NCBI GenBank assembly: GCA_036172245.1
Contig: JAYWIR010000005.1
Span: forward strand, 3,720,001 to 3,784,000
Direction of reading: 5' to 3'
Origin: Raillietiella orientalis
Taxonomy: Eukaryota
Length of the DNA: 64,000 nt
The position numbers were made by a program, and so were the translations under genes. Under the pieces are notes generated by a model. That model worked only from the letters and a program-made list of their open reading frames with translations. It was not told the DNA's origin and did not search any database. Positions 1-64,000 of the stretch are shown here, one piece after another (positions within the stretch are counted from its first letter, which is position 1; the number at the start of each line of letters is the position of its first letter).

Positions 1-2269
1 AAAGAAGAAACATTAAGCGCCATACCAAGAAAAGACTTATACACTAAAAGCATTACATAATCAATGGTCTTAAAGTTACTCGGCAAGCACAGTGCTCCAA
101 AAGGCTTTGGTGAAAGCGGTTTTTCTGTCATGAAAATGCCTATCTTACGTGACTTTTTTGCACTGTGCTCTTCCTTGAATTGTACACTGAGGGAAGAGCT
201 AAGCGCAGGGCTGCCACTTTTGTGCTTGCACACTTCCTTTATTCTTGCATTGCAATGCAGCATGATGTGATTACCATTGTATCTTTTATTGATTCACTTT
301 TATTCTGGCTATGTTTTATTGGCATTTATTTTCATGTAAATCTCTTCAAGGTCACAATGGGAAAGGAACAAATTACTGAAAATTAGAAATAGAAAATTAG
401 ACAATAGTTCACCATACTATCTACCATGATCTCTTTGAATGGAGTTATGGTGAAAACACGGAGATCTGTCTGCTCCCTATTTTAGTATTTAAAATTATTA
501 AAATTCTTCCCATTGGTTGAAAAACACGAATAGGACTTTTTAAAATCTTACACACATGCGTATATGGAAAGACTAAAAGGAACTTTTTAAAAGGACTCTT
601 AAAAAGTTCAGCTCAGCCTGGTGTCGAAAAATTGAAGGCTGACCATAGGCTAAATTTTGTGGCATGACATTTTGATAACTTGACGATGCATTTGAAATTT
701 CCTATGAAAGTTTAGAGGAAAGTTTCAAATATTGTCTGCACAATAAATTGAAACAATTCCTTTTTTTGATATATGTAGCATGATACACAGTTACTGGATA
801 CCTCAAAATGCTTCGGATGTTTGCTTTGTTTTCTCATATAATCATAGCTTTAGAGCTTTGAAATTCTTTTTTTCGTAACTTTGTAAGCTGATAAGTAAAT
901 ATTGCTGTTGACTTTGATTCATCTAAACCATAAGAGGGATGACGATACAATCAACCATAAATAAGATAATAAAATTCATACTTATCTTTCTGTTTTTTTT
1001 CCCCTTCATGCTTGCTGTTAAAAATACATAGTTCTGTAAAAGAAAAAAAGAAATACTTTATGTAATCAGTTCCCAATATGATCTTTGATTTCACTGGAGA
1101 CTTTTGACTAAGTATGTAAAACGAAAAATTTTTGCTATAATACGTATTCTACCATTTGAATAATAGTTTGTTCTAAACTTATTAAAACCGTGCACTAACT
1201 CTGCTAACTTTTCAATTTTTCTTTACATTCAAATGAACTTGGATCTTTCTGATTTTCGTTCCCTTCCTAGATATGCATTCATCGGCAACCGCCATCATGC
1301 GTTGAAATGCACAACAGCAAGCTTTTTGACCATTTTTGACCATTCGTTTATCGAATTCGATGGATGCAGGGATTATCTGTGAAGGATTATTCATCCACTT
1401 GATTAGGAGCTATCCTGAGTTCATTTGTTTCGTCGTTTCTCTTGGGAACAGTGTCAGACCGTTATTTTCCACAGTTTCAAATAACCAAGGCGCCTAGATG
1501 AAATTTGTAATTACATGTTCGTATGAACTGTGCTAAGTGCATGCTTTACTTTGCAGAATTGGAACAGTTTCTAATTCATTGGAAATTGCATGCACTCAAA
1601 TGCTGACACAAAATCGCAGTTTGAGTCGTAATCCTGTTATCTATCAAACAAATGTTCGGCACACTACATATCTTGTTTACTTGGGAAGACTGGAATCTTT
1701 TTTTCTTTTTTTTCCTATTTAAGTACTTCAGAAACCAAGAGTATTACATTCTCTCGATATGAAACACCACATGTTTCCGCTTCAGAGTGGGTTCTACTTC
1801 CTGTGACAGCACCCAGATACGATTGTAGTTTGAACAGGACTGCAGAAATCCGCTGAATTTATGACACATCGCAGTGTAATGAGACTTATCTGAATAGAAT
1901 CGTGTTCACTTTTGCAAAAGAAGCCTTCTCTTTGGCAGCAGAACAGTACAGCGCAAGTGTAGGCGTGATATAATTTTCAGGTTTCCTTTAGAAATGCTGA
2001 ATTTATATTGTAGGCTGTCTCATAATAAAACAGGTTTATACAACAGTATAAAATATGTATAAAACAGGTGTTACCTTGGGATGCAGTTCTCCCGGTTTCA
2101 TAAACACCAAAGTCAGCATTTTGCAGATAAGACTGGACCTTATTTCTGAAAGGGAGGACTACAAAGTTGGAACTGTACCTGGAAGTCTTATGACCAGTGT
2201 AAGCGGTCTTCCCAGCCAGCGTGACATAGCAGCAATGGACTAGTCTTCTTGCACTGCAGGCTGCTCAAC

Positions 2270-5200
2270 ATTTTCCCTCACGGGTGGCGGGAACAACTGC
2301 TTGTAGGGCGGTGGACCCAACTGATGAGGTCAGTGTATGTCTCCCGAGTGTCGGATCGCACAGAGGATCATAAACTTGCGCATTACGTCTTTGTACAATC
2401 GAGAGTCTTTGTACAAACTCCCTAATAACTTGCTCATTGCAAGGACCCCAAGAGCCGAGGGATCTGGAGATGATTCTCCGAACAGGAGCATAAATTCCGG
2501 TGGAACACGATAATTCTTCATTCTGTGCTCTCTTGCTTTCCTCAGCACATCCAAGTGTGTTGCCGAACGGGTTGTTGGAAATCTTTTGGAGTTCGGTTTT
2601 CGTTACTTTCCTTCCAGCTTTTTTTTTTCCGGTTCGACGAGTGCTGAAGAACCGTGCCCTTCCTGGGGATGGGGGGGGGGGGACACGAAACTCTTTAACG
2701 CCGTCCACACCACCCGAGGATGGCATGTAACTCTTCAAGGTAGGGGTTATCCCGGGGGGGGATCATCTTATGAATCCAGAAAGGCTCCGGAGGAAGGAGT
2801 CCGCTCCTCCTACTCTCGAGAGGAAATCCCGAAGGAAACCCTCCACACCTCGGTTATCTCCGAAGGGAACCCTGAAAGGAAACTCTTCCTTATTTCCTCT
2901 GGAGGGACCATCCTGTTTGTGAGAGCCGCTCCTGATTTCTTATCCGAAAGAAGTCCGCAAGGGAACCAATCCTTGTTACTCCTCGGAAGAGAACCCCGGA
3001 GAAGCGCTCCCAATTTCTCTGAAGTGTCGCTCCCCGAAGAGAGCTGTGCGTTTCTGACACTCTGGAGGGGCAATTCCCCGAGAGGGGGGCCAACCAGCTC
3101 CACGGTATGCGATGGAGGGTCTCTCCCTCCCAAAGGAGGGGTTGGCTCCATTTCCACAATCGTAGGGGAATCCCCAAAAGAACCGGCTCCTTTATTCCTG
3201 GAAGTACTCCAGAGTGTCAACTTCCGATCCCGTCCAGTCAACGAGGGCAATCAGTTTCTGGCTACCAGTAATGCCGCACTCGAAGTCTATAAGACTTATA
3301 AGTTTAGTATGACGACTCTGGTAAGCTTAAACTGGACCTTTTTAAGGCTCCGGTTGTCACGTGAAGATTTTCGCATTTCTAGGTATGACTTCCCATTTTC
3401 CTGCAACCGCCTTCTTCATCCAGCAGACCTGTTGTCCTTCCATTCAGACGAGAGTGTCTCATGCAAGAACTGAAATTGCGCAGCAGCGCCACGTCTCAAG
3501 AGTGGCCGCGATGGAAGGATTTGTCTCTTCTGCCCCTCTTATTGGGAGTAGACTGAGGCGAGCAGAGTGAATGGACCGGTAGTCGAAGAACCCCAGCTAT
3601 TTGCCGGAAACAGGTGACTTGTGACGCCTTGTGAAGAGCAACCGCAGCTCGGGACTTTTCCACGATCGTCAAGTTTCTCGATCAGGGATCGCCACGCCGC
3701 ACTGCACTGGACAGCTCGGACGCTTGAGGAGAAACTCCTTCTCATAGAGTGATCGAATGTGATTCTCTCCAGCATCAGGAGTTGGTCCAGTTAATCATTC
3801 TTGATGTTCCCTGCTTGCCTGGAGAATTTGCCGGTGTCCTGCCTGGCATGTTCTTTCTAAGAGCCTCATTGTTCGGTGGCCATAATTCGTTTTCGTGACC
3901 ACTTTGCTAAGATTTGCAAGAACGAAGTCTACAATCCACTTATAGGAAGGACTCAGAGCATTGAAACAGCTGTCCACCAAGAATGTGCCCATCTAATCTG
4001 GCAAATTCATCAGAGATCTCTTTTTCCTTGTTCAGGTATCCGTTTGCAGAACCGCTGGGTAGATAGCGGCACTTCATCCAAGAGATGGATTCACTCTTTT
4101 TTCTGAAGAGTCTGACGCATCAAACTGGGGAAGAAGGAATTTCGGGGGACATCTAGCTTCTTTCAAGCGGATCGTTCAGAATTCTTTAATAAAGCTACGT
4201 TGGAGATTATGTGCTTCGTCCCAGGATTGGGTGGAAATGTTCACAATCCAAACGGTTTAAACAAGTACTGGTGCGCTTCCAGAAGATCCAAGAAAGAGAT
4301 GTTTATTGGAAGAATTTGGAAGACCATTGGAAGGGTACCTCTTGGAATAATGTGAAGAGTAGAGCAGAAAGCCACATTTCTTGGGGTTTAATTGTAGTTC
4401 AGACCGATGGCCAAGTTCGAGCATGGGGAGCATATTTTCAAATATGGCAGGAAGGTCGTCCGCATGTGTAGAAAGAACGTCCTCTCTTCAGGCTTCTTTT
4501 AACTTGCGGAGTAGAAGTTCGAATGCTATATCGAAAAGCAGGGAGTTCATTGGGAATCTATGCTTTACTCTTACAATGTTCAATGATCGAGTAGATGCAC
4601 CTTCGGTGTGCACAGCGACTGCAACATTCGAATGCAGATCTTGAATGATGCTGAGGAATGAACCCATGCTGATTTATTTCAGGTCACAGAATAGGATTTC
4701 ATGTGATACACTGCCGAAAACATTTGCAAGATGGAGAAAAGCGTCACACAGATCTTGCGATCGCCTTAGGAAGTCATCCAGACGGGATCGAAGAGCAAAA
4801 TTTTGTCCTATTACTCCGTCAGAAGGCATAAATACTTTCTGCTCCCCGAAAAGGATTTCATTCTTCATAATCCAATTACGAAGTCTGAGTGACAGGCATT
4901 TGGCATACAGCGTGTAAATGCAATCTCCGATGGATCTGAGCCTTCATTCTTGAACGGCAGGCGATTCTGAGGAAGATTTCGAGGGAAGCAAGGTGCGAGA
5001 GTGCTTCCGCCATACTGGAATCTTCCCAACGCGTGCACAAATGTTGAAGATAGGACTCAAAATGGTGTCGCAAGGGCTCACACTCCACCGTCCATTATAT
5101 CGCCAGTCCCTGGAGATGAATTTCCTGCTCCTGACTTCAGGACAACCTTCACTCCCTCTCAAGTAAACGCGCGAAGCTTATAGGCGGTGGCGACTGACTT
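2270..5200 (-). mobile_element. Degraded Utopia/NeSL-type (RT + REL endonuclease) non-LTR retrotransposon, 5'-truncated and interrupted by a GC-rich repeat at ~2690-3250
   Basis: Frameshifted minus-strand motifs occur in the expected order: NSSPG/ILSPIFNICARVGKIP (RT start), EQKVFMPSDGV..DLCDAFLHLANVFGSVSH (RT), VDSCFNAL (post-RT), IHSARLSLLPIRG (pre-zinc knuckle), SLGSWGPCN and YKDVMRKFMILCAIRHSGDIH (REL C-terminus typical of Utopia). Confidence 0.75.
2690..3250 (-). repeat. GC-rich dispersed repeat, copy 1
   Basis: Nucleotide similarity to 20580-20985, 22697-23142 and 63900-64000. The shared end motif is ggattcata..c(c/t)tgaagagttacatg..ctcgggtgg..ggacggc. Confidence 0.7.
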
Positions 5201-7274
5201 CTTCCAATGTCCAATACTAGAGCTCATCGACTGCAAATGTTTTTTGTAACACCTTAGAAAAAGCACTCCTCTATCCTGGCTATGTTTTTCACCAATTCCA
5301 TAATTATTTGCGTTTACGATAATGGTTTAAGACGCCGTGGCAATTTGAATTTCCCAAATTAACTGGAAAACAAAACAGCGAAGTGACAAGTGCTCTGCAT
5401 ATCGTTCAAACGATGGAGTAAACGGAGGACGTCTACTTGTAAGAAACGTTTGCCTGAAAAACAAATGAGAAAAAATAGCACTACATGAAGAATCGTTAAA
5501 ATATTGCTTGATCACCTTCCAATTCAACAACTGTTATCTAAAAATTATTTAGCCACATGACCTTTGAGGGAATTGAATTATCTTTGAATGAGCCCAATGT
5601 GTTTACTAGATTGGAAAGATATGAATAAGCAATTTTGGTAGAAAATAAATTTTTAACTGCCGGCCATTATACTCTCTTTGGAAAAGAAGTAAGGAGGATC
5701 ATGAGCGCAAATGCGGGGACTCGACTACCTCATCCCGTATTCTTGATTCAGATTTCTGGAAGCACCTAAAAGTTTTATGTTCATCTTATAATATTCATAA
5801 TAAAATTCAAGCTCTTGTGAAACTATTTGGAGCAAACTCACGTACTAATAATCTTGTGAGGTGTTGATATGACTATCAACACCTCGACCTCCTTTACAGA
5901 AGAATGTTGTACTGTCCCAATGTGCAGATTCATCTACAAGCTCTGAAGAGGTTCAGCTAACGATACAGCAAGCTTGCTTTTAAAATAAGGATACTACGAA
6001 TTGCACATTATATTTTCGTTTGAAACTTTGTATCTCATCATTTCACCAATTTTCTTTCATAAATAATATTTATACCTTCTCCTTGGAGGATTTTTTTGCT
6101 TTACTGGTGCGTCTGATATATCCTTCCCCTCGGCTATAAAAAAACGGAAGATCTTTGAAATTCCGAGCTTCGCTTGAGATTCCTGAGATTTCTTTTTTTC
6201 TCTTTTATTTTAAGCTGGAAATTCTCTCCCACTTGAAAAGGACCATTAATGCCATTCGCGAAACGAAGAGTTGCTTTCATTTTGGTGCTGTTGGATATGT
6301 TTTTCTAGACCGAATTCCGGTTTTCTTTTGTGCCTCTGTTTTGCAGAATTTTGAAAAACAAAAACAAAGCAAAAACAAGGAAATGACGACCGATTCGTTC
6401 GGAATGATGACAAATTACGACAGACACGCAAAGAGGAACGGTTTTCGAATGTCCTTGTGCAGACGTGTTCCCTTCCCAGACGAAAACCCGGAAGTTTCTA
6501 AGGAAAATAACAAGCACGCATTTTACACGTGTGATTAATCGTGTAATTAACAGCATACCACCGTGTGTGGATGCACACACGGTGGTATATGAAATCCGTT
6601 TTCGCTTCCGAAGTGTCACACTGCGAGCACACAAAGACAAACGACGATCGTTTCCATTTCAGAGTGGAGACTTCGAACACGCGACAGCTCAGCTGCGAGT
6701 GTTTTGAAATGCGTGCACTCGTACAACTCCCTCACGTCCACTCCCCTCATTGCTTGCCCAAGTACCGTACCACTATTCCACGCGCGGTGTACCGGAAGCA
6801 GAGTCCTAAGCAGAGGTTGGTTGTTCATTCTCTCCCCCCCCCTCCCCCACCCTTCCTGTTCAAAGTAACAGGGAACACAGAAGCCAGTCCTTTCCCAGAC
6901 TCAGGGCAGAGACGAGAAAAAAAGTCGAAAAGGGAAATTCAAATGTCTGTACGGTTTTCCAGCCAACCATGACAAAGGTCTTCTACAGAAGTGGAACACG
7001 TTTATTGCATGTACGAAATTTTGCCTGCCTGGAATTTCATTTTGTACCGCTGAACATAAAAATGAAGCATCATGAAAACAGGAACTAATTAGCGGGGAAA
7101 GTTAAAAATTTACATGGACATCCCCGGGTCATGCTTCGGAGATTTGGAAACTGTGGAATGCTACCGAACTGGTGTTTTTTTTTAGCTCCATAAGAACATT
7201 GACGACATCACTGCGTTTTGCCGGAGGCGATGAGAAGAGATGCACAGAAGTAAAATTCCTCCGCAGCAGTGAAA

Positions 7275-8910
7275 ATGTCGTTCGTGAAGGTGCCTGAAGA
7301 TTCTCATTTTCCAATCCAAAATTTGCCTTATGGCATTTTTTCTACCAAGGATAAGGTAAGTTGCTGCCCAGAGATGTATTGTGCAAATGAATAAGTCCAC
7401 TACAAAACTGAATGACTTGTCAAGTGTGCCTTATGAACTTGAAATTCGAAATCAGGTACTTTATTTCAGCCCCAAGCACGTATTGGAGTTGCAATCGGAG
7501 ATTGGGTCCTTGATATCAATGAAATTAAGGAGCTTTTCAAAGGGCCATACTTAGAAAATAGGCAGTATGTGTTTGAACAGGTATAAACCGGTGTAATTTC
7601 AGTAAATTATGTATATTATGTATAGCCCACGCTGAATGCATTTATGGGATTGGGAAAAGAGGCACGGAGAGAGGCCAGGCAAACTCTCCAGGAATTGCTT
7701 TCTCCAGATAATTCCATATTACATGACTGTTATAAGAGAAATGAGTAAGTTGTTTGGCAAAAATTATCAGTTTTTGTTGTCCAGGATTCTGATACCCCAG
7801 AGCCAGGTACAAATGCATTTGCCAGCATCCATTGGTGATTATACTGATTTTTATTCATCACTGGAGCATGCCACAAATGTAGGCACAATGTTTCGAGGAA
7901 AAGAGAATGCTCTAATGCCAAATTGGTATTTTGAATTATCTTCTTGACGTGATTTTCTAGTAAATGCTCAGGAAATATCTGCCTGTTGGTTACCATGGAA
8001 GAGCTTCCTCCATAGTGATATCAGGTACTCCTATACGACGTCCAGTAGGGCAAATTTGTCCTGATGAAACAAAACCCCCAATCTTTGGTCCTTGCAAGTT
8101 GTTTGACTTTGAATTAGAATTGGCATGGTTTGTGGGTCCTGGAAATTGCCTAGGTCAACCCATTTCTGTTACACATGCAGAGGATCACCTGTTTGGAACA
8201 GTACTGATGAATGATTGGAGTGGTAAGATAAATGCAGCTGCTGGTTCAGTGCCTTTATGAAGTGTTTCAGCAAGAGATATCCAGAAATGGGAATATGTTC
8301 CTTTAGGACCATTTTTGGCTAAAAATTTGGGTACTTCCATTTCTTCATGGGTAGTGACATTGGAAGCATTGCAACCTTTCATAGTTGAAAATCCCATACA
8401 AGATCCTGCCCCCTTTTCCTATTTAAGTCACAATGATCCTTTTACTTTTGACATACATCTGGAAGTAACTCTACAATGTAAGTTATATGAACTTAGAACT
8501 CGATGTTTACAATGTTGCAGCTGAGAAGAGCAGCTCCCCTACTGTCATTAGTAGAAGCAATGCAAAACATCTTTATTGGACAATCAAACAACAAATAGCA
8601 CATCACACAGTGACTGGCTGTAACTTGTGTCCTGGAGATCTGCTTGCATCAGGCACCATCAGTGGTCAAGAACCAGATTCTTTGGGTTCCATGTTGGAAC
8701 TCAGCTGGAAAGGAACACGTCCACTGACTTTGTCTGATGGAACAAAACGTACTTTTCTTCAAGATGGGGATGAACTTATTCTTTCAGGTGAGTATCAATG
8801 AGGTAAAAATCTCTGTACATGTGGATCTTTCAGGTTACTGCCAAGGACCTGGATATAAAGTGGGATTTGGTTGCTGTAAAGGGAAAGTTTTACCTTCTCA
8901 TTCATTCTAA
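7275..8910 (+). CDS. FAH: Fumarylacetoacetase
   Basis: Exons 7275-7355, 7470-7580, 7626-7744, 7785-7925, 7972-8222, 8271-8477, 8521-8787, 8834-8910, all GT-AG and in frame. Motifs: [89 protein letters not shown] follows the stop. Confidence 0.97.
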
Positions 8911-11473
8911 TATTATTATAAAGGAATAAATATCACGTAAATCATGCAGTTCTATATGCTGCTTTCTTTGTTGATATACTGAACAGTTTAATCATGTAAT
9001 CCAGCTGTGTAAGAGAGTACATTAGCAAAGCATTCAATGTATCAGCTTATCATAGTTAAGGATCCAGTTAAAACTCAAGGATATTTATGTAAAACAGTTA
9101 AACAGTAAATTTATGTCAGGGATGTTTTGTTTATGTAACCTCTACAATGAGTATGAATCATAAGATTTTAAAATGATTGCCAAACTTTATTGAAAACGAT
9201 GATTCTGTTTTATGCAGCATATTCATGTATGCTTAAGATTTTTAGATTTTCATTCACTTGCCTGAGACATTTTTTTTGTAAGATGTGCATCAGACAAGCT
9301 AACTACATCCTAATGCTGGTCACATCTTTGCATGCTTGGCATTCCATAATTTCCACAATGTATACATATAATGTATGATTAATTTTTCATAAGTAGCACT
9401 TCCTAAGCTTCTACAATTGTTTACTCACAACAGGACCAAACCTATTTCTGGCAAATTAGCACTTGTTCATGTTTTTGCAAGAACTTTATACACAAGGATT
9501 TTTTTTTTTTTTTTTACAATGGTAGTCTTCAACTTGTTCTCATGAAGTTTTCAATAACTAGAGAAGCTGCTGCCAAGAACATAAAATTTTATGGAATACT
9601 TTTGGAGCTGCAAAAAAAAAACACTACCAAAAATTTTTGTCATTATGCAGTTCCATAAATACATCACTTACAAAATCTGAATCGCAATGATACAGTGTGA
9701 ACCCAATGATTGTGCTTGAAGCATAGGTGGTAGGGATGCAGTTATGAAAACAAAAGAGGTTATGATTTCACTAATTAGCAATCGAAATGCATACAATTGT
9801 AATTTTTTCTTAAAAATATTGCAATAGCAGAATGAAGGGAGGGAAATTCCTTTTGATTTTTGTGTGAAAGAGCACAAGCAGGTTAGCAATGACTTCCTTA
9901 AACAGCACTTTCAGCATTGCTTTACCAGTGCAAAGGGTGTTTTTGTTTCTTCTGATTCTGACTGACAGTTTATGCACTACTGCTTGAATGTGTTGAATGA
10001 AACATTTCCCATCACTACTTTCAAGATAGTGTTGTTCGTTAATACTTCGGAGATGAGGATGGAAGAAAGCAATTCTCCATTGATTATGGTTATATGCTAA
10101 TGTTTCTAATATGAAACAGTTGACATAGATCACTCCTACAAATACGAACCTATTGTTCGAAAATCATGAAATTAATGCAGGTACATATACTTCAGTACGT
10201 GTGTTGTTGCTGTTCTTTCTAAGACTAAAATGGTTACTCTGTCAAAGCAGTGACTTGAGCTAAAAATCTGGGTAGGATTAGATCACGGAGAAAAGCATGC
10301 ATTATTCTGCTTCAATCCATTATCTCTAATAACAGCGACTTTGAGAACCATGCTGCTAATTTCTCTTACTAATAATTCACATAGGCAATATCACCAGATC
10401 ATCCATCTGTGTTTTGTCATTCTATCATATCCCCAGGAACACAGTAATACAAACTAACAACCTTATATTCCCCCGAATGTGATTTCACTCACAGTCAGCC
10501 TCATGGTCCGATAAACAGATGACAAAAATCGTGAAGATTTCCTATTTAGGCGCCTGGATTTTCCAGTTTGAAACTGAGATGCGATTTCTTCGTTCGAAGT
10601 CCTGCGGAAACTTCAAATCCCGCGGCTTGACGCACCTCCCTTGCATTCCGCGCAGAAAGCTCCGCAGTGCTAAATTACATTCCATAACCTACCCTACTTT
10701 TATCTTGGCACAATGTTGCTGCACATTACAAAGATCTCTAAATTGCACGATTCATGCACAAGAATCAACCTAACCAAAAAATGCACAAAATATGGTTACT
10801 ATAATCCAGAGGATAAAGATATTAGATATTCTAGTTACATTCACACGCATGCATCAACTTTAACCCCATGAAAGAATGAAAGAATGACATTTTCAGGATT
10901 TCCATTCTTGAAAATGAATTTAGCCCGGGAAATAATCTTTAGATTGCATACTCTTCTATCAGCAAATCATATTAAGAAACCCTTTCAAGATAATAAAACT
11001 ACATCCTGGATAGAACGGATTCTTTAAGTTACACACACTGGGGTGCAAAGTTTTTTTTGTTCATAATGTACATAAAATATATAAATCTGCCTATTATGAT
11101 ACTAAGAATATCCTGCTCAGAGTATCACGATGGAAAAAAGCTTGATCCCAATCAAAAAAGTTTTCAATTTCAGCATCACTATAATAAATGCTGACTATGT
11201 GGCGCGCTCATACAACTTGATACAGCTTCTCAAGTTGACCACTGCATCAAGCAAAGATCACGCATCACTACTGTTCAGAACCCAATAAATCTTCAATCTC
11301 CACAGCTAAAGCTTCTCAATTGCAAGCACATCACATTATAAGTTAACATTATCAGATTCTTTGTTTTTCTTAGATATAACTCAATTAGAGTAATCCACCA
11401 AAAAGTACCACATCAAAATGCAATTAGCCATATAGATTGCTGTCATGGACTTGCAAGTACACAGGAGTTCGTG

Positions 11474-11489
11474 GATACTACACTTTGAT
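11474..11489 (-). pseudogene. U2 snRNA fragment (branch-point pairing region)
   Basis: The reverse complement reads ATCAAAGTGTAGTATC, matching the remembered arthropod U2 sequence over 16 nt. The flanks do not match. Confidence 0.4.
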
Positions 11490-11899
11490 GCCGATATTAA
11501 AATATGGAAGGATTACTCACTATTTTTCCGACAATCATTCATTAAGAGAGCATTACTGATTTCTAATATCTGAAATCAGTCATCAGTATTTAATAAAAAG
11601 CAAAGTCGACATTTCTTAAATGGATGCTCATGCAACTACAAAACTGAAACGATTTAATAGAAAATTCAATAGGACAAAGAACAAAAGCACACGTATGCTC
11701 TACTGAACTTCTAGATCCAAGTAATGTTCAGAAACCATACAGTATAGCATTCCTCACCTCTCCTATTACTCACTAAAATCTCGAAAAAGTCTTACATTTA
11801 ACTTGAAAATATTCCATGTTGTATAAATAAGGTAACCTGTTCTTCTAGTGTATAGTTTCTTACTTTAGTACAGAGACTTTGCTTAGAAAACCATGCATG

Positions 11900-13360
11900 G
11901 ATTTAAATGACTGCGTACAAGCTAGTTCCAAAGTCAGATTTGCTGCCTAAATGATGGACTTTCTCTGCAACAGCTGGCAATTTCTTAAATATTTATTTCC
12001 GAAAGTGGATTCTTGATGCATCATGCCTATGCCAACACACGAAAAACTGTCCCTTCGAGTCAGGTTCTCCCCATCCAATCACATAGTTTGGGTCTGTCAT
12101 ATTCGACTAGTAAAAGTCGAAACCATGTGGAGAGAGTTTGGTCGGAAAATTCGAAACTCCACTCATCGAGAGGACAAGGGCTCATTTGGTGATGAAACTG
12201 ATGACTTCGTTAACCTAGGGGGAAGATATGCCCTCTAGTGTTGATCTGCTTCCTTCAAAATCGAAGCCGAGGTGATGTTCAGTGAGGAATTGTAATCAGA
12301 GTCCGAAAACAAAGAACCAGGTTTTGCTGAAATTCACTTCAAGCTGTTAAATATAATCTCTAACATAGGACAAAAACACAAAAAAAAGGCATCCCGAATG
12401 ACATCTGCCTAACTTAGTACTTGCAATCTGCTCAACTTCTGTATCTTATTACACATTACAGTCTACTCTTTAAAACCTGTTTGTTAGCCAACTGATGACC
12501 ATGGTCACCATATATACGGATGAGTAAGAACACATTTGCTTTAAATTTCTAGATAAATGCAAAAAGATAATTGGGAAGAATCAGTTTGCCCCCATTTTGT
12601 CGTTAGTTTTGTCTGCAAGCAGGCGAAGTTAAAGATGTACTTGCTCCAAGTCAAGTTATTTTTTAATCTGGGGATTCGACAGAGATAGTTAAAAGTCTGT
12701 TTTTGTCAGGAAAGGTTTCTTGTAAAATCCAAGCATCAGTATTTCAGCTATCTTACATGGTTCGATGATTTATCGAATCAAAGATTGTGATTTTTGTTTT
12801 CGCTTTCGATTTCACTGCTCTGATGGAAAGGTTTGAGCCATACAGAGTGAAGCCATCTACGGTTCTGCCACGTGTTACAATCATTGTATCATTCATCCTG
12901 GCATTTTTTTTTTTATATATTCCACTCACATCAACATCAGCTGATCATAATACAAAAAGACTTGTGCAGTCTTTCCACGGTTACATGGGTTTAAACGACG
13001 CTCTTTTCATGCAGTCATGGTTTCTAATGTTCATCTATTCTCCGGGTGATCGTTTGTGCGCAAAACAGTTCATCGGTTCCAGATTAGCAAGCTGATTCCT
13101 ACTTTATTTTACACGCCCATGACAGATGGTCTGGTTGGCAGGCATTCATAGAGGAGTTTGCTGACTCATGCCTTGTTACATTCTTGATTATTGAAAATCT
13201 GCAAGTATGGATGGAAACTGATGAGTCAGAAGAGTTCCTTGATTTGTCACAGACTACATTCAAGGACTTCAGGATGCTGAGGGCATGTTCTTCTAAGCCC
13301 ACAGTCTCTTCTCGTACTCCTTCAACAATCTTCAGCCGTTTTGAATAGTCGGAAAGCATT
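11900..13360 (-). mobile_element. Highly degraded APE-type LINE remnant (ORF1-like plus endonuclease motifs)
   Basis: SKRLKIVEGVREE resembles the ORF1 motif RRNNxIIxGVxE. Downstream fragments DAWILQET and GAYLPP resemble AP-endonuclease motifs. Many stop codons. Confidence 0.3.
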
Positions 13361-15942
13361 AGATTCCCTCCTTTTATGTATCTATTTATTTTGGGGGGAA
13401 GGAGATGAGCTGTTCAATTCTGTTTGGTTCTCATCTCGTTTTTCTCGCCACTTAGAAAGCTGACGAACTCGAAAGGCGGGAGAGTGAACGAACTGCCATC
13501 TTTTTTTTTTCTTTTCCTCTCGGATAAGCACATGACTTTAAACTGAGAAGCCATGTGTGACATGCACGAAGCTTGAGCTTCGTCACGCCCATAGGGGGTT
13601 CCAACGGCTGGGTCCACTTGCTGGCAAACGGAGACCGAGCTTTCCTGTGCGACCCATATTTGGTTTCCCTTCTTTTTCATTATTTTAGTTTGCATTCTTG
13701 CGCCTTCTTTTTCGGGGGGAAGAGGTGAGAGGAAAGAGGGTGGGTGGGTGGGGGGTGGAGGCAGGTGAATTTGGAGCAACCAAAAGGAAGAATAGTTTCC
13801 TGTCAGTCGCAGTCACCACTCCAGTTCCCTTCTGGAGAAGCACCACGGGGGATTCGTTTGTGTTTGTGCCAGTCAGATCCCAGCGAGACCTTCGAGCATT
13901 CGACGTTTCACAAAGTTATGGAGCAGACGGCACGGCTTCGAGGGAGAATGGATGGGGATAAAATGGGAGGTTTTCTTTCTCCATGACACAGCGTCACTGG
14001 TAACGGAAGAATAGCAGCCGCCACCTCGGCATCACCGACTCTCTCGAACTGCGCAAAGGAAGACGTCAACCAACTCCTTTCCCTCCAGATCAGTGCCTCC
14101 AGTAAAGCTCGGTGAGCACCGCTTTCGTCCGGAAGGCAACGCGGTGATTCTGGAAGCCAGTGGCAGAATTTCCCTAAGAGGTGCGACCGGCTTCTTCCAG
14201 TGGTCACGAGATCGTGAGACTCCCCATGATTTACGCGATGACAGATGGTGAGACTCTCGCTGTATGAGTCCTGGAGGCAGCTCACCAGGAGTCATGAGGA
14301 CGGAATAGGGAAGGAGACAGCAGGTTGATGAGAGCACAGGAGGCATGACTACAATCCTTCCGAAGAACGTGTCTTATACGAAAATTGGGGATCATAGGAA
14401 GGAAGGAGGTGGTCGCGGAACTGGACCTGAGGAACCATGTTGAAAAACAACGAAGCAAAAGATAAGGAACACCACGCATGAGCGCATCCTCCCCTCTCCC
14501 CTCCCCTCGTTCGCCTTCTCCTCTCGCGTCCTTCCCTCAGGCAATTTCTATCGCTTCTCACGCCCGTCGCTGGTCGTGGCGAAGCGCCTTCTCGCGATCC
14601 GCCGAAGAGAGGCGCGTTGCTAAGAGCAAAGCAGTCGGCGACCAGCTGAACGGCGACCACGAACCTGATGTCTGGAAGGAACAGGGCACAGAGAATCTTT
14701 GCTACTGGCAACCCTGCCAGCAGGTCTTCTCCTCCCTCCCTTTCCTCAAAAGGAAGGAAGAAGCAATGAAAAAAAAAAAAGAGGAAGGAAACCTGCGGTC
14801 CTCTTCGCTCTGGAAGAGTCCGGAAACTGGCGCGATGGGGTCGATAGACCCGCTCTTCCTCCTCCTCCGCCGTTCTGCTAGAGGGAAGTCCTTGATCCCA
14901 CTCTCTATAACCGAAACGCAGAGTGGCGAGTTGGAAGCTGCAACAGGATCCGCCCAGCGCGTTCCTTTCCGCTGGCCAGAGAACCTGGACATGGAAGACG
15001 CCAGGGATGATAAAGGTCAACGCTTCCGTAAAGCAGATGGGTTCGTCAAAGAGCGAAAACACTTTCACAGAAAGAACCACAAAAAGGTAGATGGGTCTTG
15101 AATCAGCAGTGAATCAGCAGTTGCTTCTCTTCTCTTCTTTTTTACCTTGGTAGGTAGACAGGGTATTCGATAAGGAGTTGGCTACAGCAAACATAGCAAT
15201 CGGGGGCGATGTGACACTATGGCAAAAATGGCTATTCTCGGGCATCCCGATGTGTGAGGTGTTCTCGACACCTGGAGCCAGTGCACCAGATTGTGCTTCC
15301 TTTCAAAAAACAGAAGTGCTACGTCAAGAAATAAAAAAGCATACCAATGAAGGCTGGGAGAAGAATGATAACCCTCTTCCTTCAAGTTTGCTTTTATCGA
15401 TTTCTGCTGTGCACGATTTCTTCCATGTATTTTGGAGATTCTGAACCTTTCCTAAGAGTTTCACGAACCATGATCATTCAAAGTTAGAAAAACAGGATGC
15501 GATTTACATTGCCACGAGTGTAAAACGCTGAAATAACCTTTCCGAATTTCTTGCAAATTCGTTTTCGATTTGCAAATCTTCCGAATTTATTGTCCATCAA
15601 GGATGCCGAGAATTGTGGTGGCATTCTTTGCAAGTGCCCCAAACTGGAACCTCTGGTCTTTTCCAGCCGAGGATTTCAAGTGGAAGAAACAAAAACACAA
15701 AATTTCGTTTGTATGGGCACACTGTGTAGCCTCTAGGCATCATCTTATGACGCAATTTGAGCGACCTTTTCCGTTTCAAATCTTCAGCAGTTTTTATTAG
15801 CACTACTTTAATTGGTAATTAGGTACTCTGATTACTAAGGAGCTCAAGGAAACAGAGACATCTAGAAAACGCCAAATGCTAAAGGGTTCTGAGGTACTTT
15901 CTCTTGTTACATACATCCCACGTACGTTGTCATATGTGTACG

Positions 15943-15975
15943 TCGCTTCTCGCTACGATCAAAGTGTACGCTGTT
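15943..15975 (+). pseudogene. U2 snRNA 5' fragment
   Basis: TCGCTTCTC-GCTAcGATCAAAGTGTAcgCTGTT aligns with U2 ATCGCTTCTCGGCCTTATGGCTAAGATCAAAGTGTAGTATCTGTT, allowing a ~9-nt deletion in stem I. Confidence 0.55.
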
Positions 15976-18419
15976 ATGTAACAGACGACGCTCATATCCT
16001 CGACTCCTTCAGTGAATGGAACACACTCACGAACGCACCCATATTTTAAAACTGATGCTTAACGCTCATTCTAGGTAGGCATATCAGAAATACGTGCAAC
16101 ATTTTCTTAAATAATTAGTCAACATAATGAACCGAAAAGACTCAAGATCAGACGCATCTGTCATTGGCTCACAAACCCACTTGAAGATTCTTCGTGTATT
16201 GGCCCCAGCGAGGTATCTCTTGTCCCCTGAAACCGTTAAAGACCGGAATACAAAGGAGCTCAACAAGGATGGGGAGAATGTTGAGCATGGAAAAGAATGG
16301 GGAAAGAAAGATGAGTGCCATGGGAAACCGCGAGGGTTGATGGTGATGCCTTGCAGTAGTACTTGGTGCGCCTCCAGTCTGGAAAGCTAAGATGGACTTT
16401 GCTCAGTCCTTCATAATCTTTCCGCTGATATGTTTTTTTCCTTTTGCAATTTCTCCAGATAAATCAAGCACAGGTTTTTTTTTTTTTTTTTTTCTATCCA
16501 CATTTCGATTGTTGTATACTTTCTACTAATTATGGCCAGGGTAAAAAATAGCACTCCACTTCCTGGGAGCCTCTGGATTTATTCTTGTCTGGGTAGAAGA
16601 GGAGCCAGGCTCTTACATTTGCCACAAGCCTAGTAGTCAGCAGGAAACTTTTCTTCGTGGTTTCTCTCGGTTGAGGCTTATGAGCGATCTTTCTGCTGAT
16701 GTCCATTGAAACGAAGTTTTGTCTTCCGTTTGGACTAAGACCTCAGTTGTCGTAGCTGAGAGCTTTAATTTGGATCCTGTCTTTTGTGTCGAGGTATGGT
16801 TCGAAAAAATGAATTGAAATTAATTTTCCTTTCTTTTATTCCCTCAACCGAAAAAGAAAAAAAAAATCTGACGACAAAATCAGTAAAATTTATAGAACAA
16901 CGAAAATGGACGGTGGGTTCATAATGAGAGTGTTATAAACCGAATTCTCGCATTGAGCATGGATGATCCCATATAACACTTGATGTGGAAAACTCCTGCT
17001 CGCATGAATTCTCTAACAACGTGCATTCATCAGTTATCAAAAGTAATTAGCAGTGCAGAAGATCCATTTCTGCCCCATTGAGGTTCAAGTGCCCCACCTT
17101 CCAGATATGGGCTGTTGGGCTCGCTTTCTGCCATCATCTTCAGTTGCTGGAGGAAATGTTGACATTTGTGATCTCTCTTTCACTTTGTCTCAAACATATT
17201 ATTTTGAATCAAGCATTTTGAACAAGGCACCCCTGCTTAGGGCTTTTTTAACAAAAAAAAAACTGATTTTTTCCATCACCAGTTATGGGCAGAAGCTTGA
17301 TTTTGTGACCAACATCCTTTCTCAAATGGCACTTCACCCACTTTCTTGATTTGAATTTTCTTTGCTGATCAGGGATCACTACAAACGAGATCAAGTACAT
17401 CACGAATAGAGATCCAAATGCCAATTTTGAATGGCACCCTCACCCCATCTGGCTTCCTGTTGTACGACTTTTCTTACATGATAATTTTGAGGGACTCACA
17501 AAGCGGTGTAAGAGCCAATAGGGTGGGAAGATTTTCACGATGATGGAATTCCTATTAATTTTAATGGTTTCAATAAAAAATTTTATTGCCAACGAGCAGA
17601 CGGACTTGGGTAGGAGTGAAAAAGATTCACAGAGGTCTGGAGATGACCACGATGACGGATAACGTTGGTAATAGACGAAGGGATGAAGTGAGGATGTAGA
17701 AATCGAAAGCAGGGAAACAAAATGCAAATCTTTCTGCTTCTAGGGTTTTGAAGGATTTCTATGGAAATGGGTATCATCTGTAATGAAATAATATGCAGCG
17801 TGAGAATAAGGATTCTGAAGAGTAACAAGGGAAGCAGCTCTTAGGTATTGCATATGGTATGGAATTGGTTACATTCTAGAATTTACATTTGTAATATATC
17901 CTGGTAGGTTAATTGAAACGAGAATTCTTCTCGGACAGCGGTATAATGACATCGTTGTGGTTGACTGACATTATTTGCTATCCAAGAATCTGTGATAAAT
18001 TTTGTAGATTTCTGAGAGTTGATCGCATGGGATCCTTAGTTTGTCTAAATCGTCGGCCACGATGCCCAGCGTTGGTGTCTAATTTTCACCTAAGGAAGAA
18101 TTGGACTAAGATCACCCTAAGGATGGATGGTTAAGACTTTAAAATTCTCGAGAATCCTAGTATTCTTCAGCTAGATGAGATCTTCTATCAACTCCAGTTT
18201 TCTCTGTTGTATTCGCAACACACAAATATTACATTTACTATTGATCTACTAGCACTTCTGGAAGAAGCATATACTTTTAGAAACTCCCAGGAAGATTCAC
18301 ACAAGCATCCCATCAAGTGTTTCATTTAGGGTTTGTGAGATTCGTACCCGCTACTGAACCAGACCGCGAAACATTCCCTGAATTTCTTCAAAAAATGACT
18401 TCATATTCATTCTAATGGC

Positions 18420-18720
18420 ACCGTCAAATATTTATAGGGCATCTCACTCGGTTTTTAGCAATTCTACCATTAATGGATAAAGGTGGGTTGAGTGAGCAAA
18501 GAAAGCGGCCAATTTCGCTCTCGGACTTTGCGAACTTGTTGTAATAGAGTATGGCAAAACTGAATCAAAGTAGGGAACATACATCAGGGAAGTCCCTGGA
18601 AAAGCTCACAGAAAACGCTTCTAATTATTCCTGGTATTTCCAAAAAAAAATACTGCGGATGCAGTGGTACCACATGAAATTTTAGCCACGCGCCTGCTTA
18701 TGCCGCTTGATTTCCTCTTC
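18420..18720 (+). mobile_element. Non-LTR reverse transcriptase remnant
   Basis: ILPLMDKGG..RKRPISLS followed by DAVVPHEIL, matching RT consensus motifs (xLIxKxG..WRPISL; AFDSVPH). Confidence 0.4.
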
Positions 18721-20579
18721 CGCATTTTTCAAGTGGTTTGGCGCGATCGTTTCGATTCGTTAAACAGGCAGTCGGAACGCGCCATTTCCCGTTTCCTAAG
18801 AAACAACGCGGAATCTTCGTTCCAGCGGAGGTCGAAATAGGAAGACTACCTGGAGATAAAGACACCTAACAGATACCCATGCCAGTGCACGCATCGAAAA
18901 TTAATATCATTGACGAATTTTTCCCAGGAATGGGGAAGAATCCATCAGTCAAATTACAATATGAAATCAATCATTCAGATGCTCTAGCATAAATTTTCGA
19001 GAGCAGAGGAGCTAGAACATCTCACCAAAGTCAACCGAATGAAACGAGAAACTCATTGCCCCTGAGATCATTTTGTCTGCGGAATCGGTTTGCAGCCAAT
19101 CACAAATTCACAAAAATCCCCTGCAGGACAGTCAGAAATGGTTTGATATATTGGCATGCTGGGGATGTTTCAGCTTCCGTGAGTCATTCTGAACTGTTAG
19201 TGCGTTGAGACACTTTTAATCAAAGTTTTAACATCAAAGAGGGAAATTGTTGCTGCAGGTGAAGTTTGCGGTGTTCACATTGCCTCTTACGATACATTGT
19301 GGACACTGTATGATAAGAAAGAGAGCTTCCACAGAAGAAGAAACCAGAATTGAACGGACAGTGTGAAGGCTTGGAAAGAGGAACAGCAAATTTACGTCTT
19401 ACTGTTCATTGTTCTCTCATTGCACAGGAGTAAGGAGATGCATATTTCCATGAGAACCTTGAAAAAAAAAAAAAAAACCGCTATAGCAAACGGAAAAGGC
19501 AGGAAGGGCTTCTAGATCAACCTGCTTCTCTAAGGAATGCTGCCCTACCTCAAAGAGACAACCAAGGTGGTTTAGTTCCAAATCTCTTCTTGAACAGAGT
19601 TTCCACAGCATCTTGAAGAGGAGTTGCATCTGGGGAAAGAACAGGCAAACAGTGTATGCGAATTCTTCCTGAGAAAATGAGCACACGCACCGCATCGAGG
19701 CGATTCCTCCCGACTTCATGTGTGAGGTTCAATTTCTGGGATTCCATCTTCTCGAAGGCGGTTATAGAAAGGCAGGAAACAGATTGCTTGTTACAAGCGT
19801 GTTCTCTGCCTTTGTTTTCTCTTTCTTCATTGGAAGAGGAGCATATGGCTCCAGAAACCGTGGAAGAGGCATGTTCTGTTGAAGACTCTCGCTTTAAAAC
19901 AAAGAAAGAAAAGAATGTAAAGCTAAGATGTTGAAACGTTTTCCTACAATGTGCTACACATCTTTCGGCGGTCCCGTTTTCCAGGAAATTCTTCCGGTAT
20001 GCCTAGATGCACAAGTATCTTAAGGTGGTGCTGTTGTATAAATTAACGGATTACAGGAATGGATTTATTGAAAGAGAAATTGATTGGATCGAAAAGGAGT
20101 CCCAGCGTTGCTCGTGGGTTTCATAACGAAGAGAGCACTTGAGGAGTCGTCAACAAAGTTTATCCGAAGTCTTGTCAGTTGCATCCATGTTGAGAAAGGA
20201 GGTACAATGAAATAAATGGGACTTTCTGTCAGCCTCTTCGCCCTCTCTGCTCTCTCCAGAACACGCGAGAACCGATTCCTGTTCCAAGCAGTTAGAAGAA
20301 TAGTTTGGAACAGGACTGGGTACTCCAGCAACTGTTGCGCTACCTCAGATTTCCTCCGGACTATCCATCGAGTTCTTCACAGCGTGCATTTACGCTGTAC
20401 ATCGTGCAGCACGCAGATTGCCCGCAGCGGCGGGCGCGTGGCTGCGGCGGTCCCCGAGCGGGCACCGAGAGTTGCCGGTTCGTAATCCCACCGAAGGAAG
20501 ATCCAACGTCGAGAAATGGGTGCGTTGTGAGTTCGAGTTCACCCCGCAAGATGACCGTGGTCGGTCTACATTTGGGTGC

Positions 20580-20985
20580 GACAGCACTGGTGGAAGCTAG
20601 ACGCCCCTGTTGAGTTGCCCGGAACTTTCAAATCCGGGCAGCTCAACAGGGGCGGTTCAACTTCCGGGTCCTTCCATGAATCAAGGAGCCCTTCGGGGTT
20701 CCCCTCCGGTTGCGCAAATGGAGCCGTCCCCTCTCTCAGGGGGGAGGAGCCTCCATCTCGTACCATGGAGCCGGGCTGATACCTCTCCGGAGTGTGAAGT
20801 GCCCCTGCTCCCTTCGGGAAGCGCGACCCTTCAGAGAAAATCTGGAGGCGTCTCTTCGGGTTCTCTTCAGAGGAACAAACAAGGAGCGGATCCTGACCGG
20901 GGATCCCTACGGAGAGAATGAAGAAGAGGTTCTCTTCGCGGTTCTCTATCAAGCGTAAGAGGGACGGATTCCTTCCTCCGTAGCC
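20580..20985 (+). repeat. GC-rich dispersed repeat, copy 2 (3'-truncated)
   Basis: gcactggtggaag..aatcaaggagcc..cttcggggttcccctcc..aatggagcc is shared with 22697-23142 and with the reverse complement of 2690-3250. Confidence 0.7.
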
Positions 20986-22178
20986 ATTAAAAAAAAGAGG
21001 TGACAAGGAAAACTTCCGTTTTTTAATGGATTTTCCATCTTTCTCCAAACTCGACCCCTCCAGGCTGCGATCGAAAAAGTTTCGTTCTGAGGGAAAGTTT
21101 TGACCTTGGTTCAGAAACTGTTTGGCAAGTAGCGGGATCTGGAGCCATGGCTGAGTATGAGGAGAGTGTCGAAACAGAGTCGAAACATCTTTCCCCCCCC
21201 TTCCCCTCCGAGCAGGCAACGGAAGGACTCGGCTTCCCTGGAATCGATTTGCAGCGCAACGCGGGCGACACGCTTGCGGCCGAGTGGCTCAGGAGCTGCG
21301 CGTTTCGAACAGCTCAGCAGATGCTGCTGGTGCCCGACAGAAGCACTGGCACGGATGCTCCAGCGGAAATGCAGAGGCCGTTAGCCCAATGCCCGCACGT
21401 GATGGCGGCCGCATGGCTGCGCTCTCCGCGCGTGATGCCAAGCGTTGCGGGTTCGAACACCCTTAAAGGATCGACGCACCAGCATCCTTCAGAGGATGCT
21501 GGGGACGCCAGGAAGAAATCTGTGATGCCTTCTCCTCCCCTCCCCCATCCCACACATTTTTAAACTGACCTTTTTTGTGTGTGTGTTTTTGTTTTTGTCT
21601 CCCCCCCCCTCACATACACGCACGCTCCCGTGCGGAACTCATCGGGGAGCTGACCACGAGAAGCAGCTACCCCGAGGTATTTTCCTTCGTAGTGGTGCTG
21701 CTTTGGAACCTCCACAAAGAGAAACATTTTTTAATATTTTATATGACTATTTTTTTTTGTAAATATTTTTTTTTACAATTTACAATACATATGTGTTATT
21801 TGAGATGAATGATTTTTTAATAGACGATTTTGTGATTGAGGTTGAATTTGGGCACGCCCCGGCGTGACGGGGCGAAAGTAAAGGGTCGACACCGAGTGAG
21901 GGAGGTGCGTCGTGGATTTCGAGTTTCCCTTGCAAGGCGATGCTGGTTGGCCTTATAGGCTTCGGGTGCGTCACTGGTTGACACGGGGAGTTTATTTATA
22001 AAATAAACATGCATGTTTGTGGCAGGACGTTTGATCCTGCCACGTTACTTATAACTACGAGAGGGAACCTGCCGGGAACTGGCACTCAGGTCGACAGCAG
22101 AAGAGAAGGGAAGAAACAAAAAAACAAAAATAAAACAAAAAACATACAGTAGAAAAAATGGGGGGATTCAAGAAGGAA

Positions 22179-22625
22179 TCACTGTGTGCTGGAGGGTGTC
22201 CTCTGCATCCTTGTAGGGATGCCGGCAAGTTCCTGTTTCAAGACTCCCAAATGGGGCCAACTTGACGCTGTCCTCATGAAGAGGACAGCAAAATAGATGG
22301 CGTTCCTGTCGTTCTGGTCTCCTCTGGCGTTGCTCCATGCAGCCATAGTCCCGCCGCGTAGGCAGCATAGTGTTCCTAGGGATTTGACAGGCGTGAGGGC
22401 GTCTCGCAGGAAGAGGCTCTTTAAAACGTCTCTGGGGTTGCCCTCTGGTATAGTCAGGGACGCAGCAAGGCGTTCATACATGGGATGGAGAGCAGCACAG
22501 TCTACTAGGATTCCCGCTCCCCGCAACTTGCACGGTTCGGGTCCACACGCACCCCGTGTCCAATGATGCCGAGGGGCGTTGCACGGGAAGTCCAGTGCAG
22601 CAGCATCAACACAGACTCCCGCCAC
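22179..22625 (-). mobile_element. Possible L1/Tx1-like ORF2 C-terminal (zf-RVT) remnant
   Basis: ACGPEP..ILVDCAAL..AAWSNAR loosely resembles the CxxC..HxLxxC..IWxxR tail of L1/Tx1 ORF2. Confidence 0.25.
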
Positions 22626-22696
22626 TTTAAGGGGAGGGCGAGGGTATTCATACTACTGCAGGTCTTCCTCCGGAATACCCAGTAGCATGTCCCAGC

Positions 22697-23142
22697 GGCA
22701 CTGGTGGAAGTCGGAAACCCCCAGATGCCCCCGTCGACTGGCCATTTCTCTTTTCAGGAATCAAGGAGCCGGTTCCCTTCGGGGTTCCCCTCCAGTTGTG
22801 AGAATGGAGCCATCCGGAAGTCGCCTCTCAAAGTGTCAAGAAGCACGCTGCTCCCCTCGGGAAGATTCCTCCAGAGAAAGTTGGTAGCGTCCCCTGCGGA
22901 GTTCTCTTCCGAGGCGTAATAAGGAGCGGTTTCCTTGCGGGTTCGCTTCGGAGGAGAAATCAAAAGCGGCTACCACAAACCGGAAGTCCCTCCGGAGAGA
23001 TTAAGAAAGGGATTCCCTCCCAACCGTAAGAGGAACGGACTCCTTCCTCCCGAGCCTTCCTGGATTCATAGGGTGGTCCCTCCGGGGTCACCCTTTCCCT
23101 AGCCTGAAGAGTTACATGAACCCTCGGGTGGCGCGGACGGCC
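22697..23142 (+). repeat. GC-rich dispersed repeat, copy 3
   Basis: Contains both the 5' block shared with 20580 and the 3' block shared with 2690 and 63900. Confidence 0.7.
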
Positions 23143-24884
23143 CTTCCCTCCTTCCTAAGGAAGCGAACGGTTCTTCAGTACTTTGCAAACCAAAAAAAAT
23201 AAACAAAAATTATCGCGTGACTCGCTCTGTTCATTTCCGCTCAAGAGACCGCACCCCATCCACGATCCTCCACCATTCCAGAAGCGTTTCAAAGCGTCCT
23301 TCCTAGTCTGGAGATGGTGGCTACTGTTCAGCTCTGGAATGAAGCAGAAGCAGAGAGGGCATGGAAATTCGCCCCAGGGATGCCAAGCTGTCGCTAGAAA
23401 AGAAAGGCTGCACACGGCGGAAACGATCCATTGGCTGGAAACCTTGCGGTGCGGAAGTCGGAATCTCCAGATAGGAAACCTCACTCCAGAAGTCACTCGG
23501 AAAAATTCTCTCCATCCAACAATCACAAAGAGGATCAGATCCTTGGTTTCGATAAAGAGACGGCAGAGACGGCGCCTGCCACACCGACGTCCTGCAGATG
23601 CAATGCAAGCATTCGTCGGCGAGCGAAAGAGAAGGGACGCTGCGAGCATCCTCGTTCCGTCTCCAAGTTGCTGTCATCTAACGAAGAGATGGCATCATTG
23701 TGTGGATCTTCTCAGCCTGTTGTACGCGCTGTCCTAAGTCCTCTTTACCAGCACTCGAAGAGCTTTCGGCATAGCAAGAAAATTCTGAGAAGAGATCCGG
23801 TTCAGAGGAACGGGTCAATAATGCAAGGGTCTTTACGAGATACGGATGGCTTCAAGTTTTTCCTTCGAAAAAAAAAAGAAAAGAAAAATCGCGGAAAGAA
23901 GAAGAAGAAGAATGCTTCTGATTTCCGCTTCGCTTCGATCACCGGGAAAATTATCTCCCTTCTCCCGCTTGTGAGCGTAGTTAGCAGGGGAAACTTTGGC
24001 TGCAGAGCTACGGATTTCTCCCAGCTTGCACTGAGGTAGAGATTGGTACTCTCGACTGCTCGTTAACTGCTACTTACTATCATCCGCATGCTCCAGAACT
24101 GGATCTGGCATATCTCTTGGGATTCGCGAGCAAGCTGATGAACAAGCTCAGATTGTCCTAAGCAGCTGTGAACCTTGCTATCTCGGCACACTTCCAAGCT
24201 CTTCTTCACCTCCTCTAGGGGATGCTTGCTGACCGAGGAAGCTATTTTTAATGAACGAAGAAGCTTCAGGCGATTAGCAGACAAAAAAACAAAAAAAAAA
24301 GTACCGATCTCTCATCCAAAATTCTTCAGGATCTCCGGTAACAGAATGTTTCCACAAGGGTTTTACGTCCAGGAATCAGCATTTCGTCGAACTGTCCGTC
24401 TTCATAATGAAACGAAGCACCACGGTAGTGAGCTCCGGTGCTCTGAACCACTTTTTGTGCCTGCACCCCTAGTTCTCTTCGAAACCTTTAACCATATTAC
24501 CTTCTTTTTTTTTTTTTTTTTACAACCTTCGTTTTATTTTGTAATCTGTTAGCTCTCCCGTACAGAAACCTTAGAAAATTCTCCAGAAAGTATCACTGTC
24601 TGATCAGGGCTTGCGCTCTCGAGGAATTCCAACCGTGAGGGAACCAGCGTTCTCCTACGTTCACGATGGTGTTTCTCCCTGCAGGCCAATATTGCAAGAT
24701 GATGAGTAAAAAGATGATTTTGCTTACCTGGAAGGGGGGCGAAGGGACAAAATCTTGTCTCCAGACTGCAAGCTTGAAGCACTGTGCATCTTCCTTTCTG
24801 AGCTGTGCTGAGCTGATGTCATGTTTTTAAACTTTCCCTCTCGAGAGTTAGAATCTCAGTACGAAATAGAGCATGCCGTGAAGT

Positions 24885-25449
24885 GCTTCTAGACCTGCCT
24901 AGACAATCCCCATTGTCTGTTGCATTGTTAGGCAGGGAATTGTTGCGGCAATTTTTTTTTTTTTAAATGAGCATCTGCATTGTCGCCAGGCAGTCGTCGC
25001 ATTGTTGCGTTGTTGCCAGGCAGTCGTCGCATTGTTGCGTTGTTGCCAGTAGTCGCATTGTTGCCAGTTTTCAAATGAGATTAAAGGAATCCGCAATCCA
25101 TTCGTAATGGAGTGAGTTGATGAGATTGTTCCTTTCTTGCTGGGAGTTTTTTTTTTGCATATACAATGATTTACATATATAATACATTTTTTTTGAAGTC
25201 TCTGGAAAATACAGAACTCGGAAACATTTTTTTTTTGTAAAAGAAAACGATCACATTTTCCCCAGTATTTTGTAAATACCCCATTACGGATGGATTGCTG
25301 ATTCCTTTAATCTCATTTAAAAACTGGCAACAATGCGACTGCCTGGAGACAATGCAGATGCTCATTTAAAAAAACAAAAAAATTGCCGCAACAATTCCCT
25401 GCCTAACAATGCAACAGACAATGGGGATTGTCTAGGTAGGTCTAGAAGC
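24885..25449. mobile_element. Foldback/MITE-like element with long terminal inverted repeats
   Basis: 24885-25110 is the near-perfect reverse complement of 25281-25449 (gcttctagacctgcctagacaatccccattgtc... / ...gacaatggggattgtctaggtaggtctagaagc). The left arm carries extra 30-bp tandem units, and the spacer is ~170 bp and AT-rich. Confidence 0.85.
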
Positions 25450-27509
25450 GTCTCTCCACTGGCTTGCATCAGTTTACATCCAACAGTTAAAGTGAGATGC
25501 TGTCTCCTGCTTTTCCAGCCGTGTTGTTAAGGTTACCGTAATGAGGTATTCCCGGTTCGGAGGTACCCAACCCTATCTCAGATTTACATAAGATTCTCAT
25601 TAATGTGGGAAGAGATGTGTGTTCGTTTGAAAGTGCTTTCGCCAGAGATGGATCGAAAAATGGAAGAGTAATCACAGAGCATACATGGCTGACGAACTCA
25701 GACGGAGACCATCCAGGCATTTTACAATGCCTGGATGGTCTTCGAAATTCGGAACAATACATATGTTTCGAAATGATACATATGTTTATTCATAAGTGTT
25801 CTCAAATACATATACACGAGTCGTATGTGTATGTACGTATATGTACTACATACAGATACTTACTATTAGTTGCAGTAAATAATGCGTTAACGTTCTCATC
25901 GTTTAGCCAAACGATGGTGTTAGTGGGTCTTCTGTTGCTGAAAAGTTAGATACCAGCTGCGGATGCAAGTGCATTAGATCGTACATGGCATGCCTGAACA
26001 GCTCGAAGTTTTTGCAAGGTGGATCTCCAGGTGACCACAAACGGAAAGCCTTCGAGATTTGAAATTTTTTGTAGGAATGTCACATGGGGACGAGATGTCC
26101 CGAGATATCGCACGGTAATGGGAGACCAAAGACATGTGTACCACTGCGAAACCGAGAGCTGGAATGGAGAAATTTCGGGCAGATGCGTCCCCACCACCCA
26201 AAGGATTCAGAAGCAAGCTTTATTCCGTCGGTCATGTTGGTCCGTTGTTTTGGAAACAGGACCTCCACATTCCCGAACATTAAGAAGAAGCTATTAGTAG
26301 TGCACGATGTTGGAGGAGATACTTTAATCCATTACTGGTTGTGCGATGCTTTGCTTGCAGCCCTCAGCACTCGATCCCAATTCAGTCGATGCAGCTGCTG
26401 AAATCATTCAAAAGTCAATTTTAGAGCTTCTCCCTTGTCCAGCATATTTCCTGGACCTCGTCTCTCCCACATTTCTGGCAAAAAAGTCACTACGCGGCTG
26501 CAACTCTTCGCAGTGACCAACACGAAAAAGCAGTGCCCAAAGAGTGGAACAATCGAAAACCCTTCTCTTAGGTGATGATGAATCCTGCTGGAAGATGGGA
26601 AGAGCGTTTGGAGGGGTGGTTTGGAAAATAACGTGAAATTTTGTATACACTCCCTTTTCTCGATAGAGGGAAAAAAAAAAAAAATGCTGCCTTTGTCTTT
26701 GGATGCCGTAATCATCTACGGAATGTGTATTTTAGGTCTTCAGCATTCTTTTTTTTGTTTTGTTTGCCTTGTTTTGCAAATGTCACCAATAACAAAGATA
26801 ACAATAGTAAGAATAAGATGAGACTTTTCCTCGGAATGCACCGTTTTATTGAAGAATTTTAGGAAGGCATTGAGAGACTGTCGATGATCAGAAGAAAGGA
26901 AAAAAACAAGAGACTCTGTAGCATAACTGCACTTTTGAACCATCGGATATCAGCGCCTCCGAATGGCAACTATTTCTTTCCGACCGTGGTGCCCCTCACA
27001 TTTCTGAATGGAATAAAAGGAATGCATCGATCGGTCCCATTTGTTTTTTTTTTTGTTCAAATAAATAAACAGGCAGCTCGTTCCATTCACCTCCCGGCTA
27101 TGTGCGGCAACGTCATCTCTGCGTGGAGACCGAGAAACCCACGGAGTTCAGACACGGTGAACTTTTTCGGAACGCCACGCGCCATCACCAGGTGGACGGG
27201 AACCGAGGCAACTTAGGCCTACAGCGCGCCGCCCGCCATCCCATTGGACGTCCGCGGTTTGTTTCCTCCATATTGCGCGCCGCCTCAGATCGCCGGGCCG
27301 ATTAGTGCGCGATGGAAACGAGGTGGACGGACGTGCAGTGGTGCATCCGCGGAGCGAAATGATGCTGAAGTGTTCTGAGAGCAACCGCCGGACCGCCATT
27401 CTTTTCCCGAAGCCGATGCCGTTGTCCAGGAGTGCAGATCATGCACGAGAAGAGCGGTGAAAAGCTGCGTCGTGATTCACATGGGTACCCCACACGGAGA
27501 TAACAATGA

Positions 27510-30500
27510 ATGACTCTCGTCATCGCCAAAATGATTTTTGAACTCTTTGTGCTGATCCTGGTGAAAAATGGGCTCTCTGAAATAGTTGGTAGGTAGAAGT
27601 TTATTCCCTCCAAGGGAATCAGCGGCGGTGTCTCGAGAGAATGCGTGCGGCAGCTTCTCATGCGTAAAGCCATTGCGTGTGTGTGATCGCTACGCAACGT
27701 GTACAAGGATCGTTTTGGTTATGCAATGTACTGCGCATGTACATGTCAGGCGTATTTTTTGTTTTTTTGTTTTTTTTTTTTAAAGAAAAACAAAAAAAAA
27801 CGAACCAAAAATTCGCACTCATCCGAACCGTGATAAGGAAAGTTGACAACAAGGACGTTGTGTCATATTTGTCTGTACATCTCCTTTTTACCAAGTTGAA
27901 ATATCCACCATTTCAAGATTGACCTGTTTATTTGGAAAATCTCGATTGCATGTCTGAACCAGGTGAAAATGTTGTCGGAACTCTGTGAATCCCAGCTCGG
28001 AGTCTCTCCCTACAAGGAATGAGTTCTGAAGTCAAAGAGTGATCTTCGAAACGCCTTGGAAAAAGGATGGTTTTTGCCAGCTTGAAAAGTAAGATCGTCT
28101 TGGGGGTGAAATTTATTTCAGCCCCGCTATTTGGGAAGCAAATGAACATCAGTACAAATGAAAGTATCTCCGTATTTCATTTGGAATAATAATTTTTCCA
28201 GTCCAGCCACTGGATTGCTTTGTTAGGCATTAAAAGCAACGTGTGTTTTCATCCACTAATGAAAGTAAAAAACAGTAACAGGAACTTCCGACAAACTTTT
28301 TTACGTGTGCGGGTCATTAGTTCCGGATATTGCCCCCGCGATGACCTCCTTTCACTTCGTTTTGCAATAGCCCTTAAAAATTCGAAGTAATACATATGTT
28401 TATTCATGCTGTTTCACGGCATAAGCGTCTTCAGATACATGTATACACCCATGAGTCGTATGCGTACGTACACATGTATATGCTGATGAGCCTTCTTTAA
28501 ATCAAATCCGCGTGACGTCATCGATCCGTGTGCTACCTGCGAATGGTCCTTGCCCGAGATGAAATTTTGCTAGTAGTGGTTGAAAAATCTACCGAAATTT
28601 GGTAGGGTTGACCATCGGGGCATTGGTGAGTTGAAGCTCCTCGCAGATGGCACCTCGAAATATGCCCAGCAGGGAATTTGAAAAGAGCGCAAGAGGGTGG
28701 CGGCGGTTCGTGAGGGCAACCTTTTGGAGGAGATGAGAAAACGCAGTGGTTTCCATGTTACATCCGCACAAAAACAAAGCGACTGACCATTCTGAGATCA
28801 TTGGAAAATCGAATCATTCTCTCGTTTTTAGCTGGCTTTGCTTGCGAGTCACGTAAGGGTATCTCGTGGTGTGATCAAAACCGTGGTCTCGTGCAGATGT
28901 TATCCAAGTCCTCCTGTAGGCTTCTAAGCATTTCGACCGCGATTTTTTTTTTGTTTTTTTTTTTTAAGCTTTTGTCCTCTGGGCTTATAATTATATGCCA
29001 AGGCTTTTTCTCACTCCAGGAGCTGTTAACTTTTCTCGTCGTTTGTCTCACTTGATGCCCGAGGCTTTTCTTGTTCGGGATGATTTTCGTTAGAAACGGT
29101 TAGTCCTGAGAGTTGCGTAACGGTACATAAAATACATCATCGCCGCTATCAGGAAGACGAGCGAGGATGGACAGGGACCGCATCCGCTTCCGCTTCCATG
29201 AAATCGGCGCCGAGCAGGGACGGACATCGAAGGGAAACGACAGCTAGGGGAACTGCATGTCTAGTGGATCCTGTGGGACGCAGTTTGGAAGGAAAAAGAA
29301 ATCTCAACTTATCATCGGCAGTATGCAAATTTGGGAATATATATATCTCGCTATTCCGTCATTCCATCACATCTATCCGGTCACCGTGCATCCATTTTCG
29401 GTCCAGATCTGTTAATCGGCAGAATCAAGTATCCCATATTGTTTTTTCGTTTAATGAGGAGAAAGTTTTGGATCTTTAAGAATGCACTGTCATGATGGTG
29501 GCAGCAGTGTCCTTGTGTATTCGCAAAGGAAAAGCTGTACAAAACATACGAGGGCACTGTAAACTTTTTTGTTTTTTGGATTCGAGAGGTCTCCTCGTAA
29601 CGGGAAAGTCATTAGCTGTACTTTTGTAGGTTGAGAAGATAAGTTTGGAAAGCACGTGCGATGATCATATTTGCTGCCAACTCATCATTTTTATCGGCTC
29701 TGTGTTGAATTTTTCAGTATGCAAAACATCCCGCCCCCCCTTCCCCTTCCAAGGCAACACCGTAGATGCAAACCTGGAAAGAGGACAACATCGAGTCCAG
29801 AAATGTGCACCACACGTTGGTCTGCATTTTCGGCTTCGCCCTGCTGCCACCTTTGGAACGGGAAATCCCAAATGGCCATTTCCTTTGACAGAAAGTTGAA
29901 AATGATTTGCTCCTGGTTAAACACGCATTCCACTTGCAATCCCCGTTTCCGTCGGTGTTCTGCATTTCTGTCTCTGGGAATTCTTCCCTTTGTTTGTGGT
30001 GGTAGTCTTCGGTTACATACCAGCTTTTCGAATACAGTGGACATTGAAAAGGAAAAGAAAGGAGGGTCATTCCGATGCACATGATCGTTTTCCTTTGTCC
30101 TAATTATTCAAAACTCGTGATTCTGGTCGCGGTGCTGCCGGGAATCTTGAAGTTCGGCGAAACGTCAGAACATAACGGCACATCTGAATCCGTTTCGAAA
30201 GTCGATGAGGAACGGCCAAGAACTTACTTTCATCCTTAACTACGGGATTTCATGTGCACCCTTTGCCTGCGCATAGGTCTGATTCTCACAGCAGAATGTA
30301 CACAAATATCCATGCAACAGAAGTGCATACAGTGTTTCAACAAAACGATGATTTTCTGCTACTGCTCAGTAATACGTTCCCATGTGGAAATGCAAGTGCA
30401 CAGAACGGTGTAAGCATTCTGGATGAGTGATGATGCTTGCTTAGCCTGTAGGGTATGCAACCAGTCCATAGACGTCAGCTGACGAGGCACACCGTCGCCA

Positions 30501-33500
30501 GGATATGTCATTCTTTCAGCTATTAGTAGAATCGATTTAAGAATCCAATCAATCCCGTGTTCCATCTTTGCGTTTTCTTGTGTTTTCGTCCCTGTCCACT
30601 GCACTGCTTCCCGAATGAAAGCATGCTGTTAATCAAGTGTTCATTTAGACTAAAGCAGGCATTGCCTATCAGCATAATCAGTGGATGCTTATGATGACAG
30701 CGAGAGAAAGCTCTCGCATGGTTTAGAGGCATACTGGTAGTGACAGGGGAAAAAAAGGCAAGAAACCTTCGATGAGTTGGTGTATCTCTAAAGAAATAAA
30801 TCCTGATGGCAACACGGTCAGGATCGTTTTTTTATGGAAGCAAATGTACAGTGTTTGAATAGATCTTTGAAAACGTCCACCAACTACAAAATGGAGGAAG
30901 CAGTTTTTTTTTTTTGGCAAAGTCCAAAACGATAAACGAAACGCATAGGTCAAGTTTAATACGTTTTCTGATAACCGTGCATGATTATTGGCACCCCTGA
31001 AGACCTGTAAAATTTGTGACATAAACTGAGCAGCAGATGTTATGCTTATATATATATATATAATGTACTTTTAGAATAGTCACACATAGTGCTTTGCTTA
31101 GCATTTTTAAGCAAATGTCAGCATAAGATAATGAAATTCTAGGATTCCAAGTTAGAATTACAGAAAACTCCTGAACTGGTGAATCTGGCTGTTTGCAAAT
31201 GTTTTCAGAGAGCACCAGCTCGGGCTGGTTACCATGGCACAAATAACGAGATTGACGATTATAAACAATCAGCCGGATTAGCAGCAGGATCCGAAGATTG
31301 AAATCCAAGTTGATAGCAGCAATCCGTGGAACATCAAATCAGACTTTCCCTGTTTCTCCGATCTTCAAAAGTAGTGAAATGACGCATCCGCCATTTGGCC
31401 GCTTTGTTTCTTAGTCACACTGGCCTATTAAAGTTTGAAGAATTAAAGGATAAAGTTAAGGAAATCGCATGTGATGCTTTGAGAACACGCTTCGCAAGTG
31501 GCCTAGAGTATTTTTTATTATTATTATTATTATGAGGTAATGTGCAGTTAAATACATGCGTCAGATTATTATGCAGATAGGAAGAAGCGATTACGTAGTA
31601 TTAAGTAGAAAATACGAAAGCTTGAATTTTTTTTGTAATTAAACTGTGAAACAGCTCTATGATGAAACTGCAGTTTCAGGCAAACAAGAGGGCACTTTTC
31701 CTGAAGTACTTCAGAATCGGTTTCACGTCCGAGAAGTGAATCTGATAGGATCCTTCAAAACTTCGGATTTCGGCCCCAAATCAGATCAGGTCGTTATATC
31801 GAAACGCTCTGTACCGAACGGTGGTCAAAACGTGCTGTTTTCACAACCCGACTTGTTTGCCCCTTCAAGTGCCCATAGTCTGGAGCCTGAAGTGATCGAA
31901 TCAAAACCTGAATCTACCTCCGTAACCAACAGCACTCCAGCATTCTATGAAGAAAACATCAGTAGTTCCAACCGAAAAGGAAGAAGCGATGCTGATGCAA
32001 TTATATCTAACATAGTTAAACTTCTAGGAGCGAACGTCAAGTTAACAGGTGCCACCCGCACTACTACCTCATCACCTGTTCGTTCATCAGTGATTCCCAC
32101 CCAGACTAATAATCGAGGTCCACTTTCCCCGTTGGAGCCTTCTCATTTTCCAGAACCGCCTCACGATACATTAGCAACTTTTCTGCCTCCGGGACTCGTA
32201 AATAACCCCAATCGTCCAATAGAACATCCTCTGCCGATACCCATTCCTCGTCCTCGTCCTCCTCCTCCTCCTCCTCCAGTGCAATATCACGGACATGTAC
32301 GCTTCCCAGATGAAAAAAACCCTATTAGAGATTATGTGGAACCATCTTTCCATGAGAATCTTCATTTTGTGTTTCCTACAGCCATTCCATTACCAGTCCC
32401 TTTGATACCAGACCCATTCACAGCTAGTTATGGAAACAGTGGGAATTTGCATCCTCTAGCCGACGTGTTTTTAGACCAAGCTTTCCTCAATTCGTTATCG
32501 ACTACTGGAGACGATTTTACCATTTACAACGCATCCTCATCGGAAGGATCAGCACCTTCTGATTCCATTCGAACCCTCAAAGTTTCGCGGCTTTCGGTGA
32601 CGCGCGAAAATCCTGCTCTGGAAACAGCTGCCAGTATCAATCAGCATGATTTCGTTGCGCAGGCCTCTACCTCAGATCTCTTGCAAAAGCCCTCCTCGGC
32701 CAACTACATAAATGACACCTCTGTGGACCTCTTTGTCCCCGATTCTAATAGTGAGACGACTGTTGCGACAGACTCGACATTCCCTCATAGTGCATTTGGT
32801 GATGAAAATTCTCCATCAGAAACAGTTTTGCAATCCGCAAGTCTTTCCCTGTCCGGCTCTGCGTCATTGAGGCCGTCAATTGTCTTGAAACCAAATGGTA
32901 TTCAATCCTATAGCGAAGCAATCCAGGAGTCCAGTATAGCGAGTTTTCCTCAAGACGTAATAACAAACGTGTTGCACTCTAGCACGCATGTGTTTGGTCA
33001 GACTCCGATCATCAAACCCACTACTTCTGTTTCGAGAACATCAGCAAGTCCTTCATCGGAACATCCTTTCATTACGGGTCAAGTGTTCATCGCCGATGCA
33101 TATCCGTTCGACGATGTGTTTGATGTCACTGTCAAAGCTCATCACGGATTCGGAGAAGCCGCGGAGCCTGCCGCAGAAGAAGGATACCAGCAAAAGCAAC
33201 CAATCATCACGTCACCTATTTCGGAAGATCAGTACGTGTACATCGACGGGCAGAAAACGTACATTCAGCTGACGCCTGCTGACTACAACTCCGTCAAGCA
33301 AACGGTCGGAGCGGACTTTATATCCAAGAGCGCCAGCGAGATCAGTGCAACGAGCACAGTAGTGAGTCCGCAAAGGCACCATCCCATTAAAAAAGTGACG
33401 CAGGCTCCAATCATACGCGCCCCTCCCAAGACAACAACACCCTTTCATGTCAAGCAGAACGGGCCCATAGTCAGGTAAGCTGGAATTCTCGGTGGCCGTC

Positions 33501-35005
33501 CTCGTCGTCACGTTTGCCTTCTTCCCGAAGAATCGACACTTGCCTCGTCGGACAAGACTCGTCGTGCGACGTGTCCAACAACGAGATCTGCCGAACGGAA
33601 GAAGGCATATCCGCCTGCTCTTGCAGACCCGGATACGCCCACTTTCCCCAGCGCAAGCGTTGTGAAAGTGAGTGCGCCGAGCCCCCGGTCCTCACGTGTC
33701 CGCTTGTACCCTAGAGGTGTCCACTTTGATCGCGAACGTCCCGATGAGCCGTCTGGACGAAGAGGACCTACCGTGGCAGCCCGAATTCAACGACCCTTCG
33801 TCGCTCCCGTATAGGCGGTTGCAGTGGCAGTCGCAAAAGATTGTGAGTTTTCGCCACCGGCAGGCACCGCGCAACACTCTGCTCCAGCTGGACAGGTGCT
33901 TCGCCCTCACTTCGATGTCGGATTCGTATTACGGCAGTGTTCTGAACGACGTTCGCCAGCATCCCGGGGGTCTCCTCTTGAACACCACGATCCGCATCCA
34001 GTCCGAGAAAAAAAAGGATCTTCTTTTCAAGGAACTGTCCCAAGAGCTCGTGAGAGTGTTGCGCGAGACGGACCGCATCATTCCCGGAACTCAGAAGGTC
34101 GATATCACAGGTGAGCCTCCAGTTGTACAGCACCACCCGGACGCTTCGTGACGGATAGATTTTGACGAGTGCGTCGATGAGGAAAGCAACGACTGCGATG
34201 TGCATGCGATGTGCTACAACACCGTGGGATCATTCGTGTGCCAGTGCCTTCCCGGTTACGTCGACGTTATGCACGTTGCTCCGGGGCGCCGCTGCCGACC
34301 TTGCCAGGAGGATTTCTGCCACCACAAAGGCGAATGTCAGGTCAAGGATGGAAAGCAGGTGTGCACGTGAGTGATCCCACTGCCGCTGTCCTCCCGGAGT
34401 GGAACGCTTCGTGCCCGTTAGTTGCCGCGAAGGATATTCGGGATCTCGCTGCGAGATAGACAATCAGATCCTCTCGGTCTCGCTAGGAGCATCCCTTGCT
34501 GCCGTCCTGGTCATAGCCGTCACACTTACTCTTCTGTGTATTTGGAGGTACTTGACGTTTTGTTCGTGCCTTCTTGAGATTATTTTGGAAATGTCCACAG
34601 CCGGCGCTGGCAGAGAGCTCAGGAAAAAGCTGTGCTTTCCCACACAGCCGCCGGGTTTACGTTCTTGAGCAAGGCCAACCTCGGAAGCTATCTGGAACGA
34701 TTACGATGGGGGCAGCCTGAGATGTCTGTGGTACGTTGGAATGTTTTGAAGGCTCGAAAATTTTGCCGTTTTAGATGGAAGCTTCGACAATCCCATGTGG
34801 CTTACCTGCTTGCCGTACCTCCGTGCCCATGATGGACGTTTGCGAAGACGATGACCAGAAACTTCTTCATGGAAACTCGATGGGACCACTGATGCTGCGG
34901 AGTAAAGCCTATAGCAGTGCTGTTTCCAACCTTTACTACGATGGGCAAGTACCCATCCCAATGGCCACGTATACCAATGGACATCGACCAATGTACTTCA
35001 GCTAA
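27510..35005 (+). CDS. pwn: Pawn-like single-pass membrane protein (signal peptide, Ser/Thr/Pro-rich stalk, EGF, SEA, Ca-binding EGF, EGF, TM, cytoplasmic tail)
   Basis: Large exon 31680-33474, then exons from 33531 encoding RIDTCLVGQDSSCDVSNNEICRTEEGISACSCRPGY (pawn-like EGF), an SEA domain, DFDECVDEESNDC..CYNTVGSFVCQC, and TM LGASLAAVLVIAVTLTLLCIW. Stop at 35005, AATAAA at ~35176. The first exon 27510-27588 is inferred. Confidence 0.8.
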
Positions 35006-38000
35006 CGATCTTCCGTCTTACACTTGAGGATCACCCATTGAACATTATCAATCAATCCAGTTGAGCAGATGCTCCATTGGAAGGAAGCTAGCCCTCGGAA
35101 CTGGTCACTTTTTTTGTCCCACTCCCTCAGAAGTAGTAACTAAGCTCAGTCGCGGAGTTTCCCTTGCGAATATTCAATAAAAGTGGGCGCGTTTACCGCT
35201 GTACGTGTTTTCGTCTCCGACGTGTACGTATGTGTGTTTGTGTTCCGAAACTGGGAATCTCAAGTCTCCTGAATGTAGAGAGGAATCGGCAGCGCGGGCA
35301 TTCTATATTGGGTAGTGCCGACCGACAGCAAGAGGCCCAACGAAACTTGAGAGGCCACCATTTTTAATGTGGTAACAAACGGACCACCGCAGTTGTGGCC
35401 ACTCCGCGTCACGCTGGCACGGTCGAATAGCAGGGCTACCCGCTATCTTCCGGAGTGCTCCCGACGTGGTTGATGGGAAGGTCCTCAAGCAAGGAATCTT
35501 CCAGCAAATCCAACCAGCGAATTCAGAGCCTGGATGATGCCAAGGTCCGGATCATCCTTCACACGGAAGCAGGACGTGCACATCCAGGCTGCGTTTTAGG
35601 TTAGGGAAATTGTCCCCACACACGCCTGTCTGACGCAACAGGTTATGAATGTGCGGAATTCCCGCCTAGAATCTGGTACGAGAGACGGCCCCCCCCAAAA
35701 CGACGACGCCCATCACAACTGAATTCGAACCGACCTCTTTCGTAAGATTTACTGATGGGATCCCATCCCATCAAGAGAAATTGTGAAATTAGAAAAACAA
35801 AAGAAGGGGAAGTGCAAGAAAACAGCAGTAAGCCGAAAACCTCCCTTAAGGGGTTCAAGACGAGAGAAAATGGGTCATTACAGTGAGTAGTGGCATGCTA
35901 ATTTGAAAAACAGGAACTTTAGGGCGTACTCCCGGGGTGCTCAGGAGTAAGAAGAACACAAACGGTAAGATGGCTCGATAATGATTTCGCAAGGAACAGA
36001 TCCCAGACGTCTTCCAAAGCATCCCGTAAGCTTGCTTGTTCAGACAAGCTTGGCGTTCCAGAGAAAGTCGTTCGAAGCAACTTGTGACACACTGATGGAA
36101 CCACCACATCACAGTGTCATAAGAAAGCGAAGAAGAAGAAGAAAACACTGGATTTTGCCTGATTTTGAGCATTGCTTGGAGAGTGCCGAAGAAAGCCGAA
36201 AGTTCCGGATGCGTGTCCAGATAAAAACTATGCATTCGTGATGGAAAGGAAACATAGTGCAGAAACGCATGAATAGGACGGGGGGCAAAAATCATAATTA
36301 GATTATCTTTGTCGGAAATAGAATAACGGTCCAGAAAATGGGTAAAAAAAATTGCGATCCACGGCTCCAGCCTTTAGGGTTGCCGTTTGAGGTTTCCGAT
36401 GTCTCTTAGGTTCTCTTGCAATGCTATTCTTGCTGATTTTCTGGCGCACAGTAATCGTTCTAAAGTCCGTGATGGCGCCATGAGGTCTTAGAAGACACGT
36501 GAAAATTCCAGCATCCCTTTTTGATCTTGGGTTTCCTTTTCACCGAGGTCAAAATGTATTCTTGAATTGTGTTGGAAAGCGATTCAGTGAGTGCATGCAG
36601 GATGTTTTTAATGTAATCCATTATCTCCACTGCCCATTAAGATAATCACCGCCTTTGCCATTATCTCGCTGTGAAACACGATAGATTTTAATGTTTCGAG
36701 CGTGCGTTGCTCTTTTCGGTCACTGAAAATCGCAGTCTTTCAAGTGTTTTAAAGTACCAAGTTTGCATGTATGACGGCTTCGTACTTTAGATTTTCACGA
36801 TACTGAACGTGAATGTTCACAGCATAATGCGTGATAAGTTGTGACGACTTATCGACGAATTGCATCAGCAATTCAACAATAAATGCAAGACAGCAATTTT
36901 GCAGGTTTCTCCATTTGTTGCATCTGCGAAAATTTGCTCCATGCTGCTGCCGCCGGGAAGATCCGGTCAAGTTATCTTTAATTTCCGAGATGCCAAACTG
37001 GTTGAAGTCCCTAACAACTTGCATTTGATTTGTGCTCTTTGTGACGTTTGTGCAGCTGCATCCATAATTTTCCGTGTTTCCTCACTCTCCATCTTCAAAA
37101 GTGTTTCCTGTCTTCCTCGAGCTGAGTTTTCAAAAGGAAATTTCAAAGTTTAAAATCTCGTTTGGACCTTTCCTCCCTGCGTATTCGAATCTGCTACCTG
37201 AAGTCAGTTTGTGATGGCTGAAATCGTGGTAAACGACAGTCCTTTTCTGTGTGCCTATAAGGACGAATTTTCAGTGACATCTGCAGCATCCAGAAGTCTG
37301 GAGGGTCTCGCGCTTAGAAGCCGGATGCACGTCACACCAAAGACTTTGCAATAAATAGTTACATGCAAACTGGAACTTGGTGTGCAGATATAGAACTGAG
37401 AACACCCTTCTCACGTTTCCTGTTGGTTTCCAAAGTTACCAACTTTCAGGTTTTCCACTTTTCTGGAACCAATCCTTTCTCGTGGGCACTAAGCACTTTT
37501 ACCCTGCGCATAAAGCACCTCCCCCCAATCAACTCTGGATTTAAATATTGAAAAGCTTTTGATTATAACTTCATATACAATAAGGCATATACAATAAGGC
37601 CACTGAGTTTGCATCTTTGGTATCGATCCAATGCAAATATCTCATATGTGTTTTCTTTATTCAGAACTGCTACTTATCTCTATGCTGCGGTTTCCCCCCC
37701 GAACACGGAAAGGTGCAGACACCGATCTTCGATTTCCAAGGGAACTGTGTGATTTTCATGTTTCAACATATAAAAAAAAAGAAACAGGCAGTTTTCAAAA
37801 ATGGAAATAATCTCGCAAAGGAACTCGAGCGAAACCGATTCATTTTTCCACTGCAAATGCAAATGAGCTGACTACCATTTCTGACCTGTACACATCCTGA
37901 AAATCTGCTTGTAAGCACTGCGTATAATCCACATTTTGAATGATTTGTAAGAACGTGTGCAAAGCACCGTGGTCCATAGTGGGAGCAAGACGAAATTTTG

Positions 38001-39263
38001 TCATCATTCAACCAAAGAAGCGTCTCAGATCTCTACATCGAAAGAAGATCAAGGATGGTTTGGTGCTGTCCATTATCTGATGCTAGTGAATCTGTGACGT
38101 CTTTCCATAAGGATTACGTGTAAAGCCGTGCATTTCTACAAAGAAGGACATCAATAAAATAATCAGTAATGTCCGTTTAAAGTTAACATACAAATCCTAA
38201 ATTCTTCCTTCTTTGATATCTTTCAAGGATAGATTTGCGGTAGGATTTCAACATCGAAAAGACCTGGTTCCTAGTCGCGTGTTAAAAAAGCTCCAAGGAT
38301 CATCTGTGGAGGACCTTCGGAAACCGACGAGCCTCAGTAGACGAAGCCGTACAGATTGGAAAATGCATCTACAAAGATGATGCAACATCAGATCTCTGAA
38401 TGAAACACTGGCGACTTTCAGTACAATAACAGAATATCACTTTGCTGTGGTGTTCAAAACAGAACGTTCAGACCGTTAATTTCTGAATGATGGAACGGAC
38501 GTACTTTACTGGAAAGAGCCTCCACATAATGCAAAGGCGAAGAAAACTGTGCTCCAACTCGTTTTTCAAACAAAACACTATACAGGCTTTGGTATATTCA
38601 ATCAGTACTTATTCAGGGTGCCATGAATGCCTTTCCTGCAGCACATTTTTACATACCAGGTACATAATGATCCGAAAACACTACTGACATGACACCAGAA
38701 TGTCGTTTTTTTTTTGGTTTGCTTTATGCTGCACGAAAGGAACTTATAAATTTACCGTTTGATGATGAATTTTGTGGTCGAGCTAACGTATGCAATTTTT
38801 CAATATTTATTTTAAAAGGCTCACTCCGATAGCAGTCTGAGACGGCTGTTCCTGATGACCTGTGAAGATGATAATTTTCGGGTATCCAACTGTATTGAAT
38901 GCACTAGAAGTCAAACTAGTGTACATGCTTCGGCTATGTACAGCCGAGGCTAGATACTAAAATTAGTGTGCTGGCTTATGGCATTTCTCGGGCCCCATAG
39001 TTGTGCGTACGAATGCTCTCGTATTTGTTGTGTACGTGTAAACAGAAAAAATCTTCAGTCCATGGTGGCCATGGTATAAGTAGCATATAGCATTTTCTGC
39101 ACATTAAACTGGGGACTATTATTCATAATGCAGATGTGTATCAAAATACATTCTTGCTTACATGCTATGTTGCTTATAAAATTTATTTGAATTATCCGTA
39201 GTGGTGATACTTAGGAAATGATTCTTATAGTTCTTCCACGGTTGGCATAATCGTTGTTCGGAA

Positions 39264-42195
39264 ATGGATGATAGTTCATGGGTAACGGCCACATGGAACC
39301 CAATTGGAGACAGTTTTTACAGGTAGTGATGGAAATGTTTATTTACTTAGCATATTTTGTAGGAAATTCGAGCTTTACAATATGGAAGAATGGGGAAATA
39401 TCATAGGATATACTCCATCGGTGATAGCTGCTGCATCATGGGGTGGCCTAATTGCTGTGATCAGAAATTTGCATGCTTTAACCAAACCTGACATTTTACT
39501 GTTTACATCTAGTGGAAGATATCAAGCTAGCATTAAAGTAATAATGATTATCAAAGTCACTTTAGCCCATTTGTACCTCTCCAGTGGTCTTCTGGACATC
39601 TGCTAGCTTTGGGATGGTCAAATAAGGAATGTTTGCTTTGCATCCAAGATGATGGCTGCATCTTGTTCTACGATCTTTTTGGAAGATTTCAACAATCTAC
39701 AAATATGGGTCAGGTAGAGTTACGGAATGTAGACTGGAATTGAATGCTATTTTATGACAGGAGGCAAGAGATCTCAAGCTATTAGAAGCAAGAGTATTTG
39801 TCGATGATTTGAGAACGGGAGTAGCCGCTTTGACATCTACTTTGAGATTTCTGGTGCTTACGAATGTTGAAGAGCCTCGCAGTGCCTTTCGTTTAGTGGA
39901 AGTTCCTGGTATGTGAAAAATTCCTGTATTCATTCTATTTATGAAAGGATTTGTTGTAGGACTGACCATTTGTCCAAAGTGGGAAATCTTGTCTCATAGG
40001 CATTCAACAAAAGTGCTCCTAGTTCACCATGATCAGCTACTCCTTGTAAATCAGACTGAAATTGTGTCCCCTACCAAAAATACAGATTTCAGTCGGGAAA
40101 GCATTGCCTTGCTCAGCTGTAGCAGAAATTTTCAGTGTTTAGCCATTTTATATACAAGTGGCAATTTATGGCTGGGTACTTCTGATTTTTCACAGGAATA
40201 TACTTGTGTACAAGTTTCACTAAAATCAACTTCACAAGTGATGATGGCATGGTGTACAACTGATGCAGTTGCATTGAGTTTAGGAGATCAACTCCATGTT
40301 ATTTCCTCTCAAGGAGATTCTCTGATGTATCCTTTTTTGCTATTTTCGCTGTTTAAAAAGGTCCCTAACTGTTTATAGATACACCTGTAATGTAATTTTA
40401 CAGTTGATACCAGAGATAGATGGAATCCGTGTACTCAGTTTGAAATCTCATGAATTCCTACAAAAAGTACCTGAAGCATGTGTAGATGTGTTTAGGATTG
40501 GATCCATGCATCCTGGAGCTATCTTATTAGAAGCATGCAAACAGGCTAATTTGAATAGCCACAAGACAGATGAATATTTGAGAACTATTGATGCACAACT
40601 ACCAGAAGCAATCACTCAATGTGTTCAGGCAGCAGGCCATGAATGGAGGCCTTCAGTGCAACATTTATTACTGCATTCTGCCTTTTTGGGACGGGGATTT
40701 GCTCCCCATTGGGATTCTGTTCCTTTCACAGAAATGGTATTGGCATTAAGAGTTTTGAATTGCATTCGTAGACCTGAGGTGGGACTTCCATTGACATTGC
40801 AGCAGTAAGTCTTGAAATAATTCGCATATGCTAGGATGTAACATTTAAATAGATGTCAAGAGATGACATATCCTGTGCTACTAGATCGATTAGTGAGGCA
40901 TCATCATTTTGAGTTAGCAGTACACATAGCAGATTACTTGAGAATCCCTAAAGAGAAAGGTTCAAGCAGCATATTAGTCAAATGGGCTTGCTATAAGGTG
41001 GGATGACAGGTCATTTGTTTTTTGCAAGTTGTTTGTAAGCAGATTAAGCAGTTGCAGACAGATGATGAACAGCTGGCTGATGAGATCTACATTAGACTTG
41101 GCCAAGCACCAGGAATTCATTACAGCCACATTGCCCACCAGGCCTTCAAAAAGAATTATTCTCAATTAGCATTGCATTTATTGGAATTTGAAAAATGTGC
41201 ATCTGAACAGATTCCACTCCTCTTGAAGTTGGGAGAATACAGTGCTGCCTTAGATAAGGCTGTAAACAGTGGAGACAGCAATTTGGTGTACATGGTATTG
41301 CTGTTTCTTCGAGAAAAAATGCAATTGTCAACAATTCAAATGGCTATACGAGCATTTCCTTTGGCTCAGACACTTCACTTGCAGCAGTTGCGACTTCAGG
41401 GTAGATGGGAGCTACTTTATGACATTTATGGACAAGAAGATGACTTTGAGCATCAGGCAGAATGCCGGCTGAGAGAAGCCTTCTCTACAACACAAATGGA
41501 TGCTCGATTGACTGCATTAGCTGAAGCTCGACAGTGTTATCAACAAGGGCATCATGATCTATGGGCAGCTCTTACAGAGGAGCAACTGCAATTATTACGG
41601 AGGCAGCTTGTTTTAGAAAAGCGGATTGGTTCTCCTTTGCGAGGGCTATCTGTGCACCAAACCCTGCACAAGCTTTTAGCAAAGGATGATTTGCAAGCAG
41701 CTGAAAAATTACAGCAAGACTTGAAAGTACCTGAGAAACACTGGTGGTGGTTGCGTATCCATACTTTGGCAGAATGTGCACAGTGGACAGAACTGGAGAA
41801 GCTATCTCATGGAAAGAAATCACCTATTGGTTTTGAGGTGAATAGATAAAAGAAAAAAAAAAAAGGCAAATCTCCAAAGGTAGTTTTCTTCAGCCATTTG
41901 TAGATGTCTGCCTGGAATTTGGTCACAGGAATGAAGCTAAGAAATACTTGACTCGTGTTCCCAACGTTAGCAGAGTGAAATATTTCGTTCATTTGGGGTC
42001 AGTGATACTATTGGTACTCAAAAATCTATATAGTTATGTTATAGCATGCTTGAGGAAGCAGCTGCACTCATTGCTGCTCAGAAAGATGATCAAGCTCTGC
42101 AGCATGTTGTAATTCGTTGTAGCCCACACTATCAAGAACTTCTGTCTAGGGTAACTGTTTTAAGAGCTTCTCGTCATCAGTACTCCAAAAAATGA
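39264..42195 (+). CDS. VPS16: Vacuolar protein sorting 16 (HOPS/CORVET subunit)
   Basis: TATWNPIGDSFYRKFELY, PEIDGIRV, VFRIGSMHPGAILLEA, CVQAAGHE, LRVLNCIR, KVPEKHWWWLRI, KKSPIGFEPF. Multi-exon with short GT-AG introns; TGA at 42193-42195. Confidence 0.96.
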
Positions 42196-42307
42196 ATGCA
42201 TATCATGTATATTGGCATAAATTTAGTGAGCATTACTGCTGACAATTTGCAGAATCCTCCAATTGCACTCACGACTAGAATACAGCCGTTTATCACTATG
42301 AATCAAA

Positions 42308-44281
42308 TTATGGGGGAGATACAGGGTTGGTAGGAAAAAACACGGGGGGAAAAGGGTTTTCTTTCAACAGTATACTGGAATTATTGGAAGTAACAGGAAC
42401 AGAAGGCAGAGAGAGATAGCTTTTTTCCGAAGACTCAGCTGTATCTGTACAGCAGGGAGGTGAACATAGCAATTCACGTAATGTTTTTGCCTGAGGATCC
42501 ACAACAGCTGAGCTCACTTGATTCAGTATTAGCTGATTAGCATCAATTTTAAAATTTGCATCATCCTTTGACTCTGGAGTCTTTAGCAAATTGCTGACCG
42601 AGAAATGTTCCAATGCAGCTTTTGGTAGTGCCACAGATGACAAAGTAGATCCTGGATCAGAGCAAATATGTTGCATGGTACCATGATGCTTAAGACCCTG
42701 GGATGTTTTATAACTTTTCCCACAATGACAGCGAAATATTTTGCATCCTCTAAATATACATAAATTCTTTATGAAACAAACACTAAATACCGCACTTTGC
42801 ATCCTGTCGATGACCATTCTTTGCATGATATTTAATTCCATTGACGTTCTTGTATCTCTTCTTACATCCTGGAACAGGACATGCAAACGGTTTGCTATCT
42901 CCAGAACAACTACTGTATGTTGCATCAATAACAAGTCTGCAATAATCCAGCATGCACATACTTGCTTCCATATCGTAAAATGAACTCTGGACTGAATTCC
43001 TGCTTGGTTAACCATGAATCACTGCTATCTTCTGAATCAGAGACAGGATCTGGTTTCTTCTCTAAGGAATGTAACATTATAGTGAAATATAAACAGCTGT
43101 GAAGCTCTTTACCATAAACCTCTTGTGAAAACACTGGTTCCTTGAAAGCTATCTGTACATTTGACACTGACTTTGTCTCAGCAGCATATTTTGTAATTCC
43201 ATTGCAACTCTTGTCTAACTGACATCCAAAGGATGCATCATAAGGAGGTCCATTTTTCTGTGACAGGTCTGAGCAGAACCGCTGTATGTAACTTAGAGGC
43301 AAGGCACTAGGATGCTGTTGTTCCTGTTGCTCCAGAACCACCGGGTCATGGTCTGGGGGCAGGTATGCCTATAAGCAGATTTCCTGCAACTAACAGCAAA
43401 CATATGCAGCATGTTTGCACATAGAAGAATCATAAGAAAAGGGATGCAAGCTACCCAAATCTACTGCAGCATTTATGCACCATAAGCAGTCAGTACTCTA
43501 ATTCAAGGAAGGGAAATCTATAAAAAAATAGATGCATTCAAGCCAGATGAATCATTGCTCTAACTCATTGTCCTAACTGCAGTCCAAGCTTATAATTAGC
43601 GATGATCTGAAGCATTAATCATGCAAGCGAAAACAAAATAAGAAAATTAACTTAGTTGAAGCAAAGTCAGAATTAAACAACCATATGAAAGCAACCATGC
43701 TGTAAAAAAAAACAGGCTGATATTTTTCCAAACCCCATAATCCCTCTATTAGACAAGAGCAACAATCACAATACTTATTAGATTACAGTGTTCACTATGT
43801 TTCATCATCTTTAATTTACAACTAAAAATATTAAAGCCTTTTCCATTTCAGTTTGCAATGAGAAGTGATGCAATTTAAAGATGGGCATTAAGAAATTTAA
43901 AACACATAATCGCAGCTGAAATCATCTACTTCTTTTGATCACTGGGATTATTTCGATTCGCTCTGCACAATACAACTAACTTTAGCAATATTAAGCCTTA
44001 CTTCATGACCCTTAGCAATCGATATTATGACATGAAACGCATGTGTGCAATGAACATACATCCACAACAAACATATTCACACACATATATAAACACCAGC
44101 GGCTTTACTGCAAACTTGTATGCTTTCATTTTACAATCTTAATTTGGTAGCCGTCGGCCTTTCACGTATCCATTGTAATACCTATGTGGGTTTCCTCAAT
44201 ATGAAGAATCAAGTCACTAAGATTTGAAAAAATCAAACCACACCCATTAAACTTGCATATGTTAAGCAAAAAGACTGCCAT
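42308..44281 (-). CDS. JAZF1: Juxtaposed with another zinc finger protein 1
   Basis: Exon 1 44281-44182 (MAVFLLNICKFNGCG..LILHIEETHI), exon 2 from 43352 (PSALPLSYIQRF), then SEDSSDSWLTKQEFSPEFILRY, KPFACPVPGCKKRYKNVNGIKYHAKNGH and CHCGKSYKTSQGLKHH. Confidence 0.93.
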
Positions 44282-47109
44282 TTCTCATACATTACTTCCA
44301 TCGCAAAATACTGGTCATCTGTCCCGTCTATTAAGAAAAGACATTTTTTTTAGAAAGCATCTTAACACCGAAGGAATTCTTCAAAAAATTTAGGAACTGC
44401 CACATAACAAATTTCGAAATACTCAATAGAACATAGTGTCGAATGGACAAAAAAATACAAATTAAGAAGCATGCCAGCTTCAGTGTGGAGGTTTGCTGCA
44501 AAGAATCATCAGAAGATTCGGAATAGCATGCGATTCTATCTGATTATCTTAAAATTAATATATCTGCGTCAGCTAAGAATTTATCAGTCAATTGAGCTGA
44601 ACCACGACTTTATTCACATTTTCGAAATCGATGATTCAATGTGCAAAATTCAAACAATAGAGGTTCTTTTTTTTTTTCTGATGGTTTTTCGATCTGTAAC
44701 GTCAAAAAATTTGTAAGGGGAGCTTGAGAGGGGGAAAAAAATGCTTAAAAGATGCGGACTTGTAAAACTACATGAGATTTTTTTTTTTTAAAAAAATCGA
44801 GCTTTCGTACGGTCTTCCATTAAACATTCACTTTTCCTTAAAGAAAAAAGGATGCATCAACTTATTGGCATTTAATCTGATGGAAAGTGCATTTTTTTGA
44901 GACACATGAATGGAACTTCTGAAGTACTAAATTCTAGAGTAGGTACACTTGGATATCTGTATATGAATTACCGAAGAAATAAAAATCTTGTCACAAAAAT
45001 GGAGAAGAATCCTTCTCGAAATATTTGCAGTATTGTTGAGAACATCCTACAAAATGGATGCGGAGAAAGGTCAATTGCGCCCCCAACTTTCGGATGCCTC
45101 CCGAGATGAAATGCATTACTGAACCGACTGCATTACTTGATCCCACAGCAACCTTCACACTTGTGAAGGTGAGACAATTCATCGAACAACCTCCGTGATT
45201 GCAACTTTCCGTGTCTGTAAGCAATTCCGTTCAAATTAAAGGTGCTTGAAACGGATCGATCCTACAGCATTTCCTCGAGTGTATCACTTAGATCCAACCG
45301 CGAACGAATAAGACTGTGACTCCAAGCATGAAGTTATCAATGACGTTTCCAAAGGACAGAACTTCGAGTGTGTGCAGTTGATGTAATAACTGCCGATGCC
45401 GCCGCCACTGAGCTCCAAAATTCAAGGATTCAACACAGTTGCTATGTCAGCAGCAACGGGACTTGGGAAGAACACAAGGAAATTGAGCAACTTTCAGCAG
45501 TTCGGGGACGTAAATGGTCATTTCGGGTCTTGTATTGGGAATTCTACCTAGAAGATTTGCTGTGGAAATATGCAAACATCAATGACCATTTTCATATCAT
45601 AGGCACTCAAAGTTCTGCTGTTTTACTCGAATAAACCGTATTCTCAAGTACCTCCATAGACAGCTTTCATATATTCTTAAGGAGATTAGTTTCAACTCTT
45701 GGGTACGCATGACTTCGAAAACAAAATTATTCTGGAAGACTAATTCGAAATCGAATTTTCCGGAGGGCCTTAAGTCTTCCACCTTTAAGAATCCCTGATG
45801 TGAATAGATGTTGTTTTCCTAATCTGCCATCTTTGTCATCATCCTCAAGGACCCAAGTGGACCCAAGTCCGTTGCATCTCGTTTTCTCGAAGGATCTAAT
45901 CTGTAATGCTGCTGAGAATTCAACTAGTAACTTGCACAGCTTATAGAAGCCGAAACGAATATTTGTCTTTGAGTTCCAATTCTTCTATGATTTTGGTCGG
46001 GTATCCTCGCTCATTGCCAATTAAAAGTTATCTCTCTTTTTCTTGGATAAGCAACGTTTGGTCCTTGCTAACAACGAAAGAGCCCACATATAACTCCAGA
46101 AGCCATTTCTATATTCCCTGCATTGTATTTCCACATATTGTAGTTCTTTGTATTTCTTTCACTTACCTTAATTCTTACTTGGACTGTTTTTGGTAATTTT
46201 AATGTTTTTGGCTAGTTGCACTTCCTTCGCCTACATACTACAACTCTTGCATGACCACTTTCATATTCATCGCAGAGGGTGTGAACATGTTGAGCCCCAA
46301 AAGTGATATACACTGCTTTATGCCCTTGAGTCACATGTGGAATTTGTATGTAAACATACGAACTCAGCAACAATGTAGTGGTTATATGACAAATATCACT
46401 GGACGCTATCAGAAAAGAAACATGAAGTTATGAGTTGCTCTTTTTGATTAACTTTCAATTAACGCTTTCGAGTATTTATCTCTTTAAAGTAAGCTTGATA
46501 TTTTATTGACAAATGGGGAATGCATTCAGGACTCTATTGCAAATCTGAAATATCCAGCAATATAAGAATCGAAATTGTGATAAGATAGTAGAAATCCATT
46601 GATGTAGAGTAATCGGCTCCAAAATCTTAATCTAAATCAGCACTTCAGTCACGATGAGTCCTTTCTACACGACTAAGGTTTGACTCTTCTGAGCATTTCT
46701 AAGAATTTGAGAAATCATTCCTCACACAGGCAAAAAGGATTTTCGTAGAAGACATGATTTCTGTCGTCCTGTTTGAAACTGATGGCAAAAAGTAGACTTG
46801 CTTTCGTATAGTTCCCCCGAGGGGCTCACCTTTCTGAACTTCAATCTTTGACAAATTCGAGATCAATGTTTTTCACATTCCCATTTACTTATGATCGAGC
46901 TTCCTCAACAGAATCCAAAGTTCGAGAATCGTATCCTTTCATAGAAGTTTGAATTATGGATGGTACACATGCTTTTCTTAATGCAACCAGCATATGACTA
47001 TTTGGTTTCCTGGGTTCGCACTTCTGATTTTCCCTCCAGCTCCCTCCAGCAGAGCAGTGGATTTCATCTTCCTAATTTATAGAAATACCCGCGGAGGCGA
47101 AGATATCAG

Positions 47110-47140
47110 GAGAACATATCAGATATTTCTGCTTTAGAAC
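47110..47140 (-). pseudogene. U2 snRNA fragment (stem IIa region) downstream of a LINE remnant
   Basis: GTTCTAAAGCAGAAATATCTGATATGTTCTC compared with U2 GTTCTTATCAGTTTAATATCTGATACGTCCTC. Confidence 0.4.
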
Positions 47141-48250
47141 GCATCGATTGAAGACACACAACTCGGAAGATGAATGGCATGGAACCAAAACCGGAAATTT
47201 GATGTCCAACCTGAAATGAGTCTATCTTCATTGTGAGGAATCCATAAATAGAAAGCAACAAACCACGGAAAAGCTCAAGAGTCTCGTACATTCGAGAATT
47301 ACAAGCATCACATCTAGCAGAAGGTGTATTCGAGGGAAAATTGTGTACCTCCGCACTGAGCGATCCCAATTGAAAATGGGGCCTTGCGCTTACGAAACAG
47401 GAAAACCAAAATGGGTTTTGCTGGAGACAATTTGCTAAAGACCATGATCCAACGTCCACGTAAAAAAAAAAAAAAATTCAAAAGCAGCACCATCAATACA
47501 ACATTAGGTGGTTGGAAAAGGACTAGAAATCAACGAATGCAGATTTCCGAAGAGAAACAGAATCCGCGCCAATGGACTGGGCCCACAGAAAGTGATGCCG
47601 AGAATCGTGGACGTTGTTTACGACTGGTATGCCGTGAAGCTTTTTCCGGATACCAAGTTAAAAATGAGAACCCCTCCAAACGTCCATCGAGCACTCAAGC
47701 AGATTGGATCGTTGGGACTAAAGAAATGAATTCCATGTACGGAATAAAAATGAGCGGCAAGAGCTCATTAAATTTCGGTGCCTCGCAAAAAAGCAGATCC
47801 TTTCGCTCATTGCGAATTCAACCTAATCCTGCAAGCCGTTTCGCACCTTATTTTTTGCTGCTATTGTGATGCTGCACTGCTAAAATCAACTTGGATAGCA
47901 GCTGAAACGTAACTCAGTACCACGGCTGAGCCTCTAAACTGCACCCTGCCAAAGACCTACATGACTGTGTGAATGCGCTTTTGATAACAAGCTCCACCAA
48001 CGCCAGTGCCTTTTTTACGATCGTAGAAGCGTGATCGAAATTGGATGATCTCATGTCCCTGTAAGAGAAGAGGTGAAAGTTTCGCTTGGAGTCAAGAAGA
48101 TTTAAAAGAACTCGATGTCTATCGTTCATCATTCGCGCATGTACGCACTTGGTGCGGTAAAGTGCATCTCTTCCTTCGCCATCCTGCGGACCGAAGAGAC
48201 AATTATACATTACTGTTCTCGTTCATTCCATGAACACTGTTGCTCATAAT
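47140..48250 (-). mobile_element. Heavily degraded 3' part of a Utopia/NeSL-like element
   Basis: CLFGPQDGEG..VLLNLLDSK resembles the post-RT LYG..GG..FKLLxSxD block. Weak later matches (RSNLL, YVDV, LGSL) occur in the expected order. Confidence 0.3.
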
Positions 48251-49428
48251 GCTTACTTCTTGAAAATATCTTTTCAGGAAGATAATCAATGTGGAGCACG
48301 CAAATAATCATTATCTTTAATCTCGACCCGATTTTGAAAAACGCACAAGTTAGCAAACTTTCTCATACCCAGTTCGAAGCTGGCAGCATCCTGACCGATA
48401 TAGGGAGCAGCAGTAGAAACGTCCAAGACTACCGAACCCCAACTCCCGCACAAAGAGGACGTGATAGCGTACCAACACCAAGGACTTTAAAGGTAGCCAA
48501 TTCGTTTTATTGAAGCACGGAACAAGCGGCCGTTCGCGTTCAACCCCTGCAAACACCCGATGCATGCGTTTCGGTAGACGAACACTTGCGACGGCCCCCG
48601 TGCTGTCCGAACAAGGAACCGGAAAACAGCATCCGTTCTGCCAGCATGCAGAGAGTCGCAAACTCATCCCATCTTCCGCGAGGCGCCTGCCGAAGCGGGT
48701 GCTCATCGCTCCACCGAAGCTGCGTCCTCGACAAACCATTTCCGACGATGATACCACCGTGCAGCCAACGGACGTGCGATCGACACGCCATCCACCCTCC
48801 GGCAACCTGCGCCCGTCCAGCCGGCCCGTCGCGGGACCTCCCGGAACGCGGACCGCGGCGAGGGCGCAAACAACCGAAGCGGCACCGGGGCGCGCCACTT
48901 TGGTGCACTTCGGCGTGCTGCTGCTGCTGCTCTCTGCAAATCCGCTGCTACCCATCCGTCGAAAAGAAGGCAGATTCGCAGAAAGATCTCCATCGAGGAG
49001 CGAAGTCGCGGAAAGATGCGAGGAAACCGCGCGCCTCCACATCCGTCGGAAAAAGTGAGCGCAATCGGCAGCAAGGAAACGACCAACACTGGCACTCTTG
49101 ACAGCAGTCCCATCCCGCGCAGTGGTTCTTACGCATCTTCAGGAGCGCCGGCAAGAGTTGCGCTTCCGAGTCGCTTCGTTCCCGTTCCGCGTTTTCCCCC
49201 TTTTTTGACCCTTGTCAGCAGATCGCCCGGTTGCCATTTCGATTCCTTTCCAAGCCCACCAAGCTCGTCGGGAGGGCTGCAGGTGAGCGAACCCTCCTCG
49301 GCTTTCTACGGACAGCTCAAGTTCCGCTTTCACCGAACCCGCTTAAAGGCCTTTCCCCACGTGGGAAGCCAGCCAGGCACCGGAACGTCCAACCAGGGAC
49401 AAAGTCCGGGAAGTCGATTCTTGGCGGG

Positions 49429-49448
49429 GCGGCGGCGGCGGCGGCGGC

Positions 49449-49490
<42 letters not shown>
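49429..49490 (+). repeat. Compound trinucleotide microsatellite (GCG)n(CAG)n
   Basis: gcggcggcg.. followed directly by cagcagcag.. in the sequence. Confidence 0.95.
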
Positions 49491-49491
<1 letters not shown>

Positions 49492-49780
49492 GGGATGGCG
49501 AAAACCGAAAGTACCGAACTTGGGAGCGGGAACTTTGCGAGGAAAAACGCCGTTTTCGGAAAACCGGAAGTCCCGGATAGCCGCCAAAGGATGCGACTGC
49601 CAGACTTCAAGCAACAAGCAGTTTATTGACTGGACTTTACGATGGCCAACAGGATCAGCTCCTCAGTCGTGGAAAAAACACCTCACCCATCCGCAATCTG
49701 CCGGAGATTCGCAAGCCGAGAGTGCAGATCACGAAGCTCATCTTCTCAAGCTACACGAGGCTGCATTCGGGGAATGCGCA

Positions 49781-52314
49781 TCACACGGGCGGCCGAAGAT
49801 CCAGATGTTCGTAAACCTTCTCCACCAGATCATCTTTCCGCAATTTCGACACGGGAATTCCAACGCCGCTCAGATAAGTTTTCAACACTTCCACAGTCAG
49901 CTTATGCACCTGAGGCAATTCCGGGTGAAACTGGGACAAACCTGGCAAACCATTTTACCCTTCCCATTTCAGCTTCCAGCTGCATGTCCACGTGGAGAAC
50001 CTTGCTTTGCTTCGGAGTCGACGACGTTTCCGGATGCGCTCGTTTCGCCACCGCGCCAGCACCCCATCCGTCGGGTAGAGTGCACTCCAGGAATTTCTGC
50101 AATGCGTCACTGGCTACTTGCAACCGCTGCGTGCAAGCTGAACGCGAAGGGTGCACAGTTGCTCAAGTGAAAACGCGCTACTCACCCAGAGGGTCCTCGA
50201 ACGGTTCCACTTCAACACGGTCTAAAGCCAGTGCCTCGACGTTGCGCCAGTGGATCTGAATGACGGGATTAGGGAAGTCCTCGCTTTTGAAGGGGAACGT
50301 GAGACGGGAAACGAGTTCCGTTGCTGCCTGCACCTGGTCCACAGCAGGAACCTGCACGCTCCCAGAGCCGGTAATCTTGCGGACGTCTTCGGCAAAAGGC
50401 AGGCAAATCATGTGGAAACCACAAGGAACGAGGGTGCTGGGTCCGGAGCAGGAGGCTTGTGCTTCCGACTGAGGCACAAGTGCTACCAATCTGGGGCCAA
50501 CATAGCGCCTGGGCACCCACCACGCCACCCCCAGCACGGCCTTGCGCAAACAGGCATCCAATAAAGCTCGAAACACGGTGGAACTTCCTGACCATTTTGC
50601 TTTGGGAACGCAAACCCTTTCAGCACTACCTGCAATCAGCTTATCGTCTGGGTACAGAAACGATGCAGGTCGCACGTGGTAATGCAGCTTGAGATGGCTT
50701 AGCGGTTTGAAACCAACTAACCGGATGGAAACTCCACCGAAATCCCGCATCTGGCGCACTTCCTCCTGCGCAGAAAACACAATCAAAGCGACACCCTAGA
50801 CCTCTTCACCCCGTGGCACGTGCAAAGCTTGCAAGATGCACAAGGCCAGGAAAGAGGAACATGGACAGAAGAAGAAGAACGGTGAGAGCGCAGCCGCACG
50901 CAGAGTTCTCACCGCAGAGAAACAGATTTTCCTTCCACCATGCTCCTGGTACCTTGTCAGATCAGCAGGCAGCAGCACCTCACCTGTTTTCTGGGTAACA
51001 AAACAGCCATCTTGCCTTGTCAGAGAGAAAAAGGCACCGTACCCCGTGAAACATCTTCTGGACCACCTTCACTTCCTCATTCGTTTGCTTGTTCAGGTTG
51101 ATTTTCCACGGGCGCGGTAGGGGTCTGTCCACACAAGCCAGCAAGCAAAATGGTCTTCCCTCTGCTTGCCCATTCCGTTGGCTGGCTCACCTGATCAGAT
51201 TGTGCAAGGACACGCCACATTTGAGATCCCCAGCAACGCTCAGCACAGCCGCACCACTGCTGCTGATCTTGTAATTCTTGCGCCAAACCCAACTCAACAT
51301 GTCCTCCCAACTGCCTGAACCGGGAAGCGGTTGCTCTGGATCAAGAAGATCCTGCAAAAAAAAGGGGGGGAAACCAGGTTGCTGCTCGATCCCACTGACG
51401 CAGCACTCCAGCACCTTGTAAAACTTCTGGAAATCGAACGTGGCTCCCAAAGGGATGACCTCCAGTTGAATTCCGGAATCACGGATGTCTTGGCCCTTCT
51501 GCCTGGCCAAGCGCTGCCACTGCACATCTTCCGGATGAGGATCATCGTTGCAAGTAAACAGCAGTATACGTTGGGAAGCCAGATGCCCTCTGCGCACCAC
51601 CTGGATCTTCTCCACCGCCCACTCCTTTCACTCCCCTCCCTCCCCATCCCCCCTTCTTCCTTACCCGTTCTTGAACATTCCCATGCAAATCCACAGGGCG
51701 TCGCTGAACGAGTACTCGTCGCAACACCCATGCTGCCAAGGAGATCCTTCCGATCCGCACGCTGCTGCTGCTGCTGCACACACAGTCGCCAATCCACAGG
51801 GAACACACACACACGGCCTACCTTGAATCGCTCCTTCCCAAAGCCTTGATGTGCGATGCCGAAGGGGGTTCCAAACCTTGGAAATATCGTTATGTGCGGG
51901 GGGAACTCCAAAAGTTGCTCGTCGTTTCCCTGTTCCGATCAACACCACACCTATCAGATCCCTATCGTCGCTGATTATTTTCCTGCGTAAGGTGCTGTAG
52001 GTGCACTGGTGGAGACAAAAGAAAGAAAAAGAAAAAACGAGAGAGAGAGAGAGAGCGAAAAAGAAGAAAACAAAAAAGAAAACACCCCACCAACCCAAAG
52101 CAGCCGCGACGCGCGCAATGAGCTCTCTCGCGCGCGCGGCTACCTGCACAGCCATCTGCACGAAACTTGGGGAAGGAGGCGCGGCGCAAGAGTCGTGCAT
52201 TTTCCTCGTGCAGTCTATTGCAAATATCAAGGCATCCTTCCCTCGCTTGAAGAAAACAGCTTCCGCACCTTCTTCTTCCTCTTCCTCGTCGCACAGAACG
52301 ATTTAGTCCTTCAT
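49781..52314 (-). CDS. XRCC6: Ku70 (vWA, Ku core, SAP domain); assembled sequence has an early stop and three compensating 1-bp insertions
   Basis: KDALIFAIDC, IISDDRDLIGVV, YSFSDALWIC, RILLFTCNDDPH, LVGFKPL..HVRPASFLYPDD, PRLVALVPQ, GFHMICLPFAEDVR, FPNPVIQIHWRNVEALAL, and SAP domain KLTVEVLKTYL..LRKDDLVEKV. TGA at 49781; AATAAA on the minus strand at ~49622. Confidence 0.92.
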
Positions 52315-54493
52315 GACGAACTGCCGACAATACACAACCAGCACCGCGCTCGTCACACTGCTGGCCGTGGCAGGCGAGCAGCCGCCGAGCGCGCCAGCGC
52401 GCCAAGAGACGCGCGTTCCCTCTGCGCGGACGAACAACCCGCGTGGCGACCGCACAACCCGGCCCCAGGGTTACCGCCGCGAAAACGCCCGAAAGGCAAG
52501 AGGAAGTAAGATGTGCGTGCGTGCGCACGCTCCAAGGGAACCCCGTCTCCGCACTTCCGCAACACGTCTGCCGTCAGCTGATCCGCGAAACGCTCAGCGA
52601 CGTTCGCGCTGAAAGGAAGCAGGCCGCTTGCTTTCGCTCCCGCTTTCCCGGAAGAAGAAAGGCGCAGGAGTCGCTTCGGAAACCAGCAGCTCTCGAAGCC
52701 GCAGACGACGCTGCCCTTGCGGCAGCGACCGCTCGCCGCCGTGGGAAGCGCTCCAGGCACCGCAGGGCGTCTGCACCGCGGCGCTTCGCCGCCTCTCTTG
52801 CGAGAAACGCAGCAAAGCCTGCTTTTTCCGAATTCCGCCTTCCCTTCATCGAGCAGCGCGCCCACCACCGTAACGAAGTACGATCGAGCGTCCCCAGCAG
52901 CAGACCACTCTTCCGTTCGAGGGTGCGGTGGTAGCGCCTCCGCATCCGCCATGCGCAGGAGGCGGCGGCGCTGGCGCACCCTGCCGACTCAGCCCACAAC
53001 TCCGTGGTGGACGGCGCCCGTGAGCGACCATCCGGGATGATCCTGGATGGCGTCGTTTCGACGTGCGGCAGAATTTCGTTTCCGCTGCACTGGGTGTTCG
53101 CTCGCGGCGCGAGAGTCAACCCGAGATGCACCGCGATCGGGTGTCAAACTCGGGAGTGCCCATTTTTACATGCACCGCGACGAGATCGCGGGCCGTCCCA
53201 AAGCCTGGCAGCAAACGGATGCGTGCCACCGTGGGTCGGCGAGCGGGAAAGGATCCCTTGGCCTCCCGCTTTCCGGATCGCGCTCGTCCTCGGCCAACGG
53301 CGCGGGAACCTCCGCGATCCGGGGGACGGGACTTTTTCGTTCTTGGTGAATTCGTAGGGACCACGGCACGTAGCTGGCGGACTTCCTTGCAACGCAGCAA
53401 GGAGCGATCCCTGCACGCTGGGGTCACCAGCCGGGCAGTGCGAGGATGGCCAGTGCCGAACGCGAACGCAGAACGGCGTAGCCGGGTCGGTCGGCATGGG
53501 GAGCGCGTTGCGCACGGCAACAGCAGCAAGTGCGCCGCGCTCCAGGAAAGAGGACTCGCGCAGCTGGACGTGGTCGCCATGCAAACGCGACCGTCGCGAT
53601 CGTCGTGCGGCCCGCTCGGTGGGAGCCAAGCGCGCCCGTTTCCTTTCGCGCACATCCGGGTGCCTCCCGCCCGGATATCCCCGAGGTGGGGGGTGTCCCA
53701 GATGATCTTGGTCCGGCCGGACCGGAACTCTGCGCCTTCCTCTCTGGAGAGTTGCGAGTGAGAGGAGGCCACGAGCGTCCGGCAGGCTGCGCGCGCTTCC
53801 AGGCCGTTTCCCCTCTCCGAGAGCGACCGCCGCTGCAGACTCTTCGGGACGGGTGCCGGGGAAGGAAGCTGGGACGGTCGCTAGGAGGCGACAGCAAGCC
53901 CCCGGCACCACTCTTCGCAGGAAGCACCGTAGGAGGAAATCCCTCGTCCGGCAACGCGCGGAGCGGACGAGAAGGCGGAGGAACCCATGCGCCCCCTTCC
54001 TCCCTCCTGGCACGTCTTCGATCAGGGGAGGAGAGGGAAGAGAGCCCCCAGGGTTCTCCCCAACTCGACGCTTCTTACCCCCCGAGTTCCCACTTGGCGG
54101 CGGCGGCGGCGGCGGCTGCATGAGCGGTTCGCGAAAGCACCGCGCGCCGCCCGCAGGGTGGTGTTTCCTTCCGCGTGTCGTCACCGAGCCCGCCGTCCTT
54201 TTCCGCCAGGAGCTGCGCGCGAAGCGGCGGTTGAGGGCGCGTTCACGTTTCCGCACCTGCCGACTGCGGCGCACCGTTTCGTGCGACGAGGGAAGCGCGC
54301 GCGCCTCTCCAGGACAAGTGCTGCCCGGTTGGCGTGCGCCAAGCCGCCCTGCGCCACCCCTTCCGGCTCGCGAAAACCGGGAAGGCAAACCCGCGCTCGC
54401 GAACGCGCCCCCACCCTCCCACCCCCCTCCACCGCGCACCGCGTGCGTTTCAAGATGAGACTTTATTTCTGTCCGCCAGGGTGCTCACGTCGC

Positions 54494-55547
54494 TCACGCC
54501 GCCTCGTAGGACATGCAGAGGGCATCCCAACTTCCTTGGAATTTCGTGCCGTTCACGAACAGGAACAGACGGATGGGCTGTCCCGGGTATTCGTACTGGA
54601 CGACGTGGTCCCCCGTGGTCCAGCGTGGCCGGCCCGCGGCACGTCTTCGGGGTGCTCGGCGCAGGCATGCCCACCGGGAAGCTGCTGGTGACGAGCATCT
54701 CTCCGGATTCCAGCTTCAGGCCTCGGAAAGTCACGTACAGGGAGCCTTTCTCCCCGCCCTGATCGCAAACTCGCGGTGAGACGGGGCAGGGCTGCAGCGG
54801 CGGCTCACCAAGATGCGGACTTCGCCGAAGAGGGGACTTCCGGGCGATTCGGGCATCTGCGGCTGGGGGATCTCGGTCCAGGTGCTCGGAGCCATCAGCC
54901 CGGATTCTAAGTCCTTGTAGGTCATGGTCATGGTCATCTTGGCGTTCTCGATCTTGATCACCAAGGGAGGGATCAGCGGCAGGTAGCCGGAGAAGCCTGA
55001 GGAGTACCTGCCCCGCGAAGAAAAAGAGACCTCCGTATAGGGCGCCGGGCAGAGAAGGGGGTAAGGAAGGGGGGGCGCTCGCGGAAAGGCGGCGCCAACC
55101 CGCTCGAGGCACTCACGTCTGCACGTGGTATCCGTCGCTCACGTCCATGCTTCCCGACTCGATGCTCGCGACCTGGGCGACGATGTGCCCGACCTTGGTG
55201 CTGATCTCTCCGCCCAGCTACGCAGGTTGGCCCGTGGCGTGCCGAGCTCTGCACCACCTCGTCCCGGCCCTACCTTAGACGTCACTTCGCAGCTCGATCC
55301 ATCGGCTTTGACTTCGTACTGCGATCCTTCCAGCTCCTTCCCGCAAGACGAGGACAAGGCGGATCTCTGGACTGGGAAGAATGGGGGCACGGCCAAGACC
55401 TGCAACGGGAACGAAGCAAGGAAGGAAGGAAGGGAGGCAGGGAGGGAGGAGGAGGAGGGAACGGGCGTGCAGGTTGGGCGCTCATCCTCCTTGAAGACTC
55501 ACCATGCAGCAGGAGGCTGAGACGAGCAGCAGTGAGGCGGCCAGCAT
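54494..55547 (-). CDS. Predicted secreted protein of ~218 aa, family not recognised
   Basis: Six phase-compatible GT-AG exons: 55547-55503, 55399-55274, 55217-55117, 55007-54809, 54758-54675, 54595-54494. Signal-peptide-like MLAASLLLVSASCCMVLA, GC3-rich codons, and AATAAA about 26 nt after the TGA. Confidence 0.75.
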
Positions 55548-57843
55548 CTTCGGATCTGAGAGGGAACCCTTGCTATGGGATGCGTACCGCTCCAGGACCT
55601 CCATTTATTGCGACCCGGAGCGTGTTTGCGCTGCCGCCTCATCAGGGAGCCACCGGCTGTTGCCGCGCGCTTGATGAGCGCCCGCGCGCAAACAGCGGCC
55701 AGATTTTGCCGTGTTTGCGCTCCCGCGGGAGTCTTCATTAGGGGGGGAGACGTTCCTTTTCTTCGCGTGGGCGCCCTGGAAATCAGGCGATGCGCGCCCC
55801 TTTCCCCTCCCTACCGTCCTACCTGCTGCTGCCCGGGACGTCCGCCGTGTTTGCTCCTTCTCGGTAGGCCCAATTAACGCCGCCCCCTCTCGGTGAGCGC
55901 GCGCTGCCCCCTCCTCCTTGCCGCTCGCCCTTCGCCGTCGCCCCCCTTCGCTGGTTGCGCGCAGACGTCGGACGGCGCCTTCCCCTGCAGATGACAGACA
56001 GACGACCGGGGGGTGGGGGGATGGAAGGGAGGCAAAGGGGGCGCGGGCACCGCCTTGAGCCCGCACCCGCGCACGGCGCGCCAGGACGACTCCTGCATGC
56101 GCGCCCCCTTCCCGCGGGCTGAAGGTCCAGGGAAGTCACCGAGGCTGGCGGGAGTTCCCTCACTGCCCCATCACCCACGCAGGCGGTATCGGTCCGCTAA
56201 GAAGGGTCCACCGCGCTCGGTTCCGCACCCCCTTCCGCTCTCCCCTCCTCCTTCCCTCTCTCCCTGGTTCCTTTGGCAGCGCCGCGTGCGTGTCCCGCGG
56301 CGCGCACGCCGCCTGGCCAGCCGTTCCTCCTGGATCCCGAGGTGCGGCGGAGGCCGCCCCGCTGACCCGTTGCCGGGATCGCGCCAGGAGGCCCCTACCT
56401 CTCTCTCACCCTTCGCTGCCGCGGAGAGTCCTTCGCCGGGCAAAGGACTCAGAAAACCAGCAGCCACAGGTTCCGGGAGCATCCCGGAGTCCGGGCGTCG
56501 TTGACTTCCTCTCGCGCCGTCTCTTCCGTGGGTACGCGGCCTCGCGCCCATTGCTCCTTCCACAAGAGCACGGCCTTGTAGAATAATGGGCAGGAAGCGA
56601 CGATGGGCTTCCAGCCGACTTGGCTTGCTCAGCTCCCGACTTGCCGGGAGTTTCCGCTGCCGCGCCCGGAACGGATCGCCGCATTCGTTCTGCCGTCCCG
56701 ACGACTTTCCCTGATCGCTTCCCGTCGACGTCGCCAGCTTCCGTTCGCTTCGCGGCCTACGTCTTCGTCCACTGCGCCCCCTTCCAACCTCAGCATCCCC
56801 CCTGGTTCCTCTCGCCAGGAGCTTGCAGAAGAGGGCTTGAGAACGTGCCGAAGAATTGGAGTTCCGGGCTGCAGGGATGCTGCTTACGACGTGTCGACGG
56901 AAGCGTTGGCGAGGGAGCCTTCCGATCGGGATTCGACCGGTTTCCTCGCGTGTTCAATTCCTTTGCTGCGCCATTCCGCCCCACGAATCGAATGCGGACC
57001 GAAGCGCGGAAAGCAAGGTCGCCCCCATCGGGTCGCAACTTTGCCATGAGGTAATAGGGCGGGACTCGTGCGTAAGATTTCTACGGAACTTGCTTCCGTG
57101 AGTTTCGTCGAGGAGGAGCACTTCAATCGGGATTGCAGGCGCTCCTGCTTTTCCAGCAAACGGAATCCCTGGCCTGCACGCGGGCACGGGAAAAGGACGT
57201 CCTCCGAGGTGATTCGATCGCGATGGGGGCGAAGTGGAAGGGGGAAAGAGAAAGAAACCACGGGCAGGGGAAGCAACGACCTTAGCCAGGTTTCCTGCGC
57301 CCCAAAAAAACGAGCGACCGAGACCGCGGTACTCCCATCTAACGAGCTCCCCAACCCCAACGCTGCGGTCGCACGTCCTGTCACAGAGCCTACGATGCTC
57401 ACTAGGCACTGCAGGATCGCTCACCACCATCTCTCTGATCAACTAATCCGGGTGAGCTTCCCGGTGACAGGAATCTCAAGTGCTGCAGAATGGTCTGAAG
57501 GTACTTGCACCCGCCATGAGGCTTTGAGCAACTTAAGCTCGAACACCGGGATGTCTTTTGATCCGTTGACAACACGGTGCAATCAGCATCGTCTCGTTTG
57601 GTGCCAGACAGAAAAAGTTCCAACGTGCCAAAAGTAGGAGAAGCAGAGCAGCGACATCAAGAAAATCCCCAGCCAACAACTCCCAAACACTGGAAACTTA
57701 AACGTGTTTTATTCATTCTCTTCTTGAACCTCGCAACTGGGCAGTCCTCATGAGGGCAGTCAGCAACTCACCAGCAACTGCTGGAACATGCAAGTCGCTG
57801 CAAACAGCCTTGGGCAGTTACTCACAAACAGGCACGGATGCAA

Positions 57844-59380
57844 TCATTCGACGCGACTGCCTACGCGATCTCGAGGAATCAGCCTCAGTTCGGAACCATG
57901 TTTTAGGAAAATGGTGCCAGCATCCAACGAAGGATTGATGCCCATGCCATCATTGGTTATGATGGCAGATGTAGCAGCAGGCATGTGGAACTGCTCAGCC
58001 GCAAACTGGAGCACTGCGGTGAAGGGAGTGGATTCTGGAACTGAAAACCTGAAATGAAGATAAACCACCATTTGCATAGTTGTCCACTAACTGGTGCAAA
58101 TAACCAAGAGCAATAGCATGCAACTCTTGCCACGTGTGATCTACTGCTCTCTCAAGAATTTCCTCTACAACAACGGAACGAAACTGTTTGATGACAAGTA
58201 ATTCATCGACCCAAGCCAACAGTTCCAGCAATGGTAAATCTTTTTGTTGTAAGATATTCCACCACAGGCCGCGTACTTGCGAGGAAGAAGAGAGTAGCTG
58301 GGTGCGCACCTGCTTGTCGAGGGAACTCATCAAAAGCCAGGCCTTCTCTGTGCATCTCATCAGGGCAAAAATTGCATTCCACAAATTGGTATTGAGATGC
58401 TGATCTTTCAGCAGCATATTGCATAAGACAGCAAAGCCTGCTTGAGTACTAAAAAGTTCTTCAGGATGCTTCAGGTCCCACGTATCTTTGTCAGGAACGG
58501 CCAAATAAGAAGACAGGAGCTCTGCGGCTATTGCATACATCACTTTTGCAGGACAAACACCTTCTATCAGTTCTTGCAAACTACGTAGAAGCTGCCCGCA
58601 ATCGGCAGATTCATCCATCCATGACAGGTGAGAATGCACTTTCATCACAAATTCAGAGGAAAGGCATGGATTGCACAGGAAGAAATGGGCCAGCACATTT
58701 TCGAAATTATGAAAAAATTCCAACTCCAGTGTCAATCCAGGCAAGTAGTTCAATTCCTTATTCGAGCATTTTGGGATGGATGAGCTTCCCATTTGCTCGT
58801 CAACAGATCTGGCCCAAAGAAACGCCTTGTTGATGTCATCCATTGACCATTTGGGCATCCTGAAAGCTTTAATCAGTACATCACTAAGAAAATAATCAAT
58901 GTCCTTATTGCTGGCTTCCATTCTGGCATTTCTAATGTATCACTTTTGAACTCATCATTGATTTGAACTAGGCTTCTTATCAGATATTTTTTGTTCTTAT
59001 CACTATACGTGTTTCTTAATAATGCACGGAAATCAGAGTACAATGAAGTACTTGAACTTACACTTTGTATGGTAGATTGGGATCAGATGTCAAAGTTATC
59101 TTAAATGTCACCTTAGCCCTAAACAAATTAATAAAATTGACAAATATCCAACATGAAATCAAATGAAAAAATAATGCGTTGATTGATTTTGTGCATAATA
59201 ATTTCAAACTTCATTCAAAAAAAGAAGTGATATAAGTTAATCTGCTTTTCTACAATTATACACAACACGGCCTTGCAAGTTGATTTACTGAATAATAATA
59301 AAAAAAAATCTGACGCATCATTTTGGTTTATCATTGTTGTAAGATAATTTAAAGAGAATGTAATGTGGAGTAACTCACAT
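57844..59380 (-). CDS. UFM1: Ubiquitin-fold modifier 1
   Basis: The ATG is split as AT(59380-59379)|G. Exon 59118-59062 encodes [19 protein letters not shown] and exon 58048-57844 encodes [60 protein letters not shown] on the minus strand at ~57707. Confidence 0.96.
57995..58921 (-). CDS. FANCF: Intronless 308-aa FANCF-like protein nested in UFM1 intron 2
   Basis: [25 protein letters not shown] resembles the FANCF N-terminus [42 protein letters not shown] resembles VPGL..VLLSLRLLENRAL. The rest is Leu-rich and helical; vertebrate FANCF is also intronless. Confidence 0.65.
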
Positions 59381-60481
59381 TATTGGGGCTCTGGAACAGT
59401 GATCATACGGCACACTGCACTTGTTTTAAAAATAATCAGCTGCATTAGAAATCCTACAATGCAAAGTAGAACGATTCACAAGAATTATCAGATTGCCAGA
59501 AACTAACTAGGATTTGTAGGCCCCCTCCCTCCAAAATAACCCAACATTCGCATACTGTAATTAGGAAGCAGTGATTAACTGAGACTAAATTTTGCACAAT
59601 AATCGAGGCAAAATGCACTACAAGTTTTGTAATCGCACACGCTCGAACCCCAAAACATCAGCAACATCCAAATCACCAGTCAACACAGCAACAGGATTGC
59701 CTCACTAGAATTCGAGTGACATGGGAAATACTAATTCAGCAAGATAGGAGGTGCTACTTTTGCGGAAACACGCACATCTATTCCAAAAAGATTCAAAATA
59801 TGATAAGCATCCGTGAAATCCCTGCGTCAATACATTTCTCTTGTACACTGTCTCACTTCTCTCTTCAATACCTTGTACCTTTCTATTTTTTCCGATTTAT
59901 TCTTTGAGAACTAAATCGGTTAAACACCTATAACGTTTGCATTTGCAATTCTTGAAGATTCATATGCAAACTCATGGATGTTGTTGGAACCGAGAACTAT
60001 TCAGCTATCGATATGTTATATAACTCATAAACTAACTCATCTCATCAATGCTAACTTTTCTATGGAGTTTCGATGAAAGATCGGCATAGTTCCTTATTCA
60101 TCTCTTCAATCAGTTGCCGAAGGCGCATTTGTCTTAGTTCTCGAACTTCGTTTGCAAGCGTACAATCCATGGGTGCGGATTTAGATTCTCGAGGAACACT
60201 GCCTGTGAAATGCAACTTCTAGTTTGGAAAACATGCTCAACAAGCCAGCAAATCTCCAAGGAAATGTGATAACATGAAATCGGTAAATAAATAGATGTAC
60301 AATGCAAAACAAAATTAACTCTTGAAACCATGATTCATCAGCATAAAAGATGAACTCCAATCATGCGTTAGAAGGCGATGTCGATACCTTTGCATTTCCA
60401 CTTGTTTCTCTATTTGCTGTGGTGCAGCAGGATGTAATTTCATTTTTCATTAGCTTAGCGATTCTTCTATGGAGGAGAGTA

Positions 60482-60620
60482 GTGAGCCTATCTCAGAATA
60501 CCAGTTCAATCCGAAATAGGAGAGGAGCAAGCTTCAGGTATCCCATATACTTTCAAAAAGTAGTTTAACATACTGGTTGCCAGATATTTGGCGTATCAAC
60601 ATTAAGATGACAAGAACAGG
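60482..60620 (-). pseudogene. U2 snRNA 3' portion (degenerate), abutting the Utopia 3' end
   Basis: The reverse complement reads CCTGTTCTTGTCATCTTAATGTTGATACG..TATGTTAAACTACTTTTTGAA (Sm-site-like)..GAAGCTTGCTCC..GATTGAACTGGTATT..GGCTCAC, colinear with U2 from about nt 39 to the end. Confidence 0.75.
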
Positions 60621-63600
60621 TTCTATTGTGAAAGTAAAGGGGATGCAATCAAAAAAAAAATGAAGCGGTTGACTTTTTGCTGTCTTTTAATTCTTTTTCT
60701 ATGATGAACTTGTCTTCAAGGGCATCTTCAAGTCTTCTTCTTTGGAACCTCCTGCAAACTGAGGTTTGAAGATGTCACCTCTCTCCTCTAAGAGCTGCTC
60801 TCTTACATCATCTCTTCCTGTTATAATAGGAGATTCTCAGTATGATTTGGAACACGTCCAAACCGGTGGGTTTAATAAATATCATGTGTGTAGGGGAAGC
60901 TTGAGGCAATCGCAACACTTGCGGATAACGGACACTTTATCTACACTCCTAGTTTCAGATCCCACCATTTTCGGTCTCAGAATTGTCTGCATACTTTCGC
61001 GGGATCTCAAGCTCATGAAGGACTGCATTACTGTGACGATGCCGAGTTCCTAGAGGACCAACGGGGATGGCATGCACTTTGGCTTTTACTCCTCCTCGTA
61101 AAAGCTGTGATAACATTCGTATACTTGATTTATTTCTCATTCCTGGAGGTGCTAAAGACACTGTCCTCATTCTCCAAGAGGCAGGAAACACTTTTCATCA
61201 GCACTCTGTTGCCCTTCTGCAGCACTAAATTGAGGCCAAAGAGAGGATCCACTCCAGGGACCCACTGATTTGCAGACAGCAGCTTTCATGCCGTTTCCGC
61301 AGCGATACTCTTTACACTCTCTACAATCTCATCATGCCTGGCCGTGTATAGGCGAAAGTGTCTCATGCAGTTATTTGTTATGTGAGGCAACCCCTCGTCC
61401 CATGTGCACAACGACGAAGTGTATGACGTAATCTTCTCCTGGAACTCCTCTGATGGGAAGGAAATTTAGTCTCGCTGTTTGGATAAACCAGTAGTCTGCA
61501 AACCGAAGGCATTCCCCACTTGCCAAGAAGTAGGTTGAAGAGATGCAACGCATACCTTCCCGCGATCAGGGTGCTTCTTCAGCAGAGATTGGCATGCTTG
61601 TGTGCGCTGTGCAGCTCTTAAGGTTGATGAGAACTCTCTCCTCTTGGTCGTGGCGAATATCGCCGACGCGGAACTTGGGCTATCCATCCACAAACTCCTA
61701 GACTGCTCCAGATTGCAACGAAGCTTGCCTGCCTATGGACCAAAGGCTTTTTATGCCCCCACTGATTTCTGAAAATTTTCCAGACTAATCACCGAGGGTG
61801 ATCAACAGAATCAAGATCATCTTCCATAGCTGGCAGAAGGATCTTTAGCACCATCACTCGGAGAGTCTCCTGAGCCAATCCTTTCACGGCATCGTCTGGT
61901 GGGATTAGTAATTTGAAGTAGCTGCCCGCAATGAAGGTATCAGCTTCATCCGACAGTCCCAAGAGACCAGACAGTTTTTGCCTACATCACCACTGAGATA
62001 TTCATTTGCTCCCCTGGACGGGGGATGCAGGAGTTTCTTCATCACTCGTCGTATCTCTAGGTTCAAAAGCTTCCAATCTTTCTCTGGATGTGTTCAAAGT
62101 CTTTCGTAATTTGAAGGACTGGGAAAAAGAAAATTTTCATTGCATACATCTCGTGATGAGCTGACAAACAGCTATTCAGTATACATCCAGCTTGGCAAGA
62201 ATGTCTACCTTATATGGATATACATTAAGTATCTGGATCCCAAAGGATCTTCCCAGATACTTGGAGACCTCAGAAATCTTAATGTTTGGCATACTTCCAC
62301 TGCTTCCTGACATTTCCAAAGGTCTGAAATCTCTTATGGTCTTTCCACAATAGAATAAGCAGCAGCATTTGGAGGAGTGTATGGGGAGCCCAATCCGGTG
62401 CACGAGGTCTTTGAAGTGGAATGGCCTGATCTTCAAATCATTGCTTGAGTCCACAATGATGACTCAGTTGTGGGCGCGCCGAACTGCACTTACATGAAGG
62501 TTTTACATGAAGTCCTTGCCGTAGCTTTCCCTCATTAACCGAAGTAGAAGCTCTGATATCAGAATGAAGAGGAGTAAACTCAAGGGACGCCCCTCGCTGT
62601 TTCAGTTTCCACCTGTTTCAGCTTTCCCTCAACGCAGGGGAAAGGGTCGCCTTATGGAAGATGCAAGCCAAATTGCCACAATTCAGCTCCTCGACAATTC
62701 GCGAAAAAAAGTGCATCCATCTTCAGCTTCTTCTCATGTTCCGAGCATCATCTTGTGGGAAGTGGTGCCGAAGGCATAGACAAAGCCAACAAAAACCATA
62801 TCAATGTTACTAGAGCGGCTGTATGAAGAGTCCAGCGGAATTTGTAAAACAAAATTCTGGTCACACATCTTGTCGAAGCGTAAGAATTCCTTCGCTGAGG
62901 GCGGATGAGATCGCTTTCCAGGATCCATTCCCATAGTTTTACAGACAAACTCTTAGTGTATAGCCTGTATACACTATTACCGATGGATATTGATCTCAAG
63001 TCGGCTATATTTTCGAAGTATCAAAAACTTCAGGAACCAGAACACTTGGAGTGCACTTCCACTTTTCTAGCACACCACAAGACTTCAGTAGAATATTCAA
63101 AACGGATGTCAAAATCGCAGCTTCCTGATCAACCATCTTTCTGTCGGAGCAAGTGATTCCATCCGATTCTCCACCTTTCATAACTTCTTCCTGGATATAA
63201 GGAGCTGTTTCCAAAGGAGACTCTTCGCACTGTCCCCCTAGAAGGATCTTGGGGAACTGATCATCCATTTCCTCGACGAGCCCCAGTTGACGGTAAGGAT
63301 GATCCTCGATTACCAGCAGCTCAGGTGAGCATCTGCGTTCTTGCTGGCCCACGGCAGCGCGAGCTGCTCTTCTATTCATCTTATAAAGTTTCTGGGACAC
63401 AGTCTTGTCTTGTGGGTCCATTTCCAGATTCTCAGTGTGCTGTTTCAGCGGCCTTGTATTCAGCACCTTGCGTACCTTTCCCTAAAATGAATCATCCGCA
63501 GCTTCGAAGTTCTCCCAAGTTATCCTTCATGTCTATTCCACAGCCAAGCAGGAAAAAAAAAATTCGCTTCAAGAAAATTTCGAGACACGATGTCGGGAAT

Positions 63601-63800
63601 TCTTCCTGAACGTTGTGCGGGACGACCTCGATTGATGTGAAGATGTTCACCATTTCGTCCAAAGGGATTCCATCTCAAAACGAACAAGACAAAAATGGAT
63701 GTTCCTGCATCGTTTTGGATACAGCAGAAAGATGAATTTGCCTTTACGTACGCATGCTGATAGCTGGTGTGAGAAGAGGAAAATCTCGTATGCGTATGGA
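60621..63800 (-). mobile_element. Degraded Utopia (U2-targeting, REL-type) non-LTR retrotransposon
   Basis: GESDGIT..ILTSVLNI, RSISIGNSVYRLY, YAFGTTSH, GRPLSLLLF, SKYLG, RFADYWFIQTARLNFLPIRG, CMRHFRLYTARHDEIV, AIPVGPLG. The element ends at ..CAATAGAA, directly followed by U2 CTGTTCTT. Confidence 0.82.
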
Positions 63801-63899
63801 ACGGAAGGACAACACGAAGTACTTCATGCACAAGAAGAATAAAAGCAGAAAGTGCGTATGGACGGTTGCAAAGTTTGTTTATATTATTAGTGCGATTAC

Positions 63900-64000
63900 A
63901 CGCCCCTCCGCCCGCGGCAACCCGCAGGGGGGCGTGTAATTCTTCAGGATAGGAGGCACCTCGGGATGAGGGTCCGCACTATGAATCCAGGAAGGGCTCG
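63900..64000 (-). repeat. GC-rich dispersed repeat, copy 4 (3' end; runs off the window)
   Basis: The reverse complement cgagcccttcctggattcatag..cctgaagaattacacg..cgggttgccgcgggcgg matches 23051-23140. Confidence 0.65.

What the first reader, a model, noticed from the sequence alone, without database searches (positions are those of the whole stretch)
57844..59380. UFM1 and a FANCF-like protein appear to be encoded by one transcription unit
Seen: a 308-codon intronless ORF fills UFM1 intron 2 on the same strand. The UFM1 exon-2 donor (phase 2, ..GT|) can join either of two AGs just before this ORF (58933-58932 or 58924-58923), and both are in frame. The product would be [20 protein letters not shown](NAR)-MEASNK.., while the distal AG at 58050-58049 gives UFM1. 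Known: the N-terminal WxxxxIxxAxxWA and LxxxLLxNPxL blocks are FANCF hallmarks; FA core subunits are often missing from arthropod annotations; UFMylation acts in the DNA-damage response. Inference: 3' splice-site choice or intron retention switches output between a ubiquitin-like modifier and an FA core adaptor from a shared promoter and polyA site.
Basis: partly seen in the sequence, partly recalled or inferred. Interest (0 to 1): 0.85.

Follow-up and report, generated by a model that had tools for sequence, protein, structure and literature searches.

The report
FANCF-like gene nested inside UFM1 intron
A real, very diverged gene for a probable Fanconi-anaemia FANCF subunit sits inside an intron of the UFM1 gene, and the same nesting occurs in leaf-cutter-type ants and in another unnamed animal, so the pairing is old; how the two share transcripts is still untested.

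Summary
A 308-codon ORF (57995-58921, minus strand) fills UFM1 intron 2, and both proximal AGs are in frame with the exon-2 donor.

The ORF itself matches no Pfam, PDB or protein-database entry.

Using the UFM1 exon-3 peptide as an anchor, I fetched 80 UFM1 loci from metagenomes. Two of them, L040 and L068, carry a 318-333-codon ORF in the same intron on the same strand.
- All 12 cluster members of those two ORFs match Pfam FANCF (PF11107) at E<=0.01; 8 of 12 reach the curated cut-off.
- L068's ORF clusters with attine-ant proteins annotated "uncharacterized".
- The window ORF resembles L040's only in the N-terminal block: BLASTP E 1e-4; rank 1 of 1359 window ORFs, E 0.008.

I read it as a highly diverged FANCF orthologue in a conserved nest. 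Its stop codon lies inside UFM1 exon 3 and it has no polyA signal of its own, so the 3' end must be shared.

The UFM1(1-20)-FANCF fusion by a proximal acceptor is not supported: the acceptors are weak and the ant locus has no in-frame AG. Intron retention and an internal start site cannot be told apart, because no RNA data could be obtained.

The parts
59379..59380 (-). End of UFM1 exon 1: the first two bases (AT) of the start codon. A GTGAGT donor follows at 59378-59373.
   Evidence: Read. Joining it to exon 2 gives [20 protein letters not shown].
59119..59378 (-). UFM1 intron 1 (260 nt).
   Evidence: GT at 59378-59377 and AG at 59120-59119.
59062..59118 (-). UFM1 exon 2 (57 nt). It ends in phase 2 (..AAA GT).
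   Evidence: If read on into the intron, the frame stops at once (..PYKV*).
58049..59061 (-). UFM1 intron 2 (1013 nt), about 20 times the 40-53-nt introns of the neighbouring Vps16 gene.
58922..59061 (-). 140-nt spacer between the exon-2 donor and the ORF's ATG. It holds three upstream ATGs (58958, 58955, 58929) and the two candidate proximal acceptors (AG 58933-58932 and AG 58924-58923).
   Evidence: Each candidate acceptor has 8 of 20 pyrimidines upstream, against 11-15 of 20 in 8 accepted acceptors.
57995..58921 (-). 308-codon intronless ORF (P0001): a probable, highly diverged FANCF orthologue. Its ATG context is gccagaATGG.
   Evidence: length against shuffles. (N-terminal homology to L040's FANCF-positive ORF). 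(same nest in L040 and L068).
58804..58894 (-). N-terminal conserved block (residues 10-40). This is the only part with measurable similarity to the syntenic FANCF-like ORFs.
   Evidence: BLASTP residues 10-38, E 1e-4. hhalign residues 6-41. HMM of the L040 cluster aligned to this block.
57995..58048 (-). 54-nt overlap. The last 17 codons and the stop of the ORF lie in UFM1 exon 3, one base out of the UFM1 frame.
57844..58048 (-). Coding part of UFM1 exon 3, including the stop codon at 57844-57846.
   Evidence: Pfam Ufm1 E 8.1e-26, profile positions 19-75 of 75.
57708..57713 (-). AATAAA: the only canonical polyA signal downstream of both stop codons. It is presumably used by both messages.
   Evidence: Between 59500 and 57300 on this strand there are only an ATTAAA at 58873 (inside the ORF's 5' part) and this AATAAA.

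Best explanation
The ORF is a real gene for a very diverged orthologue of FANCF, the adaptor subunit of the Fanconi-anaemia core complex. It is nested in intron 2 of UFM1 on the same strand, and this position is conserved in at least two other animal lineages, one of them attine ants.

In this compact genome the intron has shrunk around the gene. The ORF begins 140 nt after the exon-2 donor and ends 54 nt inside UFM1 exon 3, and it has no polyA signal of its own. Any mRNA that encodes it must therefore contain intron 2 unspliced and end at the UFM1 polyA site.

Most likely mechanism (inferred, not shown). Each primary transcript of the locus has two fates. Removing intron 2 gives UFM1 mRNA. 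Keeping it gives an mRNA in which the UFM1 frame stops right after exon 2 (a 20-codon upstream ORF) and FANCF is translated from its own ATG. The FANCF-coding RNA may start at the UFM1 promoter or at an internal start site near exon 2; this remains open.

Shown here: the anatomy, the conservation of the nest, and FANCF family membership of the syntenic ORFs.
Inferred: orthology of the window ORF (N-terminal block plus position), the shared 3' end, and retention as the mode of expression.
For: (1) The gene is real. It has 314 open codons, against a maximum of 205 in 2000 shuffles. Its GC content rises above the intron flanks. It survives in a genome whose Vps16 introns are 40-53 nt (6 of 6 read).

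(2) The nest is conserved. Of 80 UFM1 loci fetched with the exon-3 peptide, 13 show the N-terminal exon separated from exon 3. Two of these, L040 and L068, have an intron longer than 1.1 kb that holds an ORF of 333 and 318 codons on the same strand, starting 55 and 68 nt after the same phase-2 donor.

(3) Those ORFs are FANCF. Pfam PF11107 matches 12 of 12 cluster members at E<=0.01, best 2.3e-8, nearly full length (for example residues 21-305 against profile positions 19-311 of 346). The curated cut-off of 24 bits is reached by 5 of 5 in the L040 cluster and 3 of 7 ant sequences.

(4) The window ORF is linked to them.
- BLASTP against L040's ORF: E 1e-4, residues 10-38 against 13-41.
- Smith-Waterman z 5.2; 0 of 500 shuffles reach the score.
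- hhalign against the 12-sequence alignment: E 0.0022, probability 12.9%.
- HMM of the L040 cluster against all 1359 window ORFs of 30 aa or more: this ORF ranks 1, E 0.008; the next hit has E 0.28.
- Reciprocal phmmer against 3659 locus ORFs: L040's ORF ranks 1, E 0.11.

(5) The 3' end is shared. The ORF's stop is 54 nt inside exon 3. Neither the window nor L040 has an AATAAA or ATTAAA between the ORF stop and exon 3. The next AATAAA is UFM1's.

(6) The ORF has its own ATG with A at -3 and G at +4.
Against: - The window ORF gives no Pfam FANCF hit at E<=10, whole or in six fragments.
- It gives no PDB sequence hit. Profiles A1 and A2 and the single sequence P0062 also miss FANCF in the PDB.
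- Similarity to L040 is confined to about 30-40 N-terminal residues. The rest scores like shuffles (z -0.4), and there is no pairwise similarity to the ant protein.
- With the mixed profile A2 the ORF still ranks first of 1359, but only at E 0.35.
- Fold evidence does not reproduce. Human FANCF C-terminal domain 2iqc_A ranks 13 of 48,161 (Z 6.6, rmsd 4.9, 144 aligned) with the whole model at pLDDT 49.6. It is absent from the top 50 with the C-terminal model at pLDDT 59.2.
- Against retention from the UFM1 promoter in this species: three ATGs lie between the donor and the ORF's ATG, one of them 8 nt upstream and out of frame. The UFM1 ATG has a strong context.
- The ant locus has polyA signals between the ORF and exon 3, so a shared 3' end is not universal.
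- No transcript evidence of any kind was obtained.
Confidence: 0.62

Rival explanations
1. Exon 2 is spliced to a proximal AG (58932 or 58923), which makes a fusion protein of UFM1 residues 1-20 plus the FANCF-like protein. The choice of 3' splice site then switches the output.
For: Both AGs are in frame and stop-free. The resulting 130-139-nt introns would be closer to this genome's usual intron size than the 1013-nt intron. Splicing to 58923 would remove all three upstream ATGs. L040 also has one in-frame AG.
Against: Each candidate has 8 of 20 pyrimidines upstream, fewer than every one of the 8 accepted acceptors examined (11-15 of 20). The ant locus has 0 of 1 AG in frame. L040's in-frame AG is one of three overlapping AGs in all three phases. 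The ORF's frame closes 6 codons upstream of its ATG. The ATG and the N-terminal residues align with the start of the syntenic ORFs. According to a review (PMC3364535, passages read), the first 15 residues of human FANCF are needed to bind FANCC-FANCE, so an N-terminal extension may not be harmless.
Confidence: 0.1
2. An ordinary nested gene with its own promoter. Transcription starts inside the UFM1 gene (exon 2, intron 1 or the spacer) and runs through the ORF to the UFM1 polyA site. UFM1 and FANCF would share only DNA and a 3' end, not a promoter.
For: RefSeq lists the ant ORF as a separate locus ('uncharacterized protein LOC...', 318 aa). The three upstream ATGs in the window's spacer favour a start site downstream of them. 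Same-strand nested genes with their own promoters are common in animals (recalled; the abstract of PMC11694760, seen in the listing, describes host/nested pairs).
Against: The spacers are very short (140, 55 and 68 nt), leaving little room for a promoter and a 5' UTR outside UFM1 exon 2. I saw no conserved motif when comparing the three spacers by eye. There is no separate polyA signal in two of the three loci.
Confidence: 0.3
3. The ORF is not FANCF. It is either a lineage-specific orphan helical protein or an open frame kept by chance, and the N-terminal resemblance is coincidental.
For: No direct profile, sequence or reproducible fold match. Only about 35 residues align. The language-model search gives generic helical scaffold proteins, with no FANCF cluster among the families displayed from the 30 hits. 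The codon-usage test did not single out the reading frame.
Against: The best hit of a FANCF-positive profile among 1359 window ORFs is exactly the ORF that occupies the same intron, strand and offset as in L040 and L068, and the aligned block lies at the same distance from the N-terminus. The ORF's length exceeds all 2000 shuffles.
Confidence: 0.08

Closest known systems
FANCF (Pfam PF11107), the adaptor subunit of the Fanconi-anaemia core complex (the FANCC-FANCE-FANCF module)
   Same: The syntenic ORFs in L040 and the ant locus match the family profile almost end to end. The window ORF shares their N-terminal block, a similar length (308 against 318-333 aa) and an all-helical prediction. It is a single-exon gene, as I recall vertebrate FANCF to be.
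   Different: The window protein gives no direct match to the profile or to solved FANCF chains. Its C-terminal 17 residues are encoded by UFM1 exon 3 in another frame. As I recall, vertebrate FANCF is a free-standing gene that is not linked to UFM1.
Attine-ant gene models: RefSeq 'uncharacterized protein LOC108760680' and relatives (318 aa), and deposited models named 'Ubiquitin-fold modifier 1' of 371-392 aa (KYN20502.1, KYQ52339.1, KYM76776.1)
   Same: The same nest: an ORF in UFM1 intron 2 on the same strand (L068). The long models carry both FANCF and Ufm1 Pfam domains, which shows that annotation pipelines treat the two as one unit.
   Different: In the ant locus the ORF ends 303 nt before exon 3, and polyA signals lie in between. 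The fused models join the ORF to UFM1 exon 3 at different points in each species, so they look like prediction artefacts. None is annotated as FANCF.
Same-strand nested genes, and genes that share a promoter or exons (host/nested pairs, PMC11694760; the CPNE1-RBM12 promoter-sharing pair, PMC2568002). For both papers I saw only the search listing and the start of the abstract.
   Same: A complete coding gene lies inside an intron of another gene, so the two outputs compete during transcription or splicing.
   Different: Here the nested ORF overlaps the host's coding exon and has no polyA signal of its own. The pairing is also kept across distant lineages.
Dicistronic animal mRNAs translated by reinitiation after a short upstream ORF (general knowledge; no specific paper was read)
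   Same: An intron-2-retaining RNA would carry a 20-codon ORF (the UFM1 N-terminus, stopped by the TAA of the GTAAGT donor) ahead of the FANCF ORF. This holds in all three loci.
   Different: No RNA has been shown. In the window, three further ATGs lie between the two ORFs.

Membership tests
FANCF (Pfam PF11107) | Direct match of the protein to the family profile at the curated cut-off (24 bits) | tested here: not met
   P0001, whole and in six fragments, gives no FANCF hit at E<=10. Filing it in the family is therefore provisional and rests on the next two rows.
FANCF (Pfam PF11107) | Homology to proteins that do match the profile (transitive) | tested here: met
   Only the N-terminal 30-40 residues contribute. 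BLASTP against L040's ORF gives E 1e-4. Smith-Waterman z is 5.2, with 0 of 500 shuffles reaching the score. The L040-cluster HMM ranks the ORF 1 of 1359, E 0.008. hhalign gives E 0.0022 but only 12.9% probability. The L040 cluster scores 25.2-34.0 bits against PF11107, 5 of 5 at or above the cut-off.
FANCF (Pfam PF11107) | Same genomic position as FANCF-positive genes in other lineages | tested here: met
   In the window, L040 and L068 the ORF lies in UFM1 intron 2, after the same phase-2 donor, on the same strand, with its ATG 55-140 nt after the donor. It occurs in 2 of 80 fetched UFM1 loci and in 2 of the 13 that show an intron there.
FANCF (Pfam PF11107) | Helical-repeat C-terminal domain like the solved human FANCF fragment (2IQC) | tested here: inconclusive
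   With the whole model (pLDDT 49.6), 2iqc_A ranks 13 of 48,161: Z 6.6, rmsd 4.9, 144 of 173 residues aligned, 17% identity. It is not among the top 50 with the C-terminal model (pLDDT 59.2; Z 5.6 at rank 50). Both Z values lie in the noise band the tool states for helical repeats.
FANCF (Pfam PF11107) | Binds FANCC-FANCE through its N-terminus, and binds FANCG and the FANCM MM1 region (as described in the PMC3364535 passages) | not testable with these tools
Same-strand nested gene | A complete ORF inside a host intron on the host's strand | tested here: met
   One caveat: the last 54 nt of the ORF lie in the host's exon 3.
Same-strand nested gene | Own promoter and own polyA site | tested here: not met
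   For the polyA site: there is no AATAAA or ATTAAA between the ORF's stop and UFM1's signal. The promoter could not be tested.
Dicistronic or intron-retention mRNA | One mature RNA carrying both reading frames | not testable with these tools

The most novel reading that the evidence does not exclude
UFM1 intron 2 is an ancient, conserved home of FANCF in arthropods. The two proteins are made from one pre-mRNA by a splice-or-retain decision on that intron, so the supply of a ubiquitin-like modifier and of a Fanconi core adaptor is mechanically coupled. The UFM1 anchor would also expose hyper-diverged FANCF genes, and with them a FANCC-E-F module, in lineages now scored as lacking them.
Probability: 0.3. 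Interest if true: 0.75.

Novelty: new variant of a known kind. Interest (0 to 1): 0.55.

Why it matters
Arthropods are described as having a depleted Fanconi-anaemia repertoire (PMC11061109, passages read). FANCC, FANCE and FANCF were reported in Hymenoptera by PSI-BLAST, but not in Diptera or Lepidoptera (PMC10085685, passages read).

In the window, FANCF is invisible to sequence searches and could be recognised only through its position inside UFM1. Synteny therefore offers a way to find orthologues that profiles miss, and so to re-score the presence or absence of the FA core.

The nest is kept between ants and a lineage that falls outside insects and cladocerans in a Vps16 tree (quick tree, long branch). 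In this genome it is squeezed until the ORF overlaps UFM1's coding exon. This suggests the pair is hard to separate, or is useful together. It also gives a concrete, testable case of one intron deciding between two unrelated proteins.

I found no paper describing the arrangement. A search for 'UFM1' + 'nested gene' + 'intron' returned 0 papers. A search for 'UFM1' + 'FANCF' returned 6 papers, none on this topic judging by title and the start of the abstract.

Tried and rejected
**Direct searches with the ORF**
- Pfam, whole and in fragments: only sub-threshold hits (PLAC9, CPL, DUF4056), which I took as noise.
- The 5.8-billion-protein word search: 0 of 1601 candidates, even at E<=10.
- Full HMMER over 1.84 billion representatives: one hit at E 8.2e-4. 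It is an internally repetitive 429-aa protein, which I judged spurious.
- PDB phmmer with the whole ORF and with 110-aa and 35-aa N-terminal pieces: no FANCF.
- Metagenome loci searched with the ORF itself: none.
- PDB profile searches with A1 and A2, and phmmer with P0062: no FANCF.

**Language-model atlas**
- Generic helical nuclear scaffold proteins: Med23 0.91, INTS2, NELF-B.
- FANCC ranks 9 for the whole protein and 2 for residues 1-130. No FANCF cluster appears among the families displayed from the 30 hits.

**Fold searches**
- Foldseek: 0 matches at E<=0.001.
- Second look over 977 chains: no FANCF among the 50 rows shown.
- Wide searches: described under the membership test.
None was left once relatives had been found.

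**RNA evidence and other look-ups**
- No whole genome is held for this window.
- Earlier findings of this scan: nothing relevant.

**Tests that did not work or were ruled out**
- The codon-usage log-odds test was inconclusive. Frame 1 scored 0.107 and frame 3 scored 0.145, against a null of -0.249 +/- 0.064. My Vps16 training exons still contained 5 stops.
- I looked for an antisense gene that could explain the ORF. The plus-strand frames across it are at most 126 codons and looked non-coding by eye, but they were not scanned against Pfam. A weak Hyccin hit upstream (19.1 bits, cut-off 25) is low-complexity.
- The GC-rich block is not rDNA: 0 Rfam hits in the whole window.
- The careful maximum-likelihood tree did not finish, so I used the quick tree.
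Full report
**1. The observation**

All features are on the minus strand.
- The window holds a three-exon UFM1 gene. The start codon is split AT|G at 59379. Exon 2 is 59062-59118 and ends in phase 2 before a GTAAGT donor. Exon 3 starts at 58048.
- Exon 3 is a clear Pfam Ufm1 match: E 8.1e-26, profile positions 19-75 of 75.
- Intron 2 is 1013 nt. It is almost filled by an ATG-to-stop ORF of 308 codons, 57995-58921. The ORF starts 140 nt after the donor and ends 54 nt inside exon 3, one base out of the UFM1 frame.
- The ORF is not a chance frame. In 2000 shuffles of the intron, the longest open frame averaged 83 codons and never exceeded 205, against 314 stop-to-stop here. Its GC content (44%; 0.51/0.35/0.47 by codon position) stands above the 27-37% of the flanks.
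- The neighbouring Vps16 gene has introns of 40-53 nt (6 of 6 read; gene located). A 1-kb intron is therefore exceptional in this genome, and it exists because of the ORF.

**2. Direct identification failed**

- Pfam gave no FANCF hit at E<=10, for the whole protein or six fragments.
- The word-indexed search of 5.8 billion proteins scored none of 1601 candidates, even at E<=10.
- A full HMMER pass over 1.84 billion representatives returned one spurious repetitive protein.
- PDB sequence searches were empty.
- Single-sequence AlphaFold models were all-helical but of low confidence: pLDDT 49.6 for the whole protein and 59.2 for residues 110-308.
- Foldseek found nothing at E<=0.001.
- The wide structural search put the human FANCF C-terminal domain (2iqc_A) at rank 13 of 48,161: Z 6.6, rmsd 4.9, 144 residues aligned, 17% identity. 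With the C-terminal model it fell out of the top 50. Both Z values lie in the tool's stated noise band for helical repeats, so I count the fold as inconclusive.
- The language-model atlas returned generic helical nuclear scaffold proteins. FANCC was among them; FANCF was not among the families displayed.
- The best Vps16 relatives are only 41-45% identical. In a quick tree the window sequence sits on a long branch (1.09) outside insects (support 95) and cladocerans. The lineage is therefore poorly sampled and fast-evolving, which explains the empty searches.

**3. Synteny gave the answer**

I used the conserved UFM1 exon-3 peptide to fetch UFM1 loci from metagenome contigs. The search confirmed 301 relatives and kept the best 80.

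In a script I located the N-terminal exon in each locus:
- In 44 loci it abuts exon 3.
- In 23 loci it was not found.
- In 13 loci it is separated from exon 3.

Eleven of those 13 have gaps of 84-202 nt. The other two have long introns that hold a same-strand ORF:
- L040: intron 1140 nt, ORF 333 codons.
- L068: intron about 1328 nt, ORF 318 codons.

A profile of these ORFs found no other copy among 3659 ORFs of the 80 loci.

Both ORFs are FANCF:
- Pfam PF11107 matches 12 of 12 members of their 90%-identity clusters at E<=0.01, best 2.3e-8, almost end to end.
- The L040 cluster scores 25.2-34.0 bits, 5 of 5 at or above the 24-bit cut-off.
- The ant cluster scores 20.3-26.5 bits, 3 of 7 at or above the cut-off.

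L068's ORF is identical to a member of a cluster whose named members are attine-ant proteins (Trachymyrmex, Mycetomoellerius, Acromyrmex, Atta).
- RefSeq calls them "uncharacterized protein".
- Three deposited models of 371-392 aa are named "Ubiquitin-fold modifier 1". They read the ORF joined to UFM1 exon 3 and carry both Pfam domains.
- The join differs in each species, so I take these fusions to be prediction artefacts.

**4. Link of the window ORF to these proteins**

- tblastn of P0001 against the 80 loci hit only L040 below E 0.1. The hit lies about 1 kb upstream of UFM1 exon 3 on the same strand (E 0.033).
- Pairwise BLASTP gives E 1e-4 for residues 10-38 against 13-41.
- The local alignment score is 5.2 SD above 500 shuffles, and none of the shuffles reaches it.
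- hhalign against the 12-sequence alignment gives E 0.0022 but only 12.9% probability.
- An HMM of the L040 cluster, searched against all 1359 six-frame ORFs of the window, ranks this ORF first at E 0.008; the next hit has E 0.28. In the reciprocal search over 3659 locus ORFs, L040's ORF ranks first at E 0.11.
- The mixed ant-plus-L040 profile also ranks the ORF first, but only at E 0.35.

Results against the link:
- Beyond about residue 45 there is no measurable similarity (z -0.4).
- There is no pairwise similarity to the ant protein.
- L040 and the ant protein themselves align only over their N-terminal halves (E 2e-4).

In L040 it lies within the region Pfam aligns to the FANCF profile, from position 19.

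A review states that the N-terminal residues of human FANCF are required for FANCC-FANCE binding (PMC3364535, passages read). My own memory that human FANCF carries a similar block at the same distance from its N-terminus was not checked by any search.

Weak sequence evidence, together with an identical and very specific genomic address, makes orthology the best reading. I put it at about 0.85.

**5. How it is expressed**

Read directly from the sequence:
- The ORF's stop codon is inside UFM1 exon 3, and the only AATAAA downstream is UFM1's, at 57713.
- L040 likewise has 83 nt and no polyA signal between the ORF and exon 3. The ant locus has 303 nt with three such signals.

In the window, any FANCF-coding RNA must therefore keep intron 2 and end at the UFM1 site. 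In all three loci, reading from exon 2 into the intron stops at once at the TAA of the GTAAGT donor. A retained-intron RNA would thus carry a 20-21-codon upstream ORF followed 55-140 nt later by the FANCF ATG.

The three modes of expression:
- **Fusion by a proximal acceptor (about 0.1).** The acceptors are poor: 8 of 20 pyrimidines, against 11-15 of 20 in 8 of 8 accepted sites. The in-frame AG is not conserved: 2 in the window, 1 of 3 in L040, 0 of 1 in the ant locus. The ORF also keeps its own strong ATG.
- **Intron retention from the UFM1 promoter.** This is the simplest reading for L040 and the ant, whose spacers contain no ATG. In the window, however, three ATGs intervene.
- **Internal start site.** The three ATGs in the window favour a start site downstream of them.

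I could not tell the last two apart, because no RNA run was listed (reported only under what I tried). I give retention from the shared promoter about 0.4 and an internal start about 0.3.

**6. Comparison with what is known, and novelty**

- The protein is a new, extreme member of a known family.
- FANCF homologues in Hymenoptera have been reported from PSI-BLAST (PMC10085685, passages read).
- Arthropods are described as depleted in FA proteins (PMC11061109, passages read).
- The conserved nesting of FANCF in UFM1 intron 2, down to an overlap with the host's coding exon, was not found in print: one search returned 0 papers, and one search returned 6 papers, none on topic judging by title and the start of the abstract.
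- Nested genes and dicistronic messages are known kinds, so I rate this as a new variant of a known kind, with interest 0.55.
- Its practical value is a synteny anchor for finding FANCF where profile searches fail.
- Its conceptual value is a testable case of one intron choosing between two unrelated proteins.

Noticed in passing
window 50178-52302, minus strand: A Ku70/Ku80 gene: Ku beta-barrel E 1.6e-23, Ku_C E 3.4e-6, Ku_N E 6.6e-8. It lies about 6 kb downstream of UFM1/FANCF on the same strand, so a second DNA-repair gene sits next to the nest. I did not determine which Ku subunit it is.
   Followed up: partly
window 48000-57500: A block of 60-72% GC in a window that is otherwise about 43% GC. 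It has long open frames in all six frames and GGC/GCA microsatellites at 49423-49490. There are no Rfam hits, and apart from the Ku exons the 20 frames scanned gave no Pfam hits.
   Followed up: partly
window 39300-42200, plus strand: A Vps16 gene (Vps16_C E 1.3e-62) with very short introns of 40-53 nt. Its best relatives are only 41-45% identical, and its branch in a quick tree is long.
   Followed up: yes
window 31643-33478, plus strand: A 611-codon open frame with no Pfam match and a codon-usage score no better than its other frames. It could be an orphan exon or an unconstrained frame.
   Followed up: no
window 59575-59907, plus strand: A sub-threshold Pfam Hyccin hit (E 7.7e-4, 19.1 bits, cut-off 25) on a low-complexity frame opposite the presumed UFM1 5' region. 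It is probably spurious.
   Followed up: partly
proteins P0054, P0058, P0059 (the cluster of L068's ORF): Three deposited ant proteins named 'Ubiquitin-fold modifier 1' are 371-392 aa chimeras of the FANCF-like ORF and UFM1 exon 3. The join differs in each species, so these are likely annotation artefacts that hide both genes.
   Followed up: yes
L001, L002, L004 (the closest UFM1 relatives, 72-86% identity): In these roughly 2-kb contigs the UFM1 N-terminal exon abuts exon 3 within about 100-175 nt of the contig start, and about 1.7 kb of other sequence follows. I did not examine what follows or whether these are spliced transcripts.
   Followed up: no
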